The notes under the pieces: model-generated | Seen by the model: the letters and a program-made list of their open reading frames with translations, nothing else | Database searches by the model: none | Told to the model about the DNA's origin: nothing | Position numbers and translations under genes: made by a program | Assembly: GCA_000004695.1 (NCBI GenBank) | Contig: CM000151.3 | Coordinates: forward strand, 1,632,001 to 1,696,000 | DNA length: 64,000 bases | From: Dictyostelium discoideum | Lineage: Eukaryota | Reading direction: 5' to 3' | Shown: in pieces, positions 1-64,000 of the stretch | Position numbering within the stretch: position 1 is the stretch's first letter | Layout of the letters: the number at the start of each line of letters is the position of its first letter

Positions 1-2
1 TC

Positions 3-206
3 GAGCACTCTACCACCGAAGTTAGATCAACACATGAAGCTGCAACAACTTCCAATAATGGTGGAATCACAACTCAATCAAACAAAAACAAAACGGGTAA
101 AAAAAGAGCTAATCAATTACAATCTGATGCTGATTTTACCAAAAGATTTTCAAACGAAACTTCATCTGTTAGTAACAAAAGAGAAAGTAGAAGAGTCAAT
201 AATTAA
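3..206 (+). CDS. Partial CDS, C-terminal fragment of a gene that starts upstream of the window; S/T/N-rich low-complexity tail
   Basis: An open frame runs from the window edge to a TAA at 204-206. Frame 3 reads ...TTEVRSTHEAATTSNNGGITTQSNKNKTGKKRANQLQSDADFTKRFSNETSSVSNKRESRRVNN*. GC content is higher than the AT-rich sequence immediately downstream, which looks like a 3' UTR. Frame 1 is also open, so the frame choice is uncertain. Confidence 0.3.
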   Translation, partial: EHSTTEVRSTHEAATTSNNGGITTQSNKNKTGKKRANQLQSDADFTKRFSNETSSVSNKRESRRVNN

Positions 207-569
207 AATAAAAAATTAAAAAAAAAAAATTATTTTAATTTTTTTTTTTTTTTTTTTTTTTTATTTTTAATTTTTTTTTTTATTTTTAATTTTTTTTTAT
301 TTTTAATTTTTTTTTTTGTGAGCCGTAGACATAAATGAATAATAAAAAAATATATATCAACTAAAAAAAAAAGAAATGAAAATAAATTATAAAATTAATA
401 ATAAAAACAAAAAGATAAAAATAAATAAAAGATATAAATAAAATAATATGAAAATTTTTTTTTTTTTTTTTTTTATTATTATAATTATTATAATAAAAAT
501 AATAATAATAAAATTTTGTTTATTTTTGAGATGATTATTAATTAAATGACTTTGACTTTTTTTTTTTTT

Positions 570-725
570 CTATGCCAAAATTACCATATTAATTTTGGCA
601 GCTATGTACATGCTGAAATTAATATGGCTGCTGAAATTAATACGGTAATTTTGGCAGACATAAGTCCCATGCCAAAATTAATATGGCTGCTGAAATTAAT
701 ATGGTAATTTTGGCATGGGACACAT
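570..725. repeat. Cluster of inverted and direct repeats (~45-bp unit ATGGCTGCTGAAATTAATA[C/T]GGTAATTTTGGCA x2, plus hairpin arms CCCATGCCAAAATTA / TAATTTTGGCATGGG and CCAAAATTACCATATTAATTTTGG)
   Basis: Read directly from the sequence. The 9-19 bp perfect inverted arms and two direct copies are not low-complexity AT sequence. The cluster is intergenic, upstream of the nucleoporin-like gene. Confidence 0.5.
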
Positions 726-859
726 AGTATAAGATTAATTTTAATACATCTGAAACTATGATTGATAATGGTCCTCAATCTGGTGAGAATTCATTGGATA
801 GAGATTCTTTAAATATTGGTTCTCAATTTACTTGTGATGATGTTAGCCCAAATTTGTAA

Positions 860-901
<42 letters not shown>

Positions 902-1396
902 AAATATTAATTTTAATATTATTCATTTATAATTATTATTTATTTATAGATTAAATATAGTTTGCTATTATGACCAACTAAAAATTTGTAGAACTAAATT
1001 TGCATTGTTTTTAACAGTTCTTGTAGTTATAGTAATAGTTATTATTTTATGTTTTAAATTACCGATTATTAGAAATTTTCTTAGCTAATATTTTGTTGTG
1101 GTTGTTCTTGCTTTAAAAATAAAAAGAAGAAATCACCATCAAGAAAAATAAATCTCAAAAAATAATAACATTAACAAAAAAAAAAAAAAAGAAAAAAAAA
1201 AAAATAAAAAAAAAAAAAAAAAATAACAATTATAATAATAACAATAAAAAATATTCTATTTTTGGAATAACTGATTGGTGTTATTTTTATAATTGTGGTT
1301 ATTCCCCCATTTTTTTTTTTTTTTGATTTGAAATATTTTGATGATTTTCAAAACATAGGGAATTTGTAAATTTGGTTCAGTGGGGTGTAGGTTAAA

Positions 1397-1428
<32 letters not shown>

Positions 1429-1572
1429 TTTTTATTTTTTATTATTACTTTTTTTTTTTATTGTATTATTATTTTTTAATTTATATATTGTTATATAGAT
1501 AATTTATATTACCTTTTTTTTTATTGTATTATTATTTTTTTAATTTTATTTTTTTCATTATCCATTAAAAAA

Positions 1573-4500
1573 ATGCTCCCCATAAGAAATATTACAATCA
1601 ATCATTCTAGTAACCAAATATTTATAACAAGGTAAGAGCCATTACTATTGAAAAAAAAAAAAAAATTTATTTAAACAGTTTTTAAATTTTTTTTATTTAT
1701 TTTTATTTTTAGATGTATTTGTATTGGTAATGAAATTGAAAAAAAAAAAAGTATTTTTGGAAATGAAATTGAAAAACATTGTTTATTTCCAATACCAGAA
1801 ACAATAAATAGTGATGAAATAATTACTGTTGAGGATAGTGTTGAAAATGGTTCAACTTTATTTCATTTGAAAAAACCAGAATTTCCAAGAGATTTAGAAC
1901 TTTACAAAAACCAAAAATTTATTTTTCAAACCTTAAACTATGGTCAAATTATTGGCACATTTATTGAAATTGATAATAGAAATAAATTAGAAAACAAATT
2001 TTTAGTATTGGATGTTGAAGAAGTCAATAACATTTGTAATGTAAAACCATTTTCAAAAGGAATAATATTATTAAATGAAAATGAAATATCATCATTTATT
2101 TTATTTGACCCAAAATCTAATATTAGTGGACCAGAAACTTATAAATCAAATGCAAAATTGGTAATCAATAATACCACCATATCAAGAGAGATTTTCGTTA
2201 CCCATTGTTCCAAAGTTAATGAAGAGTCTCTTGGATATTATCATCATTTAATTAGAGGTATTGAATTTAATGACCTATTTACTGAACCAAATTTAAAGCC
2301 AAACATTCCAATTAAAGTTTTAACTGAATTTGTTTGGAAACCAATGTTTAATATTGGTGACATTAATAATAACACACAAGAGTCAAAAGTTTCTTTAACA
2401 ATTATAACAAATGATGAAAAGTCTATTTATTCAGTTGAAAATTTTAAATGTTTAAAAAACTATGAGACAAAGATAATAATCAATTCATTTGAAACAACAT
2501 ATAATAGAGCAGTTTTAATTCATCCAATGGGTCCAAATCAAATTTCAATATATTTCAAAAACACTTCAAAATTATTATTTACAAAATCCACAATTCAATT
2601 GGTAAATAGTTATGAAAACCATATGATTGATTTGGTTGATGGTGAAGAAATATTTCTTCAACAAATTGATTATTTTAATTGTGAAACCCAATCATTGGAA
2701 TTATTGAATTCTGTTAGACCAAACTCCACGTGTGTTATGATTTTAAAAGTTCCTAATGAAAAAATTAAAATCTACCAAGAAATTTCTCACCAACCACTAT
2801 TTCCAGCAAGATCAAAGAGAACAAAAATTCAAAGAATAAAAATTTCAAAGGACATTATTTTTATAGATTTTGAATTTAAAAATAAAATTAAGTACCAAAT
2901 TGTCAATTCCTCTCAATTTAAAACCAAAATGCTTATTCATTGCCCAAATAAAGAATTTAATATTAAAGGAATTTCTTGTAAGGAAATCAACAATGATGTT
3001 GATAGAAATTTATATCTTTTGGATTCAGATGCACTTTCAATAAAAGATTTAACATTATATTCTGTAAAGAACGAACAAGTATTTTCAGGTTCAAGTTTTT
3101 CAAAAGTTATTTCAAAATTCTTAGAAAAAAATGATTTTAAAAATACCATCTTAGATTCAGGAAAATTTGAAATTTTTAATTTTACAAATATGGATAAAAA
3201 ATTTCAAAAAGACCTCTCCAAATTATTAGAAAAAGTGTATTTTGAAAAAAGTGATTCTAGTTATTTTGAAAAACAGTTCTCAAAAATGTCACTAAAAGAA
3301 TCATTATTTGATCCTCTCTTATGGAGGGAGCATTCCCTTTATAGATTTTCAAACCAGAACAAGTTTTTTTTTGATTCTGATGCAAACTCTTTTTTTAAAT
3401 CATTAAGTTTTGATACAGTTTCTAATAACAATACCATTTCTTCAACTGGACCTTACAGCCCCATACCAATTTCTTCCTTCCCATTTCAAAAAAATGCAGA
3501 ATCTTTGGATCCTCCACCAATTCCTATCGAAGATATCTCCAATAGAAAAGATAAAAGTGGTGGCACATCTCCTATACCAAAACCAGTTGGAAAAGAAACC
3601 TCAAATACAAATAAATCATCTCAGGAAAATAATAAAAGAAGCTCTGACAAGAAAGTTACCTTTTGTACAAGTGAACCATCATTAGGTAACAAATCTCTAT
3701 TTGGAAGTTCATCCAATCAACAAACTCCTGTAAAAATAGAGCCATCTTTGGAGACCAAATCTCTTTTTGGAAAACATACAACTCCAAGTACAACTGAATC
3801 ATCTGTGTGTACCAAATCCGCTTTTGGAAGTTCACCCCCATCATTATTTGGTCAATCATCTCCCAACAAAACAACTTCAACCACTGAATCTGGCTTGGGT
3901 GAGGGAGAATCAATATCAACAACAACAACAAAAACTAGTGCATTTGGAAGCTCCTCAACTCCTTCATTTGGTGGTACATCTGCATTTGGTGGCCCTCAAA
4001 CTACAGGTGCATTTGGTAGCACTACAACAACTAGTATGTTTGGAAGATCCCCAACCACTTTATATGGTAGTTCTCCAACTACAACGACTAGTATGTTTGG
4101 AAGTAATTCAAACACTTTATATGGTAGTTCTCCAACTACAACAACTAGTATGTTTGGAAGATCCCCAACCACTTTATATGGTAGTTCTCCAACTCCAACG
4201 ACTAGTATATTTGGAAGCTCCTCAACAACTTTATATGGTAGTTCTCCAACTACAACAACTAGTATATTTGGAAGCACTTCAACCCCTTTATTTGGCAGTG
4301 CTTCAACTACAAAAACTAGTTTATTTGGAAGCTCCTCAATATTTGATGCAAAAAATCTCAACAAGACAACTCCAAAAGAAGAAATAAAGAAAGAATCTGA
4401 GGATATAAATGAAAATTCTTCTGAATTACCAGAATTAGTTCAAGATGAAGATTACGATATAGACCAAGTTGAAGATTTAGATGAAGATCAAGTTGAAGAT

Positions 4501-4602
4501 TTAGATGAAGATTACGATGAAGATCAAGTTGAAGATTACGATGAAGATCAAGTTGAAGATTTAGATGAAGATCAAGTTGAAAATTCAAAAGATTCAGTTT
4601 AA
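1573..4602 (+). CDS. FG-repeat nucleoporin-like protein (about 470-aa N-terminal domain, about 20 FG repeats of SAFG/SMFG/SIFG/SLFG type, acidic DEDQVEDLDED repeat tail). Proposed model: join(1573..1631,1713..4602)
   Basis: ORF 1867..4602 stays open upstream to 1714. Candidate exon 1 is ATG 1573-1631 with donor GTAAGA at 1632 and acceptor TTTTAG ending at 1712, and phase is conserved. The FG repeats sit in a 60-bp tandem array (4020-4300) encoding SSPTTTTSMFGRSPTTLYGS. Exon 1 is tentative; an alternative start is the Met at 1867. Confidence 0.6.
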
Positions 4603-4768
4603 GTTGAAGATGATGATGATATTGTTTATTGATGAGATAGTTATTACAAAAATAAAGGACAAAACAAAATAAAAATTCAAACAAAACAAAAAAAAAGATA
4701 AATTCTAAAAAATACCAAACAAAAACTTTGCAACATTATTTTACATCATATGAGTTTTATTTTTTTTT

Positions 4769-6963
<2,195 letters not shown>

Positions 6964-7261
6964 CCAATTTTTATTTTTATTTTTATTTTTATTTTTGAAA
7001 TACAAAATACTTTTTATCTTTCTTTTATAATGAACGAAACAAAAAAAAAAAAAAAATGAAATAAAAAAAAAAAAAAAGAAATAAGGGGGTTGAAATATTA
7101 AAAGAAAAAAAAAAAAAAAAAAAAAAAATTAATTAAAAATAAAAAATAAAAAATAAATTAAAATTAAATAAAAAAAATAAAATATTTTTGTTGAGAAAAA
7201 CGATTTTATTTTCCATAAAAGATTTTATTTTTTTTTATTTTTTTTATTTTTTTTTAATTTT

Positions 7262-7477
7262 TTATAAAAATGGTTCAATATTTATCCACACTACCTCTGA
7301 AGTTGAAAAATTGAGAAAACTTTCAGCCAAAGGCTGAAATTGAAAATTATCTGTATCATCAAACCATTTACAAAATTGTATTCTCCACACCTGAAACTTT
7401 GGAACGTGATACTCTCCTCTCCTCTCCTCTCCTCTCTGAACGTATGAGTAAATTAGTAGGTTGTTGAACCAAAACAT
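7262..7477 (-). CDS. Candidate small ORF (71 aa) in an unusually GC-rich intergenic island; hypothetical
   Basis: ORF MFWFNNLLIYSYVQRGEERRGEYHVPKFQVWRIQFCKWFDDTDNFQFQPLAESFLNFSTSEVVWINIEPFL. The region 7262-7560 has roughly 38-40% GC against less than 15% in the flanks. It contains (CTCCT)5 at 7419-7440 and a 9-bp-stem hairpin GTGATAAAG...CTTTATCAC at 7502-7540. No family is recognised. Confidence 0.2.
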   Translation of the reverse strand: MFWFNNLLIYSYVQRGEERRGEYHVPKFQVWRIQFCKWFDDTDNFQFQPLAESFLNFSTSEVVWINIEPFL

Positions 7478-7731
7478 TTGGAAACATCACCCATTCATTG
7501 TGATAAAGAGCTACAAGCCTTAAATGAACTTTATCACCTTCTCAAAAAATTATAATGTTTTTTAAAATACAAATATAAAAAAAAAAAAATTTGGGAAATT
7601 CAAAAAAAAAAAAAAATAAAAAAATAAAAAATAAAAAAAAATAAAAAAATAAAAAAAAATAAAAATAAAATTTTGAAATTTTTTATTTATTAATTTTCTA
7701 TTGTTTTTTTTTTATTTTTTATTTTTCGAAG

Positions 7732-12500
<4,769 letters not shown>

Positions 12501-12731
12501 AAGTACAAAAAAAAAAAAAAAAATAACTATAAGTAAAATAAAATATAAAAAAAAACATATTTATTTATTTATTTATTAGTTTTTTTTTTTATTTAAATAT
12601 TCAACCTCTTAACCTATTTGTTATATTAACACAATCTTATTTGTTTTTTTTTTTTTTTTTACTTTTTTTTTTTTTTTTTTTTTTTATTTATTTATTTTAT
12701 AATTTAATGATTGGAATTTCAACTAACTCGA

Positions 12732-13438
12732 TTAGAGATAGTTTGCTAACCACCTGAAACCTTCAGCATAACCGTATCTCTTTACAACACTACACATAAA
12801 TACTTCAATTGGTCTAACACCATTGAGTGTAGTTTTACCTTTACCTGTAGTTTGAGTGAGACCTAATGATGCTCTGAATTTCTCTTCTGATGTATTACCA
12901 ATATCAACTTTATTACCAAGAATGAGGAATGGAACATTTGCGAGTTCATCTGATGATAAAAGTGAATCTAATTCTTTCTTTGATTCAACAAATCTATCTT
13001 GAGCTGATGAATCAATTAAATAAACAATAGCATCGACTGATGGATAATAATCTTTCCAAAGTCTACGAGCTGACTCGTGACCACCTAAATCGAATGCTTT
13101 AAATCTAATATTACCCATTGCTAATTCTTCTGAAGCTGTTTTTTAAAAAAAAAAAAAAAAAAATTAAAAATTAAAAATTGTTAATATTAAATTTATTTTT
13201 ATATATAAAGAAAAAAGAAAAAAAAAAAAAAAAACTATGTAGTTCATAGAGTTGATATTTACTTGGATGGAAAGTTGGAAGATATGAAGAAAGACGACCA
13301 TCTTTTAATACACCAAGGAGTGTAGTTTTACCTGCATTATCTAAACCTAAAAATAAGATTTTGGCATTCTTATTGTAGAGACCTATTGTTGTTTTTAAAT
13401 AAAATAAGATTTTAGAATATTATCATCACCATTATTAC

Positions 13439-13495
<57 letters not shown>

Positions 13496-13727
13496 AAAAA
13501 GAAAAAAGATAACTGTTATAATTGAAAAGGTGGTAATAATGAACATAATCTTCTATTCTTTTTGACTAATTTATATTCCTATAATTATTATTAAAATCCA
13601 CGCCACCACCACTACCAGTATTCTTATTTCATCTTATTTCTTTTTTTTTTTAATAACTATTTTTGTTGTTTTATTGATAAATACCTAAAAAACTTAAAAC
13701 ATTCCAAAACCAGTCGAATAAAAACAT
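12732..13727 (-). CDS. sarA: Small GTPase Sar1 (COPII coat GTPase). Model: join(13727..13685,13382..13263,13135..12732), about 188 aa
   Basis: The exons encode [15 protein letters not shown] | [40 protein letters not shown] | [50 protein letters not shown]...[22 protein letters not shown]. This is colinear with human SAR1A ([42 protein letters not shown]...LHPTSEEL...FDLGGH...). Introns are GTATTT...CAATAG (about 300 nt, containing (ATT)n) and GTAAAT...AAACAG, with phases 1 and 1. Confidence 0.85.
13431..13493. repeat. (ATT)n microsatellite, about 20 units, inside Sar1 intron 1
   Basis: Seen in the sequence. Confidence 0.9.
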
Positions 13728-14251
13728 TTTATATATAATTTAACCTAAACCTTTACTATATGTAAATAAACAAATAATAATTAATTAATAAATAAGGGGT
13801 ATTAAAAATAATTTTAAAAAAAAAAATAAAAAAATAAAAAATAAAAAGAAAAAAAATAAAATAAAATTAAAAAAATAAAATAAAATAAAAAAAAACAAAA
13901 CAAAAATAAAAAACAGACAAAAAAACAGTTTAGAGTGTGTGTCGTGCAAACCACAAAAAAAAAAAAAAAAAATATGAAATACAATTACTAACTATTTATT
14001 GTATAATAATAAAAAAAAAAAAATGAAAAAACTTTATTATTATATATTCTTATTTCTATTTATGCTGAATTTGTTGTATCTTTTTGAATTGGCGATAATT
14101 AAACCATTTCACATTATTATTATTTATTTATTTATTTTATTTTATTTATTTGTTTTTATTTATTTTGAAAAAGTTTATTTGAATTTTTTGTCTTATTTTC
14201 TTTTCTTTTTTTTTTTTTTTTTTTTTTTTTTATTTCTAATGAACATACATT

Positions 14252-14291
<40 letters not shown>

Positions 14292-14461
14292 TTGAAAATA
14301 GTAAATAATAATAAAAAAAAAAAAAAAAGTAAATTTTTTAAACAATAAAACAATATTAAAATATCAATAATAAAATAAAAAAATATGAAACAAGTGTTAT
14401 AACACTTACAAAATATCGATTTGAGTATTATTAGGTTGTTTTGTGAAAAAAACTTATAAAT

Positions 14462-14492
<31 letters not shown>

Positions 14493-14713
14493 AAAAAAAA
14501 AAAAAATAAAAAATAAAATAAAATAAAAAAAAATAAAAAAAAAATAAAAAGTTTTGGTTGGGAAAAGTAAAAAATTTTCTAGGGTGTGATGACTTCAAAA
14601 CACCCAAACTATTAAGTTTTTTTTTTTTTTTTTTTTTTTCTTACTATCGATTGTCATATGATTTATCATTTTTAAAGTTTTCTATTTGTTTAGAAAACTA
14701 AAATTTATTGAGA

Positions 14714-14751
<38 letters not shown>

Positions 14752-14886
14752 AAATATCTTTTCCTATTATTTTTTTATTTTTTTTTATTTCTATTTTTAT
14801 TTAATATTTTCATTTGTTTAATGTTGAAATTATTTTTTTTTTTTAAATTTTTTTTTTTTTTATTTTTTTTATTATATTTATTTCAT

Positions 14887-16400
14887 TTAAACAGATAATT
14901 TAGTTAATTTATCTAAAGCACCAAAACCTTTTTCCATGTATTCAGCTTTGGTAATCCAGAAATCATCACGATCCTTGGTAAGATCAGCCAAGACAGCACC
15001 ACCGAGGAAAACCATGTGCTTTCTTCTTGGTGGATCTTCGATTCTGCATTTGAATTTAGCGAGACCTTCTTTGTTTCCTTTTAATACACGTTCCAAATAG
15101 AGAGATCTAATTTCCTTTTCGAGACGAGATGGTAAACCTGGATACATAGAGGAACCACCAGAAAGGACGATATGTTGATAGAAACCTTGTTGAAGATCAC
15201 GGTCTGCCTTGGTGATACAATCAAACAATTGTTCATGGACACCACCACCTTCGACATCGACCAAAGATGGATTGAAGAGGGCTTCAGAGGCTTGGAATCT
15301 CTCTTGGCCAACTTTGATTACACGACCGTCTGGGAGGGTGTAGTTTTCGACGAGAACAGTGGTCTCTGAGGCCAATTTCATCTCTTGTTGAACATCGTAT
15401 GCGACATAACAGAGTTTCTCTTTGATTTGACGGATGGTTTCGAAATCGGCGGTACGATTGAAAGCGTAACCACGGAGTAATAATAATTTGATGAGGTAAC
15501 GAGTTACATCACGACCGGCAACATCGAGACGACGAGTCAAATGTGGGATTGAGTAACCCTCATAGACTGGAATGATATGGGTGACACCATCACCTGAATC
15601 TACGACAACACCAGTCAAGAGACCTTGAGCATAGAGTGTGAGTACGGCTTGAATTGCTACGTAAACTGCTTGGAATCCATACTTTTCAAACATACATTCA
15701 ATCATTTTTTGACGATTTGCAACTGGATTCATTGGTGGTTCGGTCAAGAGGATCTTGCATTCAGTTGGATCACTAACTTTTAATTTCTCTTTAAGTGCAT
15801 AGTCCCATACGTGTGTAATATCATCCCAATTACGAATGATACCATTTTCCAATGGATAGGTGATTTGTAACATTGATCTTAATTTGGCTGCTTCATCACC
15901 AACCATAATATCTTTAATCTCTACATTTTCTACCTTTTCTTCTGAACGTAAAATTGGTCTACCAACCATTGATGGAAAAATGGCTGTTGGGAAATTTGCA
16001 CCTGCAAAACCACATTTTACAAACTAATAAAAAAAAAATAAATAAATAATTTTAAAAAAAAAAAAGTTGAAAATAAGTTTTTTTTTTTTTTTTTTTTTTT
16101 TGTGTGTTTGAAATATTTGATGTTCATATTTTTTTTTTTTTTTTTTTTTTTAATAATAAATTTAAAATAATATTAATTAGTATTCAAGTTTTATTATTAT
16201 GAAAATAAAAAAAATATATAAATTATTGAAATTTCATTGTGTATTTGAGATTTTTATTTTTTTATTTTTTTATTTTTTTTATTTTTTTTGAAGTTGTGAT
16301 GTTGATTATTTTATTATTATTAATAAATGAGTGAAGTTATTATAATTTTTCAACTTACACCAGTACCATTATCCATAACGATAACTTTATTTGAATCCAT
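14887..16400 (-). CDS. arpB: Actin-related protein 2 (Arp2, Arp2/3 complex subunit). Model: join(16400..16359,16023..14887), about 392 aa
   Basis: Exon 1 encodes [14 protein letters not shown] followed by donor GTAAGT. Exon 2 begins [31 protein letters not shown]... This matches the Arp2 N-terminus ([42 protein letters not shown]). The acceptor is TTATTAG at 16024. The rest is the ORF-track 360-aa piece, with actin-fold motifs throughout. Confidence 0.85.
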
Positions 16401-16436
16401 TTTTTAGCTTATATATATATTAATACAATAAATTAT

Positions 16437-16448
16437 GGTGTGGGTGTT
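16437..16448. promoter_or_regulatory. G-box / CA-rich element (GGTGTGGGTGTT) about 40 bp upstream of the Arp2 start codon
   Basis: A G/C-rich motif stands out in AT-rich DNA immediately 5' of the arpB ATG (minus strand). Dictyostelium developmental and growth promoters commonly carry G-box / C-rich elements. This is a low-confidence regulatory call. Confidence 0.2.
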
Positions 16449-16716
16449 AAATATGGATAAATAATAGTTTTTTTTTTTTTTTTTTTTTTTATAGTGTACA
16501 AAATAAAGAGTGAAAAAAAATGATTCCTTTTTTAAATCCCCTTATTATCGAATTTACAATGAATTATTTAATTTAATAAATAAAAAATAGGTCAAATTTT
16601 AAAGTAGTAATACTATAAAAAGTGATGGTGGATGTTTGAGTTGTAATATAAAAAAAAAAAAAAAAAAATTAAAAAAAATTTTTTTTTTTTAAAAAAAAAA
16701 AAAAGATTTTTTTTTG

Positions 16717-16749
<33 letters not shown>

Positions 16750-17338
16750 AAAAAATTTATGCTGAAAAGATGGGTTTAATTTTTTTTTTTTTTTGATTTT
16801 TTTTTTTATTATAATTTAATGAGCCAATTCCACTTTGTGATTAAAAAAAAAAAATAAAAAAAATAAAAAAAATAAAAAACAAAAAAAATAGAAATAAAAA
16901 AAAAAAAAAGAAGAAGGATTTAATTTATTTATTTATTTTTATAAATAATATGTTTTAAAATATTTTTCTCTTTTTATTAAATTTTTATTTTTTATTATTA
17001 TTTTATTTTTTTTTTTTATTTTTTTTTTTTTTATTTCTAAAAAAAAAAAAATAAATTTTGAATTAGGAAATAGTTTTTTTTTTTTTTTTTCAGATAGACA
17101 TTAATTAAACTTGCCATCACAAAAATGGATAATGGAAAAACTTTAGGGAAAGTATATCCTGCTATAGCAATTGCAGACAAGTGAAAAAAAATAAAAAAAT
17201 TACTCAAATGTTTTAATTCTTTAGTCCCACCCAATTAAGTTCATACCTAAAAAAAATTCAAACTAAGGAAATTTTTTAAGTCTGAACTTAATTTGAATGG
17301 AGACCCAAAGAATTAAAAATAGATTTAAGTAATTTTAA

Positions 17339-17378
<40 letters not shown>

Positions 17379-17880
17379 AAAACTTTTGTGTCAATGTGTG
17401 AAAATAAATATAAAAGAAAAAAAAGTTTAAATAAAAAAATAATGGATATAATTTTTTATTTATAAATTTTTTTAATTTTTTATATTTATTTTTATTTTTT
17501 TAATTTTTTATTTTTTTATTTTTTTATTTTTTTAATTTTTTATTTTTTTATTTTTTTATTTTTTTTCTATTTTTGCAATGGAGTAAAGTTTTTGGATAAA
17601 ATGTATTAAAATAAAAATTATTGATTTATCCACCCCTATATCTTAATTAACAAAAATTAAATAAAATAAAATAAAAATGTGGGTTTCATTTTATTGTTTT
17701 TTTTAATTATTTTTTTTATTTTTTTATTTTTTTTTTTTTTTTTTTAAAAAGTGATTTAATTAATTTTTTTTTTTTATTTTTTTATTTTTTTAAATTACTT
17801 TATTTATTTTTCATTTTTTATTTTTTTTTATTTAATTTTTTTTTTATTTAATTTTTTATAATTAATAGTAAAATAAAGTG

Positions 17881-17900
17881 AGAGAGAGAAAGAGTGAGAG

Positions 17901-17931
<31 letters not shown>
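17881..17931. repeat. (GA)n/(AGAA)n purine microsatellite followed by a (TG)n stretch
   Basis: Seen in the sequence: gagagagaaagagtgagagaaagaaagaaagaaagaaagagagag. Confidence 0.8.
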
Positions 17932-18097
17932 TAAAAACATACAATAGTTTGTGTGTATGTGTGTGCATTACAGTGATACTCAGAACAAATAAAAATAATT
18001 AATTAATACATGGATCATAGATTTACAATAATTTATTGAAGCAATAATTTCAATACCATAATAATAAAATAAAATAAAATAAAATAAAATAAATTAA

Positions 18098-18161
<64 letters not shown>

Positions 18162-18400
18162 TATAATAAAATATAATAAAATAAAATAATTAAATTTTAA
18201 TTTTTTTAAAAGAAATTAGATAATAATAATAAAAATAATAATAATAACAATTAACATTAAAGAATTTTTTTTTATTTTTTTTTATTTTATTTTTTTTTTA
18301 TTTTTTTATTTTCACACATATTAAACATTCCACATTCAATCATTATCAATTAAATAAATAAAAAAAAAAAAATAATAAAAAAAAAAAAAAAAAAATACAA

Positions 18401-18446
<46 letters not shown>

Positions 18447-19017
18447 TATTCTTTCTTTTTAGTAAAAGAAAACGAAAAAATAACAACCACAATAACAAAA
18501 TAATAACAACAATCAGTATTTTTTAAAAAAACCAAAACAAAAAAAAAAAAAGTCTCTCAACGATAACTAACGAGTTGGTTAGTAAATAATTTCATAAAAA
18601 AAAAAAAAAAAACAAAATAAAAAAAAAAAAAAAAATAAAAATAAAAATAAAAAAAAAAAAAAAAAAAAAGAAAAACAACAAAAAATAATTTTTTTTCTCA
18701 TTTTTTTTCAATTTTTAATTTAAAAAACTAATTTAAATAATCGCCCTATTTTGAACATAGGTGTTAAATAGTAATATTAGTAATAGTAACATTATAAACA
18801 TAGAATATATTTTTTTTTTTTCCTTTTTTTTTTCAAAATTTTTTTTTTTCTCCACAAATAAGTAATAGTCCAAAATAATAATTGGTCAATTCAAAATTAA
18901 ATACTTTTTCAAATAAATAAATAAATAAATAATTTTCAAATAAATAAATAAATTAATAAATAAATAATAGTAAAGAAAAAAAAAGAAAAAAAAAAAAAAA
19001 AGATTAAAATCGCAACA

Positions 19018-19783
19018 ATGATGTCAAATGTGGAAACTAAAACACCAAATTGGAGATTCAATCCAAAAACTTCAGAACCTGATATATCAGAAGATGGACT
19101 AGATATTGTAGATTCAGGTAAAAACAAGGCATGGACAACAGCTATAGCATCAGATATATCAATAAATAGACAATCCAATACATTATATTATTATGAAATT
19201 AGGGTTAATTTTTGTAATGTTTCAAATTCAATTAAAATTGGTATGTACTATTTATAATAATTTATAATAATAGTAATAATAATAGTAATATTAATGATAA
19301 GTATAATTATAATTTTTAAAAATTCTAGTATTTGGTATAATGGGAGAGAATTATATGACAAGGATATTATCAATAACACGTGGTTTAGTTGGTAGTTTAA
19401 AAGGGTCATGTCCATATGGATATTATCCAGATTTTGGTATTGGTACTCTATGTTATTTTGCAAATGGTTCCATTGTTAGGGATGGTGTATCGTTGGCTGA
19501 AAAAGCACAAAGTTATACAACAAATGATCGAATAGGAATGTTGGTTGATACTTGCAATAATTCAGTAGCATTCTTTAAAAATTCACAACTTCAAACTTCT
19601 TTTATTAATATTTATAATAGTTTTCAATCTTCAAATAATCGTCAACAACAACAACAACAACCAACTGTAAATTCAAACAATAACACCACCACTAGCACAA
19701 CCACTACCACCACCACCACCACCACCACAAATTCAACATCATCACCATCATCGTCTTTAGCATCTTTAAACAATAACAACAAC

Positions 19784-19818
<35 letters not shown>

Positions 19819-20935
19819 ACCAAGTAAACCTCTTTTAATTTTTCCTTCAGTTTCATTAATTAAAGAAAATGCTATTTCAATCATTGATAATCCAACTATA
19901 CCTACATTTGACTATGAGGATATTATAGCTAGAACTATGAAACAAATGAAGTTGTCAGAACAATCAAAAGCAGATCCACCAAAAACAGCAACAACAACAA
20001 CGACAACAACTACTGCAACTACAAAAACACCAGCAAATACCCCAACACCCCCTAAACCATTACCACCACCAACAGCATCATCATCATCACCACCAAAGAA
20101 ATCACCTGTAAATATTAGCAACACCACCACCACCACCACCACCACCAATAATAATAATAATAATAATAGTAGTAATCCTAAAACTCCAAATGGAAAAGAA
20201 GGTGGATTACCAGATCTAAATAATAACTGCCCAGTTTGCGGTATTTCATTTAAATCTATTGGAAAGGATTGGCCATCAATTAATAAACATATCGATGAAT
20301 GTTTAACCTTTAATTTATTGGATAAAGAGACATTAGAGTAAGTAATAGTAGTAGTAGTGGCAGCAGACATCTTTAATATACTGACAACAAAATACCTTTT
20401 ACCAGAAATTTTCATAACTAACTTTTTTAATTTTTTATTTTTAAAATTTAATAGTCCAAAAGCCAAATCAACAACTATTAAATGTCCTTACAGTGGATGT
20501 AAAAAGTCAATGACAACAGTAGAATTTATAAATCATTGTAATGAAAAGCATTTGCTAGACGATGTTCATAATTATAAGTGTCCTTTATGTAATGAAAAGG
20601 TAATTTATTATATTTTTATTTTTATTTTTATTTCCAAGATTTCCCCAGATTTTAACACCTATTTTTTTTTTTTTTTTTTTTTTTTTTTACAGTCACCAAA
20701 TTTAATTAGCCATCTAAGTAAAACACATATAAGGGTTCAACAAAAACAAGTTGGTGTTGGTTATTCAACAAGTGTACTTGAAAATGATTTAAGTGAAGAT
20801 ATTGAATGTCCAATTTGTCTTGAAGAGTTCACAAAAGGTCAAAATGTGGCCCGTTTAGAATGTTGGTGCATATTTCATACAAATTGTATTTCTGAATATT
20901 TATTAAAATCAAAGAAATGCCCAGTCCATAATTAA
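19018..20935 (+). CDS. SPRY-domain, UBZ4-type and C2H2-like zinc-finger, C-terminal RING-H2 protein (putative E3 ubiquitin ligase). Model: join(19018..19240,19329..20337,20455..20599,20693..20935)
   Basis: The SPRY/B30.2-like core is split by intron 1 (...NTLYYYEIRVNFCNVSNSIKIG | VFGIMGENYMT...YGYYPDFGIGTLCYFANGSIVRDG...IGMLVDTCNNSVAFFKNSQL). The UBZ4-like motif is CPVCGISFKSIGKDWPSINKHIDECL. Exon 3 encodes KCPYSGCKKSMTTVEFINHCNEKH...KCPLCNEK and exon 4 the RING-H2 motif CPICLEEFTKGQNVARLECWCIFHTNCISEYLLKSKKCPVHN. Introns are GTATGT/TCTAG, GTAAGT/AATAG and GTAATT/TTACAG, with phases consistent. Confidence 0.65.
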
Positions 20936-20962
20936 CTTATTTAAAAAGAAGAACAAAAATAA

Positions 20963-20994
<32 letters not shown>

Positions 20995-21466
20995 CAAAAG
21001 AAAAAAAAAAAAAAAAACAATAATTAATAAATACGTATAATAACAACACAGGTAATAGTTATTATTTATAATTAATCAAAATCCACAGATTTTCAAATTC
21101 CTTTTTTTTTTTTTTTTTATAAAACTAAAATAAAATTTATTACACAAATAAAAAAAAAAAAAAAACATTCTTTAAAAATTGGGAAGAGGAGTTATTAATG
21201 TCTTTATTTTTTTAAATTGCTTATTATTATTTTTAGAAAAAAAAAAAAAAACCAAATTCGGTTGGAAATAAAAATGAAATATAAATTAATTTTAATTAAT
21301 TTTTCTCTTTTTTTATTTTATTTTTTTTTTTTTTTTTTTTCAACAATTTCTTGAGAAATCAATTTTAGGAATTTTTTTTATATAAATTCAAAATTTTTTT
21401 TTTTTTTTTATTAATTTTAATTATTATTATTATTACTATTATTAATCCTATAATTCAAATGTAAAA

Positions 21467-22051
<585 letters not shown>

Positions 22052-22074
22052 AATAAAAATAATTTTATTTGTAT

Positions 22075-22123
<49 letters not shown>

Positions 22124-22709
22124 AAAATGTTGTTTAAATATTTACATTATTCATTGTAATTTTTATTTTTTTTATTTTTTTTTTAAAAAAAAAAACTTGA
22201 ATTTTCATTTATTTTATATGGGCTTGGAACTTAATCCTCATTTTTTTATGACGTGGTTGTATCCTAAAATATTTGAGGAAATTATTAAAAAAATTAAAAA
22301 AATTAAAAAATTCCAATTCACATAAAACCAAAATAAAAATTTAAAAATAGAGTAGCTTTGTGAAGTCATTCTTTGCTGGTTTTTATTTTTAATTATTTTT
22401 TTATTTTTTTTTTATGATTTTTTTCCATTTTTTTTTTCCATATAAAAACATTTTTTTTTTTTTTTTAATTTTTTTAATTATTACCAAATAATAAATTTAT
22501 TTATCTATATTAAATAATATATAAAAAAAAAAAAATTCCAAATATTTATTTTAATTAATTTTAAGGTATTTATTAATATTTTTAAAATCATCACTGTTTT
22601 TTTTTTTTTTATTATTATTTAAATTATTTAAAATTAATTACTTCCCTTCATTTTTAAATATAAAATCCACAAACTTTTACCTCTCCCAAAAAAAAAAAAT
22701 TTTTTTTAA

Positions 22710-22764
<55 letters not shown>

Positions 22765-23024
22765 GAATTTTTTTTTTTTTTTTTTTTTTTTTTTTGTTGA
22801 TTTTTTTTTTTTTTTTAGTGGTGTATTTGTAAATTAAAAACAACAATAATAATTAATTATATATTAACATTAAATCAATATTCAAAAAGGCATTATAAAT
22901 AAAATCGATTTTATTTTATTTTTTCCCTTTTTTGTACAATAACAATTATCAATAACGCAAAAAAAAAAAAAAAAAACAAACAGATCATAAAAAAACAAAC
23001 AAACAAACAAATACATAAAACAAA

Positions 23025-23308
23025 ATGAGTAACGCACTTCCACTTGATGAATGGGTAGAGACTGCACGTCAATGCAAATATTTACCAGAAAATGATTTAA
23101 AGAAACTTTGTGAAAGAGTTAAGGAACTTTTATTAGAAGAATCAAATGTACAACCAGTTAGAAGTCCAGTTACCATTTGTGGTGATATTCACGGTCAATT
23201 TTATGATTTATTAGAATTATTCAAAACCGGTGGTGAAGTACCAGATACAAACTATGTTTTCATGGTAAGTTGTTTTTTTTTTTTTTTAATGTGTAGGATC
23301 GATTACTA

Positions 23309-23360
<52 letters not shown>

Positions 23361-23666
23361 TCTTTTTTTTTTTTTTCTTTCTTCTCCTTTAAATAGGGTG
23401 ATTTTGTCGATAGAGGATATTACAGTTTAGAAACATTTACATATTTACTTGCACTCAAAGCTAGATACCCAGATAAAATTACATTATTAAGAGGAAATCA
23501 TGAAAGTAGACAAATCACACAAGTTTATGGTTTTTATGATGAATGCCAACAAAAATATGGTAATGTAAATGCTTGGAAATATTGTACAAGTGTTTTCGAT
23601 TTCTTAACTTTAGCTGCTGTAGGTTTTTTTTAAAAAAATAATTTCTATTTTTAATAATTTCTATTT

Positions 23667-23697
<31 letters not shown>

Positions 23698-24236
23698 TAA
23701 CTTTTTTAAATCTAACTTTTTTATTTTTTTATTTTTTATTTTTTTTTTTATTATTATTTATTTAAAATTTCTACCTTTAGATTATTGATGGTAAAGTACT
23801 TTGTGTTCATGGTGGTTTATCACCAAAAGTACGTACTTTGGATCAAATTAGAATTATTTCAAGAAATTTAGAGATTCCACATGAAGGTCCATTCTGTGAT
23901 TTAATGTGGTCAGATCCAGAAGATATTGAACAATGGCAACCATCACCAAGAGGTGCAGGTTGGTTATTCGGAAGTAAAGTCACTGCAGAGTTTGAACATA
24001 TCAATGGTCTTAACCTCATTTGTCGTGCTCATCAATTGGTACAAGAAGGTTATAGATATATGTTTGATAATAGTTTAGTCACTGTTTGGTCTGCTCCAAA
24101 CTATTGTTATAGATGTGGTAATGTCGCTTCCATCCTTTCACTCAATGAAAACTTGGATAGAGATTTCAAAATTTTCCAAGCCGTTCAAGAAGAAAGAAAT
24201 ATACCAACTCGTCCAACTATGCAATATTTCTTTTAA
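23025..24236 (+). CDS. ppp6c: Serine/threonine protein phosphatase 6 catalytic subunit (PP2A-like PPP family, Sit4/PPP6C type). Model: join(23025..23264,23397..23618,23781..24236), 306 aa
   Basis: The N-terminus [74 protein letters not shown] is near-identical to human PPP6C. The [14 protein letters not shown] and [21 protein letters not shown] motifs are in exon 2, and [11 protein letters not shown] is in exon 3. Introns are GTAAGT/AAATAG and GTAGGT/CTTTAG, both phase 0. Confidence 0.85.
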
Positions 24237-24255
24237 ATTATTAATTTTATTCATC

Positions 24256-24293
<38 letters not shown>

Positions 24294-24405
24294 AATAACT
24301 TGTCATCAACATTATAACAATACTCATCATCACCACCAAACAAACAATATCTTTATTTTTATATCCCCCCTTTTTTTAGAAGAAAAAAGTAATATTAAGT
24401 TTTTG

Positions 24406-24442
<37 letters not shown>

Positions 24443-24496
24443 AAATATTTATATTAAAAAAATAATAATAATAATAATAGTAATAGGTATTTTTTC

Positions 24497-24787
24497 CTAA
24501 ATATGGTTTATATATTTTTTTACAGCAAAGAATACAATAAAGAGTGTTGATACTATTATTAATACTAATTTTGGAATTTCAGGTGGTACTCCTATAGTTT
24601 CAGTATCCATAATGAGATCAAAACTTTGATATTTATAACCATCATTTTTTACAAATGATGGTGTGATTGCTAAATTAATTGCATCAATCATAATAATTGA
24701 GCATGGATTATGTTTAATTCTATTAAGTTCATATGATTCCTTTTTTTTTTCCCCCAAATGTATAAATAATTTAAAAAAAACAATAAA

Positions 24788-24832
<45 letters not shown>

Positions 24833-25113
24833 AATATATATATATATATATATTGATGATAGTATAAAACAATATTAATAATTTACATACTATAACATAA
24901 GAACTGGAATCAGTCTTAAATTTAATAATTTCAGTATTTAAAAGGTCTCTTGATTTTGGTTTTTCATCTTCATTCAATTTGAATTTATTTAAAACCTCTG
25001 TAGTTATTAAAGGGTTATCAAAAAATTTGATTCTATAATCTGTTGGGCTCTTTTATAAATTTAAATTTAAGATTTTTAGTAAAATGGTTTGAGTTTTTTT
25101 GGATTTGTTTGAA

Positions 25114-25152
<39 letters not shown>

Positions 25153-25229
25153 ATACTGTTGCTGGGTATGATATTCTTAATGCATATTGAGTATTTGGTT
25201 TAAGATCTTTTAATAAAAAATATAAAGTA

Positions 25230-25273
<44 letters not shown>

Positions 25274-25507
25274 GTTTTTACTACTAAATTGTTCTGGTAT
25301 TGATTTTATAACAACATCTCTCAAACCACCAAGGTCAGGTTTTAATAAAGTAACTTTTTCAGATACTGATTTAGGAATATATGTAAAACATGAATCTTTT
25401 GAATTTATTTTGCTTTGATCCTGTAAAGCATTTAAAAATTTACAATTAACTATAATAAAAAATGTAATAAGAATATTTTTCAAAATTTGTTTATTATTGA
25501 CCATCAT
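24497..25507 (-). CDS. Hypothetical type I membrane protein (N-terminal signal peptide, lumenal domain, single C-terminal TM), about 250 aa. Model: join(25507..25157,25049..24891,24739..24497)
   Basis: Exon 1 is MMVNNKQILKNILITFFIIVNCKFLNALQDQ... (signal peptide) ...NTQYALRISYPAT with a GTATGT donor. Exon 2 is SPTDYRIKFFDNPLITTEVLNKFKLNEDEKPKSRDLLNTEIIKFKTDSSSYVI with a GTATGT donor and an (AT)n-containing intron. Exon 3 is ESYELNRIKHNPCSIIMIDAINLAITPSFVKNDGYKYQSFDLIMDTETIGVPPEIPKLVLIIVSTLFIVFFAVKKYINHI. All boundaries are phase 0. I could not assign a family with confidence; an ER-lumenal EMC7/10- or PIG-X-like topology is possible. Confidence 0.45.
24791..24851. repeat. (AT)n dinucleotide microsatellite inside intron 2 of the membrane-protein gene
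   Basis: Seen in the sequence. Confidence 0.9.
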
Positions 25508-25533
25508 GAAATAAAATTTGGGTGTCTTAAATG

Positions 25534-25569
<36 letters not shown>

Positions 25570-25803
25570 AATTTTTTATTCAACTTTGAGAAAAGTTTTG
25601 TTGAGCAAGTAACAATGCTTTCAGTTTATAAAAATGATTTAGAAAAAATAAAATAAAATAAAATAAAATAAAAATAAAAATGAAAATGAAAAAAAAAAAA
25701 ATTTAAATAATAATAATAATAATAAAAAATATTTTAAAATGAACATATTAATGTTTTTGATGATTTTCCCATCATTCAAAGATTTTTTGGAACAAAAATG
25801 CCA

Positions 25804-25860
<57 letters not shown>

Positions 25861-26684
25861 GTTTTTTTTTTTTTTTTTTTTTTCAATGTTTTTTTTTTTA
25901 ATTTTATTTTTAGACATTGTATTGTTTTTTTTTTTTTTTTTTCAAAAACCACACACACACACACAATCAACGTTGTCAAAAAAAAAAAAAAAATAAAAAT
26001 AAAATAAAATAAAAAAATAAAATATTTATTTTATTTAAATCATAATATTAATTAAACCACACTAAATATAGCATTTCATTTATTTATAATTTTTTTTTTT
26101 TATTGTATTGAAATTTTTTTATTTTTTTTTATTTTCACTCGCAACAAAAGACATTATATGAAATAACATTTACTTTTTTTTTTTTATTTATTTATTTAAA
26201 ATAATTTATATTTTAGAATATAAATTAAAAATAAAAAAAATTATAGTCCCTAGATTTAGTTATTATAATTATTTATATGTACCTTAAAAAAAAAGGAAAG
26301 AATAATTATAATTTCTATAAAAATAGTAAAAACTATATTGTAATAATAAAATAATAATAGTAATAACAGTAATAATAATAAAAATTAAATAATAAAAAAA
26401 AAAAAAAAAAAAAAAAAATGTCAACTGGATTATTAAATAAAGTAATTTCATCTATTTTTCTTGGTGGATCAACTTACTGTCATTGGGTTGGAGAAAAGAT
26501 TAAAATGTTTTCATCAATAATAGGGGATAGTTTAAATGAAAGAGTTGAAATAATTAAATTATTTGAATATTCTTCACTCGAATTTGAAAAGCAAGATACT
26601 TTAGAAGCTATTAAAAAGGGTAATTTAGATTCTATTTTATTTATCATACATTTAAATTTTTAACATTAATATTAACATATATGT

Positions 26685-31847
<5,163 letters not shown>

Positions 31848-32019
31848 ATAATAAAAGTTGTTTTTTTTTTTTCATTAATAAAAACATTTAAATTTGACAA
31901 ACATATAATTGACTTAAATCTTTTTTTTTTTTTTATTATTAATTATTTATTTTTTTATCTTTTTTTTTTTTTTTTTAAAAAATAATTGGTAAATTTTAAA
32001 AATAATAATTAAAAAGAGT

Positions 32020-33148
32020 TTAAGCAACTATAGGGTAAGATGCTGCTGTGACAATCCCACATTTTCCTTTAACTCCTCTTTTAACTTTGAAAAAGCCATT
32101 TGTTCCCCAGCTTTTTCCCCAAGAATTTTTCATTAAAAAGTAATCTACACCATTTTCATCAGTTCCATATCCAATTGCCAAAACAGCATGTATGGTATTC
32201 CATGGGTCACAAGAATCACTATAATATATTCCACCACTTAAATGTTGAAATTCTTTAGTTGACGTATCAATTGGAACTGCAACAGGACCATATAAAGCAA
32301 TTGCTTCCATTAGAGCACTTTCATCAAATTTTGGAATCATTACAAATCCAGATACCTTTGCTTCTTTTTCACTTTGATTAAATTTACAAACTTCATCCTT
32401 TCCTGTGTATGGATATTGTGATTCCAAATTAACACCACCACTTGAAATGATATATTTAAATGCATCATGCATCCATCCAGTTTTACAACCTTTTGGGCCG
32501 AATGGTGTTGCGCAATCCACCAAATTTTGTTCACTTAAATCCAATAATTCACCATATTTAATATAATAGTGGCCTTCTAGAGCTCCGAGTGCACTAAATG
32601 ACCAACATGATGCACTAATTATTTTTTGAAAAATAAAAAATAATAGAGTTTAATTTTATTAAAATTTACTGAAAATAAAAAAAAAAAAAAAATTTCCAAC
32701 AATATTATTAAAAAAGTAATAATTACCATGATCCTTGGTTTTTTACTTTACCCACAGCTCCATGATCTCTCCAATCAAATGATTTTGGAATTGTTGCATT
32801 AACATTATGTTTAAAAGGTGTTGCTTTAATATCATTAATTGGTCCAGATCTAGGTTCAGGTACTAATTTTTCAAAAAATTTATCAGCAAATTCTTTTTGT
32901 GTTAAATCTGAATATTCATTTAAATCCATTTCAATATTTTCACCATTTTTATTTCTATGATTTAAAATAAAATTGTAATTATCTTGAAAAATATCAAAAC
33001 GTTTTAGATACTCTTTATTATTTTTATAATGCTTATTATATTTTACCATCCAATTTTTAAAAATATCATCAATTTTGCCTAGAGGTAAACAAAATGAAAA
33101 ATTTACCAATAAACTTAAAATTAGTAATAATAAAATTAATATCCTCAT
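32020..33148 (-). CDS. Papain-family (C1A) cysteine protease, cathepsin-L-like preproenzyme. Model: join(33148..32728,32614..32020)
   Basis: Exon 1 has the signal peptide MRILILLLLILSLLVNFSFC and a propeptide (I29 inhibitor-like ...EYSDLTQKEFADKFF...) that ends ...KNQGS. The phase-2 intron is GTAATT...AATTAG. Exon 2 begins with CASCWSFSALGALEGHYYIKYGELLDLSEQNLVDC, carrying the active-site Cys, and later has the His/Asn region ...HAVLAIGYGTDENGVDYFLMKNSWGKSWGTNGFFKV. Confidence 0.8.
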
Positions 33149-33520
33149 CCTATTTTAAAACCTAAATTTAATTTTTAAAAAACAAATTAACCAAATTAAA
33201 AAATTTATATTTATATTTATTTTTTTATTTAAAAAAAAATCCTTTTTTTAAAAAGAAAAAGAAATATTATTTGGAAAGTATTAAATAATTATACTTTGAA
33301 ATATTAATAAAAAGGTTTTACATTTTCAGATTTTTAGAAATTATTTATTTGTTAAACAAAAAAGAAAAAAAAAAAAAAAAAAGAAAAAAATAATAATAAT
33401 AAAAAAACAATTAAAATTATTTATCTAAAAATTTATTTAATTTTTATTATCTGAAAAAAATATGTACATTTTGTAATTTTATATATTTATATATATATAT
33501 TTTTTTTTTTTTTTTTTTTT

Positions 33521-36069
33521 TTAAACATTTGCAGAACCACCAATTGGGAAATCTAAATCAAAATTATTGATTTTCATTAATTCATAATATGGTGGTTTAT
33601 AACTATTTGAATTATATTCAGAGATTGAATGAGAAGCATCATGGAATTCTTGATGTACAGTTGGATTTAAACTTGTACTATCATTGATAACTGAACTACC
33701 AGAGGCTTTCATTTCAATATCACCACTATTGGTACCATCAGTTTGTTGTTTTTGATATTGATCCATTATACCACTCTTTGAAATATCCTTGAATTTATAT
33801 TCAGCAAAATACCAAAATACGATAGTAACAACTAAACAGATGACTACCAAAATACCATAGTAGAATTTGTAAACATTGAAAGTACCAATCATAAGGATAT
33901 GATAAATGAGTAAACCAATGATCGTACGTCTGAAATGCATTGGGCTCATGAAACCACCACATTGATAATTAGGAGTATTTACCCAAATGATGTTATACTT
34001 TTGAACGAGATAACTTAAACCGAAATACCAAGCACCAAATATTAAAATAAAAGGTGATAGAGTTGAGTAAGCCAAAGTCAATTGAAGGATTAAAAGATTC
34101 TTTGCATAGTTTACACCATAAGCAAATGGACCTTGATGAAGGGTATCATCGATTTGTCTCTTTGTTTTTGCTAACCATTTCAATTTAATGAGTTGAATAA
34201 TTAAACCAACGATACGTAAAATTGCACCAAATGAACCAGCTGCAGCAATTAAAATATAATTGATCATTTGGAATGATAAACCACCAAGGGAATTTGCGAT
34301 TGAACCAATGATTGAGGTTGGATCATTTGCAATTTGTTCAATTGATTGGAAGATTGTACCAGCGATAGCGGAAACGAGGAAAACATTGAAAACCAAGAAA
34401 AGGAAATATTTTGAGAAAACAGAAGCTTCAATTCTACTATTTGAGAAATAGCCACAAGCACGACTAAGAGCATAGATGATGGGGATCAATAAGATCATGA
34501 AAATGATTAAAATTAAATTTGGTAAGAAACCACTAAGAAAACCTTGTAAAATTTTACTCTTGCTAATGATATCAGTGATCCAAGAGAATGCTTTAACTCT
34601 AGAGATAGTTTCCAAATTACTGAAACCACTTAAAAATGCCACTGGAATACCCCAAAGGAAGACGAGAGCAAATGTTAAAATTGCAACAATAAGTGAACGG
34701 ACATAGTATGATTTCAATCCAATATGGATATTCTTCCAGAATACGTCGTTTGGATCTGGTGCATAATAACGAGAGAACAATACATGATACTTTGCGTGCA
34801 TAATAGTTTGAACCATCTCTTTTTGAACCTTTCTTTGATTGAAAATCACAAAACTTGAACCACCAACATTTGAATTGGCATTTTTAATATAGTAACCAGT
34901 TTCAGCCTCGGCTCTCTCGTATTCAATCTTTTTGGTTAATTCATCGATCTTCTCTTGAAAGTAGTCGATACTATCTTTCTCTTCTCCAAAACAACCTAAA
35001 AATCCTATTTTTGTAGTTGGTTTCTCTTTGGTTCTTCTATAGCTCTCTATGGCACTTTCATATTTCTTTACAAAGTTCTCTCTTTCGGAAACCAATGCAT
35101 AGATATGAGGTGCAGGATATTGTAATGATACATCCAAAAGATCTGATGGATTTGAGAGATGACTCTTAAAGTAATTTGATAATTCCTCACGAGTGAACAT
35201 ACTATTTGGAATATCTCTTAACATGATTGTATAATTTGAAAGACGACTTTGTTGTTTATATTGAATTCTCTCCTTTGAATAAAGATGATAATCTTGATAA
35301 CTAAACCATAAAACCACAATGGTAACAAAGAAAACAAATACCAAATGTACCCATAACAAATGAGATCCTCTTTCAATATTACCCATTGATATCATTGTTA
35401 ACCCGACAACCTCATCTGGTAATTTACCATCTTCATCCTTTTCTCTATGTTCATTATATTTACCATAATAATTGGTTGGATATAACATAACTGATGATAT
35501 TACCATTAATACAACACAAATATAAAAACTTGTTTTAACATTTCTTAAATACATAAATCCATCCTATTATTATTTTATTATTTATTTTTAAAAAAAAAAA
35601 AAAAAAAATATATTAAAAGATAGGGGGGAGAAGATGTGTTAATATTTTTTAATAATTAAAAAAAAAAAAAAAAAAAAAAAAATGAAAATTTGAAAATGAG
35701 AAAAAAAAACTAAAAATAAAATTTGACGCTGGTGATGAAACGGAATCGGAAAAATCCAATTTTTAAAAAATAAAAATAGAATATACATACCAAACCAGCA
35801 GTATCTTTAATACTATTATCACTATATTTAATTGTATCTACAACCCATGAAAAGAATCCATCCGATGGGGGTACTGACACACCTTTGTGGTGTTGTTCAA
35901 ATCTATATTGGTAAAATTGTTTGAATTTTCTTCTTACAATGCAAAATATTAAAAAGAAAATTAACATCACCACACAATTGATAACTAATGTTACAACAAA
36001 TGCATTATCATTTGCATTGTAACGATTGAGATGTTCACCTGAACCAGATCCAGAACTTGAATCTGACAT
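33521..36069 (-). CDS. OSCA/CSC1/TMEM63-family hyperosmolality-gated, calcium-permeable cation channel (RSN1_TM + DUF221/RSN1_7TM domains). Model: join(36069..35791,35563..33521), about 773 aa
   Basis: Exon 1 is ...NAFVVTLVINCVVMLIFFLIFCIVRRKFKQFYQYRFEQHH...SGFFSWVVDTIKYSDNSIKDTAGL (RSN1_TM N-terminal domain) with a GTATGT donor. Exon 2 begins DGFMYLRNVK..., giving the conserved GLD motif across the junction, and the acceptor is AATAG. The family signature RYYAPDPNDVFWKNIHIG and multiple TM helices are present. It is a paralogue of the partial gene at 61684+. Confidence 0.8.
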
Positions 36070-36469
36070 TTTTTTTTTTATTTTTTTTTAATTTATATTA
36101 TTATTTAAAAATTTTTCTTTTTTCTTTTTTCTTTTTTCTTTTTTTTCTTTCTTTCTATATATTATTATTAAACTATGGGTTATTATTATTTTATTATTAT
36201 TATAATAAATATTAAAAAAAAAAAAAAAAAAAATTTATTTTATTTTTATTTTTTTATTTTATTTTTTTTTTATTTTTATTTTTATTTTTATTTATTTTTT
36301 TGTTTTTTTTTTTTTTTTTTTGTAGTTTTAGATAAATTTGAAAAAAAAATAATAAAAATAAAAAAAAAATAATTTTTATAACGAAAAAACAATTTTTTTT
36401 TTTTTTTTTTGTTTTTTTTTTTCAAATTAAATTTCTTTTTTTGGTGATCTCATATGAAAATTATTTATC

Positions 36470-36620
36470 ATTCAGTTGTATGGGTGAAACGGCACCCATA
36501 AAAGTTATTTTTAAAATAAAAAAAATATTTTTGAAAATGGGGGTGGGTGGGTGGATACAACCATGTTAATGCGAGTTGTAGGGGTGAGTGATTTAAATCA
36601 CTTACATATAGGTATTAAAT
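36470..36620. promoter_or_regulatory. GC-rich structured element in a divergent intergenic region: hairpin TATGGGTG(aaacgg)CACCCATA, G-run GGGGGTGGGTGGGTGG and palindrome AGTGATTTAAATCACT
   Basis: Seen in the sequence. It is a local GC-rich island about 400 bp upstream of the OSCA gene start (minus strand) and about 1.4 kb upstream of the idhC start (plus strand). It may be a G-box-type promoter element or a small ncRNA. This is a low-confidence functional call. Confidence 0.25.
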
Positions 36621-36925
36621 TATTGTAATAAAAATAATATAATAATCTGTGAAATTTTGGTGATGTTATTATTATTAATAAAATTTAAAATTGATGATTA
36701 TTGATTTCTTAATTATTGCCAAATCAACACATCACTCTATCAATGTTAGCCACTGTAAAAAATTAAAATTAAAAATAAAAAATAAAATAAAATAAAATAA
36801 AATAAAATAAAATAAATAAATAACAAGTGGATAAAAATATTAAAATAAACCTTTTTTTTTTAAAAAAAAAAAAATAAAAATTAATAATAATTTTTATATG
36901 TATTATTGTTTATATTAATTATTTC

Positions 36926-36961
<36 letters not shown>

Positions 36962-38008
36962 AAAATAAATAAAAATTTATTCTTACATGTTAATTAAACC
37001 TTTTTTTTTTTTTTTTTTTTTTTTTTATATTTTTTATATTTTTTCCTTTACATTATATATATAGATTATAATTTGTTTATCATTGAAAAAAATATCATAT
37101 TTACACAAAGATGGATGAGTAAAAAAACCATCAATCTATTCTTTGTTGTAAATAGATGGAATTTTAAAATAAATTTTAATTTTTTATTATTATTTTTTTT
37201 TGTTTGTTCTCTTTTTTATCAAATAAAGTGTATAAACTTTTATTTTTTTTTTTTTTTATTTCTTTATTTTTTATCTTATCTAAAAAAGGATATTCGGGAT
37301 ATTCACAAAAAAAAAAATCACGTATTTTGACAATTGATGACATATTAAAATATGGCACTTTATAAGTAATTTAAGTTCAAAAGATTATTTAATCTTTTAT
37401 TTATTAAAACTTTTATTATTTTTTTTTTTTAAAATTTATTTAGTAATATTTATTAAATTTTAGTATTAGTGTGAGAAAGTATGAATATGTTAAAAAAAGG
37501 TGTAAATATGATTTTGGAAATTTGATTTTAATTGGGTATAAAATAAAAAAAGTTAATAATTTTTTTTTTTTTTATTTTATTTTATTTTAGATAAAGTTTC
37601 ATATTTCTCAAACGAGATAATTAAAAAACAAAATTTTTTTTTTTTTTTTTTTTTTTCTAAACTTTTTTTTTTTAATTAATTTTATTTTTTAATTTCAGTA
37701 CAAAAAAAAAAAATTATAAAAATAAAATAAAATAATATTCTTGACGAGATTATAATGAAAAGAAACTTTCTCTCAAATTCCTCACCTTTTTTCCTTACGC
37801 CATAATAGACCTTTAAAGTATAAAAATTGAAATTTTAAAAATTTAATTTAAAAATAAAAAAAAAAAATTAAATTAAAAAAAAAAAAAAAAAAAAAAAGAT
37901 TTTTTTTTTTTTTTTTTTTGATTGCGGGGTACTATTTTTTTTTTTTTTTATTATTATTTTTAATATTAAAAAAAATTCTAGTAAGGTATAAAAAAAAAAT
38001 CATATAAA

Positions 38009-39382
38009 ATGGTAGAAAAAATCATTGTTTCAAATCCAGTTGCTAATCTTTTAGGTGATGAACAAACCAGGTAATTATAAGATTATAAAAAATAAAAAAA
38101 TAAAAAAATAAAAAAATAAATTTAGATTTTAAAAAATAAAATAAAAATAAAAATAAACAAATATATAAAAAAAAAAATTAATTATAACTAATATTTTTTT
38201 TTTTTTTTTTAATTTTTTTTTTTTTTTTTATTATTATTATTATTTTTCTTTTAGAGTTATTTGGGATTTAATTGAAAAGAAATTAATTTTTCCATTTTTA
38301 GATTTAAAAGTTGAAACCTATGATTTAGGAATTGAGTATCGTGATAAAACCAATGATCAAGTTACAATTGATGCAGCCAATGCAATTAAGAGATTAAAAG
38401 TTGGTATTAAATGTGCAACAATTACACCAGACGAAGCACGTGTCACAGAGTTTGGATTGAAGGAGATGTGGAAATCACCAAATGGTACCATTCGTAATAC
38501 ATTGGGTGGCACATTATTTAGAGAGCCAATTGTTTGTAAGAATGTCCCACGTTTGGTCACCTGTTGGAATAAATCTATAGTTATTGGTCGTCATGCATTT
38601 GGTGACCAATACAGAGCCACTGATTTCGTAGTAAAGGGAGCTGGCAAGTTGGAGTTAACCTACACACCAGCCGACGGCAGTGCACCACAAAAATTCCAAG
38701 TCTTTGACTTCCCATCCGATGGTGGTGTAGCCTTGGGAATGTATAATACCGACGCCTCAATCAAAGAGTTTGCCTACGCCTGCTTCAACTTTAGTTTGGA
38801 CAAAAAGTGGCCATTATATCTCTCCACAAAGAACACAATTCTCAAGAGATACGACGGCCGTTTCAAAGACATTTTCCAAGAGATCTACGAAAGAGAGTAC
38901 AAAGTTAAATTCGACACTGCCGGTATTTGGTATGAGCATAGACTCATCGACGACATGGTCGCCTATGCTATGAAGAGTGAGGGTGGCTTCGTTTGGGCTT
39001 GTAAAAACTATGACGGTGATGTTCAATCAGATGCCGTCGCCCAGGGTTATGGTAGTTTGGGTCTCATGACTTCAGTTTTACTCTCTGCCGACTCTTTAGT
39101 TGCTGAAGCCTCCCATGGTACTGTCACTAGACATTTCCGTGAACATCAAAAAGGTAGAGAAACCAGTACCAATTCAATCGCTTCTATCTTTGCTTGGACT
39201 CGTGGTCTTGAATATCGTGCTAAATTAGATAACAATGATAAATTATTAAAATTCTGTCATGCTCTTGAAGCTTCCTGTATCGATGCTGTTGAATCTGGTT
39301 TCATGACTAAAGATTTAGCAATTTGTGTTAAAGGTTCAGTTGAAAAGTAAGTTTTTTTTTTTTTTTTTATTTATTTATTTTC

Positions 39383-39430
<48 letters not shown>

Positions 39431-39569
39431 TGGAATTTAAATTTACTAATTTCTTTTTATTTTATTTTATATTTTAAAAAATAGTGTAAAACGTACAGAC
39501 TACTTAAATACTGAAGAATATATTAATAAGGTTGCCGAATTACTTGTTAGCAAATTAACTGCATTGTAA
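38009..39569 (+). CDS. idhC: NADP-dependent isocitrate dehydrogenase, cytosolic type (no presequence). Model: join(38009..38070,38255..39346,39485..39569), about 412 aa
   Basis: Exon 1 is [20 protein letters not shown] with GTAATT. Exon 2 is [18 protein letters not shown]...[12 protein letters not shown]...[11 protein letters not shown]...[14 protein letters not shown]...[26 protein letters not shown]...[19 protein letters not shown]...GYGSLG. Exon 3 is [27 protein letters not shown]. The protein is colinear with human IDH1. The ORF-track piece 38457..39350 is an internal part of this gene. Confidence 0.85.
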
Positions 39570-40252
39570 GAAATTTTATAAATCTTACTCACTACTACTA
39601 CCACTACTACTCTACTTCATTATTTCGTGTTGCGGTCTATCATTCATTTTTCTCCATAAAAATCTCATTTCTTTTTTTTTATGTTCAAAATTAGTAGTAA
39701 TAAAATAAAATTGTTATAATTATCCCTTAAAAAAAAAAAAATAAAAAAAAAAAATAAAAAAAAAAAAAAATAAAAAAAAAGTTTCTAATTCATATTTATT
39801 TATTTATATTTAAATTTTTTTTGAAATTTCAAAATAGGTCAAGTAAATTATAAACAAATAGTTCAATTAATAACTGGAACTTCCCCAAAAAAAAAAAAAA
39901 AAAAGGATTTGATAATAAAATAGATTTTTTTTTTTTATTTTTTAGTTGGATTGTATTTAATATAAAAAAAAAAAGATAGGATTTTTTTTTTTTTTTTTTT
40001 TTTATGGTCAGTTTACAAAAATCAATCATAACAATGTTTAGGATATTTTTATTTTTTTTTTTTTTAATTTATTTTTTATTTTTATTTTTTAGTTTTTTTT
40101 TTCCCATTTGATGTTCAAAAATAATTTTTATTTTTTTTTATTTTTTTTTTATTTTTTTTTTTTAATTTTGCTTTTTTTTTAATTTTTTTTTTTTTTTTTT
40201 GATCATTATTATCTTTTTTCAAAAAAAAAAAGTTACATATATATACATAAAA

Positions 40253-41699
40253 ATGATTTCAAATATTAGTAAAAAAATCCTTTCAAATTCATCAAAATTC
40301 ATTCAACAACAATCTTATTGTAAATATTAAAAAAAAAAAAAAAAAAAAAAAATTTCTTTGAAAAAAAAAAAAAAAGATAATTTCGGAATATAAATAAATA
40401 TTTATTTTGTTTAATAAATAAATATAAATTATATTAAAATTTTTTTTTATTTTTTTATTTTTTTTTTATTTTTTTAAAGCCACAAAAAGAATTAAAGTAA
40501 CAGGACCAGTTGTTGAAATGGATGGTGATGAACAAACTAGAATTATGTGGGAATCAATTAAATCAAAATTAATTTTCCCATATGTTGATATTACACCAGA
40601 ATATTATGATTTAGGTTTACCAAATCGTGATGCAACCAATGATCAAGTTACAATTGATGCAGCCAATGCAATTAAGAGAGCAAAGATTGGTGTTAAATGT
40701 GCAACCATCACACCGGATGAAGCACGTGTAAAAGAGTTTGGATTAAAGGAGATGTGGAAATCACCAAACGGTACCATTCGTAATATTTTGGATGGTACAG
40801 TATTCAGAGGACCAATCATTTGTAAGAATTTACCATTGTTAGTACCAGGTTGGAAGAAACCAATCATCATTGGTCGTCATGCTCATGGTGATCAATACAA
40901 AGCCACCGATTTCGTTGTTAACGGTCCAGGTAAATTAGAGATGATTTTCACACCAAGTCAAGGCGAGCCAATTAAAAAGGTGATCTATGATTTCAAAGGT
41001 TCAGGTGTTGCAATGGGTATGTATAATACAACTAGCTCAATCACTGCTTTCGCTCATAGTTGTTTCCAATACGCTATCGATAAAAAGTATCCATTATATC
41101 TCTCCACAAAGAACACAATTCTCAAGAAATACGACGGTCAATTCAAAGACATTTTCCAAGAGATCTACGAAAGAGAATACAGCACTAAATTTGGTGAATT
41201 GGGTATTTGGTATGAACATAGACTCATTGATGATATGGTTGCTTTTGCACTCAAGAGTGAGGGTGGTTTCGTTTGGGCTTGTAAAAACTATGATGGTGAT
41301 GTTCAATCAGATATCGTCGCCCAAGGTTATGGTAGTTTAGGTCTTATGACTTCAGTATTAACCAATGCTGATGGAGTTTTCGCAAGTGAAGCCTCCCATG
41401 GTACTGTCACTAGACATTTCCGTGAACATCAAAAAGGTAATGAAACTAGTACCAATTCTGTTGCTTCCATTTTCGCTTGGACAAGTGCACTTGGTCAACG
41501 TGGTAAATTAGATAACAATAAAGATCTCGTTAAATTCGCTCAAGATATGGAAAAAGCATGTGTTGAATCAATTGAATCTGGTTTCATGACTAAAGATTTA
41601 GCAATTTGTATCAAAGGAAACCAAGTTAAAAGATCAAATTACTTAAATACTGAAGAATATATTAACAAAGTTGCTGAATTTTATAATAAAATTAAATAA
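40253..41699 (+). CDS. idhM: NADP-dependent isocitrate dehydrogenase, mitochondrial type (N-terminal presequence). Model: join(40253..40319,40480..41699), about 428 aa
   Basis: Exon 1 is [22 protein letters not shown] with a GTAAAT donor (phase 1) and acceptor TTTTAAAG at 40479. The join yields ...[23 protein letters not shown]. This matches the human IDH2 mature N-terminus ([19 protein letters not shown]) preceded by a basic, hydroxylated presequence. The rest is the 393-aa ORF. Confidence 0.85.
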
Positions 41700-41930
41700 A
41701 AATTTAAAATTTAAGTAAAATTAATAATAATAATAATAATATCATATATAAATAGAAATAAAAATTAAAAATTTTAAAAAATAGAAATAGAAATAGATAA
41801 ATAAATAGTAAATTAAAATTTTATTTAATTTTTCTTGGGGGTTATTTTTTTTTTTTTTTTTTTTTATTTTAGTATGCTCTCTGTCTGTTTATCTATTTTA
41901 AGAATTCTTAAAATGAAATATTAAAAAGAG

Positions 41931-41965
41931 CGAGGGAGGAGGGGGAGGGGGGGAAAAAGAAAATT
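41931..41965. other. Purine/G-rich tract (GAGCGAGGGAGGAGGGGGAGGGGGGG), a potential G-quadruplex motif between convergent 3' ends
   Basis: Seen in the sequence. Four or more G-runs of at least 3 fall within 30 nt, which is highly atypical for this AT-rich genome. It lies between the idhM stop (41699) and the minus-strand gene stop (41975). Confidence 0.4.
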
Positions 41966-41974
41966 TTAAAATTT

Positions 41975-42507
41975 TTAAAATCTTGATCTTAAACGTTTTT
42001 GACCACTACCTTCATAGATATAAGTAAAAGATAATGGATTACTAAAGTTTCTACCATCATTTGTGATTACAACTTGTACTGGTAATTCTGTACCTTCAGG
42101 TGAATTGAAACCTTGAGGTATTGGATAAGGTGGTAATGTAAAGAATAAAACACTTTCACTAAACAATTCGATATTTGAAGCTGGTACATCACCATGTGGT
42201 GTATGAAAAATACATTTCAATGAATTACATCTAATAAAAGGTGAACCAACAACATGCATTTGATCACCACCCAATGTTGTACCTCGATTGGATGATAAAG
42301 TTCTCAATGTAACATTTCTTCTTCTTGATAAAACTTTTTGATTTGAATATGCATAAAATGGTCTTGATCTTTTTATAAATGGTAATGCACTACCATTAAA
42401 ACCATTAAAACCAATTGTTGATGTATTTGTTGAAGAAGATGTATTATTATTAGTAGTTGAGGTAGTGGTGGTGGTAGTAGTGGTAGTATTATTAACATTA
42501 GTTGTTG

Positions 42508-42539
<32 letters not shown>

Positions 42540-44214
42540 GTTGTTGTGTAAATTCTATTATCATCAGAAATTAAAACATATTCTAAAACAAATTCATTTT
42601 CACGATGTTTTGTTGAAGCTTCAGTCATTGATAAACTATCGAAAGCAACTTTACCATCTTTACCAATTACACCAACTTTATTACCACCTAGAATGAATTG
42701 ACTTGGACGTTCAGTTGTTGAATTTGCGTATGCCAATTGTGCTAAAACTCCACCAACTTTATTCTTTGCCAAATCACCAACAACTCTGATCACTGAATTA
42801 AAAGTTCTACGATCATTTGGTGTTCTAGTTCTAACATCTGATGGTGGTTGTTGTTCGATTATAATATCTAATTCACCAATGATTTGTAATGGTGGCTGTG
42901 TCATTGGTATAAAATTTGTACCTGTACCTGTTGTAATTGATGTTGGTGATGTTATACCAATTAATGGATTTAAATTTGATGATGATGTTGATGCTGATGC
43001 TGATGATGAAGTACTATTTGTATTATTACTACTACTACTACTATTAAATGAACCAATTGATGCTATTATATTTGGAGTTGTTGAATTAATTCCAGAATCT
43101 GTAAATGGATGATTTATAAAAATTGGTGACGTTATTGAAGTTGATGATGATGGTGTTGAGGATGTAGTTTCCATTGCTGTTGTTGATGGTGTTGATGATG
43201 TTGATGATGGTGACATTAATTCATGGAATAATGATGTATTGTTATTATTATTATTATTATTTGCATTGGATGTTTCAGGTGATGTTAAATTTGTTATATT
43301 ATGGTTTGTTGGATTATTTGAGTGTATAAAAATAGTTCTATTTCCATTTGAATTTAAAACTTGGTTCGCATTAATTTGTTGTTGTTGTTGTTGTTGTTGT
43401 TGTTGCTGCTGTTGCTGTTGCTGTAATTGATGTTGAATTTGGTGAATTGAAAAAGGTATTGTATTATTACTATTATTATTATTACTATTATTACTATTAT
43501 TATTATTATTATTATTATTATTTGGTTGTAAAATTTGTTGTTGTGCTTGTTGTTGAGCTGCTTGAATTTGTTGTTGTAATTGATTTAATTGCTGTAATTG
43601 ATGAAGTTGTTGTAATTGTTGTAAATGTTGATATGGTTGAGGAATTTGTGATAAATCGATACTATTATTATTACCATTATTATTGTTGTTACTATTGTTT
43701 GTTTGATTTTGTTGATTTTGTTGTTGTTGCTGTTGTTGTTGTTGCTGTTGTTGTTGTTGTTGTTGTTGTAATTGATGATGATGTTGTTGCTGCTGTTGTT
43801 GTAAATGATTAATTAATTGATGATGAACTGTATTCATCATCATTGATGGTGGTTGTTGGTCACATGCAATTGAATCATTTGATAATTGATTTGAACCACC
43901 AACGATACTACTACTACTACCAACACCAACACCACCTCCAACGATACCACTACCACTACCAATACTTGATGATGAATGATTACCACCAATTGAATTAGCA
44001 CCATTGGAAATTCCACTATTACCATAATAATATAATGAATTTGGATTAAATGTTGAATGACTAATTAATTGTTGAATATTCTCTGTTGCTGAATTTTGAA
44101 TATCAGTTGGTGTTGGAATTGATGATAGAATTTGTTGTGGAAACATTGATGGTAAATGAATTAATCCAACTCCATTTCCAATTCCAAATCCATTATTATT
44201 ACTATTACTATTAC

Positions 44215-44266
<52 letters not shown>

Positions 44267-44482
44267 TCCATTATTATTTGATGATGATGAAGAAGTAGTT
44301 GTAGTGGTTGTAGTGGTTGTATTATTATTATTTATATTTCCAATACTATATTTTTTAAAATCATTCTCAGTTGATTGGTTATAGTTTGATGGTGGAGATG
44401 GTGATTGTGGTTCCATCTTTACATTTAAGTTATCAATTGAATTTTGGTCAAGAAAGTTTTCAAATAACCCAGCGTCATCCAT
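41975..44482 (-). CDS. Q/N/T-rich putative nuclear transcription factor with a C-terminal IPT/TIG-like Ig-fold domain preceded by an RHD/p53-like beta-sandwich region; possibly a CudA-like family member
   Basis: The 835-aa ORF has an N-terminal poly-T/N/Q region and poly-Gln tracts (CAA/TTG repeats). A central segment is LQIIGELDIIIEQQPPSDVRTRTPNDRRTFNSVIRVVGDLAKNKVGG...FVLEYVLISDD. A C-terminal IPT/TIG-like segment follows (HVVGSPFIRCNSLKCIFHTPHGDVPASNIELFSESVLFFTLPPYPIP...VQVVITNDGRNFSNPLSFTYIY). The family assignment is inferred. Confidence 0.5.
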
Positions 44483-44503
44483 TTTTAATTTTTATTTTTA
44501 TAA

Positions 44504-44506
<3 letters not shown>

Positions 44507-44601
<95 letters not shown>

Positions 44602-44602
44602 T
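44507..44602. repeat. (ATT)n/(TTA)n pure intergenic microsatellite, about 32 units, immediately 5' of the putative transcription-factor gene start
   Basis: Seen in the sequence. Confidence 0.9.
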
Positions 44603-45875
44603 TATAAATTTTTATTTTTTTTTTTTATTTTTTATTTTTTATTTTTTTTTTTGAATTTGTTCCCTTATATTATGGAGGCTTTATTATTACCACTGCTAAA
44701 TAAAAATTAATTTTTTTATTTATATTCACTTTAATAATTGTTTTTTTTTTTTTTTCTATAGACTACAAAAAAAAAAAATAATAAATAAAAAATAAAAAAT
44801 AAAATAAAATTAAATGAAGAGATAAAATAAAATAAAATAAATAATAAATATAAATTTTTTAGGTAAAAAAAATAATGAGGGAAAAAAAAAAACTTTTGTT
44901 AGAAAAAAAAAAATAAAAATCAAAAAAAAAAAAATCAAAAAAAAAAAAAAAAAAAAATCAAAAAAAAAAAAAAATCAATACTAAAACGTCCGGACCCTGG
45001 GCCAAAACCCATCTTAAGAATTAATTCTGATATCCATAAAAATAAAATAAAAAAAAAAAAAAAAAATAATAAAATAAATAAATGATAAATATAAAGGGAA
45101 AATTTTTATTTATTTTATTTTTTTTTTTTATTTTTTTTATTTAAAATTTTAAATATGTTTAGAGTTTATTTTCATTGTATTATTTTTATTTTTATTATTA
45201 GTATTTTTTATTTTTTTTTATTTTTTTATTTTAAAAATTCCAAATGAAATTAAAATATATTTGCCTATACTAAAAATTTTAAAATTAAATTATTTAAACT
45301 ATTTCATTTATTCTAATTCCATATGTTTAATTATTTGTTATTCGAATTTTATTCGTACCTAAAGGAGAGAGAAAAAAAATAAAAAGAGAATATATTAGAT
45401 CTTTTTTAAAAGGACCAATATTATTTTACTTTGGTATAAATTATCATTTGTTAATAGATTCACAAAATTTCATTCAACCACCTAATTTTTTTATTTTTTA
45501 TTTTCTTTTTTTTTTTTATTTTAATTTTTTTTTTTCTTTTTTTTTCGTTTATTTAATACTTAGATCTGGACTACAAAAAATGTTAAATCTAAAAAGATTT
45601 TAATTTTTTTTTTTATTTTTTTTTTAACAATAATATTAAAAAATTAATTATTTTAAAATAAAAAAAATTAAAATAAAAAAAAATTAAAAATAAAAAATAA
45701 AATAAAAAAATAAAATAAAAAAAAAAAAAAAAAAACTAAATAAATCTTTGAAAATTAAAAAAATAAAAAAATAAATAAAAATAAAAATAAAAATAAAAAA
45801 TAAATAAAAAAGAGAAAAGTTTTTTGTTTTTGGGATTATAGATTTAAATTATTTAAAAAGGTCTCTTCTAAGAAG

Positions 45876-45913
<38 letters not shown>

Positions 45914-46305
45914 ATTGATTTCAAAAATAAAAATAAAAAAAAAAATAATAAAATAAAATAAATTCATTACAACAGCAATAACATTCAATTAAACTCCAAC
46001 TAAAAAAAAAGAAAAAAAAAAATATCTCTTTTTTTTAAAAAAAAACCACTTGACGTTTTTTAAAAATTTAAAATTAAAAAACCATACTTTTTTGTAAATC
46101 TAAATAATAATAATAATAATAAATTATAAATTAAAAAATTTACTATAACATAATAAAAAAAAAAATAAAAATAAAAATAAAAAAAAAAAAAAAAAATAAT
46201 AAGAATAATTTTAATCCTGCCACCCCTCACCCATTATTGTAGGAAATAAACAAAAAAAAAAAATAGTTTTTATAGAACTTGTAATAATATTTATAATTAA
46301 TAAAA

Positions 46306-48345
46306 ATGAGTACCATTAATCATATAGAATCACATTTTCAAGCTTCAAATCAAATACTACATTCAAATCCAAGTACTTTAACATTTTTAGAAAATATTGA
46401 TAGGTTAGTTTCTTTTTTTTTTTTTATTTTTTTTTTATTTTTCCAAGAATTATGATTTTTAAAAAAACTAATTATTATTATTATTATTTTTTTTTATTTA
46501 TTTATTTAGATTATTAAATTTAACAAATTCAACATATAGTGGTATTCAGTATACTGGTATTAGAGGATTAAATGATTTTTCATGTACAAGTTTTAAAATG
46601 TTGGTTATTGTATTCTCAAAATTTAGATCAATGAAATCAATTTTCAAATTAGTAAATTCACCAGATGAAAAGGTTAGATCAGAGACGTTATCATTATTAT
46701 GGAATTTTTCGGCTGAAGAGAGTTTAAAAATTAAAATGTTTGAAGAAAGAATATTGAATTACATTGGCTGTTTATTCAATTACCAAGATGAGAATCTTTT
46801 ATTAAGAACTTCAGCAATAATTCAAAATCTTTGTGAATTTCGATTTGAAAAAGGTGCAATAAACCAAAACCAAATTAAAATAGTATCACAATATAAGGAT
46901 TTACTATCAACCATAATCCAAAGATCGAATCATCAAGATGTAAGAATTAAATTTCTATCTTGTAATACACTTTGTAATCTATCAATGAATGAAGAGAATA
47001 GGAAACTGTTCCAACATATGAATATATTTCAAGATGTAATTGGAGAATTCAATAAAAACTATCTCAACGACATTGAACTACCCTCATCCTTCAATTGGGT
47101 CACATTGCAACCTCTACTCGGTTTAATCAGTAGTAAAGATACTCAAGTCCAAATATTCATCCTCTACTGTGTCTTAAGTTTCTCATTATCTGAAAAATAC
47201 AATCGCCGTCTTTGGAGAGTCTTTGCCAATAATCATGGTATTGAATCTCTATTAAAATTAAAAAAATCAAAAATTCAATTAGTTTCTGAATTATCTACAA
47301 AAATTTGTACAACTTTAAAAATTGGTAAAATATCATACCTACATAGGCAATTAAATAATAATAATAATAATAGTAATAATAATACTAATATGTGATGTTT
47401 TTAATTATTTTAGAAAAACAAAAAATTGAAACATTAAAACACGATTCTAATGAATGTTTAGAAAATGATATTTCAAAATTATTTAATAATGAAAATATGT
47501 TTCCAGATTTAATAATAAAATGTAAAGATAAACCAAATTTTTATTTACATAGATCAATTTGTGTTTCAAGATGTCCAAAATTAAAAATTATACTTGATAA
47601 TCAATCGATAAATAATGATGATAGTGGTGATGGTAGAAATGGTTTAAAATCAAGTACAGGTTTTGAAAAAGAATTTTTAAATTTAAGTGGAATTGGTGAA
47701 AAAATAATTTCAAATATAAATTATGGTGATAGACAAATCGTGCAATTGGAATTGGAATTATATGAAACATTTTATGAGATTGCTAAATGGATTTATGGAA
47801 TTCATTCAAATTCGAATTTATCGTCAGAGGTGGTAGCGAAATCAGTGATGAAGATAGCATATTTTTTAGAGGTTCAAGATATAATTCAAGAATGTGAATA
47901 TTCGTTATGGCATCATATCGATTTAAATAATTGTTCAGAGATTTTAAATCTTTCATTACAGTGTAATTCAAAGCAGTTGGAGAATGTTACAGTGGAATTC
48001 ATACTCAGGAATTTAGATTCCATATATTTTGGTAATGCTAAATCTGATTTCCTAAATCATACTTTCAATCAAGATTTAAATATTAATAAACTTTGGTATT
48101 CTGGTGGTACAAATAATTGGACTAAATTAATTAAAAATCATATTATCAATTCTTATCAACTACAACAACAAAAATTTAAAATTGAAATTCATGAATTAAA
48201 TAATCAAAATAATTCTAATAAAAATAATAATAATAATAATATCAATAATAATAATAATAATTTACATTTTAATAATAATATTAATATTAATACAAATAAT
48301 ATTCAACATTATTCATCTTATAATGATTATGATTCATATAGATAA
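46306..48345 (+). CDS. Armadillo-repeat + BTB/POZ + BACK-like domain protein. Model: join(46306..46403,46510..47372,47414..48345), about 631 aa
   Basis: Exon 1 is MSTINHIESHFQASNQILHSNPSTLTFLENIDR with a GTTAGT donor. Exon 2 has ARM-like repeats (…LLWNFSAEESLKIKMFEERILNYIGCLFNYQDENLLLRTSAIIQNLCEF…VRIKFLSCNTLCNLSMNEENRKLF…). Intron 2 runs from GTAATA at 47373 to TTTTAG at 47413. Its phase-1 junction joins it in frame to the BTB domain (FPDLIIKCKDKPNFYLHRSICVSRCPKLKIIL) and BACK-like region. ORF-track pieces 46598..47395 and 47392..48345 are therefore one gene. Confidence 0.6.
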
Positions 48346-48675
48346 AAAAAAAAAAAAAAAAAAAAAAAAATTGTATTTATAAAATTTATAAACGAAAAAT
48401 AAATAAATTAAAAAAAAAAAAAAATGTTTTGATAATAAATAAAAAATTAAATGTTTGTGTTTTTTTTTTTTTTTGAAATAATCTAAATTTAGATTTAAAA
48501 ATTAATTTCTTATAATTTTTTTTTTTTTTTTTTTTCTTATTTTTTTTTTTCTAAATATTTTTTGATTTTTTAAAATTTTTTTTTTTTTTTTTTTTTCATT
48601 TTTTTTTTTTTTTTTCAAACCACAATAATTTACTTTTTCTTTCTTTCTTTTTATTAATCATATTTATATATTTTA

Positions 48676-49234
48676 ATGTCATATAAATTCGATCCAGCAC
48701 TTTTAGAAAAAAGAATAGTTAGAGATGAAATAGATACGAGATACAGAGCTAGCGACCAACTTTTACAAAATGCAGTTAGAAAGAAACCAAATGTACTTGG
48801 TGAGAAGAAACAAACTGTAAGAAAACCAAGTAATGGTACAATTAGAAATCGAAGAGGTGGTGATGATGATGATGACGACGATGGATCACCTGTTAGAAGG
48901 ACAAAAGGTTCAACTCAAACTAAACAACAATTTGAAAAAGTATTTATTCATTTATTTATTTATCTATTTTTTTGTTTTGTAAAATTTATTTAATACTAAT
49001 TGTTTTTTTATTTTTTATTTTTATTTTTTATTTAGAAATCACAAACACCACCAAAACCAATTATAGATAAGAGTAGTTTTATTTGGAATATTCCATTAAA
49101 GAAAAAGGATGTACCAATAGATGATGAGGATGATGATGAAGAGGATATTAAAGATCGTAATAAAAAAAAGCCAATTACCACCTCTTCCTCTTCCTTCTCC
49201 TCTCCAAAACCTATATCATCAATGTCTTCATCAA

Positions 49235-49269
<35 letters not shown>

Positions 49270-50415
49270 GGTAGATCAACAACAACATCAACATCAACAT
49301 CAAACATTTCATCAGATTTATTTAAAACAAATGTAACAACAAAATCAACATCATCTAACAGCAACGGCAATAACAATAATAATAAATCAACTACATCATC
49401 AACAACAGCATCTAAATCGACAGCATCAGAATCTAAATCAACAACACAAAATAAAAAACCAGCACCAAGACCAGCACCAAAACCAGCACCAAGACCAGAA
49501 CCAAAACCAGCATTAATTCCATCAGCACCAAAAGTAGCAATAATACCATCAACTCAAGCAGTAATGAATTTTGGTAATAGTGGTAATGCATACGTTAGAA
49601 AAGTTCAACCTACTTATGGTAGATTTGCATTTAATAATTATGATTCAACATCATCATCAACATCATCACCAACTACAACAAAAAATTTATTAGGTGCACC
49701 ATTAATTTCAAAACCTTTAGAGGCACCATCAAAAAAAATACCAACCACAATAGTAACATCCACTTCAAACTCTTCATCAGTATCACAAAAGCCGACCTCT
49801 TCATCAGTATCATCCAAAACATCAGGTAAAAGAAATAGTAAATATTCTGATGATGAAAGTGATAATGATGATTATTTTGGTGATAAAGAATATAATAAAT
49901 CTAGAAAAGTAAATTCATCTTCATCACCGTATAGTGGTAGAAATAATAATAATAATAATAATAATAAAAATAATAATAGTAATAGTAATAGTAATAAAAA
50001 TAATAATAGTAATAGTAATAATAATAATAATAGAAATAGTCAACGTAGTAATAATCATAATAATAATAATAATAATAGTAGAGGTGATAGATATTCAGAT
50101 GATGAAGGAGATGATTATTATTCAGAGGAAGAAGAGGATGATGATAGTTTTATTGATGATGATGATGAAGATGAAAGAGAAGTTAAATCATTTTTATCAA
50201 AGATTAGAAAAAGTAAAAATCGTTATGTTGACGATGACGATTTCGATGATCGTAATATGTTAACAAGACATGATGATCTCCAAAGAGAGGAATCTAAATC
50301 TCTTTTCTTGGCAAGAAATGAAGATAGAAAATATGAAGAGTTGGAAAATAAAATGAAAAGAGAAAAAGAAGAAAAGAAAAGAAAGTTTTATGAGCAACAA
50401 CAAAAAAGAAAATAA
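48676..50415 (+). CDS. SPT2-like chromatin protein (S/T/N-rich low complexity with a conserved acidic SPT2 C-terminal domain). Model: join(48676..48939,49036..50415)
   Basis: Exon 1 ends ...QQFEK with a GTATTT donor and the acceptor is TTTAG at 49035, phase 0. The exon is open in frame from 49036 into the ORF-track piece 49222..50415. The C-terminus YSDDEGDDYYSEEEEDDDSFIDDDDEDEREVKSFLSKIRKSKNRYVDDDDFDDRNMLTRHDDLQREESKSLFLARNEDRKYEELEN resembles the SPT2 domain (acidic D/E block with FIDDD, then a basic/acidic segment). Confidence 0.5.
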
Positions 50416-50585
50416 AAATATATAAAAATAAATAAATATAGAATAAAATAAAAATAAAAATAATAATGTATAAAAGAAATTAAAAAAAACTTTATTATTG
50501 TATTGTTTATAAAATAAGTTTCAATAATTTTATTATAAAACAAAAAAAAAAAAAAAAAAAAAAAAAATCAAATCTGAATATTTTT

Positions 50586-50825
50586 TCATTTTTCATATAA
50601 CTCTTTAATGGAGTAAAAAACTTCACGATCACATGTACTATCTTTTAATTGATAGTTTGGTTCATTTAAAAATTTTGAAATGATTTGTCTAGGAATTTTA
50701 CCAGTTTTTGTTTTTGGTAATTGTGGAACAAATATGATTTTTGTTAATTCTGAATAAAAACCAATATCATTTTCAATAATTTCATTAATTTGATTTTTTA
50801 TATCAATTAAAGATAATGATAATGC

Positions 50826-50914
<89 letters not shown>

Positions 50915-52525
50915 GTGAATTATCTGGTTGTTGTTGATTTAAAACTAATAATCCAATTGGAACATTGGCTAAATCTTGATGATAAATACCAATTGAACAA
51001 CATTCTAAAACTAATGGATGTTTTAAAATTGATGTTTCAATATCGTTTAATAGAACATCAAAACCACCAATTTTAATTTGATCATCTGCTCTTGAAACTA
51101 TACCATAATAATCATTTTCATTTTTAAAACCTAAATCACCACTATTATAATAACCTGGAAATTTATTGAACATCTTTTTATAAAGTAATTCATTTTTATA
51201 AAATGTTGTTGCAAAACTTGGTGGTAATGGTAATTTGAATGCAACTTCACCAACTTGGTTCTCTGGTAATTCAATACCATCCTCTGAAAATATTAATGGT
51301 TTTAAAAATGGTGTTGGTTTAAATAGTGTTTTAAACTGTTTACTATTTATTCTTTTATAGTCAAATAAAAGGGCACAACCACTTTCAGTTTGACCGTATA
51401 AATTTGATGAACGACATTTTATTTTACTTTCAATATATTCAGGAATTGATTGTTCAATAACTTCGCCAGATGTCCAAATTGAAACTAAACTTGATAAATC
51501 ATATTTTGACTTAATTTTATTAGCATCTGGATCATTCTTTATAAGGAATCTTATTGTTTTTGGTGATGTTAAAAATGTATTGATTTTATGTTTTTCAACA
51601 GTTTCCCATAAATAATGTTCATAATGAATTGGTTTCATAATGTCGCCTTCAAACATCACCATTGTATTTCCAAGTACTAATGATCCAAATAATCCCAAAT
51701 GAAATGAAATCCATCCAATACTTGAATGTGAAAAGTAAACTGTTTCATCTTTTTTAGAAATACAACTAAACCAACTATAAACCAGTCCAACTAAATTACC
51801 ACCATTACTTCTTACAATTGCTTTACAATTACCAGTTGTACCACTTGAAAAATAAATACTTAATGGGTGATTTGATTCTACTGGTACATATTCATAGAAT
51901 GGTTTTTGATTGTTGTCTTTTATTTTTTGAATTTCTTTGTCCCAATCTAATGTATTTGGTATGATTGGTATGGTTTCTATACTACTATCATTGGATTCAA
52001 TATCTTCATTATTTCTAAAATGAGTAATAACATGATTTGGTTTAAAAGTTGATAATTGGATTGCATCTTTTAAATTTGGTGTAAATGTGATAATTTCATC
52101 ATTTAAAATTCCATAATTTGATGTTATAATTAGTTTTGGTGTCAATTTATCAATTCTATCAATTAAACTTCTAACTGGATAACCATCGAATAAAGTTGAA
52201 AATGTTGCACCAATACGAGCACATGATAACAATGCAATTATTGGTTCTAATGTATTTGCCATAAATATTAAAACAGTATCATTTTTTGATATATTTAAAT
52301 TTAAAAGTACTCTTGAAAATTCACATACTTTTTCGTATAATTGAAAATATGTTAATTTAATTGTTTTCTTTATAAATGGACATTCATAAATTAATGCATT
52401 TTGATCTCTTTTTACAGGATTTTTAACATTTTTATCTAAAACATTATAACATGTATTTAATTCTCCACCTTTAAACCAATCTGGATACATTCCATCACTA
52501 CTATAAATCTTATCATACATTTTAT

Positions 52526-52568
<43 letters not shown>

Positions 52569-52800
52569 TATTATTATATGTGTTAATAGTTTTTGTTAGT
52601 TCTTTTTTTTTTTTTTTTGAATTACTAAATATATAAATACCAGTGAACATATTTTTTTGCAACTTCGTCCCAAAATGAAATTGGATTTATTTGAGAGTAA
52701 TTATAATCATTTTCATAATCGAAAGGGTCACTTAATTTAAACATTTTATTGAAAACTCCTTTTTTTATTGGTTGTTTTTTTTTAAGTGTCCAATTATCCA
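50586..52800 (-). CDS. Short-chain acyl-CoA synthetase (ANL superfamily, acetyl/propionyl-CoA-synthetase / ACSS3-like), copy A. Exon 2 is 52527..50586. The putative exon 1 (52800..52641) is frame-disrupted, so this may be a pseudogene or an N-terminally truncated isoform
   Basis: The 644-aa exon 2 is MYDKIYSSDGMYPDWFKGGELNTCYNVL...YFSSGTTGNCKAIVRSNGG...VSRADDQIKIGGFDVLL..., and it includes a poly-Ser30 insertion from (TCA)n. Upstream, an exon homologous to copy B exon 1 (…SDPFDYENDYNYSQINPISFWDEVAKKYVHW|GTATTT) is present. However, the ATG context reads ATGTTAAATTAA here against ATGTTTAAATTAAGT in copy B. That is a 1-nt deletion, which puts the start codon out of frame with the exon. Confidence 0.65.
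50826..50914. repeat. (GAT)n pure array, about 30 units; on the minus strand it reads (TCA)n and encodes poly-Ser in acyl-CoA synthetase copy A
   Basis: Seen in the sequence. Copy B is shorter here, about 7 units at 53223-53245. Confidence 0.9.
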
Positions 52801-52995
52801 TATCAATTATTTAACACTTATAAAAACAAATAATTTATATGGATAATTCAACACTAAAAATAAAAAAGGTCTTTTTTATACTTTTTTTATAAATTAAGTT
52901 TTATTATAATTTTATGATTATTATTTTTTTAAAAAATAAAAAAAAAAAAATTAAAATCAAAAATAAAACATATAATAAAACATAAAATAATTAAT

Positions 52996-55060
52996 CTAAA
53001 GATTTTTTTCATATAACTCTTTTATAGAGTAAAAAACTTTACGATCAAATGTACTATCCAGTAATTGATAGTTTGGTTCATTTAAAAATTTTGAAATGAT
53101 TTGTCTAGGAATTTTACCAGTTTTTGTTTTTGGTAATTGTGGAACAATTATAATTTTCGATAATTCTGAATAATAATCCATATCATTTTTAATAATTTCA
53201 TTAATTTGATTTTTTAAATCAATTAATGATGATGATGATGATGATGATAATGATGAATTATCTGGTTGTTGTTGATTTAAAACTAATAATCCAATTGGAA
53301 CATTGGCTAAATCTTGATGATGAATACCAATTGAACAACATTCCAAAACTAATGGATGTTTTAAAATTGATGTTTCAATTTCATTTAATAGAACATAAAA
53401 GCCACGACTGTTAATTTGATCATCTGCTCTTGAAACTATACCATAATAATCATTTTCATTTTTAAAACCTAAATCACCACTATTATAATAACCTGGAAAT
53501 TTATTGAACATCTTTTTATAAAGTAATTCATTTTTATAAAATGTTGTTGCAAAACTTGGTGGTAATGGTAATTTGAATGCAACTTCACCAACTTGATTCT
53601 CTGGTAATTCAATACCATCCTCTGAAAATATTGATGGTTTTAAAAATGGTGTTGGATTAATTAGTGTATTATTCTGTTTAGTAATTATTCTTTTATAATT
53701 AAATAAAAGTGCACAACCACTTTCAGTTTGACCGTATAAATTTGATGAACGACATTTTAATTTACTTTCAATATATTCAGGAATTGATTGTTCAATAACT
53801 TCGCCAGATGTCCAAATTGAAACTAAACTTGATAAATCATATTTTGACTTAATTTTACTAGCATCTGGATCATTCTTTATAAGGTATCTTATTGTTTTTG
53901 GTGATGTTAAAAATGTATTGATTTTATGTTTTTCAATAGTTGCCCATAAATAATGTTCATAATGAATTGGTTTCATAATGTCGCCTTCAAACATCACCAT
54001 TGTATTTCCAAGTCCTAATGATCCAAATAATCCCAAATGAAAAGTAGCCCATCCAATACTTGAGTGTGAAAGGTAAACTGTTTCATCTTTTTTAGAAATA
54101 CAACTAAACCAACTATAAGCCAGTCCAACTATACTACCACCATTACTTCTTACAATTGCTTTATAATTACCAGATGTACCACTTGGGAAATAAATACTTA
54201 GTGGATGACTTGATTCTACTGGTACATATTCATAGAATGGTTTTTGATTATTATCTTTTATTTTTTGAATTTCTTTGTCCCAATCTAATGTATTTGGTAT
54301 GATTGGTATGGTTCCTATAATAATACTATCATTGAATTCAATATCTTCATTATTTCTAAAATGAGTAATAACATGATTTGGTTTAAAAGTTGATAATTGG
54401 ATTGCATCTTTTAAATCTGATGTAAATGTAATAATTTCATCATTTAAAATACCACAATTTGATGTAATAATTAATTTTGGTGTAAATGTGTCAATTCTAT
54501 CAATCAAACTTTTAACTGGATAACCATCGTATAATACTATAAATGTTGCACCAATACGAGCACATGATAACAATGCAATTATTGGTTCTAATGTATTTGC
54601 CATATAAATTAAAACATTATCATTTTTTGATATATTTAAATTTAAAAGTACTCTTGAAAATTCACATACTTTTTCATATAATTGGAAATATGTTAATTTA
54701 ATTGTTTTCTTTATAAATGGACATTCATAAATTAATGCATCTTGATCTCTTTTTGAAGGATTTTTAACATGTTTATCTAAAACATTATAACATGTATTTA
54801 ATTCTCCACCTTTAAACCAATCTGGATACATTCCATCACTACTATAAACTTTATCATACATTTTATCCCTTTTTTTTTTAAAAAAAATATGTGTTAATAT
54901 TTTTTTTTATTTTTTATTTTTTATTATTTATTTTTATTTACTAAATATATACATACCAGTGGGCATATTTTTTTGCAACTTCATCCCAAAATGAAATTGG
55001 ATTTATTTGAGAGTATTTGCAATCATTTTCATAATCAAAAGGGTCACTTAATTTAAACAT
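52996..55060 (-). CDS. Short-chain acyl-CoA synthetase (ANL superfamily), copy B. Model: join(55060..54957,54868..52996), about 656 aa
   Basis: Exon 1 is MFKLSDPFDYENDCKYSQINPISFWDEVAKKYAH(W) with a GTATGT donor (phase 2) and acceptor AAAAAG at 54869. Exon 2 is the 621-aa ORF, beginning (W)DKMYDKVYSSDGMYPDWFKGG... It is about 90% identical to copy A. The AMP-binding motif is FPSGTSGNYK, and the hinge region reads RADDQINSRGFYV against RADDQIKIGGFDV in copy A. Confidence 0.75.
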
Positions 55061-55573
55061 TTTGTTGAAAACTCCTTTTTTTTTTTGTGGTGTGTTTTTT
55101 GATTTGAAAAAAAAAAAATTAACAAACTAAATAATAAAAAAAAAATTAAATAATTAAATAATTAAAAAAAATTAAATAATTAAATAATTAAATAAAAAAA
55201 AATTTAAAATTAAATTTTTAAATATTTAAAAAAAAAAAAAAAATTTTTTTTTACCCCACCACATTTGAAATAAAAAAAAAATATTATTTTCATAAAAAAA
55301 ATTATTAATATATAAAAAACACTATTATTATTATTATTTTTATTTTTATTATCATTATTATTATTACTATTCTCTATACTTATACCACTACCAATACTAT
55401 TCCACCAACAGAATTCATAAACTTGATAAACTTGTTGGATTAATTGTTGAAGATGCTGTTGTTGTTGCTGTTTAGGTATTAGTAGTTGTAGTAGTTGTTG
55501 GTGATAATGAAGAATGTAAAATTGTATTACCAATTTTTATTTTTAATTTTTTTTTTCACCTTTTATTTTCTTT

Positions 55574-55604
<31 letters not shown>

Positions 55605-56475
55605 GTTGATTTAATTTTATTTGTTTTTAATATGGATTTAGTATATATAACTAGAGCACTCAAAAATACACATGATGATATAAATAAAAAAAATAAAAAT
55701 CAATATTATTATTTTTGAATTATTTATTTTTTTTTTTTTATTTTTATTTTTAGAATTTAATTATCTTCCATTCTTTTTTTTTGTAATTGTAGGGAATAAA
55801 TTTCATAAAAAATAGATTTTTATTAAAAAAAAAAAAAATTATTTAAATCTAAACATTTTAATTTTTTTTTTTCTTTTTTTTTGAACTGAAAATACAATTC
55901 TTTATTATATCTTATTTAATATCTTTATGATGGGTAAAAATATAATTTATATGTGAATGTGTAAATGTAAACAAAAAATATATATAAAATTAAATTTAAT
56001 AAAATGTAATTTAATTTAATTTTTTTTTTTTTTTTTTTTTTGAAAATAAAATGGTTAATGATTTTTTTTTTTTTTTTTTTGAAATTTAATTAAAATTTAA
56101 AAATTAACCCTGGAATATATTTATATTCGGGTGACCAGGGGAAAAGGGAATTGTTTTAAAAGTTATCCATTTGGTTAAATTTTATTAATTATAAATTTTG
56201 ATATGGTGGAAATTAATTGAATTATTTATTAGCTTGAAATGGTTTAAAAATTTAAATTTTAAACCATAAATTTTGAATAATATTTTTGGAAAAAAAAAAA
56301 TAATAAAATAATAAGAAATATATTGGGCATATTACAAAAAAAAATTGGATGTTCATTAATTTTACCCCATTTAAAATACAAATTTTTAATTTTCAAAGCA
56401 TTAAAATAAAAATATTAATAAAGTATATAATTAAATAATTAAACAACAAAATTTTAATTATTTTGAAAATAAAAA

Positions 56476-56528
<53 letters not shown>

Positions 56529-58374
56529 TGGTTGGGGGTTGTTTACCACAAAACATTTCCTTTTAGGAATATTCCACTCGTTTATTTTATATAAAATTCA
56601 TTTATTCCCATACACTTATACCCCTTTATTAGATTTTTTTTTAAAAAATTTTTAATTAATATTCTTTTTAATTTATTATTTTTATTTTATTTTTTTTTTT
56701 TTTTTTTTTTTTTTTTTGCAGATGATTACTCATCATACGATAGCAACACCTCTTTATATATAAAAAATTTATTTATACACATTAACAAATTTTGAATATT
56801 AAGAAATCATTTATAATTAGAAGTTACCACCATACTAATTGTTGACAAGTATACTATAGTAAATATTAAAAAAAAAAAAATTTAGAGAGTATTTTCTTTC
56901 TTTTTTTTTTTTTTTTTTTTTTTGTATTCAATAATAAAAATCAAACCTAATTTTATTATTTATAAATTTAATTAATATTTAATTAAAAATAATAATAATA
57001 AAAAAAAAAAAAAAAACATAAATACACAAATTAAAAAAAATATATTTATAGGGTAAAATCATACTACTTACTCAATAAAATAAATATTTATCGTATGTAG
57101 ACTTTATTTATACATAAAAATATTTAATTTAAAATTGAAATTTTCACCCCACTCGTTATTTTCACTCTCTCTGGTTAAAAATAATTTTAAAATAAAAATA
57201 ATAAATTAAAGTAATAATTGTTTCAATTTTCATTAGATTTATTTTTTATTTTTTTTATTTTTTTTTTTTTTTTATTTTTTTTATTTTTTATAATTATAAT
57301 TTTTTTTTTTTATATAATTTTTTTTTTTTTTTTTTTTTTCTCTTATTCTTTATTATTTTCAAATTTTCATCACACCCCTTTTTATCTATATCTATCAAAT
57401 AATTATTTATTACAACAAATAAATATATTCACACCCTCTTTAACAATAACACAAATAAAATAAAATAAAATAAAAAAAATTTTAAAAAAAAAAAAAAAAT
57501 AAAAAAAAAATTAAAAATAACAATAACAAAATTTTTACACAGTATACTTTTTTATTAAAAATCAACAACATTTGTATTTTATTTTGGTTTTGTTGTAACT
57601 TTATATATAAAAAAAAAAATATTAAAAAAAAAAAAAAAGTAATAAAAATTTAAATTTTTTAACCAAATAAGGAAAAAAAAAAATAAAATAAAAAAAATAA
57701 AAATAAAAAAAAATAAAAAAAAAAAAAAAATTAAAAAATAAAATAAAACAATCATTTTTATATTTATCAAAATTATTAATAAAATCACAAATAAATAGTA
57801 TTATAATAAATATCCAACAAAAATTTTAATCAATAAAAAAAAAAAAAAAATAAAAAGAAAAAAAATAAAAAAAATAAAGGGAAAAGAAATTAGAATTTTA
57901 AAAATTTTGTGATAATAATTAATAATTAACCACCATACACATAGATTTGCATACCAATAATAAAATATACACATGTAGAAAAAAAAAAAAAAGAAATACT
58001 AAAATGTAATAAATAATTTTTTCAAATACACTCTCATTATTAGTGTATTTTAAAATAAAAAATTCATTGTATCGAGTTTTGAGTGTGTTTTTTTTTTAAA
58101 TTTTATTTAATTTAATTTGTCATTGTCATAATTAATAAAATTTTATATATTTTATTTTTCATAAAAAAAAAAAAAAATTCAAAAAATAAACACACTCATT
58201 GAATAATTTTATTAAAAAAAATCCTTTTTATTTTATTTTAAAAAAAAAGTAATAAAAAAACTAACATTCTAATTTTTCATTATTAAAAAAATTTTATTAT
58301 TATAATTTAGAAAAATAAAAATAAAAAAAATAAAAAAATAAAAATTTTAAATAAAAAAATAAAAAAAAAAAAAA

Positions 58375-60183
58375 ATGTTTTTAGAAACTAAAAATAATAA
58401 TAATAATAATTTAAATAATAAATTAATTAGAAATAAAATAAAAAAAGATAAAATGGTATCACAAGGTAAAAATAAATTAATTCAAAAATATAGTTCAGAT
58501 TTTTCATATTATTTTAATAATCAAGAATTATCAGATATAATAATACAAGTTTCAGAGAATGGATATTTAGATGAAGATGTATTAACAATGAAACCAATTC
58601 CAATAAATATAAAAAACGATAAAAAACCAACATTTGAAGAAATTATTGAATTAATAAATCAAAGAAATAATTGTTTAAATAATAGTAATAAAATAAAAAA
58701 TGATGAAACAAATAGAATCGATTATTTTTATACACATAAATTTGTATTATCAGCACGTTCACCAGTATTTATGAAAATGTTATCATGTCAAATGATGGAA
58801 TCGAATTCAGTTATAATTACATCACATTTTCCAAGGTCAATATTTTATATATTATTAAAGTTTTTATATAGTGGAAAGGTTGAAATGAATGCTACAAACG
58901 TGTTGGAGGTATTGGCGATTGCTGATTATTATCAATTAGAGGATTTAAAGGATTTTTGTGGTAAATATTCATTACAAACTTGTATAGATGGTGAATTGGA
59001 TATTTGTAGGGTATTGTATGCTTCCGAACAGTATGGACTTGAAAAGATAAAGCAATTATGTTTAGATTATATTTCACAGCATTCAATGGATATATTACTG
59101 TCGTCACCAAATTGGCATTTATTAAGTGAAGAGAATTTAATAGAGATTTTAGAACAAGACAATCTTCGTGTACCAGAGGTGGAAATCTTTGATTCTTTAG
59201 TTCGTTGGGCAGAGAAGCAGTATAGTATACTATTGGATTTAGATCCTTCCCTAGGTGATTCAATCAATAAACCTGATTTTCTAAAGAAAAAACTATCAAA
59301 ACCATTGAAATCAATTAGATTTGCAAGTATGTTTCCTTATCAACTTTCATCACATATTGAAAAGACAAATTTGGTAGATAAGGAGATCCTATATGAAGCT
59401 TATCGTTATTGTGCAGCTCAAATTCCAACTAGTATTAATAGTTCAAGTTGTGAATTAAGACAAGGTGTAAAGGAGTTTACATTTCAATTCAATGGTGATA
59501 CAAATGGTGTTTTATATTATTTTGGTACTTGTGAAGATATGGAAGACTATGAAAGTCCTGTCACGAGAAAGGTTGTAACCGTAACAAGCTCCACCATGAG
59601 TATTGGTTATCCTCATCCATTCGTTGGTAGACAATCGACCAATATGTACACTGATAAGGAAGAGAATAGTTTTTTCTGTGTGGATTTAGGTGTTAAACAT
59701 GTACTATGTCCAACTTATTACTCGTTGAGATATGGTGGTGATTCTCAAGGTTCAATCTATGCAGCTCCAAAGAATTGGCAATTGTTGGGTAGTTTAGATG
59801 GTCAAGAATGGACACTCCTTAGAGATCACTCAAATGATCTCTCCTTAAAGGATGGTTATGGTATCGCTGGTTGGGATGTTAAAAGTATTCATTCCTATCG
59901 TTATTTAAAAATCCTTCAAACTGGTCCAAATCAACGTGATGGTAATGAACTTTGTTTATGTTGTTTCGAAGTTTATGGTCGTTTAGTCTCTTTAGAAGAT
60001 GATAATAACAATACAACATGTTCAAGTTTAACAGATGGTGAAAGTGATGATGATGAAATGAAAAATACAACTTCACATATTGACGATGATGATAGTGACA
60101 ATGAAGATGTCAATGACAATAACAATGGCGATGATAGTGATGAAACTAATAATGAAAACGATGATGATATGGATGATAATTAA
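58375..60183 (+). CDS. BTB/POZ + BACK domain protein with a C-terminal beta-sandwich (PHR or galactose-binding-like) domain and an acidic D/E/N tail
   Basis: The 602-aa ORF has a BTB domain (DIIIQVSENGY...FYTHKFVLSARSPVFMKMLSCQMMESNSVIITSHFPRSIFYILLKFLYSGKVEMNATNVLEVLAIADYYQLEDLKDFC). A BACK-like region follows (YASEQYGLEKIKQLCLDYISQH...LLSEENLIEILEQDNLRVPEVEIFDSLVRWAEKQ). The C-terminal domain is ...NWQLLGSLDGQEWTLLRDHSN...YRYLKILQTGPNQRDGNELCLCCFEVYG. Upstream exons are not excluded. Confidence 0.65.
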   Translation: MFLETKNNNNNNLNNKLIRNKIKKDKMVSQGKNKLIQKYSSDFSYYFNNQELSDIIIQVSENGYLDEDVLTMKPIPINIKNDKKPTFEEIIELINQRNNCLNNSNKIKNDETNRIDYFYTHKFVLSARSPVFMKMLSCQMMESNSVIITSHFPRSIFYILLKFLYSGKVEMNATNVLEVLAIADYYQLEDLKDFCGKYSLQTCIDGELDICRVLYASEQYGLEKIKQLCLDYISQHSMDILLSSPNWHLLSEENLIEILEQDNLRVPEVEIFDSLVRWAEKQYSILLDLDPSLGDSINKPDFLKKKLSKPLKSIRFASMFPYQLSSHIEKTNLVDKEILYEAYRYCAAQIPTSINSSSCELRQGVKEFTFQFNGDTNGVLYYFGTCEDMEDYESPVTRKVVTVTSSTMSIGYPHPFVGRQSTNMYTDKEENSFFCVDLGVKHVLCPTYYSLRYGGDSQGSIYAAPKNWQLLGSLDGQEWTLLRDHSNDLSLKDGYGIAGWDVKSIHSYRYLKILQTGPNQRDGNELCLCCFEVYGRLVSLEDDNNNTTCSSLTDGESDDDEMKNTTSHIDDDDSDNEDVNDNNNGDDSDETNNENDDDMDDN

Positions 60184-60287
60184 TTAATTATATAATAACT
60201 TTTTTTTAAAAAAAAAAAAAAAAATCAAAAATCAAAATCAAAAATATATAAGAAAATTGTAATAACGATCAATATATAATAGAAAAA

Positions 60288-60403
<116 letters not shown>

Positions 60404-60694
60404 GTTACATTTTTCTTTTTTTTATTTTTAAATCGATAAAAAAAAAAAAAAAAAAAAAAACAAAAGCCAAAAAAAAAAAAGAAAACTAGAGATGTTCATT
60501 CATAGTTTTTTTCTTTTTTTTTTTTTCTTTTTTTTTTTTTTTGGTTTTACAAAAAAAAAATAAAAAAATAAATAACTTGAAATAAAGAATATTCCAAGAT
60601 ATATATATATATATTTTTTACAAAATTATTTTCCAATTTTTTTTATTTGTTTTTTTTTTTTTTTTTTCTTATTTACAATTTATTTTTTTTTTTC

Positions 60695-60746
60695 CTAATT
60701 TCCTTTTTCAGTATTATTGCTAACAACATTATTACCAACACTATTG

Positions 60747-60777
<31 letters not shown>

Positions 60778-61016
60778 CAGTTTTTAAACTTTCTTTATAT
60801 TTTTGTCTTTGAATATCCATCAATACTCCTTGTCTCATTTTCTATAAAAATTAATGAATTAGATTTGGGATTATTATATTAAAAGTGAATTTTTTTTTTT
60901 TTTTAAGTTATATTTACCTTTCTTGCATCTTTTTGGTCATAGTGAATAAAATATATAAATCCGCCTACTGCTAAAACGGATGTTACCAATGCAATTTTGG
61001 CTTTCTTTGAACTCAT
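60695..61016 (-). CDS. PET117-like cytochrome c oxidase assembly micro-protein, about 81 aa, two exons. Model: join(61016..60918,60841..60695). It is not present in the ORF track
   Basis: Exon 1 is MSSKKAKIALVTSVLAVGGFIYFIHYDQKDARK (single TM) with a GTAAAT donor. The acceptor is TTTTATAG at 60842 and exon 2 is KMRQGVLMDIQRQKYKESLKTDNNNN...NTEKGN*. The pattern resembles human PET117 (...VKQQWDQQRLRDGVIRDIERQ...). It is phase 0 and the intron is 76 nt. Confidence 0.5.
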
Positions 61017-61460
61017 TTTCGTAAATTGATGTTTATTTGGGAAATGAAAATATTATAAAAAAAAAAAAAAAAAAATCAAAAAAAATCAAAAAATTAAAAA
61101 AAAAAAAAAAAAAAAAAAAGAAATTTTAAATTGACCAATTGCTTAAGATTATTGTTATAAAAAATTTTAGTTCATGTTTTATATATTTAAATTTCAAATT
61201 TAAAGAAAAAAAAAAATATATAAATTTATTTAACCCTTAAAATTAAAAATTCTTATGATTATTATAATTATTATCATGGTTTATTTGGATATTAATTAAT
61301 TGTTTTTATATAGATTTAAAATAAAAAAAAAATATATTTTTTATTTTTTTATTTTTTTTTTTTTTAATCTTTTATTCCTTTTTAAGATAAATTTTTTTTA
61401 TTTGGAAGATATTTTTTTTTTTTTATTTTTTTGAGTTTTTTGTAAAATTTAATTAATTTA

Positions 61461-61499
<39 letters not shown>

Positions 61500-61683
61500 C
61501 CACTAAAACCACATAAATTGACGATTACCAATTTATATAAATTTTATTCATATTATTAAACAATTCTTTACATGTAAAAACAAAAACAATAAACTTTTTT
61601 TTTTTTTTTTTATATAAAACATATTATGATAAAAAAAATAATTAAATAATTAAAAAATAATTAAAAAAAAAAAAAAGAATAGA

Positions 61684-62052
61684 ATGGACCTATTTTTAAA
61701 AAACAATACATTATTTTCAGACTCTACAAGTAATACAACGATTTTTGGTAGTGAAACAACAAATCGTTATGAGCTTCAAGATAATGCTTTAGTTGTCTCA
61801 TTATTAATCAATACAGGTCTTTCTCTTTTAATACTTTTAGCATTTTGTATTTTAAGAAAAAGGTTTAAACTATTTTATCAGTATAGAGCTGAAAAACGTC
61901 AAAATGGTATCATAAGAGCACCTGGTACTGGTTTCATTTCTTGGATAAAAGATACTTATAAATATAACTCTGAAAATATTATTGAAATTTCTGGTTTAGT
62001 AAGTAAAAATAAATACATACACACATATGTCGACCCAAGCCCGATCACTAAC

Positions 62053-62131
<79 letters not shown>

Positions 62132-62551
62132 TATTATTTATAGGATAGTTATTTTTATTTAAGAAATGTAAAAACAAATTTTAAAATATTATTAACATTG
62201 ATGATAATTGGATGGGTAATGTTATTTCCAACAAATTCAAAAGGTAGATATAATGAAAATAGAAAAGTTCAACAAGATGGTACATTACCAGATCAAGTGA
62301 TTGGATTATCAACATTGTCAATGGGTAATATTGAAAGAGGTTCAAATTTATTATGGGTTCATTTTCTATTTGTATTTATCGTTACTTTGGTTGTAATGAT
62401 ATTTACATTTATTGATTATAAAGATTATGCTGATAAGAGAATTCAATATAGAAAATCAAAAAGATTATTGAACTATACAATTCTCTTAAGAGATATACCT
62501 GTAAATTTATTTTCAAAACAATGTTTAAAAGAATATTTTCAACAATTTTTA

Positions 62552-62614
<63 letters not shown>

Positions 62615-64000
62615 TTAAATTCATCTTCACCATCTTCATCATCATCTTTGTCAGCTTCTTCTTCATCTTCTTCAAAATCAATGTTAAATAATTCAATAAT
62701 TGATATATCATTACAATATCCAATACCAAATATACATTCATTAATTGATGAAAGGGAGTATTATGTAAAGAGATATGATTCGGTGGTGGCAGAGTATAAT
62801 AAGAGTAGAGTTAGACCAAGTAGGAAATCTGGTTTGTTTGGATTGTATGGTAAAAGGATTGATTCTATAGATTATTATAATGGTAAAATTAATGATATTG
62901 AAGTTGATATTCAAGATACTAAGACAAAGGCAGAGAGAGATTATCAAGATTTGATGAATAAGGAGAAATTACGTCAAGAATCTGGTGATGATGATGATCA
63001 TTCAATTAATATTTCATCAGAAGTTATAAATAGTTTGAAATCTGCTGGTAATGGTTTTATAATTTTTAAAGAGAGGAATAGTCAGAAGGAATTGGTTCAA
63101 ACTATAATTGAAAAACGTGATAATATTTTATTGAAGCGTTATTATGCACCTGATCCGAATGATGTATATTGGCCAAATATTCATATTGGTGGTAAACAAT
63201 TGTATATTAGAGGGTTGATAATCATGGTTTTGACATTTTTGTTGATTTTCTTTTATACCATTCCAATTACGTTCATCTCTGGGTTTAGTAATCTTGGCAC
63301 GTTGGCAAAGATTAAAGCGTTTTCTTGGCTGTTTACATTGATTAATAAGTCACCAACGTTGACTAGTTTCCTCACTGGTTTTCTTCCAGGTTTGGCATTG
63401 ATGATATTCTTGGCGTTGCTAGTACCGATATTGACAATGTTTTCAAGGTTCAGCGGATACTATTCGAAAAGTGCCATTGAGGCATCGATATTTTCAAAGT
63501 ATTTCCTTTTCTTGGTTTTCAATGTTTTCTTGGTTTCTGCTATTGCCGGCACGATATTTCAATCAATTAGTGCAATCATTGATAATCCACCATCGATTAC
63601 TACCACATTGGCAAATTCGTTGGGAGGTTTGTCATATGCTATGATCAATTATGTACTATTGGCTGCAACTAGTTTAACTATGAATCTATTGAGAATTAGT
63701 GATTTATTAGTGGACCAATTCAAATTGAAATTCATTTGTAAAACAAAGAGAGATATCGAAGATACTGAATCGACGGATCCTTTCAAATATGGCCAATTGT
63801 ATGCTTATAATCTATTGGTACTTCAATTATGTTTTGCTTATTCAACATTGTCGCCTTTTATATTGGTTTTTGGTGTTTGGTATTTTGGTGTATCCTATTT
63901 GGTTCACAAGTATAATATCATTTGGGTTAATAAACCTCACATAACTCAATTACTTTATCCAATGTCTTTTAGACGTACAATGATTGCTCTATTAATTTAT
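61684..64000 (+). CDS. OSCA/CSC1/TMEM63-family cation channel, second paralogue, 3'-truncated by the window end. Model: join(61684..61998,62144..>64000)
   Basis: Exon 1 is MDLFLKNNTLF...NALVVSLLINTGLSLLILLAFCILRKRFKLFYQYRAEKRQNG...TGFISWIKDTYKYNSENIIEISGL with a GTAAGT donor. The intron contains (TTA)n and the acceptor is TTTATAG at 62143. Exon 2 begins DSYFYLRNVK... (GLD junction motif). It continues open, with no stop, to position 64000, through RYYAPDPNDVYWPNIHIG and the 7TM region. It is about 60% identical to the minus-strand gene at 33521..36069. Confidence 0.75.
62054..62135. repeat. (TTA)n microsatellite, about 27 units, inside the intron of the second OSCA gene
   Basis: Seen in the sequence. 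Confidence 0.9.

Follow-up and report, generated by a model that had tools for sequence, protein, structure and literature searches.

Foldback elements have long inverted repeats composed of subrepeats, and some plant microRNA hairpins derive from MITEs or transposon ends, whose inverted repeats, once transcribed, fold into substrates for Dicer. Another hairpin family to which the DNA described herein can be compared is Rfam RF03716 (mir-7131), which we take to be the group entered in miRBase as ddi-mir-7131a-d (Avesson et al. 2012). The element most directly concerned is thug-S, described as a Dictyostelium discoideum DNA transposon (Glockner et al. 2001, Genome Res 11:585, as cited by later papers). 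The microRNA miRNA_can_D3 has been placed in this transposon and hence is multicopy; its six listed loci are distributed over chromosomes 2, 3, and 5 (Meier et al. 2016, PMC4894637, Table S4). Its mature sequences are D3-5p, UAUGGCUGCUGAAAUUAAUGUGG, and D3-3p, AUUAAUUUCGGCAGCCAUAUU (Meier et al. 2016, PMC4894637, Table 2), and it falls in rbdB- cells (Meier 2016, PMC4894637). DrnB is needed for the maturation of Dictyostelium microRNAs in general (Liao 2018), and a run of T nucleotides followed by a G forms a motif at pri-miRNA start sites (Liao et al. 2018). Structural criteria for microRNAs of this organism, as quoted by the same authors, are a folding energy below -0.2 kcal/mol/nt and a duplex that is at least 60% paired. 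Their criteria for small-RNA reads are a minimum of 10 per arm, a shared 5' end, a 3' overhang of 2 nt, and disappearance in drnB- cells.

We have analyzed an unusual cluster of repeats within a 64,000-nucleotide stretch of D. discoideum DNA (hereafter called the window). We conclude, with a probability of about 0.93, that positions 573-722 form the right end of a thug-S DNA transposon on chromosome 2, complete and non-autonomous, that inserted, with duplication of the sequence CATAGT, into a coding exon of a HAP2-GCS1 family gene. The array is the end of a catalogued mobile-element family and is of an already known kind.

An Array of Eight Short Motifs

Eight copies of an 11-mer with the consensus TGCYRAAATTA are arranged in alternating orientation, evenly spaced at 17 to 24 bp, within positions 573-722 (Table 1). 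The remainder of the 64 kb contains none. In the whole 64 kb, 0.66 +/- 0.82 copies would be expected by chance, and none of 100 shuffled sequences reached eight. This agrees with the remark in an initial annotation of this DNA that nothing similar occurs elsewhere in the window. The array region is a GC-richer island, and the window DNA around it is AT-rich and includes poly-N and poly-Q open reading frames (ORFs).

The same annotation had noticed several repeat structures, all of which can be located exactly. Its direct repeat of roughly 45 bp corresponds to 609-656 and 668-715 (48 nt, 94% identity, period 59 bp), and its perfect inverted repeat of 15-19 bp is a 17-bp pair, 664-680 with 705-721, that contains CCCATGCCAAAATTA/TAATTTTGGCATGGG. 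The upstream hairpin around CCATAT is a small palindrome at 573-600, in which this hexamer separates TGCCAAAATTA (573-583) from TAATTTTGGCA (590-600). The direct repeat, the inverted repeat, and the small palindrome all arise because the region is built from the eight TGCYRAAATTA copies. A longer inverted repeat, termed I7, joins 572-605 with 683-716 (34 nt, 91% complementary). A scan of bacterial and archaeal genomes gave no match, and a metagenome scan with a 19-mer returned 33 loci, all of which were chance matches of 19-25 nt whose similarity did not extend further.

Table 1. Positions of features in the window (numbering as in the 64,000-nucleotide stretch; L034 to L042 are loci introduced in the text)
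Feature	Position	Strand	Basis
Portion of the thug-S copy lying in the window	1-722	+	Break in sibling alignment
C-terminal part of the internal ORF, with stop codon (133-aa ORF, L034 8250-8651)	1-206	+	ORF listing
Conserved subterminal segment, AAATTTTGTTTAT.TTTGAGATGATTATTAATTAAATGACTTTGAC followed by T13 (557-569)	517-569	+	Near-identical in three copies
Hairpin A, 84 nt, ~37 bp, -44.2 kcal/mol (+) / -36.2 kcal/mol (-)	573-656	+	Folding, terminus alignment
11-mer copy 1, TGCCAAAATTA	573-583	+	Motif scan
11-mer copy 2, TGCCAAAATTA	590-600	-	Motif scan
11-mer copy 3, TGCTGAAATTA	611-621	+	Motif scan
11-mer copy 4, TGCTGAAATTA	629-639	+	Motif scan
11-mer copy 5, TGCCAAAATTA	646-656	-	Motif scan
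Hairpin B (terminal), 17-bp perfect stem GTCCCATGCCAAAATTA / TAATTTTGGCATGGGAC	664-721	+	Folding, copy comparison
11-mer copy 6, TGCCAAAATTA	670-680	+	Motif scan
11-mer copy 7, TGCTGAAATTA	688-698	+	Motif scan
11-mer copy 8, TGCCAAAATTA	705-715	-	Motif scan
Right terminal inverted repeat, TAATTTTGGCATGGGACA	705-722	+	Same termini in L034, L039, L040, L041, L042
Target-site duplication CATAGT, right copy (left copy L034 7345-7350, outside the window)	723-728	.	Empty site in siblings
Flanking host DNA, decayed 3' HAP2-GCS1 remnant	729-1087	+	Sibling read-through, Pfam PF10699
Remnant, exon piece	729-855	+	Sibling comparison
Remnant, intron	856-949	+	Sibling comparison
Remnant, transmembrane-helix exon	950-1087	+	Sibling comparison

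The Array Ends at the Boundary of an Insertion

The same locus was taken from a second D. discoideum assembly (GCA_054883475.1; locus L034) by means of the downstream protein, and window positions equal L034 positions minus 8445. The hairpin region is identical in the two sequences. Over 14.6 kb there are 2 mismatches and 10 gap openings, and from these few differences we take the window to represent a different, nearly identical D. discoideum strain or assembly. A T/A substitution occurs at window position 525, inside the conserved subterminal segment (TTTATTTTTGAG vs. TTTATATTTGAG).

The orthologous locus was also taken from four sibling Dictyostelium lineages (L035-L038), in which the downstream orthologue is ~80% identical. 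The motif cluster is absent at this locus in all four. The sibling and D. discoideum sequences align collinearly as far as L034 7350 and then again from 9168 onward, with a 6-bp overlap between the junctions. Given this overlap and the empty site in the siblings, D. discoideum therefore carries an insertion of 1,817 bp (L034 7351-9167, equivalent to window -1094 to 722). Its target-site duplication is a perfect 6 bp, CATAGT, a sequence that occurs once at the empty site of the siblings. The window begins inside the element, two thirds of which lie to the left of the window start, and the array constitutes the last 150 bp of the insertion. The initial annotation had called this DNA intergenic, which is correct nominally, but it actually lies inside a transposon that sits in a disrupted gene.

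Copies of the Element Share Termini, Duplications, and an Internal ORF

Full copies of the element, in addition to the one at L034 7351-9167, were found at L039 3061-5040 and L040 3981-5544. A sibling lineage carries a family copy (L041) and a more divergent subfamily (L042). All copies have the termini TGTCCCATGCCAAAATTA...TAATTTTGGCATGGGACA at their ends, forming a terminal inverted repeat of 18 bp. On the left, the sequence is TG(T)CCCATGCCAAAATTA, and there the copy in the window has lost one T, giving TGCCC instead of TGTCCC. Perfect 6-bp target-site duplications flank four independent copies: CATAGT at the window copy, ATTAAC and CATATT at L039 and L040, and TTTGGT at L042. These multiple copies, inverted termini, and duplications bear out the mobile-element origin that had been raised in the initial annotation, which named thug among the repeat libraries to compare, and they exclude a chance cluster of palindromes in single-copy DNA that has neither inverted repeat nor duplication.

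The right-end 230 bp, including all of 570-722, are near-identical in the three D. discoideum copies and closely similar in the sibling copy; window positions 1-572 are likewise conserved in other copies. A second motif array occupies the left end (L034 7351-7535), and the two ends form a long inverted repeat of ~230 bp with ~70% identity. The terminal hairpin unit of 57-58 bp has the same orientation at both ends, and it is the ~230 bp inside it that are inverted. The subterminal segment at 517-569 belongs to this long inverted repeat and has its reverse complement at the left ends.

The three D. discoideum copies are 1,564, 1,817, and 1,980 bp long and differ mainly in their AT-rich interior, which in the window copy includes a long (ATT)n microsatellite (L034 7915-8060). 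Paralogues of the 133-aa internal ORF include DDB_G0290953 (chromosome 5), DDB_G0271172 (chromosome 2), DDB_G0281529 (chromosome 3), and ACTFIT_008970, among others, with further examples in newer assemblies. A Pfam search found no domain in this ORF or its paralogues.

Some sibling copies have additional peculiarities. The thug-like subfamily at L042 5420-7156 is ~70-78% identical, has unchanged 18-bp termini, and is flanked by its own TTTGGT duplication. It has one terminal-hairpin arm per end, such that its ends are plain inverted repeats, and its hairpin A arms carry compensatory substitutions. At L041 3954-4868, a second thug-type right-end array has a terminal hairpin interrupted by an insert of ~0.77 kb that begins CACAGCAATGAAAAT and ends TTTTGATTGCTGTG. 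This insert may be another small inverted-repeat element nested in the thug end.

Relationship to thug-S and to Published MicroRNA Precursors

The name thug-S rests on the attribution by Meier et al. together with exact microRNA matches, and the choice of thug-S over thug-T depends on the microRNA attribution. The left array of the window copy contains, on its minus strand, exact copies of D3-5p (L034 7427-7449) and D3-3p (L034 7492-7512), 63 nt apart. Both spacing and strand agree with the Meier Table S4 locus chr2:1630981-1631066, and the window copy probably is this locus, given the same chromosome, the same strand, and a similar coordinate (~1.653 Mb in GCA_054883475.1). The chromosomes that carry the internal-ORF paralogues (2, 3, and 5) also coincide with those of the D3 loci. 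In addition, the left-end hairpin of the window copy (L034 7367-7453) scores 93.8 bits against RF03716, for which the gathering score is 74. In AX4, the gene models for the internal ORF begin within the left terminal hairpin, with MAAEINMVILAWDLY, which explains the phrase “intron of thug-S” used by Meier et al.

The right end carries related sequences. D3-5p is matched at window positions 682-704 with 1 mismatch and at 623-645 with 2, where the chance expectation is 0. The former lies in the loop of hairpin B. The latter, TATGGCTGCTGAAATTAATACGG, is the 3' arm of hairpin A and shares positions 1-19 with D3-5p; the 5' arm of this hairpin differs from D3-3p by 4 mismatches. Judged from these alignments, hairpin A is a shortened right-end paralogue of the D3 precursor, with a 28-nt apical deletion. 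C-to-U changes in hairpin A keep the pairing as G-U on the plus strand, and the sequences AUUAAUUUUGGCAGCUAUGU and UAUGGCUGCUGAAAUUAAUACGG distinguish the right end from the left. Relative to the inverted repeat, the loop of the terminal hairpin faces one way at the left end and the other way at the right end, and because of this difference the mir-7131 hairpin can form only at the left end.

The initial annotation had also raised the possibility of a small structured RNA. This proposal holds for the family, whose terminal hairpins are published microRNA precursors, but region 570-725 itself does not pass the Rfam mir-7131 model: 646-680 reaches 20.2-21.1 bits and 680-754 reaches 15.8 bits, well below the gathering score. 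The 84-nt mir-7131 consensus used in our comparisons was rebuilt from partial Rfam alignments. Full-text searches, together with supplementary data from Liao 2018, Edelbroek 2024, and Meier 2016, revealed no published small RNA equal to the right-end variants. Even so, comparison of the sequences makes a small-RNA reading for the right end plausible. Other Rfam models that align to the region, including MIR5512 (51 bits), MIR4208 (44 bits), and mir-3913, were rejected as structural look-alikes; these are generic, long AU-rich microRNA hairpins, and all the hits fall below threshold (gathering scores of 139-140 bits for the plant models).

Folding of the Right Terminus

The region folds strongly. 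Positions 560-735 of the plus strand fold at -73.1 kcal/mol, compared to -35.1 +/- 4.1 kcal/mol for shuffled sequences (z = -9.2), and the minus strand folds at -63.5 kcal/mol. The weaker folding of the minus strand is explained by several G-U pairs on the plus strand, which is also the strand that reads outward from the right end. The plus strand forms two hairpins, A and B, the second of which has a folding energy of -24.1 kcal/mol. With ~37 bp over 84 nt and -0.53 kcal/mol/nt, hairpin A falls within the energy and pairing limits quoted by Liao et al. 2018.

Pairing conservation was assessed using an alignment of nine termini that combines right ends with reverse-complemented left ends. Hairpin A is paired in 96.6% of cells across the 9 termini. 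The whole structure, comprising three helices, is 95.4% paired, compared to 33-49% when the 3' partners are slid. Within the divergent L042 element, three pairs are changed on both sides, and this occurs only in two arms that pair with each other. When the alignment was shuffled, the number of pairs changed on both sides was reached by 351 of 500 controls, which is unremarkable, but the covariation score was reached by 6 of 500 and the paired fraction by 4 of 500. The conserved pairing therein offers limited evidence that base pairing itself has been maintained, as the compensatory changes come from one divergent element and probably reflect one evolutionary event.

A Split HAP2-GCS1 Gene and Its Downstream Neighbor

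The insertion interrupts a coding exon of a gene from the HAP2-GCS1 family. To the left of the window (L034 6385-7368), the 5' part of this gene matches Pfam PF10699 with E = 4e-78. Siblings read through the site with an uninterrupted frame, as ...YNEVAQVIHS|IRINFNTSETMIDNGPQSGENSLD... or ...YNEVAQVIHS|IRINFNTSETMIDNGPQ..., where the bar marks the site. Thus, the gene is split in D. discoideum and intact in the four sibling lineages. In D. discoideum, the 3' remnant shows two 1-nt deletions, and its acidic C-terminal tail is gone. Two other genes of this kind, hgrA and hgrB, are known (Okamoto et al. 2016); by gene identifier, the split gene is neither hgrA (DDB_G0276069) nor hgrB (DDB_G0281923). 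A HAP2-GCS1 gene that is split here and intact in close relatives may be of interest to researchers who study Dictyostelium mating.

The disruption also bears on the annotation of the neighboring gene. The “small ORF” that begins at ATG 758 starts at an internal Met of the HAP2-like gene. A protein search with this ORF yielded no homologues, because the ORF is a piece from inside the split exon and not a gene. The transmembrane helix at ~1000-1087 likewise belongs to the severed 3' part of the HAP2-like gene. The window encodes exactly KAM9951823.1 (982 aa; window 1573-4602), an FG-repeat, nucleoporin-like protein whose cluster partner is XP_645271.1 (DDB_G0272294). The AX4 model DDB_G0272294 / XP_645271.1 (1,078 aa) appears to be a chimera produced by the insertion, with a HAP2 remnant fused to the FG-repeat gene; spurious exons and the HAP2-like remnant account for its first ~96 residues (window 758-1572). 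Within the FG-repeat part, window 4021-4339 comprises tandem repeats with a period of 57 bp, 87-89% identical, that encode ...TTTSMFG.SPTTLYGSSP...

Alternative Explanations for the Array

It is improbable that the array is an independent, host-domesticated microRNA gene, that is, a dedicated pri-miRNA upstream of DDB_G0272294 retained to regulate host genes. Such a gene would account for the favorable energy and pairing of hairpin A (-0.53 kcal/mol/nt, more than 60% paired), for the T-run that precedes it as at published pri-miRNA start sites, and for the 3' arm that reproduces positions 1-19 of miRNA_can_D3-5p. However, the sequence is the terminus of a multicopy element, near-identical in copies at unrelated sites, and the array lies exactly at an insertion boundary, adjoining the target-site duplication. 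Moreover, the region failed the mir-7131 model, and our literature search found no published mature sequence or reads that match it. Even less probable is that the 11-mers are transcription-factor sites forming a cis-regulatory array for the downstream gene, which in the AX4 annotation begins at ATG 758. Eight evenly spaced motifs in a GC-richer island of AT-rich DNA, 40-185 bp upstream of an annotated start codon, invite this idea, but that ATG lies in the interior of the split HAP2-like exon and is not a real gene start, and a newer annotation starts the gene at 1573. The array is entirely absent from the sibling locus and recurs at unrelated insertion sites.

The initial annotation had named a MITE or foldback-element remnant as a possibility. 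A solitary element of ~150 bp, with 34-bp inverted ends (572-605 with 683-716) and no larger element around it, is the least probable of the explanations considered, although the I7 repeat is 91% complementary over its 34 nt and plant MIR models of a MITE-like kind align in cmscan to 565-725 as a single long hairpin, at scores far below threshold. No duplication flanks 572-716; the real boundaries lie 1,817 bp apart, have a perfect 6-bp duplication, and enclose an ORF, and the conservation of window 1-572 in other copies extends well beyond the proposed left end. Rather than a remnant, the array is an intact right end, and the 1.8-kb element to which it belongs is complete and contains an ORF.

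Possible Functions of the thug-S End

Most likely, the array is a transposase-recognition end and, when transcribed, also becomes a secondary source of small RNAs that depend on Dicer (DrnB). At the DNA level, the array and the 18-mer would serve as a cis-acting end bound by a transposase supplied in trans, and binding would be followed by cut-and-paste integration with a staggered 6-bp cut. Supply in trans is proposed because the internal ORF is too small and lacks a recognizable domain. We know of no transposase for the thug-S family.

At the RNA level, a transcript probably starts at the subterminal TATA-like and oligo-T segment (517-569) and reads outward on the plus strand. This segment may act as an outward-facing promoter, given its TATA-like sequence and an oligo-T run that resembles the start motif of Liao et al. 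2018. Segments of this type point outward at both ends of the element, and at the left end the published D3 reads come from the strand that reads outward. Because the 11-mers alternate in orientation, any transcript passing through the array would fold into long hairpins. A transcript through 573-721 could then be a substrate for the microprocessor (DrnB/RbdB), giving small RNAs with the D3-5p seed. Hairpin A in particular likely gives related small RNAs with this seed, as the homologous left-end hairpins are published mir-7131 / miRNA_can_D3 precursors.

We offer a bolder proposal only tentatively, and consider it unlikely as a whole. Each thug-S terminus might be a self-contained cassette that joins an outward promoter to a pri-miRNA, with the TATA-like/T13 segment (517-569) driving transcription through hairpins A and B. 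In that case the right end would be an unannotated paralogue of the D3 precursor that shares its seed (UAUGGCUGCUGAAAUUAAUACGG), and the insertion would have inactivated a third HAP2-GCS1 gamete-fusogen paralogue. If the cassette idea is correct, then each new insertion would seed a microRNA source and a read-out transcript into the neighboring gene.

Comparison with Known Systems

The analysis provides a base-resolved view of a thug-S end, with an 18-bp inverted terminus, eight 11-mers, a 6-bp target duplication, and a terminal hairpin whose orientation does not differ between the two ends. An odd structured island is thereby settled as a transposon end, not a new RNA or regulatory element. 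The window element resembles thug-S in being multicopy in D. discoideum, in having terminal inverted repeats, and in bearing hairpins that encode miRNA_can_D3. Its likeness to mir-7131 is more partial at the right end: window 621-663 and 680-716 are copies of the 5' arm with 1-4 substitutions, and 573-607 is of the 3'-arm type, but the right end lacks the arm-loop-arm hairpin, whereas the element's left end belongs fully to the family. Finally, the element is similar to plant MITE-derived microRNAs in that transposon inverted repeats fold into Dicer substrates once transcribed. The two share no sequence homology, however, and in thug-S the hairpins form within each single terminus rather than by end-to-end pairing.

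Follow-up and report, generated by a model that had tools for sequence, protein, structure and literature searches.

A dictyostelid RING-type E3 ubiquitin ligase candidate in which a SPRY domain is joined to a widespread UBZ4-Di19-RING module related to ZNRF1/2

In the stretch of 64,000 nt of Dictyostelium DNA analysed here (the window), three open reading frames that lie close together on the forward strand (19018..19257, 19340..20341 and 20357..20935) raise the question of whether they belong to one gene and, if so, which type of protein this gene encodes. A sequence-only reading had proposed that the list of open reading frames splits one spliced four-exon gene into three, and both parts of this proposal are borne out: the region 19018-20935 (+) is a single four-exon gene, with 1620 nt in frame and a protein of 539 amino acids (Table 1). 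All three introns are GT..AG introns which restore the reading frame, and their GC content is 10-23%, compared with 28-32% for the exons. The dictyostelid orthologues, including those of D. purpureum, Polysphondylium violaceum, Acytostelium subglobosum and Synstelium polycarpum, confirm all three splice junctions as well as both ends of the protein (start MMSN/MISN, end CPVHN), and in at least five orthologues the sequence runs on collinearly through every junction, with a full-length identity of 45-64%. Unrelated open reading frames, or a decaying pseudogene, could also resemble one gene, as might be suggested by the three separate entries in the list and by the exact spliced protein being missing from a 15-billion-sequence collection, when queried by exact look-up in an index that seems to be without the source species; a word-indexed search of the same collection gives one match for the C-terminal half and none for the N-terminal half. 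Such an artefact is highly improbable and is effectively refuted already by the canonical, AT-rich introns that restore one frame, by the collinearity of the orthologues and by the intactness of every zinc ligand. In the literature on Dictyostelium SPRY/RING/UBZ or ZNRF proteins, nothing is found on this gene.

Table 1. Exons, introns and predicted domains of the gene. Positions are coordinates in the 64,000-nt window, and residue numbers (aa) refer to the spliced 539-aa protein.
Feature	Position	Strand	Description
Exon 1	19018..19240	+	aa 1-74 plus 1 nt; start codon and N-terminal part of SPRY; orthologues start MMSN/MISN and are continuous across SIKI/VFGIM
Intron 1	19241..19328	+	88 nt, GTATGT..TAG, 10% GC; within the SPRY domain
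Exon 2	19329..20337	+	aa 75-410; remaining SPRY, low-complexity linker, UBZ4 finger
Intron 2	20338..20454	+	117 nt, GTAAGT..TAG; junction DKETL/DPK, compared with DKETSDPK in D. purpureum
Exon 3	20455..20599	+	aa 411-459; Di19 finger 1 and Cys pair of finger 2
Intron 3	20600..20692	+	93 nt, GTAATT..CAG, T27 tract; splits Di19 finger 2; junction CNEK/SPNLISHLSK kept in orthologues
Exon 4	20693..20935	+	aa 460-539 plus stop; His pair of Di19 finger 2, pre-RING linker, RING, TAA
SPRY domain	19051..19891	+	about aa 12-262, spans intron 1; motifs W-x-W/F-x-P, KAWTT, YYYEI, NSIKIVFG, NDRIGM, FFKN, [IL][FY]P[SA]VSLI
Species-specific poly-Q/T/N insertion	19631..19831	+	aa 176-242, 67 aa, loop before the last SPRY strands; (CAA)n, (ACC)n, (AAT)n microsatellites
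UBZ4-type C2HC finger	20228..20305	+	aa 375-400, CPVC-x16-HIDECL; C375, C378, H395, C399; P376-V377 and D397 are predicted ubiquitin contacts
zf-Di19 domain	20474..20728	+	aa 418-471, spans intron 3; C2H2 fingers C421/C426/H438/H443 and C453/C456/H466/H471
Pre-RING linker	20729..20806	+	aa 472-497, conserved, ..VGVGYSTSVLENDLSEDIE, ends with Glu497
ZNRF-type RING	20807..20929	+	aa 498-538; C498, C501, C516, C518, H521, C524, C535, H538; ends CPVH, one residue before the stop

When checked against the Pfam SPRY model (PF00622, gathering score 26.3 bits), the window protein itself stays under the cutoff, with 20.1 bits, or 23.1 bits without the low-complexity insertion, whereas two orthologues score above it (P0002, 29.9 bits; P0003, 26.7 bits) and a third below (P0004, 22.8 bits). 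The insertion is missing from all orthologues, and on its removal the match extends to profile positions 2-113 of 121. The profile of the orthologue SPRY domains matches the SPRY structures of RanBP9/10, with E-values of 6.5e-7 to 3.8e-4, and these are the closest solved structures; outside the orthologues, the closest relative is an amoebozoan F-box+SPRY protein, P0154 of Planoprotostelium, matched at 6e-16 in a 5.8-billion-sequence database. Structures were predicted for the orthologues P0003 and P0001, as stand-ins for the window protein. In a Foldseek search with the model of P0003, 39 of the 40 best matches are SPRY domains (E-values down to 3e-6); this full-length AF2 model, built from five sequences, is of low confidence (pLDDT 44.5) and is used as weak support only. 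As far as these profile comparisons indicate, the SPRY domain is real, despite the sub-threshold Pfam score of the window protein, and its core is interrupted by intron 1 as had been claimed, with the break at codon 75. Matches of residues 71-162 to GST-pi entries of the PDB (E-values 1e-3 to 3e-2) are chance matches: they are weaker than the SPRY matches, all come from one protein and are contradicted by the Pfam SPRY calls of the orthologues and by the fold search.

The C2HC finger further downstream is more strongly conserved than any other segment of the protein, with 36 of its 38 residues (95%) identical in D. purpureum, compared with 64% for the SPRY domain, and the positions of its C-x2-C...H-x3-C zinc ligands are invariant in 49 family fingers. 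A family profile of the finger matches the UBZs of Pol kappa (4e-11), RAD18 (2e-8), WRNIP1 (5e-5) and FAAP20 (0.05), and when the single finger is used alone, the best PDB matches are the UBZs of Pol kappa, RAD18 and WRNIP1 (0.006-0.8). In the RAD18/WRNIP1 class, ubiquitin is contacted by a Pro-Val pair of the knuckle and an Asp of the helix (PMC4370504), and by this criterion P376-V377 and D397 correspond to Pro21-Val22 and Asp37 of WRNIP1. Judged by its sequence, the finger is therefore a genuine UBZ4 finger of the RAD18/WRNIP1 class, with predicted ubiquitin contacts. This is in agreement with the sequence-only reading, apart from the spacing, which had been given as CPVCx(17)H and is actually C-x2-C-x16-H-x3-C, such that the loop is five residues longer than the x11 loop of RAD18. 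Block-shuffled windows, read in six frames, contain the pattern C-x2-C-x9-20-H-x3-C 0.09 times per window, and 0.02 times when the H-x-D-x-C-L tail is included. A second C2HC motif of the window, near 5766 on the minus strand, belongs to a separate RING-TRAF-MATH gene and is a finger of the TRAF type, not a UBZ.

Between the UBZ finger and the RING, a single C2H2-like finger had been noted; its C2H2 nature stands, but two such fingers are present, together forming one zf-Di19 domain. The Pfam zf-Di19 model (PF05605, gathering score 27.5 bits) gives 38.1 bits with the full protein and 44.4 bits with its C-terminal half, the match extending over profile positions 2-53 of 54, and the orthologues score 25.0-46.2 bits. 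A similarity of the first Di19 finger to the FOXP coiled-coil/zinc-finger region is generic C2H2 likeness.

The C-terminal RING is matched by the Pfam zf-RING_2 model with 37.6 bits (cutoff 27.3). It had been read as a RING-H2; the C-terminal RING is confirmed, but it is not a canonical C3H2C3 RING-H2, because ligand 4 is a cysteine (C518) and ligand 8 is a histidine (H538). The ligand order C-C-C-C-H-C-C-H is the signature of ZNRF1/2, and the corresponding C-x-C-x2-H...C-x2-H pattern is common to 138 of 151 family proteins. ZNRF1 is the best match of the RING in both sequence and structure, and is its closest solved RING, with about 36% identity. Glu183, Leu188 and Glu189 of ZNRF1 contact Ube2N (PMC5941314), and these residues correspond to E497, L502 and E503 of the window protein (...DIE-CPIC-LEE...); in an alignment of the family, the Glu before the first RING cysteine shows at least 90% conservation. 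The pre-RING linker aligns with LSYNDDVLTKDAGE of ZNRF1. In the E2-binding helix, the dictyostelid orthologues have Tyr or Phe where most of the family has Trp. The AF2 model of the orthologue P0001 is confident for the UBZ-Di19-RING cassette (pLDDT 84-97). A match to the Pfam UBZ_FAAP20 model (E-values 0.0015-0.08) is irrelevant to the UBZ finger, because what it covers is the first pair of RING cysteines.

Could the zinc fingers have a purely structural role, such that the C2HC and Di19 fingers support the RING, or bind poly(ADP-ribose), nucleic acid or a partner, in a SPRY-RING ligase with a zinc scaffold? In ZNRF1, the contribution of the zinc finger to E2 binding is small, its main effect being to stabilise the RING, and the Di19 region of RNF166 has been linked to poly(ADP-ribose) recognition (PMC10937711). 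In addition, no Pfam model calls the C2HC finger of the window protein as a UBZ, and the helix position is an Asp in just 43 of 98 family fingers, being lost in animal ZNRF1 (MHFIMC). Nevertheless, the dictyostelid finger retains both ubiquitin-contact elements, the P-V pair and the D, besides being so well conserved, and it is poorly placed as a simple buttress of the RING because it lies about 95 residues upstream, with the Di19 domain in between. A scaffold of this type is therefore considered unlikely.

The family was collected by an exhaustive HMMER search seeded with the orthologue P0001, and about 150 best matches were examined. UBZ, Di19 and ZNRF-type RING occur in that order in 47 of these matches, from Amoebozoa and unnamed protists, whereas a SPRY domain ahead of this cassette is found, among the same best matches, in Dictyostelia only, where the SPRY-UBZ4-Di19-ZNRF-type RING architecture is conserved. 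The domain combination had been called unusual; this holds for the SPRY part, but UBZ, Di19 and RING form a widespread conserved cassette. The dictyostelid protein is thus a lineage-specific variant, in which a SPRY domain is joined to an old and widespread UBZ-Di19-RING module that is related to ZNRF1/2. The protist cassette proteins (for example, P0008 of Gocevia fonbrunei, P0015 of Endostelium zonatum, P0043 of Clydonella and many metagenomic sequences) have the UBZ4 finger, the two-finger Di19 domain and the ZNRF-type RING with identical order and motifs, at 30-40% identity to the cassette of P0001. They differ at the N-terminus: some have no module there, some begin with MG, which may indicate myristoylation, and others carry a CCCH finger or a winged helix resembling that of eIF2D; no SPRY domain is found among those examined.

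Animal ZNRF sequences (P0092, P0119 and P0134) fall within the same HMMER family, and their fingers score higher with the UBZ HMM than with the Di19-2 HMM. When compared with ZNRF1/2 (PDB entry 5ywr, the C-terminal domain of ZNRF1 with Ube2N), the window protein has the same RING ligands (C-x2-C...C-x-C-x2-H-x2-C...C-P-x-H), the same E2-contact residues (the Glu before the first Cys and C-x-I-C-L-E-E), the same linker motif ([GS]-Y-x3-V-L-x2-D) and a CP[IV]C...H-x3-C-L finger upstream of the RING. ZNRF1/2 differ in being N-myristoylated, membrane-bound proteins of about 230 residues, without SPRY and Di19 domains; their only finger lies directly next to the RING and no longer has the Asp of the helix. 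In the window protein, the UBZ4 signature is complete and the finger that adjoins the RING is a C2H2 finger of the Di19 domain, which separates the C2HC finger from the RING. The protein is a cassette-sharing relative and not an orthologue of ZNRF1/2, because it starts with MMSNVE, without Gly2 and hence without the Met-Gly myristoylation signal, and has 539 residues with a SPRY domain. The fungal FYVE-UBZ-RING proteins of the Pib1 type (those examined include P0058 of Chytridium lagenaria, P0088, P0094 and P0105) also have a ZNRF-type RING after a CP[VI]C...H-x3-C finger, but they lack the Di19 domain, and their targeting relies on FYVE, a lipid-binding domain, in place of SPRY. By sequence, both the animal ZNRF1/2 and the fungal FYVE-RING proteins look like shorter relatives.

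Other E3 families share single elements with the window protein. The E3s with Di19 fingers (RNF114/RNF125/RNF138/RNF166 and KCMF1) have the reversed order, with the RING first and a UIM last, another RING subtype, a UIM instead of a UBZ reader and no SPRY, and there is no evidence of orthology. Coupling of a SPRY receptor to an E3 catalytic module is also seen in TRIM proteins, RSPRY1, RNF123, FBXO45/SPSB and RanBP9/10 in CTLH/GID. TRIM proteins have the layout RING-B-box-coiled coil-PRY/SPRY, and RSPRY1 and RNF123 are SPRY-containing E3s. In the window protein, the order is reversed, with the SPRY domain N-terminal and the RING C-terminal, there is no B-box match in Pfam and no coiled coil, and the RING subtype differs.

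UBZ4 is usually read as a DNA-repair mark, and a role in genome maintenance had been suggested. In that case, the ligase would be recruited by its UBZ4 finger to ubiquitylated chromatin or to marks of the PCNA type, in the same way as RAD18, WRNIP1, Pol kappa, FAAP20 and FAN1, and the RING would extend K63 chains with Ubc13-Mms2. The finger belongs to the RAD18/WRNIP1 class by sequence, with its contact residues intact; damage tolerance also uses Ubc13-Mms2 as E2; and Di19-type fingers are present in ligases of the RNF138/RNF166 type, the C-terminus of RNF166, including its Di19 domain, binding poly(ADP-ribose) (PMC10937711). On the other hand, the similarity with RAD18, WRNIP1 and Pol kappa (the C2HC ligands, the CPVC knuckle and the [IV]NKH[ILV]D-x-CL helix) is confined to the finger of about 30 residues, and the rest of the protein is unrelated, without SAP, RAD6-binding, AAA+ or polymerase regions. 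The protein is not a RAD18 orthologue, given its other domain order, with the RING C-terminal, and a Pfam search with E-values up to 10 gives no match to SAP, BRCT, PIP or another repair-linked domain in the window protein. Moreover, in the family for which this same UBZ appears to be ancestral, the members that have been characterised (ZNRF1/2 and the Pib1 type) act at endosomal/lysosomal membranes, and ZNRF1/2 and the Pib1-type FYVE-RING proteins are described as cytoplasmic or membrane-associated partners of Ubc13 in PMC5941314, PMC4889327 and bioRxiv 10.1101/575241. Since UBZ4 appears to belong to the ancestral equipment of a large family of cytoplasmic E3s as well, its presence by itself should not be taken as a genome-maintenance signal. 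The suggestion is an analogy that rests solely on the repair roles of other UBZ4 proteins; a genome-maintenance role is neither supported nor excluded, and is regarded as improbable.

The reading that is considered probable is that this expressed-type four-exon dictyostelid gene encodes a modular RING E3 of 539 residues, recruited by its SPRY domain, reading ubiquitin and acting with Ubc13 and/or UbcH5-type E2s. The earlier description as a ubiquitin-binding E3 ligase is a reasonable one, because the spliced gene has SPRY, UBZ4 (from profile matches and contact residues), C2H2 and RING domains. The SPRY beta-sandwich would be the receptor of a substrate or partner; the same type of receptor appears to be plugged into a different E3 scaffold, because its closest relative among non-orthologous proteins is located behind an F-box. 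The UBZ4 finger would bind ubiquitin via the Pro-Val knuckle and the helix Asp, and may either dock the ligase on already ubiquitylated targets or keep the acceptor ubiquitin in place while the chain is extended. The Di19 fingers may buttress the RING, as the zinc finger of ZNRF1 does, or add a ligand-binding surface. The RING would recruit and activate E2~Ub, with Ubc13-Uev (K63 chains) as the favoured E2, because the residues for high-affinity binding of Ube2N/Ubc13 by ZNRF1 are kept (the Glu before the first Cys and C-x-I-C-L-E), whereas E2s of the UbcH5 type could serve for priming. This preference is extrapolated from ZNRF1 at the identity given above. It agrees with bioRxiv 10.1101/575241, where Ubc13-Mms2 is the E2 with which fungal Pib1 and human ZNRF2 function, and for which Pib1 and related proteins serve as cognate E3s; however, ZNRF1/2 and the Pib1 of S. 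pombe bind E2s of the UbcH5 family as well, which counts against a Ubc13 preference. Having neither the myristoylation glycine of ZNRF1/2 nor the fungal FYVE domain, the protein is expected to be soluble, and its targeting would depend on SPRY and not on lipids.

It is possible, as a more tentative extension, that UBZ4, Di19 and ZNRF-type RING constitute an ancient E3 cassette of eukaryotes that has no name yet and whose N-terminal targeting module can be exchanged. Dictyostelia would carry SPRY in this position and fungi FYVE, animals and some amoebae would rely on a myristoyl anchor, and other protists would have a winged helix or a CCCH finger. ZNRF1/2 would then be reduced derivatives that lack the Di19 domain and the ubiquitin-binding Asp, and the dictyostelid protein would be the first soluble substrate-receptor form, with UBZ4 reading ubiquitin, and Di19 possibly poly(ADP-ribose), on SPRY-bound clients, and with K63 extension by Ubc13. 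If the main reading given above is right, Dictyostelium would offer an experimentally accessible, soluble member of the ZNRF/Pib1 family, whose ligases partner with Ubc13; in this member, a protein-recognising SPRY domain replaces the lipid anchor in targeting and the canonical UBZ4 signature is retained. This would reveal the original role of the poorly understood zinc finger of ZNRF1/2 and would show how K63 ligases pair a ubiquitin reader with a substrate receptor. For ubiquitin specialists the architecture may hold little surprise, domain shuffling being frequent among E3s. The orthologues are already deposited as hypothetical proteins or under the automatic name "RING-type E3 ubiquitin transferase".

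The gene at 19018-20935 (+) is conserved and intact, and it encodes a protein with a SPRY domain, a UBZ4 finger, a Di19 domain and a ZNRF-type RING. The mechanical ORF list divides this region into three ORFs (19018..19257, 19340..20341 and 20357..20935), which the sequence-only reading had taken to be pieces of a single gene. This is borne out, as canonical splice sites join the three ORFs into 1620 nt in one frame, coding for 539 residues, and the orthologues are collinear. The four-exon model is more than plausible because five orthologous proteins are uninterrupted in the alignment across all three junctions (SIKI/VFGIM, DKETL/DPK and CNEK/SPNLISH), and both ends, the N-terminal MMSN/MISN and the C-terminal CPVHN, are shared. 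The introns have a GC content of 10-23%, as compared with 28-32% for the exons. Antisense ORFs, for example 19912..20466, are of low complexity and mirror the runs of Thr/Asn codons. The whole window is very rich in AT (10-15% GC in the intergenic stretches, about 30% in the coding blocks) and its coding regions include poly-Asn/Thr/Gln tracts, which together are the signature of a dictyostelid genome.

Exons and introns of the gene model
Feature	Position	Strand	Remarks
Exon 1	19018-19240	+	gene model
Intron 1	between 19240 and 19329	+	88 nt, GTATGT..TAG
Exon 2	19329-20337	+	gene model
Intron 2	between 20337 and 20455	+	117 nt, GTAAGT..TAG
Exon 3	20455-20599	+	gene model
Intron 3	between 20599 and 20693	+	93 nt, GTAATT..CAG
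Exon 4	20693-20935	+	gene model

Collinear orthologues are found in Dictyostelium purpureum (XP_003285576, 444 residues, 64% identical), Polysphondylium violaceum, Acytostelium subglobosum (XP_012754997), Synstelium polycarpum (a truncated model) and a metagenomic dictyostelid. They come from an exhaustive HMMER search that started from P0001, the sole close relative found first, and from a profile search; a word-indexed search had overlooked three of them (P0002, P0003 and P0004). The exact 539-residue protein is absent from the collection of 15 billion sequences, where the closest relative is 64% identical and sister species are represented; the collection seems not to include the proteome of the source species itself. 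The orthologues are deposited as hypothetical proteins or under the automatic name "RING-type E3 ubiquitin transferase", and literature searches on the gene and its orthologues found no paper.

The SPRY domain of the window protein scores 20.1 bits with the Pfam model, below the gathering score of 26.3, and 23.1 bits when the low-complexity insertion is deleted, in which case the match spans profile positions 2-113 of 121. Four lines of evidence, each independent of the others, settle the assignment. The orthologues P0002 and P0003 (the D. purpureum protein) score above the Pfam cutoff (29.9 and 26.7 bits). The four best PDB matches of the profile of the orthologues' N-terminal half are the SPRY domains of RanBP9/RanBP10 (E 6.5e-7 to 3.8e-4), a match that extends over the N-terminal W-x-W-x-P...LS..L.V...G.GK extension. 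The closest non-orthologue among 5.8 billion sequences is an F-box protein of Planoprotostelium fungivorum (E 6e-16), to which precomputed Pfam assigns a SPRY domain and which has the motifs KAWTT, YYEIKI, NSI.IVFG, NDRIGM, FFRN and LYPAVSLI in common with the window protein. Finally, although AlphaFold models the D. purpureum protein poorly (pLDDT 44.5), 39 of the 40 best Foldseek matches to that model are SPRY domains (E down to 3e-6), including those of RanBP9/10, Gid1, Ash2L, TRIM9/67, DDX1, HERC1 and RyR. Intron 1, at codon 75, lies inside the domain, as had been proposed. Residues 71-162 (about 19228-19590) weakly match glutathione S-transferase pi in the PDB (about 20 bits, E from 1e-3 to 3e-2), a similarity judged to be due to chance, although it recurs over the SPRY core with the orthologue profile.

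The insertion of Gln/Thr/Asn at residues 176-242 (19631-19831) occurs in this species only, being absent from every orthologue in the alignment, and it lies in a loop preceding the last SPRY strands (..KPLLIFPSVSLIKENAISII). In-frame coding microsatellites at 19631-19831 and 19980-20176, among them (CAA)6, (ACC)15 and (AAT)15, encode poly-Q/T/N. The presence of this block inside the SPRY fold shows that a β-sandwich loop tolerates repeat expansion in this genome.

The finger has the motif C375-P-V-C378-x16-H395-I-D-E-C399-L, with a spacing of x16 and not x17 as first read; in shuffled sequence the chance rate is 0.09 such motifs per window, falling to 0.02 when the H-x-D-x-C-L tail is required. 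No Pfam model calls it, and the Pfam UBZ_FAAP20 match falls on the RING. Compared with the PDB at E up to 10, the isolated 46-residue finger has 13 matches, including both Pol kappa UBZs, the RAD18 UBZ and the WRNIP1 UBZ, the top three being Pol kappa and RAD18. A profile of 49 homologous fingers matches Pol kappa (4e-11; both fingers are individually significant), RAD18 (2e-8), WRNIP1 (5e-5) and FAAP20 (0.05), and generic C2H2 arrays fit it over the CPxCGKSF half only. In WRNIP1, Pro21-Val22, between the first cysteine pair, contact Ile44 of ubiquitin, and the helix residue Asp37 provides the polar contact of this UBZ class (PMC4370504); their counterparts here are P376-V377 and D397. The finger is also the most conserved region when compared with D. 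purpureum (36/38 identical, as against 78% for the RING and 64% for SPRY). These profile matches and retained contact residues uphold the RAD18/WRNIP1 class proposed earlier; we accept the finger as UBZ4 at the sequence level, and it would be expected to bind ubiquitin.

What had been read as a single C2H2-like finger is a pair of fingers making one Di19 domain. RNF114/125/138/166 and KCMF1 have Di19 fingers too, and a C-terminal part of RNF166 that takes in its Di19 domain is reported to bind poly(ADP-ribose) (PMC10937711). Similarly, the RING (ligands C498, C501, C516, C518, H521, C524, C535 and H538) is of the ZNRF type instead of RING-H2, as ligand 4 is a cysteine and ligand 8 a histidine, with the protein terminating one residue beyond (CPVHN). 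This is exactly the ligand pattern of human ZNRF1 (LPCLCIYHKSC...CPEH), which is the best PDB sequence match (5ywr_B, E 2.3e-11, in an alignment that takes in the last finger and the RING) and also the best Foldseek match. In the ZNRF1-Ube2N crystal structure, nanomolar affinity needs Glu183 (before the first cysteine), Leu188 and Glu189, and the ZnF of ZNRF1 stabilises its RING (PMC5941314). The counterparts of these three residues are E497, L502 and E503 (..DIE-CPIC-LEE..), and the glutamate before the first RING cysteine is at least 90% conserved in the 68-sequence family alignment.

Among the best 151 of the 871 matches of the exhaustive HMMER search, the ZNRF-type ligand pattern is present in 138, an upstream CP[IV]C...H-x3-C finger in 98 (43 of these with the helix Asp), a Di19-type first finger in 62, a FYVE signature in 19 and a Met-Gly start in 18. 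UBZ, Di19 and RING occur in that order in 47 of the best approximately 150 of 871; the named carriers of this cassette are the other Amoebozoa Gocevia, Endostelium and Clydonella, and the remainder are metagenomic or transcriptomic. A chytrid has a FYVE-UBZ-RING form. Animal ZNRF1/2 also fall among these best matches, and since their finger scores higher with the UBZ HMM than with the second-Di19-finger HMM (e.g. 18.9 vs 12.4 bits), this suggests that they are the same cassette minus Di19. The SPRY profile matches the dictyostelid orthologues and the Planoprotostelium F-box protein and nothing else, so that the fusion of SPRY to the cassette is, within these searches (best 150 of 871 inspected), specific to Dictyostelia. 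Seven relatives (P0011, P0014, P0025, P0028, P0029, P0038 and P0056) have a weak N-terminal match to an eIF2D-like winged helix (PF25304, E 3e-5 to 3e-3), and two UBZ(-Di19)-RING relatives (P0008 and P0015) combine a CCCH finger with a Met-Gly start; both appear to be arrangements of this cassette that are as yet undescribed. Two other proteins (P0006 and P0047) score highly in the representative search only from summed matches to 4-9 tandem canonical RING-H2 domains and are unrelated to it.

It is probable that the SPRY domain brings in a client protein and that the RING activates E2~Ub, while the UBZ4 finger would hold the ubiquitin of a primed client or of a growing chain and the Di19 fingers would steady the RING or supply a further binding surface. 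Ubc13-Uev would be the favoured E2, with UbcH5-type E2s possible, since the residues that touch Ube2N are retained and both ZNRF2 and the Pib1-type ligases of fungi support Ubc13-Mms2 (bioRxiv 10.1101/575241). With neither Gly2 nor a FYVE domain, the protein is expected to be soluble. This SPRY-recruited, ubiquitin-reading RING E3, with Ubc13-Uev favoured, is a reasonably probable mechanism overall; within it, the domain architecture and an E3 role have a much higher probability than the whole, and there is less certainty about which E2 is used and whether ubiquitin is read. A role in genome maintenance, as suggested by the sequence-only reading, would fit the RAD18/WRNIP1 class of the finger and the additional damage-tolerance role of Ubc13. 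However, RAD18 is no relative of this protein, whose domains stand in another order and in which the Pfam scan found no SAP or RAD6-binding region, the finger is ancestral to a family whose studied members act at endosomal or lysosomal membranes, and nothing in the analysis points to the nucleus; such a role is therefore improbable. The domain observation is confirmed, with the spacing, Di19, RING type and SPRY insertion corrected, and its interpretation is partly supported. The protein is a lineage-specific SPRY-fusion variant of a known ligase kind, uncharacterised and unsurprising; of greater interest is a side result, the widespread and unnamed UBZ4-Di19-RING cassette, which links protist proteins to ZNRF1/2 and to fungal FYVE-RING ligases.

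The neighbouring ORFs, as named by translation only, resemble an exon of a Sar1/Arf-type small GTPase (12732-13118, -), an actin-related protein (14887-15969, -; 41% GC peak at 15-16 kb), an intron-split PP2A/PP4-type phosphatase catalytic subunit (23025-24236, +) and a 1720-residue protein with a TPR-like C-terminal region (26685-31847, +). These four seem to be unrelated housekeeping genes without operon-like context. A separate multi-exon gene at 4998-6789 (-), its domains likewise named from translation, looks TRAF-like: one end carries a RING (..HECPQCRCSL), the TRAF-type zinc fingers (CPFRPIECSFCKSEFTFYSIKDHETNCDFKLVECNQCK..) come with a very long run of Asn, and the C-terminus, in ORF 4998..5417, resembles MATH. 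Its C2HC motif is the sole other match to the UBZ-like regular expression within the window.

Follow-up and report, generated by a model that had tools for sequence, protein, structure and literature searches.

A conserved amoebozoan protein family with a predicted Rel homology region architecture in Dictyostelium

In this study, we analyzed a single-exon open reading frame (ORF) in a 64-kb window (that is, the whole stretch of DNA under analysis) and found that it encodes a protein whose last ∼300 residues form the conserved core of a so far unnamed amoebozoan family. This core is predicted to consist of an s-type Ig beta-sandwich, a short basic linker and an IPT-type domain, arranged as in Rel homology region proteins. 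The protein is most likely a DNA-binding transcription factor of Rel architecture that acts as a dimer. We assign a probability of roughly two-thirds (0.68) to the reading that it belongs to a conserved family with this architecture and acts by the mechanism proposed below.

The C-terminal 330 residues had been described in the initial annotation as a beta-sandwich followed by an IPT/TIG-type domain, and a confident AlphaFold2 model of this region (pLDDT 81, pTM 0.72) agreed, revealing two beta-sandwich domains of the Rel/velvet/STAT kind. When the model was compared with the PDB using Foldseek, ranks 1-42 were occupied by two-domain Rel-homology proteins, with EBF1 at ranks 32, 34 and 37. The best match was NFAT1 (E 3e-12), followed by NFAT5, RelA, RelB, p52, c-Rel and p50 (E up to 1.5e-7), and the alignments of 341-390 columns covered both domains of NFAT, RelA, p52 and p50. 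In both the model and these alignments, the two domains followed each other in the same N-to-C order with a short linker between them, the N-terminal domain being broken by an insertion in this species. The order of s-type Ig domain, short linker and IPT domain is that of NF-kB/Rel, NFAT and NFAT5/TonEBP. On the other hand, the folded region is C-terminal in this protein and N-terminal in Rel, and the ankyrin/IkB-type region of Rel/NF-kB has no counterpart here. EBF/COE and CSL proteins had lower structure scores than Rel and NFAT; the HLH dimerisation helices (Pfam) and the COE-type zinc-knuckle Cys/His cluster of EBF/COE were not found, and the beta-trefoil of CSL was not seen in the AlphaFold2 model. 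Because the closest solved structures were DNA-binding transcription factors, the fold does not appear to be of the non-DNA-binding, extracellular or sugar-binding IPT kind that the initial annotation had named as the outcome counting against its proposal.

The C-terminal domain (residues 724-823; 42014..42313, minus strand, as for all protein features below) was closest to Rel-homology dimerisation domains. Its comparison by hhalign with a profile of 27 Rel sequences gave a probability of 94.7% (E 6e-8), and when the full core was used, the alignment to the Rel profile also took in the preceding linker and closing strand. All 16 matches of the family HMM among all PDB sequences were dimerisation domains of RelB, NFAT5 or p65, and the LGGDx and F-x-x-PPY motifs of p65 recurred in the family domain in the profile alignment. 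Judged by these profiles, the domain appears to be homologous to the Rel dimerisation/IPT domain (RHD_dimer, PF16179, is the IPT-type dimerisation domain of Rel), and it would mediate dimerisation as in NF-kB and NFAT5. The closing strand and basic linker helix in front of it (PFYAYSNQKVLSRRRN; 42314..42361) contain invariant F, A, S, V, L, R and R residues. The Pfam TIG model (PF01833) had no match in the query protein itself and matched 17 of 54 family members at E<=1 (best 3.2e-5), while one distant relative (P0189) cleared the curated TIG cut-off with 36.8 bits. Pfam searches with the full protein and with each domain separately yielded no meaningful match (DUF2606 alone, sub-threshold, E 0.015), and a phmmer search of the C-terminal 330 residues against PDB sequences returned only a spurious proline-rich match to Prp8.

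The protein ends in KRLRSRF-COOH (41978..41998), which represents a recurrent R-[SA]-R-[FMILV] ending. Such an ending, or R-S-Y-L-COOH, was observed in 41 of the 65 full-length family members, and three proteins (P0095, P0098 and P0101) keep the motif despite an extension of ∼150 residues after the IPT domain. The basic KRLR cluster was not conserved across the family. The R-S-R-Phi terminus may be a regulatory site, for example for phospho-dependent or PDZ/14-3-3-type control of localisation. Its S-x-Phi-COOH form resembles a PDZ ligand, which would also suit a different role for the protein, namely that of a non-DNA-binding Ig/IPT scaffold such as a cytosolic adaptor or trafficking factor, whose likeness to transcription factors would reflect nothing but a common beta-sandwich fold. 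IPT domains are also found in non-nuclear proteins, which counts against the transcription-factor reading, and those of BCAP (DBB) and Sec5 are non-DNA-binding adaptor or trafficking examples; moreover, DNA binding of the present protein is something that we infer. However, the best matches in three independent structure searches were all DNA-binding transcription factors, and the sequence-level relatives among solved structures were limited to Rel and NFAT5. The invariant Arg residues in the loop past strand 1 and the Q-rich and acidic N-terminal features, typical of activators, also argue against a scaffold. Thus, we consider this role improbable and favor a Rel-architecture transcription factor.

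The N-terminal beta-sandwich (residues 538-639; 42566..42871), a putative DNA-binding domain, has a Rel-N/velvet/STAT-like s-type Ig fold, and both the Rel-N and the velvet fold could be recognized in its predicted structure. It comprises ∼115 residues plus the closing strand, compared with ∼170 residues in Rel. The last strands of the domain are separated by an N/T-rich, species-specific insertion (residues 646-700; 42383..42547), which is disordered (pLDDT <50) and missing from the orthologues of D. purpureum and Polysphondylium violaceum. Strand 1 is followed by a nearly invariant loop, QQPPSDVRTRTPNDRRTF (42800..42853; family consensus QPPvEVRTRTpxEkRtF), in which P41, P42, V45, R46, T47, R48, T49, E52, R54 and F56 are the nearly invariant positions. 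Its R-T-R-T-x-x-[E/D]-x-R motif lies in the same place as the conserved basic motif of Rel and velvet proteins, and the spacing R-x-R-x-x-x-E-x-R is that of p65 RFRYKCEGR (verified in the p65 sequence), although it lacks the Tyr, Cys and Gly that are conserved in the Rel motif (RFRYxCEG). From this spacing, the family loop may be equivalent to the p65 recognition loop and is a candidate for DNA recognition. A second segment, LSMTEASTKHRENEF (42590..42634), contains invariant S623, H626 and F631. Basic residues that are invariant or nearly so are concentrated in two places, the linker and the loop after strand 1. We propose that contacts to DNA would be made by the R-T-R-T loop, by the basic linker (KVLSRRR) and by the S-T-K-H segment.

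No sequence similarity between the N-terminal domain and the Rel DNA-binding domain could be detected: RHD_DNA_bind (PF00554) matched none of the 54 family members at E<=1, and hhalign against the Rel profile gave a non-significant probability of 0.4%. It is conceivable, though unlikely, that the protein is a regulator of the velvet type to which an IPT domain has been appended, its N-terminal domain being a highly diverged velvet homologue that might bind DNA or dimerise as in VosA/VelB. In agreement with this idea, the velvet structure score rose from 8.2 to 12.8 once the closing strand and helix (PFYAYS..KVL) were included, and local motifs resembling those of VosA, VelB and VeA were present, including QQP...R...R after strand 1, F-x-x-LS[VM] and S-x-PF-x-x-S-x-K. 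The hhalign register was also sensible, as ILGG..F-D-x-LSM..EFcLeF was set opposite vLTG..FIFPDLSV..YRLxF and SRPFYAYSNQKV opposite SNPFIVYSAKKF; the placement of LSMTEASTKHRENEF opposite the velvet F-x-DLSV...Y-R-L-x-F was not significant. However, the probabilities of the velvet alignments were not significant either (1.4% for VeA itself, 2.7% for a VeA-type velvet profile), and Pfam Velvet (PF11754) matched none of the 54 family members. When the N-terminal domain alone was used in the structure search, p52 (8.3) and VosA (8.2) scored about equally. In addition, velvet proteins lack an IPT domain and dimerise via the velvet domain, whereas the family has an IPT domain. Velvet is essentially fungal, and a survey of velvet outside fungi reported no Amoebozoa (PMC10845976). 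Therefore, we retain the Rel-type architecture as the preferred reading.

The initial annotation had also suggested an affiliation with the Dictyostelium CudA/STAT-like DNA-binding group, either as a member or as a distant branch. CudA was reportedly described by Yamada et al. in 2008 as STAT-DBD-like, which is in favor of this suggestion. On the other hand, the STAT architecture (coiled-coil, DNA-binding domain, linker and SH2) did not apply: SH2 and coiled-coil domains were not detected by Pfam, and what follows the beta-sandwich is not a STAT linker domain but an IPT domain that appears to share ancestry with the Rel dimerisation domains. Furthermore, the identifiers of the Cud genes that were identified, cudA, spaA (DDB_G0287317), 270306, 286351 and 275333, are not numerically near that of the one neighbour gene identified, DDB_G0272114 (D. 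discoideum group); the CudA group is set apart here by domain architecture and gene identifiers. We regard such an affiliation as very unlikely, and as less likely than either the scaffold or the velvet alternative.

Further investigation of the family revealed 53 close homologues of the core, and a search of 1.84 billion representatives yielded 74 clusters below E 1e-30. All named family members were amoebozoan and annotated as hypothetical. Non-dictyostelid homologues, including those from Variosea, Discosea, Ceratiomyxa and environmental eukaryotes, were 37-59% identical in the core. Thus, the family is not specific to Dictyostelium, and its previous description as lineage-specific was wrong. 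A more distant clade (P0047-P0053) was also identified, with eukaryotic genes on its contigs. Giant multi-IPT proteins matched the family profile at positions 235-335, an observation that we counted against the transcription-factor reading. A precomputed table assigned DG1062_N (PF28397) to 3 of the 53 homologues (as 'weak' in the two looked up) and listed none for the D. purpureum orthologue; nothing relevant was found in the literature on 'DG1062'.

The gene model appeared to be sound. The complete ORF (41975..44482, minus strand; 835 aa plus stop) has the coordinates, length and ATG start given by the initial annotation, and the peptide quoted there (HVVGSPFIRCNSLKCIFHTPHGDVPASNIELFSESVLFFTLPPYPIP) was found in its translation. 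In-frame stop codons lie directly 5′ of the ATG, and the P. violaceum orthologue (P0066) begins with an identical MDDxxLFxNFxD motif, both of which support the proposed start. The exact 835-aa protein was absent from a collection of 15 billion proteins, and there was no 100%-identical D. discoideum entry among the homologues found; therefore, this sequence departs from the public entries in gene model, strain or species. A search of literature supplements for DDB_G02722xx identifiers only turned up an unrelated C2H2 gene.

The N-terminal half starts with an acidic/hydrophobic motif, MDDAGLFENFLDQN (44441..44482), which is conserved in the P. violaceum orthologue; similar acidic and F/W/L-containing N-termini recur in many family members. 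An activation role is plausible for this motif, and together with the Q/N-rich half it may provide activation or co-factor contacts. Since the N-terminus is acidic and direct reading of the protein sequence showed no long hydrophobic stretch, the protein is unlikely to carry a signal peptide or a transmembrane segment. It may be nuclear. Residues 15-530 (42893..44440) form a low-complexity Q/N/S/T-rich region, whose C-terminal end is predicted to be disordered (low AlphaFold2 pLDDT at residues 506-533). The composition of residues 1-505 (21% N, 16% Q and 16% S, with K+R at just 0.8%) and the homopolymer runs (T9, N17, Q6, Q17, N9, Q16 and N8) bear out the earlier description of a poly-Q, poly-N and poly-T half, although such Q/N-rich tracts are ordinary in this genome. 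Two islands within this region, HLPSMFPQQILSSIPTPTDIQNSATENIQQLISHSTFNPNSLYY (44027-44158) and CDQQPPSMMMNTVHH (43820-43864), were conserved in comparison with P0066, P0065 and P0002. The TTA microsatellite reported upstream of the gene is present 25 bp from the ATG, but as a pure (TTA)31 repeat of 93 bp (44507..44599) rather than (TTA)32 of 96 bp; TRF called 39.7 imperfect copies at 44488-44605. Across the window (22.5% GC), 20 pure trinucleotide runs reach 10 units or more, and 8 of these reach 28 units or more. The repeat is thus one of 20 comparable runs and not specific to this gene, and we rejected it as a special feature.

The distribution of the family may bear on the origin of Rel-type factors. 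It occurs in Amoebozoa, a group reported to lack RHD; a survey of dictyostelid transcription factors found RHR/RHD, CSL, COE and CAMTA to be absent from social amoebae (PMC6873476), and the origin of RHD has been placed in the opisthokont ancestor (PMC13366479). We tentatively raise the possibility, which we hold at somewhat below even odds, that the family and the Rel homology region are true sisters of ancient origin. In that case, a protein with a velvet/Rel-N-like DNA-binding domain fused to a Rel-type IPT dimerisation domain would date back to the common ancestor that Amoebozoa share with Opisthokonta, and both animal NF-kB/NFAT and fungal velvet proteins (the latter after loss of the IPT domain) would descend from it. 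The origin of Rel-type factors would then shift below the opisthokont node, and Dictyostelium would gain a tractable 'proto-NF-kB'. Should the protein turn out not to bind DNA, the family would still be a conserved amoebozoan one with a striking C-terminal motif. On the preferred reading, the known transcription factors of Dictyostelium would be joined by a family that had gone unrecognised, velvet and Rel would be linked by an intermediate form, and the origin of NF-kB-type regulators would become testable in a genetically tractable organism.

The open reading frame (ORF) at 41975-44482 (minus strand), which had been noticed in the initial annotation, was confirmed: it starts with ATG, has in-frame stop codons immediately 5' of this codon and encodes 835 amino acids. 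This exact protein had no entry in a collection of 15 billion proteins. Its residues 1-505 are rich in N (21%), Q (16%) and S (16%), with the homopolymer runs T9, N17, Q6, Q17, N9, Q16 and N8. A pure (TTA)31 repeat of 93 bp, rather than the 32 units (96 bp) counted before, lies 25 bp upstream of the ATG (44507-44599). The window has a GC content of 22.5%, and pure trinucleotide runs with 10 or more units occur 20 times in it. Eight of these runs reach 28 units or more, among them (TAT)38 at 6165-6278, (CAA)38 at 10403-10516 and (AAT)37 at 60292-60402. Thus, both the upstream microsatellite and the homopolymer tracts of the gene are background features of the Dictyostelium genome.

With regard to the neighbourhood, two tandem isocitrate dehydrogenase ORFs at 38457-39347 and 40518-41696 (both plus strand; Pfam Iso_dh, E = 6e-50 and 4e-60, respectively) are seemingly the 3' exons of genes with introns, and the latter is convergent with the target gene, from whose 3' end it is separated by approximately 275 bp. 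Upstream of the target and on the opposite strand, ARM/HEAT repeats and a BTB domain are found on adjacent ORFs (46598-48342, plus strand) that probably form one gene; given this arrangement, a divergent promoter region may be common to both genes. An SPT2 chromatin-protein ORF is located at 49222-50412 (plus strand). The cluster of one neighbouring ORF includes DDB_G0272114 of Dictyostelium discoideum and close relatives.

No Pfam match was obtained for the whole target protein or for its parts, and a phmmer search against PDB sequences returned nothing but a spurious match. Using two conserved blocks of the target spliced together as the query, we identified 53 homologues, whose identity to the target was 94% in D. 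purpureum, about 80% in other dictyostelids and 32-59% in many others. A search of 1.84 billion cluster representatives with the family profile retrieved 249 proteins with E<=1e-3, of which 74 reached E<=1e-30; giant proteins in this search match profile positions 235-335 only, many times over, and are read as containing IPT repeats. All named members belong to Amoebozoa, including Dictyostelia (Dictyostelium, Polysphondylium, Acytostelium and Synstelium) as well as Ceratiomyxa, Phalansterium, Soliformovum, Pellita and Vannella. With Dictyostelia, Variosea and Discosea all represented, the earlier description of the protein as lineage-specific does not hold. Where source names are given, they are 'hypothetical' or 'uncharacterized', and a literature search found no paper describing this amoebozoan family. 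The contigs of a more distant clade (P0047-P0053) are eukaryotic. It should be noted that P0189, a 431-aa protein weakly matching the family profile (E = 9e-12), combines a diverged N-terminal domain with a Pfam TIG domain that scores above threshold (36.8 bits); this protein may be a link between the family and other IPT-containing factors.

The last 330 residues of the target were modelled by AlphaFold2 with the family alignment as input (pLDDT 81, pTM 0.72). The model contains two all-beta domains (segment residues 33-134 and 198-317), separated by a disordered insertion and by a short helix of basic character (QKVLSRRR). In a Foldseek search against PDB, ranks 1-42 were two-domain Rel-homology proteins, including NFAT1 (3e-12), NFAT5, RelA, RelB, p52, c-Rel and p50, except EBF1 at ranks 32, 34 and 37; alignments spanned 341-390 columns and covered both domains. 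When the searched region included the closing strand and helix (PFYAYS..KVL), the scores were 12.9 for p65/c-Rel bound to DNA, 12.8 for the VosA velvet domain (114 residues, 2.4 A), 12.7 for the p65 dimerisation domain, 12.5 for p52, 11.9 for NFAT1 RHR-C, 11.8 for NFAT5, 11.3 for VeA, 10.9 for VelB and 10.3-10.7 for Met and plexin IPT, STAT6, EBF IPT and CAMTA TIG. The N-terminal domain alone scored 8.3 with p52, 8.2 with VosA and STAT6, 7.7 with NFAT5, 7.5 with the p65/c-Rel chimera and Dictyostelium STATa, 7.3-7.4 with two p65 entries, 7.2 with VelB and VeA, 6.7 with p53, 6.6 with Runx1 and 6.4 with RBPJ. The fold and architecture of the target are very probably Rel-like, and the initial proposal of such a fold followed by an IPT domain stands. 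It had also been suggested that the target belongs with CudA; however, its downstream domain is an IPT of the Rel type and not of STAT type, and the Cud gene identifiers that we found are numerically distant from that of its identified neighbour, DDB_G0272114.

At the sequence level, the family HMM had 16 matches among all PDB sequences (best E = 0.0035), every one of them to the dimerisation domain of RelB, NFAT5 or p65. In hhalign comparisons, the family matched human p65 (reference sequence checked against 1nfi_A) with a probability of 74% (E = 2.9e-5), and its C-terminal domain matched a 27-sequence Rel profile with 94.7% (E = 6e-8). The full core reached 89% against the same profile, in an alignment extending back across the linker and the strand that closes the N-terminal domain; family motifs LGGDQM and VLFFTLPPYP were aligned with LGGDEI and AIVFRTPPYA of Rel, respectively. 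The N-terminal domain had no significant hhalign match to the Rel profile (0.4%) or to a velvet profile (2.7%), the register of the latter alignment being structurally sensible. Pfam TIG and RHD_dimer were matched by 17 and 6 of the 54 aligned members (best E = 3.2e-5 and 3.6e-4), and RHD_DNA_bind and Velvet by none. The family has the Rel architecture and a C-terminal domain that is probably homologous to that of Rel, and appears to lie outside the RHD and velvet families as these are defined by sequence. A survey of transcription factors in Dictyostelia recorded no RHR/RHD, CSL/LAG1, COE/EBF, CG-1/CAMTA or Runt factors (PMC6873476), a 2026 paper traced Rel-homology factors back to the opisthokont ancestor (PMC13366479), and a survey of non-fungal velvet proteins reported Capsaspora and a few others, and not Amoebozoa (PMC10845976). 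In the precomputed table of the collection, PF28397 was entered for three homologues (P0022, P0031 and P0036, at loci L006 and L007), and in P0022 and P0031 it is named 'DG1062_N' with the match marked 'weak'. Therefore, the N-terminal domain of DG1062, a D. discoideum developmental gene for which a literature search gave electronics papers only, may be a distant relative.

Invariant or nearly invariant motifs of the family alignment are QPPvEVRTRTpxEkRtF, ILGG, FdxLSmsEASTKHxExEFcLeF, PFYAYSxxKVLxRR, GGxxMHVxGxPF, SESVLFFxxP and TNDGRxFSN. Outside the core, dictyostelid orthologues all begin with the motif MDDxxLFxNFxD and have two short conserved islands in common, and an acidic-hydrophobic N-terminus recurs across the family. 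Between conserved blocks of the target, an N/T-rich insertion of 55 residues (646-700; 42383-42547, minus strand) interrupts the N-terminal domain just ahead of its closing strand; neither the D. purpureum nor the P. violaceum orthologue has it, so that it is a recent coding-repeat expansion within the folded domain. The extreme C-terminus (41978-41998, minus strand) carries the pattern R-[SA]-R-[FMILV]-COOH or R-S-Y-L-COOH, with which 41 of the 65 full-length members end and which three members (P0095, P0098 and P0101) keep despite an acidic extension of about 150 aa after the IPT domain. This motif matches the consensus pattern of class I PDZ ligands as well as that of mode III 14-3-3 sites.

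Directly after strand 1 lies an invariant loop, R-T-R-T-x-x-[E/D]-x-R, whose R/R/E/R spacing is that of p65 R33-F-R35-Y-K-C-E39-G-R41 (numbering as in the p65 literature); velvet proteins have a basic motif in the same sequence region. The best-supported reading is a DNA-binding factor of Rel architecture, and we put the probability that the target binds DNA sequence-specifically at about 0.68. The evidence for the family consists of its fold, the order of its domains, the homology of the C-terminal domain and the conserved motifs, and every functional step is one that we infer. The IPT domain would mediate dimerisation, DNA would be contacted via the R-T-R-T-x-x-[E/D]-x-R loop and also via S-T-K-H and the basic linker, and activation would come from the Q/N-rich half together with the acidic-hydrophobic N-terminus.

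Follow-up and report, generated by a model that had tools for sequence, protein, structure and literature searches.

The window, a stretch of 64,000 nucleotides of Dictyostelium discoideum DNA, carries a small gene of two coding exons on its minus strand between positions 60695 and 61016. Exon 1 (60918..61016) opens with an ATG at 61016, continues for 32 further codons and ends at 60918. Its 99 nt encode residues 1-33, MSSKKAKIALVTSVLAVGGFIYFIHYDQKDARK, which comprise a basic stretch at the N-terminus, a hydrophobic helix and, from the PET117 motif, H25..Q28. A phase-0 intron of 76 nt follows (60842..60917, minus strand), with GT..AG borders reading GTAAAT at the 5' end and TATAG at the 3' end (TTTTATAG). 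Exon 2 (60695..60841) adds 48 codons and a TAG stop codon. It supplies residues 34-81, KMRQGVLMDIQRQKYKESLK, with a translation that begins KMRQGVLMDIQRQKYKESLKTD and runs into an Asn-rich tail before the stop. Joined in phase 0 across 60918/60841, the exons give a product of 81 aa. The start codon stands in the context ACGAAAATG, and an in-frame stop lies 12 codons upstream.

Three segments can be marked on the spliced product. Codons 8-24 (IALVTSVLAVGGFIYFI; 60945..60995) form a hydrophobic segment, the presumed inner-membrane anchor. Codons 25-46 (60803..60944, split by the intron) hold the PET117 signature, H25-x2-Q28-x4-K-K-M-R-x-G38-V-x2-D42-I-x-R45-Q. Codons 54-81 (60698..60781) make up the Asn-rich low-complexity tail, whose length and sequence vary among species. 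On the same strand, an AATAAA at 60679..60684, 11 nt past the stop codon, is a candidate polyadenylation signal, as is a second AATAAA hexamer at 60642..60647. The GC content is 33% in exon 1 and 21% in exon 2, compared to 13% in the intron and 12% in the 300 nt to either side of the gene. This dip in the intron relative to the exons is the usual pattern for an AT-rich genome, and the low value of exon 2 is explained by its AAT repeats.

Both neighbouring genes lie on the plus strand. The BTB/BACK gene (58375..60183) encodes 602 aa, with matches of 72 bits to BTB and 45 bits to BACK, and is arranged tail to tail with the small gene at a stop-to-stop distance of 511 bp. The preliminary description had placed it about 500 bp away on the opposite strand, in agreement with these positions. 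No Pfam match at E ≤ 1e-3 was seen across the C-terminal half of the BTB/BACK protein (approximately residues 290-602), and its C-terminus is an acidic Asp/Asn-rich tail.

On the other side, a divergent upstream neighbour runs from 61684..62148 onward to the end of the window and matches RSN1_TM at 55.8 bits; from its sequence, it looks like a CSC1/OSCA-type membrane protein. By inspection, its exon 1 apparently extends to 61998, where GTAAGT comes next, and an intron would occupy approximately 61999..62143. The intron sequence includes a long (ATT)n microsatellite and closes with TTTATAG, after which the frame would resume with DSYFYLRNVK.... In this splice model, also made by inspection, the poly-Tyr tail of the gene's 154-aa open reading frame is a read-through into the intron. 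The two divergent start codons are separated by 667 bp (61017..61683). Both genes presumably have their promoter and 5' UTR in this interval, and the 300 bp closest to the small gene have a GC content of approximately 12%.

The small gene is DDB_G0272302, which we take to lie on D. discoideum chromosome 2. An identical 81-aa product of D. discoideum AX4 has already been deposited (EAL71303.1, XP_645291.1, UniProt Q559P3; UniRef100_Q559P3), and the exact sequence is present in GenBank, RefSeq, UniProt and EukProt. The preliminary description had called the gene unannotated and suggested that proteins of this kind are missed by gene finders. Neither statement holds here: the public gene model is identical to the reconstruction, and PF15786 is already listed for the deposited protein in the protein collection searched. 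The gene has been known since the release of the genome, as a model in the AX4 reference annotation, and only its descriptive name lags behind, the sources giving 'hypothetical protein' or 'Uncharacterized protein'. Other parts of the preliminary description were borne out. The two-exon structure of 33 + 48 codons with its junction at 60918/60841 was exact, matching the model deposited as XP_645291.1 / Q559P3. Each exon was correctly said to fall under a 60-aa threshold for open reading frames, with stand-alone frames of 37 and 47 aa. Raw sequence alone had thus sufficed for the correct two-exon assembly and family assignment.

The literature searched yielded no experiment on this gene in Dictyostelium. 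A full-text search for DDB_G0272302 by name found no paper, and a search for PET117 together with Dictyostelium returned only a review in which Dictyostelium is cited on account of other genes. PET117 is not mentioned in the main text of the Dictyostelium mitochondrial compendium (PMC9118663). An Acanthamoeba mitochondrial proteome paper makes no mention of PET117, PET100 or COX15, and a literature search for D. discoideum and COX15 gave nothing usable on the presence of Cox15.

To assess family membership, the 81-aa product was compared to Pfam and to large protein collections. It matched PF15786 (PET117) at 52.1 bits (gathering score 27; E = 7.7e-14). The match covers residues 6-57, and therefore crosses the exon junction, and corresponds to profile positions 2-46 of 67. 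Weak Pfam matches to rve, Vir1p and DUF2254 (E = 0.1–0.3, far under the cut-offs) were set aside as noise. When 1.84 billion representative proteins were scanned exhaustively with HMMER, 25 relatives reached E ≤ 1e-3. All of them measure 58-114 aa, a size range that includes the 81 residues of the Dictyostelium product with its single N-terminal hydrophobic helix. Five columns are near-invariant in an alignment of 27 sequences (H25, Q28, G38, D42 and R45). The window protein carries the conserved residue at each of them, with H25 and Q28 contributed by exon 1 and the other three by exon 2.

In a profile search of a named protein collection, every one of the 40 matches carried PF15786. Several of them are named for PET117: those from Daphnia galeata and Myxocyprinus asiaticus are entered as "Protein PET117 homolog, mitochondrial", and that from Conger conger as "PET117 cytochrome c oxidase chaperone". 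Among annotated proteins, the DDB_G0272302 product was the sole D. discoideum protein found by the PET117 profile search. BLASTP gave 34% identity to human PET117 over 47 residues (ungapped, E = 2e-8) and 31% identity to yeast PET117 over 52 residues (ungapped, E = 2e-7); these values serve as leads only. The Pfam score, the signature residues, the PET117-named relatives and an intron at a conserved position (see below) agree with the PET117-like identity first proposed. The sequence evidence supports the assignment to PET117 as well as the two-exon model in its exact form.

Open reading frames as short as 37 and 47 aa might be chance frames in AT-rich intergenic DNA, or the remains of a decayed pseudogene, and in either case no functional protein would be made. 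The chance expectation was assessed with an independent PET117 profile built from 22 homologues, with every dictyostelid sequence left out. The homologues had first been gathered with the window protein as query; Pfam PET117 independently accepts 26 of the 27 sequences in the alignment. All stop-to-stop pieces of the window of at least 15 aa in six frames (n=2428) were scanned against this profile. The two exon pieces ranked first and second, at 41.2 bits for exon 1 (E = 1.3e-11) and 34.1 bits for exon 2 (E = 2.2e-9), and the next-best piece in the window scored 10.2 bits. The exon pieces are adjacent and collinear, matching first one half of the profile (positions 1-33) and then the next (positions 35-65). 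Judged by these profile scores, the exon pair is far above chance. The same six-frame scan of the 64-kb window revealed no second PET117 copy.

Comparison among species gave further evidence against chance frames or a pseudogene. Across codons 1-53, three Dictyostelium species showed a nucleotide identity of 76-92% and a dN/dS of 0.08-0.13, whereas their introns were only 19-46% identical. On these sequences, purifying selection acts on the conserved core in the three species. In every species examined, PET117 retained an intact reading frame, start and stop codons and splice sites. The orthologues of D. firmibasis (RB653_010266, 69 aa), D. purpureum (DICPUDRAFT_43889, 84 aa) and Cavenderia (DFA_03198) are 94%, 77% and 55% identical to the D. 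discoideum protein over the matched region, and are likewise named hypothetical or uncharacterized by the sources. They share the position and phase of the intron but differ in the length and composition of the tail.

The intron itself is widely conserved in position. It also interrupts the gene in phase 0 after codon 33 in D. firmibasis (86 nt) and D. purpureum (68 nt). A phase-0 GT..AG intron occupies this column of the alignment in Cavenderia fasciculata (104 nt), the snail Bradybaena similaris (11.2 kb), the fishes Myxocyprinus (1360 nt) and Conger (749 nt) and the fungus Rasamsonia emersonii (80 nt). It is therefore shared by four amoebozoans, a snail, two teleost fishes and a fungus, with lengths from 68 nt to 11.2 kb. 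Its presence at one column in Amoebozoa, animals and fungi indicates that it predates the split between Amoebozoa and opisthokonts. This ancient phase-0 intron parts the membrane helix and H..Q from the R.GV..DI.RQ half of the signature. Together, the profile scores, the dN/dS values in genes with diverged introns and the conservation of intron position and phase effectively refute chance frames or a pseudogene, a reading to which we attach almost no weight. The locus is an ordinary housekeeping micro-gene; it is real and its family is correct.

The short frames raise a separate question of which product is made. The main product could be an unspliced 37-aa peptide (MSSKK...DARKVNIT*) that contains the helix only, or a 47-aa product from an ATG in exon 2. 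Both frames are present, and a retained intron reaches a stop after 4 extra codons. However, the family signature needs both exons, and the spliced product scored 89.0 bits against the non-dictyostelid PET117 profile compared to 42.4 and 32.6 bits for the parts. The phase-0 junction is also preserved in every lineage examined. An unspliced or exon-2-only main product was rejected as very improbable, and the spliced 81-aa protein is the product considered below.

Gene order around PET117 was also compared. In both D. firmibasis and D. purpureum, a BTB/BACK gene is found near the PET117 locus on the opposite strand. This synteny is a further line of support for the gene model. The PET117 and BTB/BACK genes of D. 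discoideum and D. firmibasis directly adjoin each other, tail to tail. In D. purpureum (L001:3403-4873), a 441-aa gene with a faint MFS_1 match lies between them.

The Cavenderia fasciculata model DFA_03198 (P0004; L003:3001-3550) is 114 aa long and includes a 57-residue N-terminal extension that is added through an extra upstream exon and intron. The extension is absent from every other family member, and the family-typical start corresponds to Met58 (MVSKAQIGLL...). From these sequence comparisons, the extension is probably a gene-prediction artefact.

The product is predicted to take the shape of one long helix. Exon 1 had been described as giving a single membrane helix, and a hydrophobic stretch of this kind was found: residues 8-24 are the best Kyte-Doolittle 17-mer (mean 2.31) and would serve as the membrane anchor. 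AlphaFold2, run with the family alignment, modelled one continuous helix over residues 3-63, with a pLDDT of 96-98 over residues 11-50, and the hydrophobic segment sits inside this high-confidence helix. In the model, hydrophobic residues 8-24 are followed by the conserved charged signature at residues 25-53. The pLDDT was 54-62 at residues 61-81, and no secondary structure was seen past residue 63. Tails of this Asn-rich kind are a typical feature of Dictyostelium proteins. No solved structure of a relative turned up in a profile search of PDB sequences.

Taken together, the locus is very probably the D. discoideum orthologue of PET117: a nuclear two-exon gene, DDB_G0272302, for an 81-residue mitochondrial micro-protein. 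By homology, this protein is probably a helix anchored in the inner membrane that supports Cox15 and the assembly of complex IV. By analogy with characterized relatives, we assign Dictyostelium PET117 the general role of a complex IV assembly factor with high confidence. Yeast Pet117 is found on the matrix side of the inner membrane, where it binds Cox15, is needed for stable Cox15 oligomers, and thereby ties heme a synthesis to the maturation of Cox1 (PMC7140478, PMC13213658, PMC11011759). Human PET117 is mitochondrial (PMC3334569), and a homozygous stop at codon 58 leads to isolated complex IV deficiency (PMC5429353).

If Dictyostelium PET117 works as these proteins do, the hydrophobic segment would anchor it at the mitochondrial inner membrane, with the conserved helix facing the matrix side. 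This helix would bind the heme a synthase Cox15 and stabilise Cox15 oligomers, which would allow heme a to be made and handed to newly synthesised Cox1. In the absence of PET117, cytochrome c oxidase (complex IV) assembly would be expected to fail. One source, however, treats yeast Pet117 as a matrix protein (PMC11011759), so the N-terminal helix may have a different membrane topology. Given true orthology, we lean slightly towards this specific Cox15 mechanism; the molecular role of PET117 is unsettled (PMC7657662, PMC11011759), and the mechanism may therefore not transfer.

The same gene may instead act in the human style, not through Cox15 but at the COX2 module with PET100-type factors, on late intermediates, or in the regulation of COX1 synthesis. 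Work on the human protein assigns PET117 to the COX2 module together with PET100 and MR-1S, and reports interactions with these two factors and with COX1- and COX2-module subunits (PMC7657662); one study reported that it stabilises TACO1 (PMC11011759). MR-1S, however, is described as human-specific (PMC11011759), and stabilisation of Cox15 oligomers is the best-characterised activity of the family (PMC7140478, PMC13213658). We consider a human-style role possible but doubtful, and the Cox15 mechanism is preferred over it. Dictyostelium PET117 is no nearer to yeast (31%) than to human (34%), and its sequence does not discriminate a human-type from a yeast-type role.

In D. discoideum mitochondrial DNA, COX1 and COX2 form one fused reading frame. 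Dictyostelium PET117 could conceivably act on this single fused polypeptide, which would be both the heme a acceptor of the yeast model and the COX2 module of the human model; its function would then go beyond what either model describes, although we think this improbable. If true, it would make the annotated PET117 gene a test case for reconciling the yeast and human models. D. discoideum is an established mitochondrial disease model, and PET117 is a human disease gene whose mechanism is unsettled. As a discovery, the locus has small value. The by-products of the analysis are a justified functional name, the probable mis-prediction of the Cavenderia N-terminus and an ancient conserved intron. 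For curation, "PET117 homolog, cytochrome c oxidase assembly factor" could replace the present name of DDB_G0272302 / Q559P3 and of the orthologues in other dictyostelids.

Of the known systems, S. cerevisiae Pet117 is the one from which the mechanistic model derives (PMC7140478, PMC13213658), and it has its family and N-terminal architecture in common with Dictyostelium PET117. At 107 aa the yeast protein is longer, with a different C-terminus, and it is more divergent in the conserved block, with QGPIKDAKR compared to QGVLMDIQRQ in Dictyostelium. Its interaction also involves Mss51, a yeast-specific factor (PMC11011759). Human PET117 is likewise reported to be 81 aa long and encoded by two exons (PMC5429353), a likeness in exon count; the junction position was compared in teleosts, in which PET117 genes have a phase-0 intron at the Dictyostelium column. 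The human protein also belongs to PF15786 and, as in Dictyostelium, has an N-terminal hydrophobic helix followed by H..Q....R.GV..DI(E/Q)RQ. The vertebrate and Dictyostelium proteins differ in the C-terminal third, which is charged and helix-like in vertebrates, whereas Dictyostelium has an Asn-rich low-complexity tail.
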